A DNA stretch of 64,000 nt, from positions 261,578,001 through 261,642,000 of the forward strand of contig OZ024740.1 of assembly GCA_964016885.1 (NCBI GenBank). Reading direction: 5' to 3'. The position numbers and the translations under genes are program-made. Origin of the DNA: Eledone cirrhosa. Lineage: Eukaryota. Under the pieces are notes generated by a model, which worked only from the letters and a program-made list of their open reading frames with translations, searched no databases and was not told where the DNA came from. Of the stretch, positions 1 to 64,000 are shown one piece after another. Position 1 is the stretch's first letter, and each line of letters starts with the position of its first letter.

Positions 1-15061: not shown

Positions 15062-15112
15062 AGCTACCTGATGATTTCTCACAAATGAAACAGTTCTAGT
15101 CCTGTAGAAGCT
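15062..15112 (+). ncRNA. Hammerhead ribozyme (family A), one stem I mismatch
   Basis: agctac-CTGATGA-tttctcacaaat-GAAA-cagttctagtcctGTA-gaagct. Confidence 0.65.
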
Positions 15113-15261
15113 TTTCTATATTAATATATCTATATATATATATATATAAGTTGAAAAAAATGAAAACGAAATTTCATTTCTCACTCTTAGTATGGCACTT
15201 ACTTAAATGTAAGTATGCATGCATACGTACATACATATATGTATACAGACGTACAGTAGCA

Positions 15262-15309
<48 letters not shown>

Positions 15310-15483
15310 TATATATACACATATGCATACAGGTACACATACATATATGCACGCATCAGTTTAGCCGACGTTTATTATAACGCCTGCTTTGTTCGTTTGT
15401 TTGTCAACAGATCGAACAGCCTGAATTTATGCCATACGGTGTTAAGGCAACCACGTCACCTTTTTGTTCAACACTGACACAGG

Positions 15484-15528
15484 AACGATGTACTAGTTTC
15501 AAGCTTGTTAGCTATCATCAGCACCGTT
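15484..15528 (-). ncRNA. Hammerhead ribozyme, array unit 1
   Basis: Minus: aacggtg-CTGATGA-tagctaacaagctt-GAAA-ctaGTA-catcgtt; 7-bp stem I, AGCT/AGCT stem II, palindromic ACTAGT stem III. Confidence 0.85.
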
Positions 15529-15561
15529 TACCCATCTGCCAGATAGTTGAACGTTCGAAAG

Positions 15562-15609
15562 TATATACTTTCCTTATGAAAATTAACGGCTGAGCAGCCT
15601 AATTTGCAT
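15562..15609 (-). promoter_or_regulatory. Octamer + PSE-like + TATA cassette upstream of the HHR (repeated in each complete unit)
   Basis: Minus: ATGCAAAT-taggctgctcagccgttaattttcataaggaaag(34 nt)-TATATA; the same architecture occurs at 46883-46930 and 52175-52223. Confidence 0.4.
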
Positions 15610-15765
15610 ATTGAGTGAGTTAAATCGGTCAGGCATACCGAAAACGATAAGTTGAAAAAAATGAAAACGAAATTTCATTCCTCACTCTTAGTATGGCACT
15701 TACTTAAATGTAAGTATGCATGCATACGTACATACATATATGTATACAGACGTACAGTAGCACGC

Positions 15766-15798
<33 letters not shown>

Positions 15799-15972
15799 TA
15801 TATATACACATATGCATACAGGTACACATACATATATGCACGCATCAGTTTAGCCGACGTTTATTATAACGCCTGCTTTGTTCGTTTGTTTGTCAACAAA
15901 TCGAACAGCCTGAATTTATGCCATACGGTGTTAAGGCAACCACGTCACCTTTTTGTTCAACACTGACACAGG

Positions 15973-16017
15973 AACGATGTACTAGTTTCAAGCTTGTTAG
16001 CTATCATCAGCACCGTT
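15973..16017 (-). ncRNA. Hammerhead ribozyme, array unit 2
   Basis: Identical to 15484-15528. Confidence 0.85.
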
Positions 16018-16254
16018 TACCCATCTGCCAGATAGTTGAACGTTCGAAAGTATATACTTTCCTTATGAAAATTAACGGCTGAGCAGCCTAATTTGCATAT
16101 TGAGTGAGTTAAATCGGTCAGGCATACCGAAAACGATAAGTTGAAAAAAATGAAAACGAAATTTCATTTCTCACTCTTAGTATGGCACTTACTTAAATGT
16201 AAGTATGCATGCATACGTACATACATATATGTATACAGACGTACAGTAGCACGC

Positions 16255-16289
<35 letters not shown>

Positions 16290-16463
16290 TATATATACAC
16301 ATATGCATACAGGTACACATACATATATGCACGCATCAGTTTAGCCGACGTTTATTATAACGCCTGCTTTGTTCGTTTGTTTGTCAACAAATCGAACAGC
16401 CTGAATTTATGCCATACGGTGTTAAGGCAACCACGTCACCTTTTTGTTCAACACTGACACAGG

Positions 16464-16508
16464 AACGATGTACTAGTTTCAAGCTTGTTAGCTATCATCA
16501 GCACCGTT
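16464..16508 (-). ncRNA. Hammerhead ribozyme, array unit 3
   Basis: Identical to 15484-15528. Confidence 0.85.
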
Positions 16509-16742
16509 TACCCATCTGCCAGATAGTTGAACGTTCGAAAGTATATACTTTCCTTATGAAAATTAACGGCTGAGCAGCCTAATTTGCATATTGAGTGAGT
16601 TAAATCGGTCAGGCATACCGAAAACGATAAGTTGAAAAAAATGAAAACGAAATTTCATTTCTCACTCTTAGTATGGCACTTACTTAAATGTAAGTATGCA
16701 TGCATACGTACATACATATATGTATACAGACGTACAGTAGCA

Positions 16743-16782
<40 letters not shown>

Positions 16783-16956
16783 TATATATACACATATGCA
16801 TACAGGTACACATACATATATGCACGCATCAGTTTAGCCGACGTTTATTATAACGCCTGCTTTGTTCGTTTGTTTGTCAACAAATCGAACAGCCTGAATT
16901 TATGCCATACGGTGTTAAGGCAACCACGTCACCTTTTTGTTCAACACTGACACAGG

Positions 16957-17001
16957 AACGATGTACTAGTTTCAAGCTTGTTAGCTATCATCAGCACCGT
17001 T
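16957..17001 (-). ncRNA. Hammerhead ribozyme, array unit 4
   Basis: Identical to 15484-15528. Confidence 0.85.
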
Positions 17002-17220
17002 TACCCATCTGCCAGATAGTTGAACGTTCGAAAGTATATACTTTCCTTATGAAAATTAACGGCTGAGCAGCCTAATTTGCATATTGAGTGAGTTAAATCG
17101 GTCAGGCATACCGAAAACGATAAGTTGAAAAAATGAAAACGAAATTTCATTTCTCACTCTTAGTATGGCACTTACTTAAATGTAAGTATGCATGCATACG
17201 TACATACATATATGTATACA

Positions 17221-17421
17221 GACCATTTCTGTTGGAAGCTCCCAGAGCTTCCAACAGAAATGGTCGCATTCTTTAAGGGTATGTCAATATTTATTTATAA
17301 AACTGGTCTATATTATATTTTAGCTGATGAAAGCAAACCATAATTTAACTTGGTGTCCTTGAAATATGTATAATGAAATAAATATGGTTTTATAAATATA
17401 GTTTCCATTTGTTAATATAGC

Positions 17422-17422
<1 letters not shown>
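17221..17422 (+). mobile_element. Solo PLE pseudo-LTR (family B variant) with HHR 17316-17380 and a short 5' inversion
   Basis: CTGATGA-aagcaaacca...tggtgtcctt-GAAATATGTATAATGAAATA; hairpin GACCATTTCTGTTGGAAGCTC/GAGCTTCCAACAGAAATGGTC; sister copy at 49810-49985. Confidence 0.75.
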
Positions 17423-17503
<81 letters not shown>

Positions 17504-18053
17504 CGGCGATGAATTTGTTTTGCGAGGTTTTTTATATGAAATCGTGTGTCGAAACAAATATTGTTATACTTGGGGAGGGTCATATTTGTGTAATATTGCC
17601 AGAATTAATAACAGAACACACTCAGTTTGGTTGGTTTTCGCTTCTCGCTTCTGTGTCTTTTATATCGGTAATCTAACTTACTCGGTCCTCAATGTTGCCA
17701 TTGTCTGACCAACGGTCAACAATAATACTGATACAATATAGACACAAACACATATATATAGTTTATCATAAATCTTTCGTTGCACATCTGCAACATCGTC
17801 AGTGGTGTTATTGTTTCCTCCTGTTGTATTGTATGTCTACGCCATTTTTATTCAGTCTGTCTATATATTTATTTATTTATTTGCTTGTTTGTTTATTTTA
17901 TTTTGTCTTCTTTGCGCATGCGTTTGCGTGTGTGTATAGTGTTTTGTTTGCTGTGTGATGGGTGACTAGTGTGTGTTTATGTGCTTGTTGTTATTGTGCT
18001 TGTGTATGTATTTATTTATTTATTTATTTATTTATTTTATCTTATTTACTTAT

Positions 18054-19767
18054 TTATACTTCTCTTAGGTCAGTGTTGTTTGTTTGGGTGTTGTTGTTAT
18101 TCCACTCATTCTTTCTGTTTAGTCTTGGCCTTCTAATTTCTATTTCACTGGCCTCCCTGATTTGCCTATCTGCTGGGTCATTTCTATGTTTAGATATTAT
18201 TCTAATTTCTATGTTGTCTATGTTACCGTCATGTTGTTGTCTAGCATGTTCGTATAGTACTGACCCGTTTTTTCGTCCTTTTAGTTCCCCCCAGTGTTGG
18301 TCTATCCTTTCACCTATGCTACGAGCTGTCTCACCTATGTATGTTGTTGTCATGTTTCTGCAAGTACCCTCTGTACATCTTATGCTATAGACTACGTTTC
18401 TAGTTTTACAGTTTATCCGGGGGTTTACCTTACATATGATACATTTCCTATTGGTACAGTGGGTTTTCTTAAAAGGGTAGGTTTTGCTGATCAGGGATTT
18501 TATGGTGGTTCCTGGCTTTTCTACCACCTTAATTTTTAAGTGGGTCTTTCTCAGTGTCTTTATACACTGGTTAGCTAATTTTCCTCCAGTGGTAGCGTCC
18601 ACAAACATGACACTCTGGTATCTCTGGTTGTCGTACCATGAGGTGGCTTTCCCTATCTTATTTCTAGCCCTATCTAAGCTATTCCATGATTTGCTCCTGT
18701 ATAATGGGCAAATTCCTTTCATGTCCAGTTCTATGAGGGTCTTATACTACTCCATGGCTCCTTCGTATACTTTGACTCTGTCTCTTTGGTTGTAGCCAGA
18801 GAACTGCATGCGGTTGATGAAGTGTTGGATGTGTCTTTCCATTTCTGTTGGGTCGCACATGCGGGACACATTCTTCATCACTCGTACCAAATCTGCGATC
18901 AGGATATTAAACTTAGCACTACTGGATATTGCTGAGATTTTGAGTATCAGGTATTTGGAGGCCATGTGTTTAGCATAGTGTGAGTGGAGAATTTGGGCTC
19001 TCTCGTCTATAGTGTTAATTCAGAGTTCTGTGTCTAATACAGGTAGTCTATTGTTAGGGTGTTTGGAAGGGAAGTCGATAGTTACAGTTATACTCTGGTG
19101 TATAGAATTAGCTATCTGCTGGATGCTTTCCATCGTGCTACATTCTAAATTAAACTTGTTAGTGCTTTCTAGTGGGGATGTTATTATAACTATATTGATA
19201 TCGTCTACATAATGAGAGTACATGATGAGGTTTATGGAGCTCTCATTAAGGAGATCTTTAAGTCTCCTTTCCCACCATACCATGAAAAGGTTGGCAACAT
19301 CACCAGCTATGCTGACGCCAATGGCTGCTCCCTCATTTTAGGTGTAGATCTTCTCGTTGAACTTAAATATGTGGCCCTTTAGGGTAGTTTTGATACTAGC
19401 CCCTATTGCATGTGCGACCATTTTTCTTACCTGATCATTGTTTTGGGGGGTCCGTATAGCTTTGGTCCACCCAATCCACCTTCCCATGGGAGTCTTTTTT
19501 GCCATTGAGGTTATGGTGGGGGGTCTACCTCTTATAGGTCTACTAGGGCAGAAACGTCTAAAGTCATGGCTGTCTAGGTAGTCAGTGTCGTAGGTAAGTC
19601 TAAGTAGGAGGCCCAGTTCGTCTGTGTCGACGTCGCAGAACTCCACCCCACTCTCAATGATCACCTCCACACATCTTTTCACAGCAAAATCAATGTTAAT
19701 GGATGGGTACAGTGACACCACATCCATGCTGCCTATTATGCAGTTGGATAGGTTCCTGTTTTTGCAC
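18054..19767 (-). pseudogene. Inverted copy of the PLE RT-EN ORF with three premature stops
   Basis: ORF pieces 19338-19808, 19020-19283, 18747-18965 and 18054-18722 match the + copy. Confidence 0.9.
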
Positions 19768-19808
19768 AACAAACACACGATGGAAGAGAGAAAATCCTCA
19801 ACGCTCAT

Positions 19809-21800
19809 ATGATGATGTGGACTGACATCCTAAAGCCAAGCAGACGCACTGCCAACAACTTCCAGGCGTCTAACAATGGCATACCACCCTTGTATGGGCT
19901 CCGCAAAGACCACAAGACAGTCGACGACCCGACAACAGGACCACCAACAAGACCCGTATGCGGAGCTAATATAGCTAGTAACTACAGGATCTCCTACTTC
20001 CTCTCAATGGTTATACGCCTCATAATCAAGATGTCCACAGATGTATGCGACACTACAGAGGACCTCCTCAGCAGAATCAGTGAGTGCAACAAAAACAGGA
20101 ACCTATCCAACTGCATAATAGGCAGCATGGATGTGGTGTCACTGTACCCATCCATTAACATTGATTTTGCTGTGAAAAGATGTGTGGAGGTGATCATTGA
20201 GAGTGGGGTGGATTTCTGCGACGTCGACACAGACGAACTGGGCCTCCTACTTAGACTTACCTACGACACTGACTACCTAGACAGCCATGACCTTAGACGT
20301 TTCTGCCCTAGTAGACCTATAAGAGGTAGACCCCCCACCATAACCTCAATGGCAAAAAAGACTCCCATGGGAAGGTGGATTGGGTGGACCAAAGCTATAC
20401 GGACCTCCCAAAACAATGATCAGGTAAGAAAAATGGTCGCACATGCAATAGGGGCTAGGATCAAAACTACCCTAAAGGGCCACATATTTAAGTTCAACGA
20501 GAAGATCTACACCCAAAATGAGGGAGCAGCCATTTGCGTCAGCATAGCTGGTGATGTTGCCAACCTTTTCATGGTATGGTGGGAAAGGAGACTTAAAGAT
20601 CTCCTTAATGAGAGCTCCATAAACCTCATCATGTACTCTCATTATGTAGACGATATCAATATAGTTATAATAACATCCCCACTAGAAAGCACTAACAAGT
20701 TTAATTTAGAACGTAGCACGATGGAAAGCATCCAGCAGATAGCTAATTCCATACACCAGAGTATAACTGTAACTATCGACTTATCTTCCAAACACCCTAA
20801 CAATAGACTACCTGTATTAGACACAGAACTCTGGATTAACACTATAGACGAGAGAGCCCAAATTCTCCACTCACACTATGCTAAACACATGGCCTCCAAA
20901 TACCTGATACTCAAAAACTCAGCAATGTCCAGTAGTGCTAAGTTTAATATTCTGATCGCAGATTTGGTACGAGTGATGAAGAATGTGTCCCGCATGTGCG
21001 ACCCAACAGAAATGGAAAGACACATCCAACACTTCATAAACCACATGCAGTTCTCTGGCTACAACCAAAGAGACAGAGTCAAAGTATACGAAGGAGCCAT
21101 GGAGAAGTATAAGACCCTCATAGAACTGGACATGAAAGGAATTTGCCCATTATACAGGAGCAAATCATGGAATAGCTTAGATAGGGCTAGACATAAGATA
21201 GGGAAAGTCACCTCATGGTACTACAACCAGAGATACCAGAGTGTCATGTTTGTGGACGCTACCCCTGGAGGGAAATTAGCTAACCAGTGTATAAAGGCCC
21301 TGAGAAAGACCCACTTAAAAATTAAGGTGGTAGAAAAGCCAGGAACCACCATAAAATCCCTGATCAGCAAAACCTACCCTTTTAAGAAAACCCACTGTAC
21401 CAATAGGAAATGTATCATATGTAAGGTAAACCCCCGGATAAACTGTAAAACTAGAAACGTAGTCTATAGCATAAGATGTACAGAGGGTACTTGCAGAAAC
21501 ATGACAACAACATACATAGGTGAGACAGCTCGTAGCATAGGTGAAAGGATAGACCAACACTGGGGGGAACTAAAAGGACGAAAAAACGGGTCAGTACTAT
21601 ACGAACATGCTAGACAACAACATGACGGTAACATAGACAACATAGAAATTAGAATAATATCTAAACATAGAAATGACCCAGCAGATAGGCAAATCAGGGA
21701 GGCCAGTGAAATAGAACTCAGAAGGCCAAGACTAAACAGAAAGAATGAATGGAATAACAACAACACCCAAACAAACAACACTGACCTAAGAGAAGTATAA
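19809..21800 (+). CDS. PLE RT + C-terminal GIY-YIG endonuclease (N-terminally truncated, uninterrupted frame)
   Basis: PPLYGLRKDHK, SMDVVSLYPSI, YSHYVDD, LPVLD, C..C..C..CK..NVVYSIRC...YIGETAR..GER...H. Confidence 0.9.
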   Translation: MMMWTDILKPSRRTANNFQASNNGIPPLYGLRKDHKTVDDPTTGPPTRPVCGANIASNYRISYFLSMVIRLIIKMSTDVCDTTEDLLSRISECNKNRNLSNCIIGSMDVVSLYPSINIDFAVKRCVEVIIESGVDFCDVDTDELGLLLRLTYDTDYLDSHDLRRFCPSRPIRGRPPTITSMAKKTPMGRWIGWTKAIRTSQNNDQVRKMVAHAIGARIKTTLKGHIFKFNEKIYTQNEGAAICVSIAGDVANLFMVWWERRLKDLLNESSINLIMYSHYVDDINIVIITSPLESTNKFNLERSTMESIQQIANSIHQSITVTIDLSSKHPNNRLPVLDTELWINTIDERAQILHSHYAKHMASKYLILKNSAMSSSAKFNILIADLVRVMKNVSRMCDPTEMERHIQHFINHMQFSGYNQRDRVKVYEGAMEKYKTLIELDMKGICPLYRSKSWNSLDRARHKIGKVTSWYYNQRYQSVMFVDATPGGKLANQCIKALRKTHLKIKVVEKPGTTIKSLISKTYPFKKTHCTNRKCIICKVNPRINCKTRNVVYSIRCTEGTCRNMTTTYIGETARSIGERIDQHWGELKGRKNGSVLYEHARQQHDGNIDNIEIRIISKHRNDPADRQIREASEIELRRPRLNRKNEWNNNNTQTNNTDLREV

Positions 21801-22044
21801 ATAAGTAAATAAAATAAAATAAATAAATAAATAAATAAATAAATACATACACAAGCACAATAACAACAAGCACATAAACACACACTAGTCACCCATCACA
21901 CAGCAAACAAAACACTATACACACACGCAAACGCATGCGCAAAGAAGACAAAATAAAATAAACACACAAGCAAATAAATAAATAAATATATAGACACTGA
22001 ATAAAAATGGCGTAGACATACAATACAACAGGAGGAAACAATAA

Positions 22045-22088
22045 CACCACTGACGATGTTGCAGATGTGCAACGAAAGATTTATGATA
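22045..22088 (+). ncRNA. Hammerhead core in PLE 3' region (family C), stem I degenerate
   Basis: cacca-CTGACGA-t-gttgca gatg tgcaac-GAAA-gattta-tgata. Confidence 0.55.
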
Positions 22089-22307
22089 AACTATATATAT
22101 GTGTTTGTGTCTATATTGTATCAGTATTATTGTTGACCGTTGGTCAGTCAATGGCGACATTGAGGACCGAGTAAGTTAGATTACCGATATAAAAGACACA
22201 GAAGCGAGAAGCGAAAACCAACCAAACTGAGTGTGTTCTGTTATTAATTCTGGCAATATTACACAAACATGACCCTCCCCAAGTATAACAATATATATAT
22301 ATATATG

Positions 22308-22377
<70 letters not shown>

Positions 22378-22621
22378 CAATTATAAACTTGAAGAACAGA
22401 TAGATAAAACACTACTTAATTTTTTCTTCAAAGACCCGACTATACAGCTTCGCCGATTGGTATGCAGCCAGAGTACAACTAAAGTGCACTCGGCCGTGAG
22501 TTTATCAAGAGACCCCTGAATGAAAACACAAATTCCCGAACTGCGGAAGATTTTTTTGGAGAGAGAATTATTACGTCGTATACCGGTCACAGAAGGACGG
22601 TAGAGGTTGGACCCTTGTATC

Positions 22622-22888
<267 letters not shown>

Positions 22889-22890
22889 AT

Positions 22891-23250
22891 CTAAGGCGGG
22901 TAAAATTCCCGAGATCCATGGACGAGTTCTCTCCAGCGGTCTCTGTCCCTCATTATCGCTGCCATATCCTGCATCTCCAACAGACCAGTGTCTGTCCTTA
23001 GGGCATCAAGATATGTTAACCTTGGTCTTCCTCTTCTAGTGTGTCCATGTAGGGGCTCCCAAAGGAGCACTGAGTGCAATGTCAACTCTGGATGTCGGTG
23101 AGCATGTCCAGCCAACCTCAGTCTCCTCTGTGTCACTTTTGAGCTGACTTTTGGGATGCTCCCATACAGCTCTGAGTTTTTCATCCTCAGTGTATACTGA
23201 TTAATGTTCAGAGCCATCCTCAGCATTCTCGTGCAGCACCCATCCACCAT
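22891..23250 (-). mobile_element. 3' fragment of an RTE-clade LINE
   Basis: DGCCTRMLRMALNI...RRLRLAGHAHRH...LLWEP..GRPRLTY...DRWR. Confidence 0.85.
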
Positions 23251-23258
23251 CTATTATT

Positions 23259-23304
<46 letters not shown>

Positions 23305-23389
23305 TATTTATTTACTATAAATATATATACATTTATTTACTATTTATTTAGACAACAGAATATTATTTGTGGCAATGATGATAGTGTGG

Positions 23390-23620
23390 ATGGATGGTGG
23401 TGGTGGTGGTGGTAGTGGTGGTAATAATGTTGATGGTGGAACTGATAATGATGATGATGATGATGATATTGAAGAAGAAGAAGAAGAAGAAGAAGAAGAA
23501 GAAGAAGAAGAAGAAGAAGAAGAAGAAGAGCAGCAATTGCAACATCAACGCAACAACGGCAACAACAATAACAGCAGCTGCAACAACAACACGACAAATG
23601 TTAAGAGCAACCGCCGCCGC

Positions 23621-23675
<55 letters not shown>

Positions 23676-24282
23676 TTTACGACACCGACAGAAAGAACAA
23701 CAAACAATACAATGACAATTATCACAGTTGTAGCCACAAGAACAATAATAGTGGCGGCGACAACAACAACAACAACAACAACAATAACAACGATAAATGT
23801 TAACAACAGCAGCTACAACAATAACAACAACACTAACGACAACAGCAATAACAGCAGCTGCAACGACAATGGCGACAACAACGGCAACAACAAAAGTAAC
23901 AACAACAACAACAACGACAACAATAGAAATAACAACAACAAAAGCAACAACAATAACAACTTCAACTGTTAACAGCAGCTGCAACAATAATAACAACAAC
24001 AACAACAGGAATAACAACAACAACAACAACGATAAGAACAGACACAATAGTTTTCTAATTAACAGAAATAGCCGTGAGGTTAGTGAATAGAAACGACTAA
24101 TGGATGGTAAGGTATTGGAAATATGTTAGAGTGGAGTATTGGACTGTAAGGTCTGGTCTTGGGGGAACATGAAGAGCTTGTAAAACTATAAGATACAACA
24201 ACAACAGCAACAGCAACAACAGCAACATCAACAACAACAACAACAACAGCAACAGCAGCAACAACTAATACATCAACAACAA

Positions 24283-24314
<32 letters not shown>

Positions 24315-24366
24315 ACAACAACAACAACAACAGCAACAGCAGCAACAACTAATACATCAACAACAA

Positions 24367-24398
<32 letters not shown>

Positions 24399-24447
24399 AC
24401 AACAACAACAACAACAGCAACAGCAGCAACAACTAATACATCAACAA

Positions 24448-24479
<32 letters not shown>

Positions 24480-24564
24480 ACAACAACAACAACAACAACA
24501 ACAACAGCAGCAACAGCAACAACAGCACAACAGCAGCAACAGCAGCAACAACAACAACAACAGC

Positions 24565-24628
<64 letters not shown>

Positions 24629-25317
24629 GCAGCAACAACAGCAGCAACAGCAGCAACAGCAGCAACAGCAACATCAACAGCAGCAACAGCAACATCAACA
24701 ACAACAACATCAACAACAACAACAGCAACAACAACAACAGCAACAACAGCAGCAACAACAACAACAACAGCAACAACAACAACAACAGCAACAACAACAA
24801 CAACAACAGCAACAACAACAACAGCAACAACAACAACAACAACAGCAAAAACAACAGCAACAGCAACAACAACAACAACAACAACAACAGCAGCAACAGC
24901 AACAACAACAACAGCAACAACAACAACAACAGCACAACAACAACAGCAACAACAGCAGCAACAACAACAACAACAGCAACAACAACAGCAACAGCAGCAA
25001 CAACAACAACAACAGCAGCAACAACTACTTCATCAACAACAACAACAACAACAACAGCAACAGTAGCAACAACAGCAACAAGAGCAACAGCAACAACAAC
25101 AACAACAGCAGCAACAGCAACAACAGTACAACAGCAACAACAACAACAGCAACAGCAGCAGCAACAGCAACAACAACAACAAGAGCAACAACAACAACAA
25201 CAGCAACAACAGCAGCAACAGCAACAACAACAACAACAACAACAACAGCAGCAACAGCAACAACAACAACAGCAACAACAGCAGCAACAACAACAACAGC
25301 AACAGCAGCAACAGCAA

Positions 25318-25349
<32 letters not shown>

Positions 25350-25442
25350 ACAACAGCAAGAACTACTACATCAACAACAACAACAACAACAACAGCAACA
25401 ATAAGAACAACAGCAACAACAGCAACAACAACAACAACAACA

Positions 25443-25473
<31 letters not shown>

Positions 25474-25485
25474 TAGCAACAGCAA

Positions 25486-25517
<32 letters not shown>

Positions 25518-25574
25518 GCAACAACAACAACAGCAACAGCACAACAGCAACACCAACAACAGCAACAACAACAA

Positions 25575-25605
<31 letters not shown>

Positions 25606-25884
25606 AACAACAGCAAAAAACAACAACAAAAACAATAACAACAACAACAGCAACAACAGCAACAACAACAACAACAGCAACAACAGCAACAACAGCAAAA
25701 ACAACAACAGCAACAACAACAACAACAACAACAGCAACAACAACAACAGCAACAACAACAACAGCAACAACAGCAGCAACAACAACAACAACAACAACAA
25801 CAGCAACATCAACAACAACAACAACAACAACAGCAACAGCAACAACAACAGCAGCAACAACAGCAACAACAACAGCAGCAACAA

Positions 25885-25961
<77 letters not shown>

Positions 25962-25983
25962 GCAACAACAACAACAGCAACAA

Positions 25984-26021
<38 letters not shown>

Positions 26022-26252
26022 GCAACAACAACAACAACAGCAACAACAACAGCAGCAACAACAACTACAACAACAACAACAACAAAAGCAACAGCAACAA
26101 CAACAGCAACAGCAACAACAACAACAGCAACAACAGCACCAGCAACAACTACTACATCAACAACAACAACAACATCAACAACAGCAACAACAACAACAGC
26201 AGCAGCAGCAATAGCAACAACAACAACAACAACAAGAGCAACAAGAGCAATA

Positions 26253-26314
<62 letters not shown>

Positions 26315-26350
26315 AACATCAACATCAAAATCAACAACAATATCAACAAC
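23390..26350. repeat. Compound trinucleotide tracts (GGT, GAT, GAA, then ~2.5 kb of CAA/CAG, then TAC)
   Basis: Seen directly; phase slips are present, so not a clean poly-Q ORF. Confidence 0.95.
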
Positions 26351-26354
26351 ATGA

Positions 26355-27466
26355 TTACAACGTCTAGAGTGAGGTGACAACTATAGGTATTTGGGACATG
26401 GTGATGGGCCCATAAATAAGGAGAGGAATGAATACCTCAGTAGAGGAAAGAGAATATGGTCATCAGAACTCTCAGGGTACAACGAGCACATTGCCCATAA
26501 TACTTTTGCTAGTCCATCCTAACGCCAACATTAGGCCTTCTGAAATTTTAACATCAATGGTGATGTGGCTATATTTTTCACGTAAGGAGGGCGGTAGGGG
26601 ACTTAAATGCATATTAACACCATGCGATACCCAGATAACAAACTTGAAGCAACATCCTCAACAGAAGAAAAAGGTTAGCAGCCATCTTGCCCAGGTTAGC
26701 AGCCATCTTGCATGAGAATAATAATATTGTTAGGATAATCGCTGATGAAGAGGAGGGACATGAAATAAAGCCTGAGACAAATCTCTTTCCCAGCAACGTT
26801 GGAAAACTCTTCTCAATGCTCGAACAAAATTTAAAAAGTGGATCAATTCACCTTGAAGGACACCTTCATGCAATCCAGGAACAAGAAATCCCCACCAAGT
26901 ATCTGCTGAACAAACGAGGAAGGTCATCAGTTGACAATAAATGTAGGCTGTGAAAAACAGACCGGAAATGTTACCCACATTATTGCCAACTCTGAAAGAA
27001 TGTCTTCTCATTACTACTTCCTCATGAGGCATGATGTGATAGCGAGAACGATCTGAATTACATTATGAAAGACGAAAAATCAAATCAAATGTATTGAGAC
27101 TGATGGCTCAAAGGAACACTAGTGGAACCTAAATTAAAACACAGCCGGTCTGTTTAGGACCAAACATTAAAAACATGCACTGTTGTACAAGTCAGCTGCC
27201 CACTTGATGTGGTAAGAGAAATGCAAGAGAAGGAGGATATCTACGGACCATTGATAAGGAGTTTGCAGATGCAGTACCTAAAATACACGTTCAGACTCAT
27301 ACACATTATCATTAGAACTAGAGGTTATATACCAACCTGCCTGGACCAAAGTGCGTCTGAACTTGGATTCCGGGAGAAAGAACGTAGCTCGTTAATTCAT
27401 AAACGACAAATGGCTGATATATATAGAACTTTCAAAAGCTGTAAAACATTCTTACGATTTAAATGA
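26355..27466 (+). mobile_element. Degraded R4/Dong-type (restriction-like endonuclease) LINE fragment
   Basis: YRYLG, LYFSRKEGGRGLK, EGHLHAIQEQEIPTKY, KCRL and a C-terminal IIIRTRGYIP segment parallel to the 34959-38576 ORF. Confidence 0.7.
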
Positions 27467-27987
27467 TGAACACTTACACAAGAGACAATGACAATTACCT
27501 TTCCTTTGCCAACCCTGCCAACGGGAAGATGGTCAGTCAATAATAAACCCAAAACTAAAAGAGAGGACATACATCATACATACATACACACACACATACA
27601 TACATACATACATACATACATACATACATACATACATACATACATACACACATGATGGCTGCCCCCTCGTTATCGAGTATGGCCATTGCACGAAAAAAAA
27701 AAATATATATACATATATATTAACAATAATAATAATACTTTCTTTATTAACCACAAGGGTTTACATAAAGTAGACATTAAGGACAGTACAGGACAATACA
27801 GTACGGTACAAATGGACATTTCTGCGTGTAAAAAACAAAAACAGAGGATGTAACAAAAAAATAACAATGAAAAATTCCCCAATAGGGAGGATACTTCGGA
27901 GGGACATTTGTGGAGAAAGCCCAGTAAAAGGCCACAGTGACCCTGACCACCAAGGCAAGTGCCCTCTCCCAGTTTTCCACCTTTAAT

Positions 27988-30900
27988 TTACAGATATATA
28001 CTCAGAGTAGGCCCATTCACTCGGGCCATTCTTGCTTCTCTCACCCATCTTTCAACAAAATACTGGGAAGAGAGCACTTCTCTCTCTACTCTGATTTTCC
28101 TTTTCAAATGAAATTTGAAAAAGTTAATCAGGGCATCACCGAAGAGGTAAGTGCTCGTCTTCAGCCCTTTCAAACGTGTCCACCATACTATCTCTTTCGC
28201 CATGGCCACCAGACAGATAAAAACTGCCTGCCCTTCCCGGCTAAAGGAGGAGGGCGGGGTAATCCTCACGATGGACTCAGATGATAGCCGGATCCGTCCT
28301 ACACACGACAGCAGGTGTTCGACATAAACCCACAAGTCAGCAATTTTCGGACACTGGACGAGTGCGTGCAGGTCGGTTTCGTCGCCCTGCGCGCATCTCG
28401 GACATGCCCGGCTGACGGCACCTCCATGCCTGTAGAGTTTATCCCAAACTGGCTAGGCTCCTCGGTAGCACTGCCAGGCCAGAGATTTCTGGAAGTTGTC
28501 CATAGGCCCTGGCCCGAAAATTCTTCCGAAGAGATTGGCTAGTTGATTTTCGTCGACGCCTAGAGTTTCCCCAAGTACGTCGTCGCTCTTCCCCTCCACT
28601 AATCCTCTATAGAACGCCGAGGTGGAGTTTCCACCGATCACATTGCCCGATTGGTTGAGGGCTGTGAGCGCCTGAAGACATTCCGTCTCCAGGCGCTCCC
28701 TCTCGGTCTTCGCTTGACCCAGGACTGCAGCTCCGTCAAGGAAACGAGCTGGGGAAATACGTGTCTAGCAAACGGCGACCACACCTGATCACCGTCGAGG
28801 AAGAGGTGGAGATGTCGTAGCCTGAGCGCGTGCCTGCGCATCATCAGCCACGGCATGCCCAGCCCTCCACGTAGCGGGTGTTGACAACAGATTCGACCGC
28901 CTGACCATCGGAGCGCGTCCCTTCGACAAAAAGCGAAAGAGCAAACGCTCCAGCGCAGTCGGGCGGGGATTAGGACAAGGTACGACGGTCAGGAGGTAGC
29001 AGATGACGGACGCGATGTACGCGTTAGCCACCTCCGCTCGACCTTTCAGGGATAGCTTCCTCTCAGCCCATTTCTGGGTGAGAGAAGCCACCCTGCTCGT
29101 CACCTCGTCCCAGTTTTTGTCCGTCTGGAGGTCCGGATCGAACCAGACCCCTAGCAATTTTACCGGTCCGTCCGTCCAGCGCCCGACGACGCTGTTGGAC
29201 GGCATGGACCTGCCTCTCCAGGTGCCGAGCTGCAGGCCCACTGACTTTTCCTGGTTAATCATTGCTCCTGTCACCGCTTCGTATTCTCTTAGTGTAGTCC
29301 CGATCGCCGCGATGTGTTTGGCGTTCGACACCACAACGGTGACATCGTCCGCATATGCTGACACGGATCTTCCGCATCCTAGTTCGCGCGGGACGCCCTT
29401 CAACGCCTCCAGTTTGTGCAGTAATGGCTCGAGAATCAATACGTACAAGAGGGACGAGAGGGGACATCCTTGGCGGACCGAGCGCATGATGTTGAACGGT
29501 TCTGAAAGGTGACCGTTCACTATCAACACAGAGCAGATGTCGCTGTGCATGGCAGCGATCCAGCCTCTGAAGACGGGCCCATGCCAGCCGCCTTCAGGAC
29601 TGCCGCTAGGTAACGATGGTCGACTCTATCGAAGGCTTTGGACTGATCTAAATTGATCAAGGACCCACCCGTGCCAGGTTTCCTAGCTACGCTCTCTCCG
29701 ATGTATCGCATGAGGTGGAGGTTGTCGTGGATGGATCTGTCGGGAATGGCGTATGTCTGCTCCTCTCCCAGCAGACCAACAACGACAAGCGCCAACCTCT
29801 TTGCTAGCACCTTGGCCAAAATCTTGAACTCTGTGTTTAGCAGAGTTATGGGCCTGAAATTATCTATGTTATCCCCCTTGTTCGGATCCTTTCTCAACAG
29901 CGCCACCACTCCTCGGTTCACAGAGCTGGGAATTCTCCTGTTCTGTTGCCAGTTGCAATAGACGTCCGCCAAGAGGCCTCCGAACAAGTCTGGCATCTGT
30001 ACGTAAAGTTCATAGGGCAGACCATCCAAACCAGGCAATTTATCCCTTGTGCAGCCACTCATTGCCTCCCGTACTTCAGCGGCTGTTATCGGCTTTTCGC
30101 AACACTCCGCCTCAGTGGCCGAGAGCCGCGGCAGTCTGTCGAGGTAGACACTAAAGTCCATCCCTCGACCCGGCCCACCGCTGCCCCCGAACAGCTGAGC
30201 GATGTGTCGCTGAAAAGCTTCACACATTTGCCCGGGATCGAGTAGCATGCGCCCGTCGTGGTCCACCAAAGACCGGATCGTGGCTTTGTTGCCACGACGC
30301 GCCTCCGCCACTCGGGCCCATTGAACGGCTTTCGTCCCCTTGTGTCTGAGAGCACGCACCCTTGCTCTGACAACGCAGCCTTCGTGCTTTGCATTGAAGA
30401 ATTGGTCAAGGGCCAATTTCGCCGCAAGCACGTCGGTCGCAATGCCTTTGCTAAGCGCCTCGTCTAATTTTCTAATTAATTCTCCCTCTGCTCTATTTTT
30501 CTCCATTGCTAAAGCCTTACTAAATCTAATCGATTCTATTATAATCGCTCTTTTCAGAGCAAACCACCACTTGTTGTTGACGATGGCCCCCGTCAACGCC
30601 CGCTTAACTAGTTCGCTAATCCGGTCTCTGTAGGCCTTGCACGCTGGTAAGGACACGTTTAGCTTCCAGTAGCCGGGTCCTCGTCTATGAAGCCTATCTA
30701 AGTCAAGCACACAGATCACGAGTTTGTGGTCCGTGTAGCTGACTATCTTGAATTGTGGACAGCCTATGCTAGACCTATCTATTTCCCTACAAAATACTCT
30801 ATCTAGATATGATCCGGGTGACCCTATGCGGTTTGTCCATGTCCACATTGGCACATTCGGGAAATCCAATCGGTCAGACAATCGGTCAGACAGTTCAAAA

Positions 30901-31413
30901 CGCCTGAGCAGGTTGGTGAGGCTCTTGCACCCTCCCTCCTCTATCCGTTAAAACCACACAGTCTCAGCGTGCATCTAACACCCCGTTCCAGTCGCCCACT
31001 AACACTAAAGAGCGAGACGTTCCAAGAAAGGTCTCCAGACGCCGGAAGAAATCAGGCCGCCCTGCTCCTGTCGGGGCATAGACGGCCAATAACCTGAAAG
31101 CTTGCCCGTCTCCGCTGGTCACGTCCAGCACCACCAACTTACCTTCTGGGTCCAGGAAGATGGCCCGTATGCCGAGATCCAAACCTCTCCGTAAAAGCAC
31201 AGCAACTCCTCCCCCCGATCCAGGACGGTTGGGAGATGCGTACACATCGTAGCCGCCGAAGATCGGTGCGAAGGCCCGTGCTTCGGAGATTCTGGTCTCG
31301 CTGATGGCCACTACATCTATGTTTAGTGACCTGAGGTCGTTGAGCAGGTGACCCTGCTTCCATGACGACCCCAAGCCACGCGCATTTATACTGCCTATTC
31401 TGAGTGAGGTCAT
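27988..31413 (-). pseudogene. Tx1/L1 ORF2 (APE endonuclease + RT + C-terminal Cys domain), frameshifted
   Basis: SINARGL, VAISET, AVYAP, GDWN, SYLDRVF, TDHK, YWKLN, PGLDGLPYELY, FRPITLLN, DQSKAFDRVDH, VRQGCPLS, AYADD. Confidence 0.92.
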
Positions 31414-31715
31414 GTTGAAATGCAGTGGAAAAGATGGGAAAGACCACTAACCTTACTTTTCGTAGAGGAAGGATGGTTTCTCCATCCCTTTTCACTTGAT
31501 CGTCTGGTGAAGGGACCGTTGAATCGTCCCTTCGGCTGGTCGTCAGCTCTTCTGTGAGTATATCCGAATATATTCTCCGGTTGAGTGTCCCTCCTAGGTC
31601 TCTGAAATCACCAACTGCGTTGGGGAATTTCGTTTTAATGTTTGTGTATTGCTTCTGTGCTATTCTTACCAGGCTTATGTTTGTTAGTGTTTTGATTGGT
31701 GCTGGTATTATGTAG

Positions 31716-33005
31716 TCATGCTGTGAAATGTCTGTGTTCAATTATGTAAGTCATTAGTTTCTTGTGTGTATTTATTGCTGTGCATTTATTTTTCTGGAGG
31801 TGGGGTGTGGTTCTGCTATTTTCTTGTCGTTGTTGCTGGGTGTGTGTGTTTTGTTGTTGCGTTTGCGATGTTGGTGCTTCTGGTGGTGGTGTTGAAGGTG
31901 TTGTTGTCTGCGGTGTGGTTGCCGCCGGTGGTGATGGTGGTGCTAGTGTGGGTGGTGATGGTGTTGGTGGTGTTGCTGCTGTGAGTCTCTTTGCAGTAGC
32001 CTTTACCCTTTTTTCATTTCTTTCCTCCCTTTTCGAAGGCGACGATGCGCTGCTTCTGCGTTTGTGCCTTCTTGCGACCTTTTGCCATCCCTCTTCCACC
32101 TCACACTCCATGTCCGATTCAGCTGCAGTTGGTATTGCTGTTGTTGTTGTTAATACTTCCACTGCTGCTGCTGCTGTTCTTGATTTCCGTGGCGTGGGTA
32201 TGGGTGCCACGGACCTATCCTTCCTGGTTGCCGCCTGTCCTGTTGCTGGTGGCAGTGGAGCCAGTTTCGGAAGGAGGGGGGTTTTCTCCTTTCTCAGGGT
32301 CTTCTCATTGCAGAAGGCCCTGAGGTGAGTCTTCGATCCACAGCAAAAGCATTTCGGGCGTTTGCCCTCAACACTTATGGGCAGTTGAGTGCCGTTATCG
32401 AAGTCTATCACATCCGGGATAGCTTCGATGCACTCCTGGTTGGTTTGGATTAACATCTCAATGGAGGTGCCGACTCAATCTTCTCGTACTTTTTTCTGTA
32501 CTTGCAGTACAGTTGTTTTGTCCTCGATTCCGACGAGGACAGACGCGGTCAGTCAAGAAGGGGCCATCCTGCGGGGACACACACACACACGTGGGTCAGT
32601 TTGACCCTCACAATTTTTTGTCCGCAGTAGGAGGGCACCAACACCATTTCCTCTCTCCTTAGGGTCACTAAGGATTGAGCCTTTGCCTCCTGGGGTGTGG
32701 CAAAAAGTACGTCCACGGTGGCATATTTCTAGCCTCGGGTGATATGCGTTTTCCGCTGCCACACAGACCCTAAGGATGTTTGTATTTGAGCCTCTGTGGC
32801 ACTTTCAACCCTACGGGATTTTGTGCTTACTGTACGGTACGTCACCGTACAGTGCTGTTGGGTTTCGAAACATTTTTCGGCTGCTTTGCAGATTGCTCGG
32901 TGTCCAGTTTTCGTCACCATCTTCTTTGCTTCCTGTAATTCCTCATTTGTTATAAGGATGGTTTCCAGGTTCTTTGCGATACCTGCAAATGAGATTGGTT
33001 TTTCT

Positions 33006-33036
<31 letters not shown>

Positions 33037-33352
33037 CGTCAGAGCTGCTGTCACTTTTGTTGTTGCTGCTGGTACTACGACTGCCGCCACCGCTGTTGCT
33101 GTGGTTGTTGTTGTTGTTGCTGCTGCTGCTGTTGTTGTTGCTGTTGCTGCTAATGCTGTTGTTGTTTATGCTGCTGCTGATGCTGTTGCGGCTGCTACTG
33201 TTGTTTTCCTTGTCACTGTTGCTGCTGCTGCTGTTATTACGGCTGCTACTGCTATTATTCATGACGTCAGACGAATGAAATCGCTTTCCGTATTTACCGC
33301 ACACATTTTTCGTCGTTGTTGTCGTCGTGGAGAAATGTTCCACGTTTTGCAC
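31716..33352 (-). pseudogene. Tx1/L1 ORF1 (gag-like), frameshifted
   Basis: VEGKRPKCFCCGSKTHLRAFC zinc knuckle; N/S-rich N-terminus; WQKV..RHKRR motif. Confidence 0.8.
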
Positions 33353-33782
33353 GTGCTCTCGGAAACCATCAGAAACTATTTTTCTTTACTGGCGTCGCTT
33401 GCGAAAGAGAAGGGAAGGATAGAGACACATTTAGAGAAGACACATTTAGAGAGACACATTTAGAGAAGGGAGGGAGAGAGACAATCTTCTCTCTGATGTA
33501 GTGACGATTGAGGAAGAAGAAGACGGAAGGAGTGGGAGTGACTTGTGAACATTCTTTTTTGTAGCCATGTTTTTTTTTGGTTTAAAATAAATATTGGGCA
33601 CAAAACCCCAATAAACGGTTATTTAACCCCGAAGGTCTAAATAACGGACAGAAAGACCCCTCTCACGAGGAGGAGGGTGTTTTTGTCTATAAGTTGGTTA
33701 AAGTTTTAAACAATTTACAATTGTTATAGCGGTCAAAATTACTATACATTACAGAGCCGAGCCTCCGTCAACCATGGCATTC

Positions 33783-33835
<53 letters not shown>

Positions 33836-34779
33836 GGGAAGAAGACGCACGAGGTGGTAGAAGGTCATGAAATCGCTCCCGTAAGTTTTTGATTTTTAAC
33901 ATATTTAAATCAATTGTGAAATAACAATTCCTAGTACAAATCTTGCATAAACCACCGAATCAGGTCCCATAAAGTTTCGGATCCATATTATATTGTATCG
34001 CTCAAATATTCAATTTTGTATTATATATTTTGTATTAAAAAAAAGAAAATGGTTATAAATGGGAAAAAAACGCCTATATAGAACAGCCAAATAACAGCAA
34101 TTTGACCAACACCAAAAACTTGATACACCACCTATCCCATCACTCTAAATATAACAGCCAGATAACGGCAATTTCACCAGCATCATAATAATAATTACTA
34201 TTATTATTGTCTCAAATTTAAAAAAAATGTTTAATTCCAATTTTACGGGAATATGTCAACACAAAATATAATAAAAATATATATTAAACATACGAACACA
34301 AACTCATAGATACTACATATCAGTAACCACAACGCCACCGCTGCCACCACCCCACCCCATCCATCATTGCTACCACTATCCCATCGTCGCCGCCACCACT
34401 CCTTCAATGCTACCACCACTATTCCCCTGTTAACTTGAGAGAGAAAGAGGAAGGTGGCGGTATCACTAGACAAGGGAGAGGCTAGCAAAAGATATAAATA
34501 GATTGACTTAGTGACCTGGCCACCGGCCAAACGTCAACATAAACAACTATGGGACTGCTGGCTCACCCCTTCCTCACCAACAATATAAAAAGCCCCGGCA
34601 CCACCACCGACATAGCCAACAACAATAACAGCCAACTACAACAAAAAGTATATTATATTATTGTAATGCACTGGGTGATTGCTGGCCTTGTGCCTGGAGT
34701 GGAGACAATTATTAATAATTTCCTTCTTAAGCCACGCAATGCTCACATTAAGGAACCACTCATGATAATAACAATTTAA

Positions 34780-37700
34780 AAAAACAACAAAAAGAAAACC
34801 CCGTGACCAAGAAATACCGGGATGGCGGCCGGCGGGGAATAGCCGTGTCTCTAGGGGAGAACGACCCCTCTAGTCTTGGTTGACACTCGTTCTAGAAGTG
34901 GTAACACGAAATGATTACCCCTTGGCGGATAAGGATAAAACGCGACAAAATAAAGTAAATGTCTAATGATAAAATCTCATACCGGATCGGCCGTCACCCG
35001 GGTAAAAAAGGGCCGCGTCCCCCAGAGAGGAACCAGACTGGGGTCGAAAAATCAGCTAATGGTTCAAACCTTCCCATCACTTCAGAGCTGGAGACCTCCC
35101 ATAACCGGAATACTCCTACTGTTGGCCCTCCATGCTCACCACCAAAGAATCCAAAGAAAAAGAGAGAAAAATGGTCAAGGGAAGATAATAAAGAAGTCCT
35201 TGAGGCTTTCTACACTGCCATGTACTACCCATCAAATACATCGAACACAGAACAGACATATATCAACTGGAAAAAGAAACATCCCGAAAACAGAGGCTAT
35301 ATTGACAGTAACAAACTAGCCAATATACGAAGAAATATTGTAAGAAAAAAGTTACTAACTGATATAGAAATTGATCAGATCAAGCTATTAGCACAAAGTC
35401 AGCGAAGGGAAAATGAAACATGTGTCAGTGAAAACGAGGTAAACTGTAACACTTCGAACCCCAGGGTTGGGGCGGAATCACTGGCAACAGAACAAATTAA
35501 AGAAAGGATCGAAAAAGAGGAGGGAGTGCATGCTCAGGATGAAACTCCAAATGAAAATAATGAGATCGTAAATGATAAAGAAATGAATGAGAATGAACTT
35601 GCCAACTTGAAGGATGAAATTACGATCGAATGGATGAAAATGAAAGAATCTGACATGAGGCAACGAGACACCCTCCCTAAGATCCAAAACTCCAAACAGA
35701 ACCAAAAGATAATACACAAGACTAACATTATCATCACAAACAAACTAAACATTACTGATATAAATCATCTCTATTATGCATCGGCTAAAGTCACCACTCA
35801 CTTATGTGGAGTGAAGATGAAAAAACAAAGGAATTCCCACAAGAAATCTACTTGGCAAGAGAACATCAATCGCCAAATAAACCTTCTCCGATCTGACATA
35901 GAAATTTTAACAAACTATAAAGTAGGTGAACATGTTAAACAAACTAAACTTAGAAAATTGAAAAAAAAGTACAGTATAAAATCAACATGTGACATAGACA
36001 TGCTGATAGAAATAATCAAGCAAAAAGTGTCGGCCAAAGCTGCTCGTATAAGGCGCTTTGAAAAACGATCTAGATTCTATAAGGACAATAATATGTTCAA
36101 AAACAACCAAAGAAACTTCTACAGAAAAATTGGTAAGTCAACAATAACTGCTAAATCAATACCACCCAAGGAGGAAGTGCAAGAATTCTGGGAAAAGATC
36201 TGGGCCGAAGAAAAAGTTCATAACATACATACCCCATGGATAGACAGACAAATGAAAGATACAGCTCACCTTGAGGAACAAACATGGGAAAATATAACAG
36301 TTGAACAGTTGCGCTTGGCTCTAAGAAAAACCAGCAAATGGAAATCCCCAGGAAAAGTCAAAATACAAAACTTTTAGATAAATGCCTTCACAGAGTCTCA
36401 TGAGCTGTTAGCCCAACTTTACAATGAAATAGTTAAGGAGCCAGAAAAGATACCATCATGGCTAGTTAACGGCATTACATTCCTGCTTCCGAAGAATGAT
36501 GAGACAAACAATCCCAAAAATTACAGACCGATAACTTGCTTGACCACAATGTATAAAATTTTAACATCAGTCCTAACTGAATACACATATGACCACCTGA
36601 TAACAAATGACCTATTTCCCATTGAGCAGAAAGGGTGTAAACGAGGCTCATATGGCTGTAACAAAATGATACTGGAAGATTGTCATAATAGACACAAAAA
36701 TCTATCGATTGCTTGGATAGATTATAAAAAAGCATTCGATAGTTTGCCACACAGTTGGATTGAAAAATGTTTAGAGATTTTCAAAATATCCCCCGTTGTC
36801 AGGAGGTTTTTGTCATTCAGTATGAAGACATGGAAAACGACACTCCTTTTGAACAGTGAAACAAAATCACTGAAAACTGGAGAAGTTAATATTAATTGTG
36901 GAATTTTTCAGGGTGACTCTTTATCACCGCTTTTATTCTGCATCGCACTTATACCATTAAGTAAAATGCTCAATGAAACAAAACATGGATATAAAGTCTA
37001 TGACAAAACCATTAATCACCTGTTCTACATGGATGACCTGAAACTATTTGCAAAAAATGATGAACAATTGCAAGGGCTATTATCCACTGTGAAGCAGTTC
37101 AGTGATGACATTAAAATGGAGTTTGGACTAGATAAATGCGCCAAAGCAACGTTCACCAGAGGAAAGCTGCTGAAGAGTTCAGACATTAATCTTGATCGGG
37201 GGAACGTGATAAGAGAACTTGATCAAGAAAAAACTTACAAATATCTAGGTGTTTGTGAAGGAGACGGAATCAAGCACTCGACAATGAGGGAAAGGATAAG
37301 GAAGGAATGTTACCGCAGAGTAAGAGCAATCTTAAGAACGGAATTGAATGCAAGGAATAGGATCGATGCCATAAATACGCTTGCCATACCAGTAGTAACC
37401 TACAGTTACAATGTCATCAACTGGTCAAGCACAGAGATCCGTAGGCTCGATACAAAATTTCGAAAATTCTTAACCATGCACAGAATGCATCACCCTAAGG
37501 CAGATATAGATAGAATATATCTCCCTAGGAAAGAAGGAGGACGTGGGTTAATCCAGTTAGAAATTGCGTTGAAAACTGCAACAATTGGATTATCTACATA
37601 TCTAAGGGAATCACATGATTGGATGATCAAACTCGTTTTGAAACACGAAAGCATCAAAAGATCATATTCCATTACAAAAGATGCACACAGATACAGTAAT

Positions 37701-38745
37701 GGACTACAAATTTCAGAAGTTCCATTTACTGCTGAAATGGAAAACACAGAAAAAGCAAAGCAGGTAAAAGTAACTGCAAAGAAAGAACTGCTACAGAAAC
37801 AGGCTAAGAAATGGCAAGAAAAGCCTCTGTATGGAAAATACCCAGAGCGAGCTAACAATCCTGATGTTGACAAAACTTTAACCCATCAGTGGTTGGCATC
37901 CTCTGGACTGAAATCGGAGACTGAAGGACTGATTATATCGGCACAAGATCAGTGTCTGCCAACAAAAAATTACCAAGCCAACATAATAAAAAATGGGTGC
38001 AGCCCATTATGCCGTGTATGCAAAAAACAACCAGAGACCATTGACCATATAATTTCAATGTGCAGTCCTATAGCTCCAACCGAATACCTAAACAGGCATG
38101 ACAGAGCTGCACAATACATACATTGGATAATGTGTAAGCATTTTGACCTGCCCCATCAAAAGAATTGGTGGGAGAATCAACCACCTCCCATACTTGAAAA
38201 AGATCACATCTCAGTCTTGTGGAACTTTAGCATCCAAATAGACCGAAAAATAGATGCAAATAGACCTGATATAATATTGAAGGACTTTCAAAAGAGGGTA
38301 TGCCTGCTAATTGATATGTCTGTTCCAATAGACAAGAATGTATCTATAAAAACATTTGAAAAATTGAGCAAGTATAAGGACCTGGAGATAGAAATTGGAA
38401 AAATGTGGAAATTGAGAACTAAAACAATACCAGTGGTTGTAGGCGCTCTGGGAATGATACCTAAGGGGTCTAATGACTACTTATCGCAAATCCCAGGAAA
38501 CCCGCGTATAGGAGAAATACAAAAGATAGTACTAATGGGAACTGCCCATATACTAAGGAAGATTCTGTCAATATAAGTACATCACAAGTCTAAACACTAA
38601 AGATGCATGTGTGAATATGTATGTTCTTTCTTGAACATGGCGGACCTTGTTGTCTCTTGAGGTCACTGGTTGAGACTTGGTGATAACTCGTATGAACATA
38701 AAGCAAGATAAATGCAACTGTAATAATAATAATAATAATAATAAT
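34780..38745 (+). mobile_element. Near-complete R4/Dong-type LINE with (TAA)n tail
   Basis: Single long RT-REL frame, structured GC-rich 5' leader, 3' UTR ending in (TAA)n at 38721-38747. Confidence 0.88.
34959..38576 (+). pseudogene. R4/Dong RT + CCHC + PD-(D/E)xK restriction-like endonuclease; one in-frame TAG (36375) at a normally Trp codon
   Basis: ORFs 34959-36377 and 36540-38576 share a frame; NYRPITCL, IDYKKAFDS, GIFQGDSLSP, YMDDLKL, CRVC..ETIDHI..C, RHD, NRPDI, IDMS, EKLSKY. Confidence 0.92.
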
Positions 38746-39726
38746 AATGTTTTCTTTATTAACCACAAGGGTTTACATAAAGTAGACATTAAGGACAGTA
38801 CAGGACAATACAGGACGGTACAAAATGGGCATTTCTGCGTGTAAAAAAACAGAGGATGTAATAAAATAACAAAGAAAAATTCCCCAATAGGGGAGAGACT
38901 TCCGAGGCACATTTGTGGAGAAAGCCCATTAAAAGACCACAGTGACCCTGACCACCAGGGCAAGTGCCCTCTCCCAGTTTTCCACCTTTAATTTACAGAC
39001 ACATACTCAGAGAAGGCCCATTCATTCGGGCCATACTTGCTTCTCTCACCCATCTTTCAACAAAATGCTGGGAAGAGAGCACTTCCGTCTCTACCCTGAT
39101 TTTCCTTTTCAAATGAAATTTGAAAAAGTCAATCAGGGCATCACCGAAGAGGTAAGTGCTCGTCCTCAGCCCTTTCAAACGTGTCCACCATACTATCTCT
39201 TTCGCCATGGCCACCAGACAGATAAAAACTGCCTGCCCTTTCCGGCTAAAGGAAGAGGGCGGGGCAATCCTCACGATGGACTCAGATGATAGCTAGATCC
39301 GTCCTACACGCGACAGCAGGTGTTCGACATAAACCCACAAGTCAGCAATTCTCGGACACTGGACGAGTGCGTGCAGGACGGTTTCGTCGCCCTGCGCGCA
39401 TCTCGGACATGCCCGGCTGACGGCACCTCCATGCCTGTAGAGTTTATCCCCAACTGGCAAGGCTCCTCGGAAGCAGTGCCAGGCCAGGGATTTCTGGAAG
39501 TTGTCCATAGGCCACGGCCCGAAAGTTCTTCCGAAGAGATTGGCTAGTTGATTTTCGTCGACGCCTAGAGTTCCCCAAGTAGGTCGTCGCTCTTCCCCTC
39601 CACTAATCCTCTATAGAACGCCGAGGTGGCGTTTCCACCGATCACATTGCCCGATTGGTCGAGGGCTGTGAGCGCCTGAAGACATTCCAGTCTCCAAGCG
39701 CTCCCTCTCGGTCTTCGCTTGACCCA
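38721..39726 (-). mobile_element. 5'-truncated copy of the Tx1 LINE inserted in the R4 (TAA)n tail
   Basis: Closely matches 27721-28720; flanked by AATAATAAT on both sides. Confidence 0.9.
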
Positions 39727-39780
39727 ATAATAATATACATATACATATATACACACACACACGCACACACACAAACACAC

Positions 39781-39813
<33 letters not shown>

Positions 39814-39818
39814 AGCAA

Positions 39819-40005
39819 CTAACATCGCTGCGATCGAATGTGGCTTTTTAGCCCGGCCAATGATCTAAAATGTCTTGCACAGAGTCGGCAACCAAAACAT
39901 TCACTGGGAATAGCCGGCTGTGGCTGGAGTTCATATACTTTTGCATGTCGCTTGAGCCCTCTTGCTGACTTGCATTCTCTACCACATGCTTGGCAAGCAT
40001 GATGA
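39819..40005 (-). mobile_element. LINE (RTE-like) 3' fragment with two C2H2-type zinc fingers
   Basis: CQACGRECKSARGLKRH...CRLCARHFRSLAGLKSHIR. Confidence 0.55.
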
Positions 40006-40048
40006 GTACATACATACATACATACTCACATACACACATACACACGAG

Positions 40049-40340
40049 GACGTAGTATGGTCCGATGGTTGAGAAATTCCCTTCGCATTCATTAGGTTTA
40101 GGTTCGATTCTATTGCGTGGGATCTTCAGCAAGTGTCAGTTACCATTTATCTGTATCACGCTGAATAGCTCTGAAAATTAAGTTAAAGGTACACGTATCT
40201 GTGGAATTCGGCTCTGGGATTACTTGCCCTAGGATGACCCCAGTCAGTGAAATTCTTAGTCACTTGCACATTAATTTACCGCGCAAGCCGTTCTGTTGAA
40301 AAAACAACTGAAACACTCATCGTTGAAGTCGACGAAGGAT
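40049..40340 (+). mobile_element. Degenerate tRNA-derived SINE
   Basis: GGTTCGATTC B-box; TCACGCTGAAT...GTTAAAGGTACACGTATCTGTGGA body shared with 48374-48700. Confidence 0.55.
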
Positions 40341-41380
40341 CATTCCATTTCCATTCTACATACGCATGCATACACTCCCTCCCTTACACACACGCACTTA
40401 TGTATACTATACACATAAACACATACAACTATTCACTGCAAAAGCTGTAACAGTAGAAGATAGTGTTACGTGAGCAATTTGTAAAACGAAATCGTTTATC
40501 ATTATAAATTATATTTAATTATATCTTCATTATATTTTAAGTGAGCTGATGTAACTGATAATAATATAACATGTGTCCGACATACGTACACATATACGCG
40601 CATGCACACACATACACGCACACACACGCTCACATACATATACACTTACGCACACACACATACACACGCACATACACACATATACACGCATGCACTCACA
40701 CATACATACACGCAGAGACACACATGCACATACATATACACACACTCGCAAACAAACATTGATTCCAACACACAGAAAAAGTTCCTGCTATTTGAACGTT
40801 TTCATACCGAACCGCCCCTGGTTCTACAATAATGTTTGTTTTAAAGTGTTTATATTTATCTAATAATTGTATATTCAAAACATCTGATAAATAATGAAAA
40901 AAAAAAAAATGTTATGTTATTAAATCCTTTTGAAATTCTTGATTATTTTCAAAATTATTTGAAAATCATAGGTAGTAAATTTTTTTAATTAGAAATATAG
41001 TACAGAGAGGGTTAAATATTTCATATGAAAAATAAAACACCACCCCTAATTTATTATGCGGTAGGAATTTGTCACCATTAGCAGAATCAAATCCAAATGT
41101 ATGTCTTTCGTTTCTTTCTGAATTTCCCTATGACGTCATTGGTGTCATGCTGTAGTGGCCTTTCCTTTTCTCCGGTGGCGGGGAGAGGAGAGAGAGAGCC
41201 TTGCAATGCATTAATGACTGCTGGTTTTCTAAACATCACCTTGCCGAAGTGCCCACCCCGAGGAGGAAATTTCTAAGTGCAGATCCATATTCAGCAAAGA
41301 CTGAAGGGAGTCAAAGGTTATATATATGTCAAAATACGTGTGTTTATTTGTGTGCGCATGTGTGTGCATGTGTGTGTGTG

Positions 41381-41420
<40 letters not shown>

Positions 41421-41774
41421 CGTGTGTGTGTGTGTGTGTTCATATGCGTGTAGGTGGTAAGAAACTTTTAGGAGAGCTGAACAGCAGAAAATCTTCTTAC
41501 AGTCTAAGGGGGTCGGGCCTCACCCATGTCATGACTCCTCTCTCGACATTTAGCCATTCGGATATCAGAGACATGCCGTGTATTTAAATCGTATGGAGAT
41601 TTTGTTGACAGGATCTAGCTGAAACTCCTCTCCCTTGCCTCTGCTTTAAACTAATATTTAAATACCTACTTGTGTTTGGAAAAACGTTGGTATTTATGGT
41701 AGCGACGAGACGTTACAATGACTACCAACGTTTATATATATATGTGTATATATATAGACACACATATATAGGTG

Positions 41775-41831
<57 letters not shown>

Positions 41832-41882
41832 TAAGAAAAGTTGAAAATGCACATGCTATTTTTAATATCTATTTACAATGTT

Positions 41883-41921
<39 letters not shown>

Positions 41922-42004
41922 TTGTCGATCGACTTTCGTCAAATCGGACCGAGGAAACAATGTTTCCGTTGGTCTTTCTAATTACTAATACTATCTATCG
42001 GTCG

Positions 42005-42130
42005 CAACTCCAGGTAGAAGGAGCAACGTGAAATAAAGTGTCTTGCTCAAGGACATAACGCATCGCCTGGTCCAGGAATCGAACTGACAACCTCACGATT
42101 GCGAATCCAGTTCTCTAACCACTCAGCCAT
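42005..42130 (-). mobile_element. SINE 5' fragment
   Basis: Minus: TGGCTGAGTGGTTAGAG...GTTCGATTCCTGG...TGTCCTTGAGCAAGACACTTTATTTCAC. Confidence 0.65.
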
Positions 42131-42230
42131 ACATACATATATATGTATGTACGTATGCATGTGTGTGTGAGTGTGTGTGAGTGTGTGTGTATATGTGCGT
42201 GTGTGTGAGTGTGTGAGAGTGTGTGTGTGT

Positions 42231-42306
<76 letters not shown>

Positions 42307-43126
42307 AATAACTTAACGGTTCGGTAAAAAAAAAGCGATGAAATAACTACCAGACTTGAAAAAAAAATACTGGGGTCGAATGATCGACTAAATCCTTTTA
42401 AGGGAATGCTCCAGCATCGCCATAGTTTAATGACTAAAACTAGTAAGGATACAAAAGTAATAAGATAATGATTAAGAATGTTTTTATAATTCTCATATAG
42501 TTTATATTTATGTTCTCCTTCATTTACACCATGTCAGGCATTTGTAGATCACCGTCGGTTTGACAATTAACATTCCAGCTGTTCAATAAACAGAACACAC
42601 TGCTTTTGACGTCACCGTGTAAATGATTAAGCATTCTATAGACATATGTATCATTAATATAATTCTCAGAGAGATCCAGCGTGACACAGTGTTTGACAAA
42701 GCTGGCCTTTTGAATTTGTCATTACAGATGCAGTTCATCCGGCAGACTTCTAAATAGATTACATCTAGAAAATTTCAATCACAAGGCTAGGGTCGACATA
42801 GGTAGAATGACATTTGCCACCGCCATACCACAAAACCCCACATGGTGATATCGAACTGGAGACCTAATCATTGCAAAGCAAACCTCTTAACCATTCCTCA
42901 TTACTGTCTCCCACAGATCTAGTCGCAGATATATCATATCCCTTTCCTTTTGATCTCGTAACTCCTGGTGGAATCGTAGGGTGCCGTATTGACGTTTCTT
43001 GGGCATTTTAAGAACCCATCAGAACTAGCAGAACCCATCCCTCACAAAGGACTGTGTACAGCAAATTTCCTCCAGAGAAGGATAGAAAGGGAGAGAGAGG
43101 AAGTAAGAAAGAGATATAGAGGAAGA

Positions 43127-43283
43127 ATCGACCCCAGTACTAGACTGGTATTTTTTTATCGACCTCGAATGGACGAAAGGAAAAGTTGACCTCGGCGGGA
43201 TTTGAACTAAGAACGCAGAGAGCCGGAACGAATACCGCAAAGCATTCTGTCCGACTTTCTAACGACTCTGCCAATTCGCCGCC
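43127..43283 (-). mobile_element. OR-like SINE
   Basis: Minus: GGCGGCGAATTGGCAGAGTCGTTAG...AGTTCAAATCCCGCCGAGGTCAACTTT. Confidence 0.75.
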
Positions 43284-44506
43284 TATGATATATTATATAT
43301 GCACTAGTTAACCAAGTAGCATATATCAGATCATTCTACAATGATTTATGTTGCACATTAAGAAAACTATTTGTATTATAAAGTCTAATTGCAGGAGAAT
43401 TGTTAATAATGAATGTCTTATCATGTGTGATTGGTGCTTCTTGTTAGTATTTCCAGGTCCATTTTATAACTATTGTTTCGTATCATGAAACAGGTGTTTT
43501 CCCTTACAATTCATTTAAAATTGCCTAAGGAACATCATAGAAATATTTCATTAAAATGAGTTTTATTGTATATCTTCTTTATCTTTATATATTTATTTTT
43601 CTCTATTTCATTTTTTTCCTCTCTCGATTTAAATTATATTTCATGATCAGAAATCCACTCAATTCGTACAAACAACTGAAAAATACAAAAGACAAGATTT
43701 AGTTTTTGTTTTTACCCCTCATTCTTGACTATGAATTGCTGATGCCAAAAATCTCACGATGCCTTCCAGCCAAAATTCTATAGAGATAAGTTTGCGTCTT
43801 ATATTACTTTATTATTGTTGTGTATTATAATCACAAATATTGTTTTTGTTGTTTTTTTCGCTCTTTATTGTCTAAAACCATCATTATTATTGGTGTTATT
43901 AGTTTAAGTTATTTTTATATAATATAAATGATATGTATTTTTTTCGACATAATAACAAGAACAATGGCCCCTTTAAAAAAAGAATAAAAAAGATATAACA
44001 GATAGTGCATACACACACATATATATGTATATATTTATGCATACATACATACTTACACACACACATACACACACATACATATATACATATACATACACAC
44101 ACGCACATATATATGTGTGTATGTGTGTATGTGTGTTTGCGTGTGCGTGCGTGTGCGTGCATGTGTGTGAGTGTGTGAGTGTGTGTTCATATAAAAACCT
44201 AAGAAACAATTAGAAATGACAGCAGCTGTATTAGCAGTAGTTGCAGCAACAATAACAGCAACAAGAGCAATAACTAGACAACAACAACAACGATGACGAC
44301 GACAACAGCAATCATAACAACAACAGTAACAAGATAAATTGACTTTCTACCAGCTTTGCCTGGGGAAATTCTATCGCAATCGAGTTATAGTTACATTGAT
44401 TTGGATAAATAACACAAACCATTTGTTAAAAAGGTAAAAAAAAACAAAACTTTCTCTACGTCTTTTTCTATCTAACTATCACTCTCTTTCCCTTTCTTCC
44501 TTACTA

Positions 44507-44604
<98 letters not shown>

Positions 44605-44788
44605 CATACATGTATATCTATGTCGATACCTATCTATCTATCTGTATCCCCCCCTCTCCCTGTCTCTCTTTATATATATATATATATATGAATACACGCA
44701 CACACACACATATATATGTATGTATATATATATCTATCTATATCTCTCTCTATATATATATATGTATATCTATGTATATATATATATG

Positions 44789-44843
<55 letters not shown>

Positions 44844-44864
44844 GTATTTATGTATGTATGTATG

Positions 44865-44903
<39 letters not shown>

Positions 44904-44941
44904 ATATATATACATATATACATACATATATATATATATAC

Positions 44942-45037
<96 letters not shown>

Positions 45038-45038
45038 G

Positions 45039-45071
<33 letters not shown>

Positions 45072-45072
<1 letters not shown>

Positions 45073-45612
45073 TATTGTTATACTTTGGGAGGGTCATGTT
45101 GCCAATAAGAAACACACGCACCAGTTGCTTTCACTTCAATTTATTATAATAAATTTATAATAAATTTATAAATTTATAAATTTCTGGTTGGTTGGTTGGT
45201 TGGTTGGTTCCACAACCAGATAGTTGTTTATATATTGTCATAGTTCTTTCGTCACACACTCTGTGACCTCTTCAGTGACTGGGGATTCCTTTCTTTGTTT
45301 CTGTGCCTCTCCTTTGTTCTGTCCTACGCCATTTTGTTTCTGTGTGTGTGTTGTGTTGTGTGCTGAAGAGGTCACAGAGTGTGTGACGAAAGAACTATGA
45401 CAATATATAAACAACTATCTGGTTGTGGAACCAACCAACCAGAAATTTATAAATTTATAAATTTATTATAAATAAATTATAATAAATTGAAGTGAAAGCA
45501 ACTGGTGCGTGTGTTTCTTATTGGCAACATGACCCTCCCAAAGTATAACAATATCGGTTTCAACACACTATTTCAGATAAAGAATCTTGCTAAACAAATT
45601 CAGAAACGAAAT
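45072..45612. mobile_element. Palindromic PLE remnant (family C) with HHRs at 45237-45279(-) and 45363-45401(+)
   Basis: gtca-CTGAAGA-ggtcacagagtgtgtgac-GAAA-gaaCTA-tgac; same termini as 13383-13855. Confidence 0.8.
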
Positions 45613-45905
45613 ATATATACATATATACGCATGTATGTGTCCCTCACTCTATCTATAACTGTGACACTATTTTCCCTCTTTCTCTCTATCCTTGCTTCAC
45701 TAACATATCATACAGTGCAATAGCAGGAACGTCAAGTATGTTTTATGAAAATAATTACCATCACGAACCCACACACATACTTACAGGTACACACACACAC
45801 ACACACACACACGCACAAACACACACATGCATTCACACGCATTCCCACAAACATACACACGCAGAAAAAAGGTCACACTTTATATATATATGTGTATGTG
45901 TGTGT

Positions 45906-46285
<380 letters not shown>

Positions 46286-46360
46286 CAGAGTATATATCTG
46301 CTATATATATATATAGCAGAGTATAAAAGTCTCTCTCTATATATATATATATTTTTTTTC

Positions 46361-46408
<48 letters not shown>

Positions 46409-46446
46409 ACTATATATATGTATATATATATATATATATAACTATA

Positions 46447-46508
<62 letters not shown>

Positions 46509-46509
46509 T

Positions 46510-47264
46510 CAGTATGTACACGTACATACATATATGTATACAGACGTACACTAGTATGTATATACATACATACAAGCACACACATATATATATATGTACG
46601 TATGGGTCTACAGAACATTTATTATAATGCTCGGTTTGTTTGTAAACAAACAGCCCGAATTATTAGCCGTACAGTGTTCGGGAACCATCGTCGCCATTTT
46701 GTTCAACACTGACGTACATATATATATATATGTATGCATGTATGTATATAGATATACATACTACTTTACGTCTGTATACATATATGTATGTACGTATACA
46801 CACTTATATTTAAGTATCAGCCGTACTAAGAGTTTTTTTCATTTATCGTTTTCGGTACGCCCGGCCGACTAACTCCCTCGATATGCAAATTAGGCTACTC
46901 AGCCGTTAATATGCATAAGGAAAGTATATACTTTCAAACGTTCAATCAATTGACAGGAAGGTATACGGTGCCGATGACAGCTAATAAGCTAGAAACTAGT
47001 TCATCGTTCCTTTGTTAGTGTTGAACAAAATGGCAACGATGGTTACCGAACACTGTACGGCTAATAATTCGGGCTGTTTGTTTACAAACAAACCGAGCAT
47101 TATAATAAATGTTCGGTAAACCCATACGTACATATACATATGTGTACATGTATGTATATACATACTAGTGTACGTCTGTATACATATATGTATGTACGTA
47201 TACATACTCTTAGTACGGCTGATACTTAAATATAAGTGAGAAATGAAATTTAATTTTTTCCAAT

Positions 47265-47265
<1 letters not shown>
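46510..47265 (+). mobile_element. Diverged monomer of the family D retrozyme-like unit with inverted upstream part; HHR core mutated (CCGATGA, 46965-47007)
   Basis: Collinear with the reverse complement of the 15.1-17.2 kb unit, including octamer and TATA; 46510-46710 inverts ~47020-47200. Confidence 0.75.
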
Positions 47266-47331
<66 letters not shown>

Positions 47332-47357
47332 TATATATATATATATATATATATGAC

Positions 47358-47412
<55 letters not shown>

Positions 47413-47720
47413 GGGCTGATGGTGTTCAGATTAAGGAATTGCAGAAACCCAAGAAGCTAGATTTAACATCTTTCTAGCGGGTCCGGGTAAGTTTTACATT
47501 CATTTAATTTATTAACTTATTGATATTTTATTTGAGTGACCCGAATCTTCCTGGTCGTTTATTTTCGGCTGCATGGGTGATTTTAGGCATGACCTCTATG
47601 TGTTGGTATTTTAACGATAGTTATAGCTCTGATTTTTCCAAATTATTGAGCCCTCTGCCACATATATCGGATATTGTTTATCGTGATTTCGTGGGCTGAA
47701 ATTCCGATTCTCGATTATTC

Positions 47721-47779
<59 letters not shown>

Positions 47780-47789
47780 TACATATATA

Positions 47790-47889
<100 letters not shown>

Positions 47890-47915
47890 TATATATATAG
47901 ATATATAGATATGAA

Positions 47916-47952
<37 letters not shown>

Positions 47953-47992
47953 TTCAAATATTAATAAAATAGATGTTCTTGTGATCAATTAA

Positions 47993-48058
47993 ATTTTATT
48001 ATACATATTTCAGAGGTACTTGAATCAAGTTCAATAGTACGTCCTCATCAGATAAAAT
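47993..48058 (-). ncRNA. Hammerhead ribozyme (family B-like, longer stem II)
   Basis: Minus: attttat-CTGATGA-ggacgtac...gtacctct-GAA-ATATGTAT-A-ataaaat. Confidence 0.65.
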
Positions 48059-48112
48059 AAAATGATACATGACATACCCTGACTAAATGGTTAAGATTTA
48101 ATCAAGGTAGTG

Positions 48113-48259
<147 letters not shown>

Positions 48260-48373
48260 TAGTCTGAGTTTGCAAACACGAGGAAACGTGTTAAATACCT
48301 AAGTAGAAAGTACTATATATTTGTTAGTGAAATTACTATTTTGCTACTCTGTTGAGAAGGCAACTGTGTATGT

Positions 48374-48700
48374 GAAGGCGTGTGGCTTAGCGGTACGGTA
48401 TTCGGCTCACGGTCGAAAGACTTTCTGTTCGATTCCCAGTGGTGAGGTGTGTCCTTGAGCATCACACTTTATTTCACCTTGCACCAGTGCATTTTTATTG
48501 GCAAACATGAGTTGTATCAGTAATTGGAAAGGTCAACCTTTTCACATTCTTTACTTTATCACGCTGAATCTCCCTGAGAACTACGTTAAGGATATAGGTG
48601 TCTGTGGAATGTTCATCCACGTGCCTGTTAATTTCACGAGAAGGTTGTTCCGTTGATCGTATCAACTGGATCCTTCCTCGTCATAATTGACGCAGTGCCA
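48374..48700 (+). mobile_element. tRNA-derived SINE
   Basis: GGCGTGTGGCTTAGCGGT A-box, GTTCGATTCC B-box, GTGTCCTTGAGCA central motif. Confidence 0.7.
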
Positions 48701-49809
48701 GTATGTGTGTATCTGTGTGTGGGCATGTATAATGTTGACATCATGAATATAGTATGTTACTAACAAGGACTTAGAAAAAACTGTTATTCTTTCTAGTTTG
48801 TTAGATAAGCTAGTTCTATTATATTTGTTTTCCACCTGCGTCTTCAGTGTGAATCCGCGAAACCCAGAGAAACAACAGAGTATAATCTCAGTAATATGAT
48901 ATATAGTTGGAAAAGGGGTAAAATTCTATACAAAAAGATCATTGTTAAAAAGTAAAAGTGAAAAAGCACATATTTAAAGATTATTTTTTTCTTTAATCCG
49001 ACAGAATGAATAATTCTATAATTGTTGCGTTAAATATAACCGGTTTCGATTGTTATAACAATCTTATCAAATATTAAATATTAAATATCAAAAAAAGTTT
49101 TTTTCATAAAATATGTAAATTCGCTGTCAAAATTTTTTCTTATATATATATGTACTTTATGAAAGTGTGGTGATGATGGAAGTGGGGTTCAACAGATCAG
49201 GATTCAATTGAATTCACTTGGTTAAAAATAGAAAATACTTTCACCATTCATAATAATGGTTCAGATGGCAATCTTGATGTGTGTGAATATTTGGGCGGGG
49301 GCTTAATTGTGCCAAAGGGTAAGTATTTGGGGTTTTTGAAAGAAGTTGAAAAAAGTTAAGAGTGGATATGGAACTTTTCTTTTGTATTGTGGCGCACGCG
49401 CGCGCGTGTGTGAGTGTGTGTGTGTGTGTGTTGTGTAAATAAGACCTTCACTTACCCAAATCTGAATGTGAATACATCTAAAATTATCAACAAGCTCGAT
49501 TAACTGCATTGGTGATGCGCGTTTCGCTATTGATCAGCAATGTCATTACTTCAACAGAGATGCGACAAACTTTTGATTCCAGAGTTGGCCAGATCGATAG
49601 AGATCGGACCTTGAGCCGATCAGTAGCGAAACGCGTATCACCAATCAATGAACGTAATGAAGGCTTAACCAATCATCCTTGTATTACTATGTTACACTCT
49701 GTCTAGCTCTACACCTCACTACTGATGTGAACCTAAAGATCGAGTGTTCACCTGGGTGAACCTACAGTAATTTCGCGTTACCTTCCCTGGATATGTATAT
49801 ATACTACCC

Positions 49810-49985
49810 GGGAGCTTCCAACCGACATGGTCGCATTCTTTAAGGGTATGTCAATATTTGTTTATAAAACTGATCTATATTATATTTTATCTGATGAAAG
49901 CGCACCATAATTTGCTTTGGTGTCCTTGAAATATGTATAATGAAATAAATTTGGTTTTATAAATATAGTTTCCATTTGTTAATAT
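49810..49985 (+). mobile_element. Solo PLE pseudo-LTR (family B variant) with HHR 49883-49947
   Basis: tattttat-CTGATGA-aagcgcacca...tggtgtcctt-GAA-ATATGTAT-A-atgaaata. Confidence 0.75.
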
Positions 49986-50039
<54 letters not shown>

Positions 50040-50040
<1 letters not shown>

Positions 50041-50233
50041 CGGAGGAAATGTGGTAAGGAACCAGTTGGACCATAACGCACCAAAGTACTCAATATTTAG
50101 GGTAGTAGAGTGGGTAATAGGAACGAGTAGGACCCCGACGGCTGAGCTCAAGCCGTTTCGACGGCTAATTCGTGTCCAGAATTAGCCGTCGAAACGGCTT
50201 GAGCTCAGCCGTCGGGGTCCTACTCGTTCCTAT
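50040..50233. mobile_element. Family F inverted remnant (HHR 3' halves)
   Basis: agccgtc-GAAA-cggct tgagctc agccGTC-ggggtcc plus its exact complement. Confidence 0.65.
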
Positions 50234-50257
50234 ATATATATATATATATATATATAT

Positions 50258-51445
50258 GTAATATAAAGCTGATGGCCGTATGTATGTAACAAACTTTCTC
50301 CAAACGGCTGAACCAAACACCACCAAATTTGCACCATAGATGTAACTATTCCAAGTAAAAAAGGGAGGGTATTTTTGTCTACTGAATTTTGTCAAAAGAT
50401 TAAAGACATTATTTAAATATTCACTTCTTTAAAATTTCAAATGTCAACACTTCCGGTTATACGAGATTCCTCACTTTTTCTTAGTCTGTCTTTTTAGATA
50501 GATACATAGCTATGACGTCGCGCCTTTATAATATGTCTCTGCATGTCTGGCTGTCTGCATTAGATAACGTTTTTTCGAAATATTTACTTCTGTGTTCCCA
50601 GATTGATTTTTTCGTTTCAGAAGATCCTGTTAAGGGTGAAAGCAGCGATTCTTTGCTTAAACTTTAATCTGTTATTTTAATATATATATTCGTGTACAGA
50701 TATTTTTGCATACACAAAAACAAAAGCCTATTTATTTCACGAAAGCACGGATACATGCCCATATTTAAAGTACAGGGCCAAGTGTACCACACGACGAAGA
50801 TCACAAGTTTTTGCAAATCTACTTCATTGAAGATGCAGATTCACAAGCGATACGTCGCCATCGGGCCATCCCAGGAACCAGACTTGTAATCATTCGCCAG
50901 TTATGGACATGTTAAGCGGCTTCAGTTTCCAAGAAGACTAAGCTTCGCAATTACCACCAGTAAAGCTCAGGGTCAAACCCTAAAAGTGGCTGGCCTTCAT
51001 CTGGGAAAACCATGCTTCTCCCATGGTCAATTGTATGTAGGATGCTCTAGGGTGAGCTCGCCAAACAATATCTTCATGTTTGCTCCGGAGGGGCGAACAA
51101 AATATATTGTATACTCTGAGGCTCTAACAATGTAATTTATGCATTTTCTGTTACTTGGAACTTTCATTATGGTTGTACACATTATTGATTGTTAAAAAAT
51201 GTGTTCTCTATTCAGCCTTTATTGTTGTAACTATAAATTTTCTTTAACATATTGGCTGCTGAACTAGGGAATCCTAAAAACTATTCAAACCCAAACTCAG
51301 AGCACGTTAAACCCCACCAACCCCCCAACCCCAACCGCGCAGACTTGAGAGGGCGTGCGGTATCTTTGCACTGGAGTGGAGGGGGGAGTCCCGAAAAGAT
51401 AAAATGCCGGTATACCTAGCCGGCCGCCAGCAGGACGGGCCATCT

Positions 51446-51447
<2 letters not shown>
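50258..51447 (+). mobile_element. Non-autonomous Helitron remnant with Pif1 C-terminal fragment (~50910-51130), interrupted by a family G remnant
   Basis: KRLQFP..LSFAIT.SKAQGQTL..AGLHL..PCFSHGQLYVGCSRV...IVYSEAL; Helitron-like 5' motif AAACGGCTGAACC; GC-rich 3' end ending CTGG-T. Confidence 0.65.
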
Positions 51448-51513
<66 letters not shown>

Positions 51514-51516
<3 letters not shown>

Positions 51517-51697
51517 GATATTAAACAAATGGAAACTATATTTATAAAACCATATCTATTTCATTATACATATTTCAGGGATACCATATTAAAAATATGG
51601 CATGCCTTCTTCAGATAAAATACAATATATAAGCAGTTTTATAAATAAATTTGACGTACCATAAAATATTGATCAACTTCCATTTAAAAAAGTTGGT
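51514..51697 (-). mobile_element. Solo pseudo-LTR of the 8968-13219 PLE family, HHR 51557-51622
   Basis: Reverse complement of ~13035-13219 with core CTGAAGA. Confidence 0.8.
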
Positions 51698-51699
51698 TT

Positions 51700-51795
<96 letters not shown>

Positions 51796-51817
51796 TAGAT
51801 ATAGATATATATACATA

Positions 51818-52080
51818 TATTGTTATACTTGGGGCGGGTCATATTGTTGTAATAATATTGCCAGAATTAATAACAGAACACACTCACTGTTTGGTTGGTT
51901 TTCGCTTCTGTATCTTTTATATCAGTTAATTTATTTGGTCCTCAATGTTTACCATTGACTGACGAACGGTCAAAAATACAGATATAATATAGACACAAAC
52001 ACATATATATAGTCTAACAAAAGTTCTTTCGTTGCACATCTGCAACATCGTCAGTGGTGCTATTATGTGTCCTCCTGAAA
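51818..52080 (-). mobile_element. 3' terminal fragment of the 17.5-22.3 kb PLE family, HHR core ~52015-52059
   Basis: Matches 17558-17825. Confidence 0.8.
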
Positions 52081-52174
52081 CATAATACATATTGTACATA
52101 TTATATAAAGCTATGCTTGAAGCGAAATCCTATTTCTTTTTTATTATAAGTTGAGCCAACTTATGCAGCTTCAT

Positions 52175-52317
52175 ATGCAAATGAGATTAATCACCTCATT
52201 AACACAGACGAGAAAAGTATATATTCTCGCCTGTCTTCTAGTCCAGTAGTCGCAAGCGGCGTGAGGGACCGTCCTGACGAAGGCCAGTTAAGCCTGAAAT
52301 GCATATAAGGTTGTCCC
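52175..52317 (+). ncRNA. Octamer-TATA cassette followed by a degenerate HHR (family H)
   Basis: ATGCAAAT(52175)-35 nt-TATATA(52218); CTGACGA-aggc cagttaa gcct-GAAA-tgcata; stem I only distal GGGAC/GTCCC. Confidence 0.5.
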
Positions 52318-52534
52318 CCTTGCTTCTGCTGGACATCACCAGAGGGTGTTAGCCCCCGGTGTTTGCATAGCTACGGCATCCTAAAACCGTATTTCTTTGT
52401 AGATACGAAATATTTATACACACACAACACACATATATATATAGTAATAATAATAAATTTGAAGACTAAAATCCAAAGTGGGCTCGATAAGGATAAATAT
52501 ATATCAAATATATAAGAACCGTAGAGCAAATATT

Positions 52535-52667
52535 TATTAAAATAACAGATCAAAGTTTAAGCAAAGAATCGCTGCTTTCACCCTTAACGGGATCTTCTGA
52601 AACTCAGTTTCAGAAGATCCCGTTAAGGGTGAAAGCAGCGATTCTTTGCTTAAACTTTAATCTGCTA

Positions 52668-52672
<5 letters not shown>
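52535..52672. repeat. Palindrome of family G HHR-like motif (CAGAAGA core); other copies at 50614-50662(+) and 53292-53340(-)
   Basis: gttt-CAGAAGA-tcccgttaagggt-GAAA-gca gcgattctt tgcTT-aaac on both arms. Confidence 0.6.
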
Positions 52673-52722
<50 letters not shown>

Positions 52723-53523
52723 AATATAAATTAGCGAGAATCGTTTTCAGCTCAGGAATTAACGAAAATCAACGTCCGATATGTGTGGCAAGCGCTCGAT
52801 GAATCATATGAATCAGAGCTACAACATACGTTAAGGGCCGAACACACTGAGATGATGGTTAAACATATCATCCTCACAGCCAAAACAAAACGACCAAGTA
52901 ATTCGGGTCAAACAATAAAAATATGTGTTGATACTTTCCCGGACCCTGGACTGATGGTAAAATCCAGTATTGGTTTCTGCGACTCCAAATCAGGTACTGT
53001 CCGCCTACATAAAGAATGTTGGGCTTCTGGTGAGATGATGAACAAGGCAGTCGTGTTATCAACGGGTTTTGCTCCAAGATGCTATAGGTAGTGTGGCTAT
53101 TACTGACCCCTCGTGGGATTCAGCAAGGGAGGTAACACCTCTATTAAGCGAATGATTCAGTTGTGTATTATTGCGAGAATGCAAAATATCACAAATCGAA
53201 TAAAGCTCTCGACAGAATGGTTAAATATAACAGAGCTATTCAACAGTCAAATATATATATATATGTATATATATTAAAATAACCGATTAAAGTTTAAGCA
53301 AAGAATCGCTGCTTTCACCCTTAACGGAATCTTCTGAAACTAAAAAAGAAAATCTGTGGACGCAGAAGTAAATATTTCGAAAAACGTTGCAACCGAAGGA
53401 AAACAGGAAGACGATACTTTGGTTCGTGAAGACGTTCCCTGACAATGAACGGAAAAAAGCGAGGATAATACGTCGTTATGTGGTGCGTAAGAACAACTAC
53501 ACGCAAAAACAAAACCACGTTTA

Positions 53524-56500
53524 TCTATTTATTAATTTCAAGAACGTCAGTATTCCGTGTGTCATAATCCTCAATTATCATTGGTTCATAGGTTTCAAAC
53601 GACTCCGCCCACCTCAACGACGCCAAGCTGAAATTAATATGCATAATGCCAATGAGGGAGTGAGAGGGGAGAGTGTGAACGCTGTGTTCAATAACTATTA
53701 ACATGTGTGCGTCTGTATGTACGTGCACGTATGTTTATGTGTGTGTGCGTGCGTGCAGCGTTCCACAGAAAGTAAAAACTATCAACACGCGTGAGTGTGT
53801 GTGTGTGTAAGTTTGCGTGCGTGTGCGCGTTTCCATGCGTGTATGTCTGTGGTGTTCCACAATCGCCACGCAGTTTATCTGTCTGTGTGCCTGTATGTCA
53901 GTCTAACATACACAGAGTTGTGAAGGGATAAAATAGGGACCTTTCTTTACATTGACAGTCATCTTTTATATTTATTATTGAGTCATTTTTGGCCAATTGC
54001 TCGAAATGAATACTGATAATAAAAGCAATTCGACCTTATCAAACAGTGAACTACAGCGGCGACGAAGTGCAGCCAGCAATGAAGAAAAACGGGCCGAACA
54101 GCGCCATCGGAACGCCGAACTTCGGAGGCGAAGACGTGCCGCCATGACTGAAGAGGAGCTGGCTGAACAACGCCAACGAAACACTGGAGTCAAGCAGCGA
54201 CGGCTTGTTGCGATGGTTGAAGACGAACTGGCTGAGCATCATCAGCAGATGGCCAGAATTCAGCAGCAACGGCGTGCTGCGATGGATGAAGAGGAGCTGG
54301 CTGAACAGCACCAGCGCAATACAGAAGTTCAGAGAATGTGTCGCCAAAGTGCTCCTCATTCCAGTAAAGAGGCTAGAAGGCGAACGAATGATATTAAAAA
54401 TGGATCATGGCAACCGTGTCATTTTCAGATTGGTGGACGAGCAGAGTGTCCACATTGTGGAGCATTGCTTTGGAGGCACGAAAAGACGTGGACCACAATG
54501 TGCTGTCATAAAGGAGCAGTTCAAATAGAACCCTTGCGAATGCCGGATGATGAGGAGTCACCGGAGTTTAAAAGACTGAGTATGTGAGGTGATCAAGGAG
54601 ACCGAGGTAGATTACTGCGCAAATATTCGCGGCAAATTAACAATTCATTAGCTTTAGCATCGCAGAGAGTTAGTGAGATGTTTGAGAGTGGAGCATGGCA
54701 ACCGAATGTAGTCATTCAAGGCCGTTTGTATCATTGTGTCTGGGGTAATACCTGAGGTAATTTAAAAGTTACCCCAGGAGAGAGGTCTCGATTCGCTCAA
54801 ATTTACGTTAACGATCCAGACTATAGTGAATCGGAGAAGGATATCAGGATCGGTTGGATGAAGTTGCCGGGAAATATAACTGAACTTGAACGGCAAAGGT
54901 TAAGTGATTTGATCCGTGATTTGCAATCATGGCTTAGACATGGCTTATGTTATGGATTTCATGTTGGTGGCTGAACTGCAAAATGTTCAGCAGCAAACAT
55001 TGGTGATTAAGGCTGACGCAGTGCCAAGGAATCAAAACGAACAGTGATATAATGCCCCTGAAGGATTTCGTGAAGTTGCTGTGTTGATGGACGATAAGCC
55101 TGGATCGAGAGATATCGCCCTCAATCGCAGAGATGGTTGTCTCAAAACTATCAATGAGTCAAATAGGGCATACGATCCATTACATTATGTTCTTTTATTC
55201 CCAAAAGGTGATAATGGATGGAACATGTCTGTTCAATTAGATGATCATGGGAGGTGGCAATAGACATAATAATTCGATTCGGGACTTTTACGCGTTCCAT
55301 TTGAACGAGAGGAATCAACAGAGAAATGCACTATTTCAAGCCAGCAGATTGTTCCAGGAATACTGTTGTATGGCATTCGCAAAGATCGAAAATCAAAGGC
55401 TAAATTATATAGCTACACATCAGCAACATATCAGAGCTGAATTGTATAATAATATACAGGATGCGATAACAGCCGATGATGCCAATTACAAGCAAATTGG
55501 TTGGCGCATCATTTTACCATCGTCGTTCATATATGAACATTCGCTATCAGGATGCAATGGCTATTGTCAGAAAGTTTGGAAAGCCAGATTTGTTTATAAC
55601 GGTTACATGCAATCCTGAATGGACTGATATTAAGGATGCACTTTTGCCAGGACAACAGCCAAAGGACCATCCTGATATTGTGGCAAGAGTATTCAAAGGA
55701 TATCTGAAAAAGATCATGGATGATGTGGAAAAAGAGGGAATCTTTGGAGGTATAGTTGCTTTTACATACGTAATTGAATTCCCAAAAAGAGGATTGCCAC
55801 ATGGACATTTGCTGATCATTTTACATAGAGATTGCAAATTGAGATGTGCTGAGGATGTCGACAGCATTGTGTGTGCTGAACTGCCGGAGAATGAGGCACT
55901 ACGCAACTTGGTGGCAAAGTCAATGGCGCACAACCAATGCGGAGTGGCAAATCGGAAAGCGCCTTGCATGAAAAATGGCCAATGCAGTAAGCACTTTCCG
56001 AAATCTTTTGTCACGAATACTTCCTGGAACGATGGAGATGCTCATCCCCATACAGAAGACGGTCGCCTGCAGATGGCGGTTTGGTCGAAAATGTAAACGG
56101 TCGACAGGTTACAAATCAATGGGTTGTGCCATACAATCCATATTTGATTATAAAATATCGTTGTCATATTAATGTGGAAATTTGTAGCTCAGTGAAAGCT
56201 TGCAAATATCTATTCAAATATGTTTACAAAGGTCATGATCGGGCAATGATCAATGTCAGGAATGAGGAAGCGAACCAAGGAGATGAAGTTGGCAGGTTCC
56301 AGGATGTTCGCTCGATTGGATCTAGCGAAGCTTGCTGGAGATTGTTCGATTTTGATCTCAATGAACGCAAACCCAGCGTCCAGAAACTGACGATTCACTT
56401 AGAGAATAGTCAAATGCTCTGTTTTCAGGACACTAGAAGAGGTGTCGAAAGAATTGCTAACGCACCACCTCCTAAGACGGAATTGACTGAGTGGTTCAAG

Positions 56501-59500
56501 CATAATAGGGAACATGCTTTGAACCCGGATCAAAGGCAACCCTACTGCGATTTCCCTTCGCACTATACGTGGGATAAGAAGAGAAAGAAATGGAATGATA
56601 GAAAACAAAAGTTGAGATTCATGACTATTGGATGGGTTTGTAATGTCCATCCAGCATCTGGTGATGTGTTTTATCTCCGAATTCTGTTACATAATATTTT
56701 TGGAGAGGTAAACAGAGCTTCACTGATATGAAAACAATCAATGGCGTGAAATATGAAACATACCAGGCTGTGTGTCAGCATCTGGAACTCCTTCAGGATG
56801 ACGCTGAATGGAATAACGCCATGGAAGCTGCAGGAACAACACAGATGCCGGCTCAAATAAGGCAGTTGTTTGTCACGATTCTAGGATTCTGCAATCCTGC
56901 CGATCCAAGAGAGTTATTTGAACGCCATTGGGGAATTATGGCTGATGGTTTTAGGCATCATCTTCAGGTCGATGATGAAAATTTGATGAAAGCTATTGTT
57001 TTGCTCAATATTGAGCAACTGCTTGAAGTTCATTTCAAATGTTTAACAGATTTCAATTTGCCAATTCCTGATGAAGAAATGCGGCAACGTGTCTTAACAT
57101 TGAACATGAGATTGCAGCTTAGGCAGTTGCAACTCGATCGGAGGGAACTATTCCAGTTTGATCCACTGGAGCAGCAACGTATTGTGGATGAACGTATGCC
57201 AATGTTGACCCAATCTCAGAGATTGATCGATGGCGTTCTCCATCGATTTCCACTAATGAGCAACTTTGTGCTTTCATAGATGCTCCAGGAGGCACCGGAA
57301 AGACATTCTTTTTCAACACTATGTTATCGGCAGTCAGAGCTCAGAGGAAGATTGCTCTCCCTGTGGCCACCAGTCGGATCGCTGCCACTTTGCTGAGTGG
57401 TGGAAGGACCTTCCACTCATGCTTCAAGGCTCCATTGGCTCCGGATGAGTTGAGGGTCTGTAACATTACAGGACAAAGTGAACTCGCGGGCCTTATACGC
57501 AATACGTCTCTGATTATTTGGGACAAGACAGATATTTGCTGGAGGCATTGGACAGAACTTTGAGAGATATCTGCGGTAGTGACCTGCCATTCGGTGGTAA
57601 GACTATCGTTCTTGGTGGCGATTTCAGACAGGTGCTACCAATTGTTAGGAATGCTCAAAGAGCGCAAATTGTCGATGCATATCTGAAAAAGTCCCCGTTG
57701 TGGCGCCATATCAGAGTATTGCGATTACGAGAAAATATGTGACTGCGTATGTTCAGGCAAAACAAAGAGGCTGAGACATACGGCCAATAGTTGATGCAGT
57801 TGGGAAACGATGAATTTCCACACGTTGGTGATAATCAGACTGTAAGAATCCCAGACCATTTGGTCATGCCACTGGACCACCAAGCATTGATTGACTGGGT
57901 GTTCCCTAATTTGAATGCTTTTTGGCAGAATATCTCCTGGATATCGGAACGCGTTATTCTAACTCATACAAATGCAATGGTCGATGAAATAAATTCACAA
58001 GTAGCCGGAATGTTTCCTGGAGAGGAATGGTTGACCGTCAGTGCGGATGCAATGGAGCCTAATCAGCAGAACAATATGGATGTTCCGACTGAGTATCTGA
58101 ATTCACTTCAAATACCCGAATTCCCCCCACATATTTTGAGGTTGAAAAGGGTATGCCGATTATATTGCTTAGAAATCATAAAATAGGTCTTTGCAATGGT
58201 ACCAGATTGATTGTCGAGAGATTGATTAACTCAAGAGTTTTAGAAGATAAACTCCCAGGCAGAGAGGACTCGGTTCTCATTCCGAGGATCATGCTGAGAC
58301 CAAGTGAAGATCTGCTGCCATTTATTTGGAAAAGGAGACAGTTTCCCGTCAATTTGGCCTTCTCCATGACTGTCAACAAGGCACAGGGACAGACTTTCAA
58401 GCGAGTCGGTGTCTACTTGAATGATCCAGCATTCAGCCATGGGCAACTGTATGTTGCTGCATCTCGAGTGTGCGATCCTGATGGTGTAAAATTTGCAATT
58501 GATACCACTAACAGAGGAACAACCCTGAATATTGTCTATAATGAAGCTTTGAGCTGATGTATGCATATCTTTAATGCTATCAATAAGCGACGTAAATGAT
58601 TCGGACATTGGTGTCCTTTGATCAGTATTGTGAGCTTTGACAGAGTTATCATTTATGTTCAATGTCATTTAATGTCGTTATGAGCAATAAAAACAAACAA
58701 GTATTGGTAAAAATTGCTTTCACTGCTATGTTGCGCAATAAATACCAACAAGTATTGGTAGAAATTGCCTTCACTGCTATGAATATTCGACGTAAATGAT
58801 TCAGACATTGGTGTCCTTTGATCAGTATTGTGAGCTTTGACAGAGTTATTATTTATGTTCAATGTCATTTATTTTCAATGTCATTTAATGAGCAATAAAA
58901 AACCAACAAGTATTGGTAGAAATTGCCTTCAAATTTATCGCTTCTGATAGCGGTGGTAATAAAACCTAATCATATGCTGAGTCTGGCAAAAAGTTTGGTG
59001 CCTATGGCCGGCCAGGGGTAGAGTAATATTGAAAAACGATTCTATTTTCGAAGTAGAAGGATCCGCCATTTGGAGTTCAAACCAGGCCACCTCCCCGAGT
59101 TGAACTCTGGACTGTCTATTACTCAGTGGCTAAGAGCCTGGAAATTACTGAATACATTTTTGTGTCATATAATTTATTGTTTTATTATTAAAGCTGACCA
59201 CTTATAGATAAGCATGTTATCCATATTCATATTAATTTAGCATTTGTATAAACCATTTCAAGTAAATAGGGACCTTTTTTACATTGACTGACATCTTTTA
59301 TATTAATTATCTATATCTATATCTACATATAATATAAAAGATTAGAACTTCCATCATCCTTTTGAGAAACGTGGAACAACCAGGTCTATGCAATGATACA
59401 TGTTTTACAGTTAGACAGAAGATGAACCATCTCCTAGAGGTAAATATTGTAGGTGGGAGCACCTAGAATTGTTCATATACTATGCACAATCGGTACAACG

Positions 59501-61548
59501 AAGAATCTGGTATATCTGGAATATTTTTTTACTGTTTTTTGTATCACACAGACAACACAGACTCGCCTCATACTGTAATCAGACAAACATCCAATACAGT
59601 CATTTTCTCTTTTACCTGTCTTCTCTTATCATCTGTTTACCCGGGCAATGCTGGGTACGACAGCTAGTCTATATATTAATTTCAACAATGTCAGTATTCC
59701 GTGTGTCATAACTCTCGATTATCATTGGTTCATAGGTTTCAAACGACTCCGCCCACCTCAACGACGCCAAACTGAAATTAATATACATAATGCCAATGAG
59801 GGAGTGATAGGGGAGAGTGTAAAGGCTGTGTTGGATACACTATGTATATGTGTCAGTGTAGAGAGGTGTATGTGTGATGTGTGTGGAAATAAGAGGGGAA
59901 GGAAAGCAGTAACTATTAACATGTGTTTGTGTGTATGTACGTGCGCATATGTTTATGTGTGTGTGCGGGCGTGCAGCGGTCCACAGAAAGTAAAAACTAT
60001 CAACATGTGTGAGTGTGTGTGTGTGTAAGTTTGCGTGCGTGTGCGCGTTTCCATGCGTGTATGTGTGTGGCGTTCCACAATCGCCACGCAGTTTATCTGT
60101 CTGTGTGCCTGTTTGTTAGTCTAACATACACAGAGTTGTGCAGGGAGTAAATAAAGACCTTTTTTTTACATTGACGGATATCTTTTATATTTAATTTTGT
60201 GTCATATAATTTGTTGTTTTATTATTATAGCTGACCACTTATAGATAAGCGTGTTATCCATATCCATATTAATTTGACATTTGTATAAACTATTTCAAGT
60301 AAATAGGGACTTTTTTTACATTGACGGACATCTTTTATATTAATTATCTATATCTATATCTACATATAATATAAAAGATTGGAACTTCCATCATCCTTTT
60401 GAGAAACGTGGAACAACCACGTCTATGTAATGATACACGTTTTACAATCAGGCAGAAGATGAACCATCTCCTAGAGGTCACTATTCTAGGTGGGAGCACC
60501 TAGAATTGTTCATATACTATGCACAAACGGTACAACGAAGAATCTGTTATATCTGGAAGATTTCTTTTACTGTTTTTTGTATCACACAGACAACACGGAC
60601 TCGCCTCATACTGTAACCAGACAAACATCCAATACAGTCATTTTCTCTTTTACCTGTCTTCTCTTATCTGTTTACCCGGGCGAAGGTGGGTACGTCAGCT
60701 AGTCTATATATTAATTTCAACAATGTCAGTATTCCGTGTGTCATAATTCTCGATTATCATTGGTTCATAGGTTTCAAACGACTCCGCCCACCTCAACGAT
60801 GCCAAACTTAAATTAATACGCATAATGCCAATGAGGAAGTGAGAGGGGAGAGTAAGAAACAGAGAGGCAAAGTGAACGCTGTAACTATTACCATGTGTGC
60901 GTGTGTATGTACGTGCGCGTATGTTTATGTGTGTCTGCGTGCGTGCAGCGTTCCACAGAAAGTAAAAACTATCAACATGTGTGAGTGTGTGCGTGTGTGT
61001 AAGTGCACGGGTGCGTGTGTAAGTTTGCGTACGTTTGCGCGTTTCCATGTGTGTATGTGTGTGTACGTGCGGCCATGAATGAAGAGGAGCTGGCTGAACA
61101 ACGCCAACGAAACACTGGAGCCAAGCAGCGACGGCGTGCTGCGATGGTTGAAGACAAACTGGGTGAGCATCATCTTTTATACTAATTATCTATATCTATA
61201 TCTACATATAATAAAAAAGATTGGAACTTCCACCATCCTTTTGAGAAACGTGGAACAACCACGTCTATGCAATGATACACGTTTTACAGTCAGGCAGAAG
61301 ATGAACCATCTCCTAGAGGTCACTATTCTAGGTGGGAGCACCTAGAATTGTTCGTATACTATGCACAAGCGGTACAACGAAGAATCTGGTATATCTGGAA
61401 TATTTTTTTTTACTGTTTTTTGTATCACACTGACACCACGGACTCGTCTCATACTATAACCAGACAAACATCCAATACAGTCATTTTCTATTTTACATGT
61501 CTTCTTTTATCATCTGTTTACCCGGGTGAAGCTGGGTACCTCAGCTAG
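53524..61548 (+). mobile_element. Helitron head-to-tail trimer (53524-59667 with RepHel; 59668-60702; 60703-61548)
   Basis: A|TC 5' end at 53524; each unit ends TACCCGG..CTGGGTA-like hairpin + CTAG; CTAG|TCTATATATT junctions; final CTAG|T. Confidence 0.9.
53997..58557 (+). pseudogene. Helitron RepHel (HUH Rep + Pif1 helicase), multiply disrupted
   Basis: CPHCGAL, YDPLHYVLLFPKG, GKPDLFITVTCNP, EFPKRGLPHGH, VPYNP, KYLFKYVYKG, PGGTGKT, GGDFRQVLP, LCNGTRL, NKAQGQT, HGQLYVAASRV. Confidence 0.93.
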
Positions 61549-61859
61549 TGGTATAAATGGAGTCATTAGACTAATATTCTATTTAGGAAACCGAATGATT
61601 ATCAGATTCGGAGTTAAGAATAATGTAAATAAATTTGTTGAACGAAAATGACAGATGTTATAAAATATTTAAGATTTATACAATTATATATATACATACA
61701 CACATTTATTATTATTATTATAACTAGCAGAAAAACCGCCCTTCGGCCGGTTTTCTGCTAGCATATGTAGTGTGCATATTGGTATTATACGCAAATATAT
61801 ATGTAAATTGAAAAGTAAATTGGCAATATCTTCTTCTTCGCCCACTTATTTCTGAGAGG

Positions 61860-62470
61860 GTCGTGGGGGCAGAGTCCTTCTTAAACACTCCTTCCAGCGA
61901 GTCTGTCAGTAGCAAACATCTCTAACTGATGCAGCTGGATCCCAAAGCGTGACCAGCCAAGCTCATGGATGTTATCCAACTATCTTGCTCAGGGTCTACC
62001 TCTGGCTCTCTTGCCAGTTGGTTTTGCCTGTAAAATGTGTCCAGCGATTCTAACCACATGCCCATAACATCAGAGTTGTGATCTCTCAATTCGTAGAAGT
62101 AGCAGCTCTACCAGGAGTGACTCTCTGGTCTCTGAGTTATGCACTTTATCGAGTAAAGTTACTCCAAAGACCTTTCGGAGGAATCCCATTTCTGCCGCTT
62201 TTATTTGCAATTGTATTCTTTTGGTCATTACTCAAGATTCATGATCCTCGGTAAGAGTTGGCAGAAATACCAGGAAGACAGCGAGTTTGGCTTTTACACC
62301 TACCCCCTTCTTCTGGTTGCTGAATGCTGAGGCTGGCGCTTTACTGCATCAACTTTTGCAATTCTTGCACTTAATTCAGCCTCCTGCATTCCATCACTCA
62401 TGAACACGGCTCCAAGATACTTGAACTTCTATAACTGCTTCAGTAGAACTCCATTCACATGTATAGAAAT
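61860..62470 (-). mobile_element. RTE-clade LINE 3' fragment
   Basis: Minus translation: FKYLGAVF, GFLRKVFGVTLLDKVHN, IERSQL.CYGHVVR, GKRARGRP. Confidence 0.75.
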
Positions 62471-62589
62471 TTGAGGGACTTCTGTCCACCCGTCCACCAC
62501 ACAATGTGTTTGTGTGAATGTATGTGTGTGTAAAAGGAAGGAAAGGGATACACATATATGTCTCTAAAACTTAAAAACAGTGACACACA

Positions 62590-62856
62590 CATGTCTCTAA
62601 TTTAAGAATAACAGCAACAACATCAACGACACCGTTAGTGGCAGTAGCAACAACAACAGCATCAACAACAACACCAGTAGCAGCAGTAGCGGCAGCAATA
62701 ATGGTGCCGCTGAAAAAGGGGCCACTTCTTTCGCAGATGTGGCCCGAAATATAGAGACAGTGCTAGTCACGGAGGATTTCTTCAAAGACCAGCAGCTGCG
62801 CACGGTGACTTACCGCACCGTAAGCAAAATGTCACATCGGATGGAGAGAGCCACGT
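62590..62856 (+). mobile_element. 5' ORF1 fragment of a related Tx1 LINE
   Basis: SFADVARNIETVLV...QQLRTVTYRTVS..RMERAT parallels SFAGIAKNLETILI...QQHCTVTYRTVS..RVESAT in ORF 32729-33352. Confidence 0.7.
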
Positions 62857-62859
62857 ATT

Positions 62860-63836
62860 ATAATAAACATTTTGAAGACCCAATCGCTATAGAATAGAAT
62901 ACGTCACGTATTACAATTTGAGATTCTCGATAAAAGCAAGGGAAGTAATCTACGCGTTTCATTCTTATTAGAAATCATCAGGACTACATATCCAATGCTT
63001 TTATCGAGAACGACACAGCTAGAGACTTATAGAATACTTAGCTGTGTACAGGAACTGGTTTGAAAGAGCGGTAGCCGGTCCGGCAGCGTGACGTATTCTA
63101 TTCTATAGCGATTGGGTCTTCAAAATGTTTATTATAAACATACAGAATATTTTCGAATATTCTATGTTTGTCTTCACATATATATCGCTATTTCAGAGCA
63201 TTAAATCCAAATTCTAATTTCTGCCGGACCGGCTACCGCTCTTTCAAACCAGTTCCTGTACACAGCTAAGTATTCTATAAGTCTCTAGCTGTGTCGTTCT
63301 CGATAAAAACATTGGATATGTAGTCCTGATGATTTCTAATAAGAATGAAACGCGTAGATTACTTCCCTTGCTTTTATCGAGAATCTCAAATTGTAATACG
63401 TGACGTATTCTATTCTATAGCGATTGGGTCTTCAAAATGTTTATTATAAACATACAGAATATTTTCGAATATTCTATGTTTGTCTTCACATATATATCGC
63501 TATTTCAGAGCATTAAATCCAAATTCTAATTTCTGCCGGACCGGCTACCGCTCTTTCAAACCAGTTCCTGTACACAGCTAAGTATTCTATAAGTCTCTAG
63601 CTGTGTCGTTCTCGATAAAAGCATTGGATATGTAGTCCTGATGATTTCTAATAAGAATGAAACGCGTAGATTACTTCCCTTGCTTTTATCGAGAATCTCA
63701 AATTGTAATACGTGACGTATTCTATTCTATAGCGATTGGGTCTTCAAAATGTTTATTATAAACATACAGAATATTTTCGAATATTCTATGTTTGTCTTCA
63801 CATATATATCGCTATTTCAGAGCATTAAATCCAAAT
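62860..63836 (+). mobile_element. 312-bp HHR tandem array (2.4 direct units + inverted partial unit; retrozyme-like, family E)
   Basis: Units at 63087, 63399, 63711; HHRs 63320-63362(+), 63632-63674(+), 62945-62987(-): gtagtc-CTGATGA-tttctaataagaat-GAAA-cgcGTA-gattac. Confidence 0.85.
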
Positions 63837-64000
63837 ATATATATATATATATACTTTATTGTTATCGCTGCTTTTCTCCTGCTCGTCCTCCCCTTCCTCT
63901 CCTTCCCCTCCGACCCTCCCCCTCCTTATTTTAAAACAAACACAGTCACACATATTGTAAATGTTCGTTTTTGTGCGTTTTTCTCTTTCTCTCTATCTGT

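Follow-up and report, generated by a model that had tools for sequence, protein, structure and literature searches.

Newt satellite 2, a tandem hammerhead repeat studied by Coats, Zhang and Epstein in 1994 and by Cremisi et al. in 1992, reportedly uses an octamer plus a proximal sequence element (PSE), and the promoter of the schistosome satellite Sm-alpha is of the tRNA-like internal type. Circular RNAs of retrozymes occur abundantly in every animal tissue tested. A promoter that lies upstream is normally left behind in retrotransposition. The available sections of the literature describe newt satellite 2 as a hammerhead repeat with an snRNA promoter for RNA polymerase II (Pol II) (PMC2220036, PMC6765202, PMC7229834) and give Sm-alpha an RNA polymerase III (Pol III) promoter (PMC2220036). 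For animal retrozymes, the accessible text of a 2020 review states that they do not seem to harbour promoters (PMC7761336), and the Discussion of the study of metazoan non-LTR retrozymes by Cervera and de la Pena (2020) names none (PMC7229834).

Here we analyse a 64,000-nucleotide stretch of the genome of Eledone cirrhosa (the window). An earlier note on this DNA had described, upstream of the hammerheads of a family D and of an otherwise dissimilar element (our family E; all family letters other than D are labels coined in the present analysis), an octamer-TATA cassette that might be a built-in promoter of the U6/Pol III type. As far as the available text on newt satellite 2 goes, its resemblance to D and E is functional: it too is a tandem hammerhead repeat (~330 bp in the newt) with an internal snRNA-type promoter. 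However, it belongs to another phylum and has another sequence, whereas here a TATA box is present, the boxes are those of this host, and several families carry three different host layouts. In Sm-alpha, as here, a promoter and then a hammerhead follow each other in tandem units, and the upstream unit is described as driving the next (PMC6765202, accessible sections), but its promoter is a Pol III promoter and the one found here is of the upstream snRNA type. According to the sections of PMC7229834 available to us, metazoan non-LTR retrozymes share with the present elements short non-coding tandems, type I hammerheads, a strongly self-paired monomer, and co-occurrence with Penelope-like elements. 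In contrast, those retrozymes are described without promoters, their units usually measure 170-400 nt (the D unit is longer, 491 bp; that of family C has 312 bp), and their hammerheads differ from those found here, which are of the minimal, short-stem-III kind. Penelope pseudo-LTRs also show a minimal hammerhead, a palindromic stem III loop, partial tandems, inverted 5' copies, and a promoter within the repeat, but the units here have no coding frame. The plant LTR retrozyme NbRZ1 likewise has its own promoter in the text available (PMC9695139, PMC12029980); it differs in being an LTR element with a type III hammerhead, and its promoter is apparently not of the snRNA type.

Results

A box-PSE-TATA cassette upstream of hammerheads

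The window is part of contig 1 of the source genome (3.0 Gb), which has both spliceosomal RNAs and Penelope-like elements. On re-check, all coordinates and spacings reported for the octamer-TATA-hammerhead arrangement held, in the four D units, in the copy at 46883-46930, and in the element at 52175. The minus-strand octamers of the D array (Table 1) start at 15609, 16098, 16589, and 17082, and in each array unit the octamer is followed by a 34-nt spacer, TATATA, and then 40 nt to the hammerhead core. The D copy at 46883-46930 has the cassette as in the array and a core with one change (CCGATGA), and in the E element (52175-52223) the spacer is 35 nt and the distance from TATA to the core 50 nt. 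A pattern of box, TCASC, and TATA matched the window six times and none of 100 shuffles; since four of these matches are tandem units, they represent three insertions. The diverged copy was said to keep the cassette while its flanks drift, and by hand count on the alignment subfamilies D1 and D2 differ at 3/48 cassette positions, against 10/40 downstream and 7/31 upstream (17/71 in the flanks combined). Of the spacer motif that the two families were said to share, TCA(G/C)C stood, but TTAA turned out to be a variant of the E copy in the window, the other listed E copies having TTTA.

A seventh octamer of the window, at 38254, was rejected as a cassette, as it sits within a LINE reverse-transcriptase frame. 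At its 5' end (17222-17420), the D array meets a perfect hairpin and an opposite-strand hammerhead repeat of the family found at 9139; this junction possibly reflects a template switch or a nested insertion.

Table 1. Coordinates of the features discussed, in positions of the window
Feature	Position	Strand	Remarks
Family D tandem array	15146..17223	-	491-bp unit, 4.2 copies; 3' end adjoins (TA)n tract
12-bp host box TATGCAAATKAG	15599..15610	-	includes octamer 15609-15602
PSE-like core, begins TCAGC	15582..15593	-	26 nt before TATA, ~-56; aligned with host U1/U2 and U3
TATA box of D	15562..15567	-	predicted +1 at ~15537 if at -30 as in host genes
Minimal type I hammerhead	15484..15528	-	predicted cleavage after 15491 (GUA); 2-bp stem III, palindromic loop
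T7 run	15154..15160	-	8 nt before element 3' end; internal in upstream units
Second D subfamily copy, ~1.3 units	46511..47265	+	inverted 5' segment, mutated core; boundaries approximate, by eye
Family E copy	52085..52420	+	boundaries approximate; core from 52274
Boxes of the E copy		+	box 52174-52185; TCACC 52191-52195; TATA 52218-52223
Distal-element-like 12-mer of the E copy	52311-52322	+	
Penelope-like RT with C-terminal GIY-YIG, open frame of 682 aa	19752..21800	+	candidate mobilising class; outside cassette
Family C tandem hammerhead repeat, no box	63087..63836	+	312-bp unit; core 63638
Elements of family C		+	exact distal element 63359-63370 (-259); CCAGT 63561-63565 (-57); TATAAG 63588-63593 (-30)

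The hammerhead and its monomer

The sequence downstream of the cassette has the CUGANGA...GAAA...NUH core and three stems of a type I hammerhead, open at stem I. A stem III of two pairs with a palindromic loop is the form reported for Penelope elements in the available text of PMC6765202. In an alignment of 20 copies that represent about ten families and subfamilies, 84.6% of the 260 stem cells were paired. Covariation reached 0.643, whereas shuffles gave 0.227 and 0 of 500 reached the observed value; these tests favour a D-like structure somewhat, the structure having been drawn from the D copy. Changes on both sides were seen in 12 of the 13 hammerhead pairs, and slid controls gave 30-37% pairing and a covariation of at most 0.152. 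The Rfam model HH9 scored the D ribozyme at 18.5 bits (E-value 0.026), under its gathering score of 52, as is expected for minimal hammerhead variants; the scan of the whole window returned no hammerhead among the 150 of 160 matches listed, only microsatellite and hairpin noise.

No frame of at least 180 aa was found in the D array, whose units are non-coding. As in retrozymes, each tandem unit bears a type I hammerhead and the monomer is highly self-paired, with a predicted fold of -171.5 kcal/mol (z -10.2), to which a microsatellite hairpin contributes part. In this folding, the monomer stem starts ~13 nt upstream of the predicted +1; because it takes in these bases, the model suggests that the RNA under selection includes promoter sequence.

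The cassette is present in high copy

We found 23,126 genome matches to TATGCAAATKAG-N26-40-TATAWA, a count in which some TATA registers appear twice, against 726 for the reversed pattern; positions were obtained for the first 100. We took 98 distinct copies at loci chosen by patterns of this kind. A hammerhead core (at most one mismatch, stem II required) followed the cassette in 69 of them, compared with 0/98 upstream control windows. By family, cores were found in 51/59 D, 11/14 E, 3/6 G, 3/6 H, and 1/1 K copies, and in none of the F (0/5), D3 (0/2), or other copies (0/5); the F and D3 cores are degenerate, yet can be aligned with those of other families. The spacing proved to be conserved over these further copies and families, the box-TATA spacer being 34 nt in 59/59 D copies and 35 nt in 13/14 E copies.

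We counted 13 occurrences of the exact 11-mer in 60 evenly spaced, unselected 10-kb loci; judged by eye, 10 of them were in these families, 9 had a hammerhead-like core, and 3 were unrelated. A ribozyme-first search of the same 60 loci yielded seven D cores. In four of them the exact 11-mer was in its place, and another had the octamer but TATA deleted. D-type arrays elsewhere have units of 430-490 bp, and E tandems are partial only, with no full one in 305 loci. The box-PSE-TATA cassette is a real, high-copy, promoter-like feature of this genome.

Host snRNA-type promoters

For comparison, the host's own genes were assigned to Pol II (U1, U2, U3) or Pol III (U6, U6atac, MRP, 7SK) from other animals, following the accessible part of PMC11892584. 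In the Pol III class (the two best U6 genes, the contig 19 U6 array, the one promoter-bearing U6atac, and MRP), the box or a one-base variant lies at -76 to -78 and TATA at -30, with a spacer of 38-40. 7SK has no box at the usual place; its TCAGT stands at -64. In U3 promoters, a variant of the box is found at -71 to -74, TCA..AATGTA at -54 to -57, and TATA at -31, and their spacer is 34 nt in 8 of 10 promoter-bearing loci and 32 in the other 2; a run of at least five T (T7) follows the gene in one of the ten. Five further U3 hits have no such promoter, and 12 further U6 hits and 7/8 U6atac hits, without promoter, were left out as likely retrocopies. The box was absent in all six U1 types, all four U2 types, and RNase P. 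Instead, all ten U1/U2 promoter types carry TCAGT at -56 to -58 (one TCAAT, one TCAGG), and most a TATA-like stretch at ~-30.

A distal element at -232 to -287 is common to most host classes, and its 12-mer was found in U6, U1, and RNase P promoters and in 0/60 of the evenly spaced 10-kb loci. A search for distal element plus box gave 34 matches, made up of U6 genes, one U13, repeat copies, and unassigned sites; no host gene with a spacer of 34/35 was among the 14 loci listed, and U3 was found separately. The U13 gene (L170; G000:C7, ~10.33 Mb) has the exact box at -75, the distal element, and only T4 at its end, and by its sequence the promoter would be intermediate between the U3 and U6 layouts.

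Some further observations concern these genes. The upstream region of the RNase P gene (L101; G000:C24:12936134-12936474) is U1/U2-like, with a distal element, TCAGT, and no box, which suggests a promoter of the Pol II type; the gene is nonetheless followed by a long T-run. On contig 19, ~30 U6 copies form a tandem array at 31.78-31.84 Mb (G000:C19; L003-L013, L016-L020), several units of which have a ~170-bp insertion between promoter and gene. In the window, an isolated exact match to the distal element, at 53124-53135 (-), lies outside any recognised element.

Layout of the D and E cassettes and choice of polymerase

Host U3, U6/U6atac/MRP, and U1/U2 promoters resemble the elements in the box or its variant, the PSE core, TATA, the distal element, and the matching distances. 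With TATA set at -30, the box falls at -72/-73 in families D, E, F, G, and K, and (T/C)CA(G/C)C at -56/-57, positions of the PSE being read off alignments; in D and E, TCA(G/C)C sits ~26-27 nt before TATA. MAFFT lined up the box and TATA of host U3 with those of D and E, and sequences between the boxes were not alignable in detail between elements and host promoters. As judged from these alignments, the D/E layout is host U3 promoter geometry (box ~-73, 34-nt spacer, TCA core ~-56) together with the U1/U2 position of the PSE. The exact box has C at octamer position 4 in U6, MRP, and U13, and T in U3, so the cassette box is closer to U6 by sequence. D and E thus differ from any one host promoter in combining a U6-exact box with U3 spacing. 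At ~-260, D has no distal element, and E has a 10/12 match to it (hand count over two partial copies).

We also scored the elements against host profiles in an ungapped test that used 300 shuffles for each element and 200 for each host gene, and in which the anchor of one U3 locus was off by 2 nt. Against the U6 class, none of 14 short-spacer representatives rose above z 0.6, and 3/4 H copies reached z 2.7. Against U3, 6/11 sister representatives (D3, F, G, K) reached z 2.2-3.4, and the three window copies gave z -0.3 to 0.7, which is not significant in this crude test.

The 34/35-nt spacer and the PSE core at the U1/U2 position make Pol II likelier than Pol III for D and E, and we consider it probable that the D/E retrozyme units carry a U3-like Pol II promoter that drives multimers. 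The other polymerase would enter with a U6-like type 3 Pol III promoter giving a start-to-oligo-T RNA, in which rare read-through yields the promoter-bearing circles (mixed Pol II/III use included). The 12-bp box and TATA of a U6-type promoter are both present, the exact box and a clean TATA occurring in host U6 and MRP, and in D no run of at least four T, by eye, interrupts the path from the predicted +1 to the terminal T4/T7 cluster. Family H has the U6 spacer of 39 and often T5-T10 just after the ribozyme. Nevertheless, the U6-type spacer of 38-40 nt is found in H only; that of D and E falls 4-5 nt short of those in each of the five Pol III promoter types with a box, and their PSE core stands at the Pol II position. 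Insect Pol III snRNA promoters allow little variation in the PSE-TATA spacing, according to the text available (PMC1761439).

The T-runs bear on the same question. The earlier note had seen oligo-T near the element 3' end as a possible Pol III terminator, and runs are present at both of its sites, the second being T6 at ~47254-47259 in the second D subfamily copy. Comparison did not support the terminator role. At the homologous place upstream of the box, at least five T were found in 6/11 copies, being absent in 3/4 E and 2/3 D3 copies; elements of family D finish 8 nt beyond the run and most of those of family E short of it, and tandem D units continue through it. D and E thus have no conserved oligo-T terminator setting the 3' end, as a U6-type unit would. 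Termination there would exclude the promoter from the RNA, yet the sampled copies hold promoter, ribozyme, and often the previous unit's tail. With the T-run missing in 5/11 copies and 3' ends past it (D) or mostly before it (E), we regard a Pol III promoter for D and E as unlikely.

Taken together, the proposal that the elements may carry their own snRNA-type promoter is supported in its general part, with a match to host snRNA-gene elements in many hammerhead families. The resemblance includes the PSE, the box being found in U6, U6atac, and MRP and the TCA core as in U1, U2, and U3. For D and E, the U6/Pol III type is not retained, as they have the spacing of host U3 and their PSE core at the U1/U2 position. 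The octamer is indeed closer than in vertebrate U6 promoters, and is no anomaly here, the host's own promoters having the box at -73 to -78.

Sister families and probable common descent

When aligned with a box-bearing family (locus L241), family C matches apart from the box, where 12 bp are cleanly missing. By sequence, its layout is the full U1 geometry, and its distal 12-mer overlaps the 3' strand of the previous unit's hammerhead stem I. The box is not essential to the superfamily, because family C has amplified without it. Family C is young, has an inverted part at ~62860-63090, and forms further arrays in L068, L157, and L165.

In family H, the spacer is 39 in 5/6 copies and in most of 20 further loci, and T5-T10 often lies ~15-25 nt after the ribozyme; a search by eye for a distal element in H gave nothing convincing. 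H is the best candidate, from these sequence features, for a true Pol III retrozyme. It is an older repeat (loci L087, L088, L148, L152, L206-L225).

The two families of the earlier note had been called unrelated. In the alignment, the hammerhead families are collinear from box to stem extension, and D and E are alike upstream of the box too. D and E look like distant relatives, and this collinearity and upstream similarity make common descent likelier than independent capture. Tentatively, and as an idea that we hold to be possible but doubtful, a single superfamily may have re-tuned a captured host snRNA promoter into a U3-like form (D/E/F/G/K), a U6-like Pol III form (H), and a U1-like form (C, by exact loss of the box), with the 3' strand of stem I serving as the next unit's distal element.

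Descent from one ancestor also admits a passive reading, in which the cassette is an inherited relic or RNA-level signal and today's copies are transcribed by read-through from neighbours. Collinear families that probably had one ancestor are not independent captures, the box-TATA pattern largely guided the choice of hits, the box is lost in family C, and read-through is what the accessible text of the 2020 review proposes for retrozymes (PMC7761336). But box, PSE core, TATA, and spacing have been kept through the turnover of stems and flanks (12/13 pairs changed; 3/48 versus 17/71 differences), and all three layouts fit host gene classes to within 1-2 nt. Moreover, C retains PSE and TATA, and at the U1 distance it carries the exact distal element, a 12-mer seen in 0/60 unselected loci. 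We find this passive reading improbable.

Penelope-like elements and other repeats of the window

Inverted 5' segments and (TA)n targets are Penelope hallmarks in the sections available of PMC8557442, and both an inverted 5' segment and a (TA)n target were seen in the D insertions of the window. The 682-aa RT/GIY-YIG frame lies between inverted hammerhead-bearing repeats, with hammerheads at 17802 (-) and 22050 (+); searches of Pfam and PDB with it gave nothing significant. A second Penelope-like frame, 9369-11596 (+), is broken by stops and is flanked by a hammerhead family at 9139 and 13119, which also occurs at 17324, 49891, 51614, and 48051. No box was found within 330 nt upstream in four other hammerhead families of the window (8429/15068, 9139 etc., 22050 etc., 45275 etc.), two of which adjoin Penelope-like frames. 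The cassette is therefore not general to hammerhead repeats here.

Pfam matches also marked LINE-type RT frames and a Helitron fragment at 34959-38576 (+), 29523-30947 (-), and 55470-56096 (+). Positions 1-4118 and 23620-26351 are taken up by long repeats of the GGTGGA(A/G)GT and CAA types, in which both strands have long open frames. Perfect long hairpins at 7631-7712, 14784-14859, 22720-22846, and 52552-52658 gave spurious microRNA hits and are likely inverted junctions of Penelope-type insertions.

Discussion

Host-matched boxes at host spacing make it likely that these repeats drive their own transcription rather than depend on read-through. Under a U3-like Pol II promoter, the cassette would recruit SNAPc and Pol II, with a start ~16-26 nt before the ribozyme core. 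We infer that the polymerase would pass the T-runs into the next unit, where two successive hammerheads would release a monomer bearing the next unit's promoter. The released monomer would circularise, and a Penelope-like RT may then copy it for more than one turn into (TA)n tracts; copying of this kind would let new copies regain a promoter upstream of the ribozyme. Tandem and inverted insertions span both the promoter and the cleavage site.

How far this is new differs between its parts. The principle, as far as the available text tells, is already known from newt satellite 2. The earlier note knew of no snRNA-type promoter described for retrozymes, and the accessible sections of the 2020 review name none (PMC7761336), but newt satellite 2 and Sm-alpha are precedents. 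What appears to be new is that one superfamily has three layouts matched to the host, and that the distal element overlaps stem I. Our literature search, with most subscription papers outside its reach, found no work joining hammerhead, proximal sequence element, and retrotransposition, and literature on retrozyme promoters, cephalopod/octopus hammerheads, and satellite 2 yielded no description of the present system.

The layouts of the host U6, U3, and U1 promoters are now defined and could serve as small-RNA expression tools, and the series of spacings, from 34/35 to 39 to a deleted box, is natural material for testing polymerase choice. A constitutive snRNA-type promoter in each unit would explain retrozyme expression, for which the review's model is promoterless read-through, and agreement with newt satellite 2 would make promoter plus hammerhead a recurring design. 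Hammerhead multimers and circles offer a way round the loss of upstream promoters in retrotransposition. If one superfamily did re-tune a captured promoter into three layouts, the overlap of stem I and distal element would hold units to a length of about 300 bp, mobile elements would have in ribozyme circles a general means of carrying upstream snRNA promoters, a Pol III one among them, and tens of thousands of cassette sites would compete with the host snRNA genes for SNAPc.
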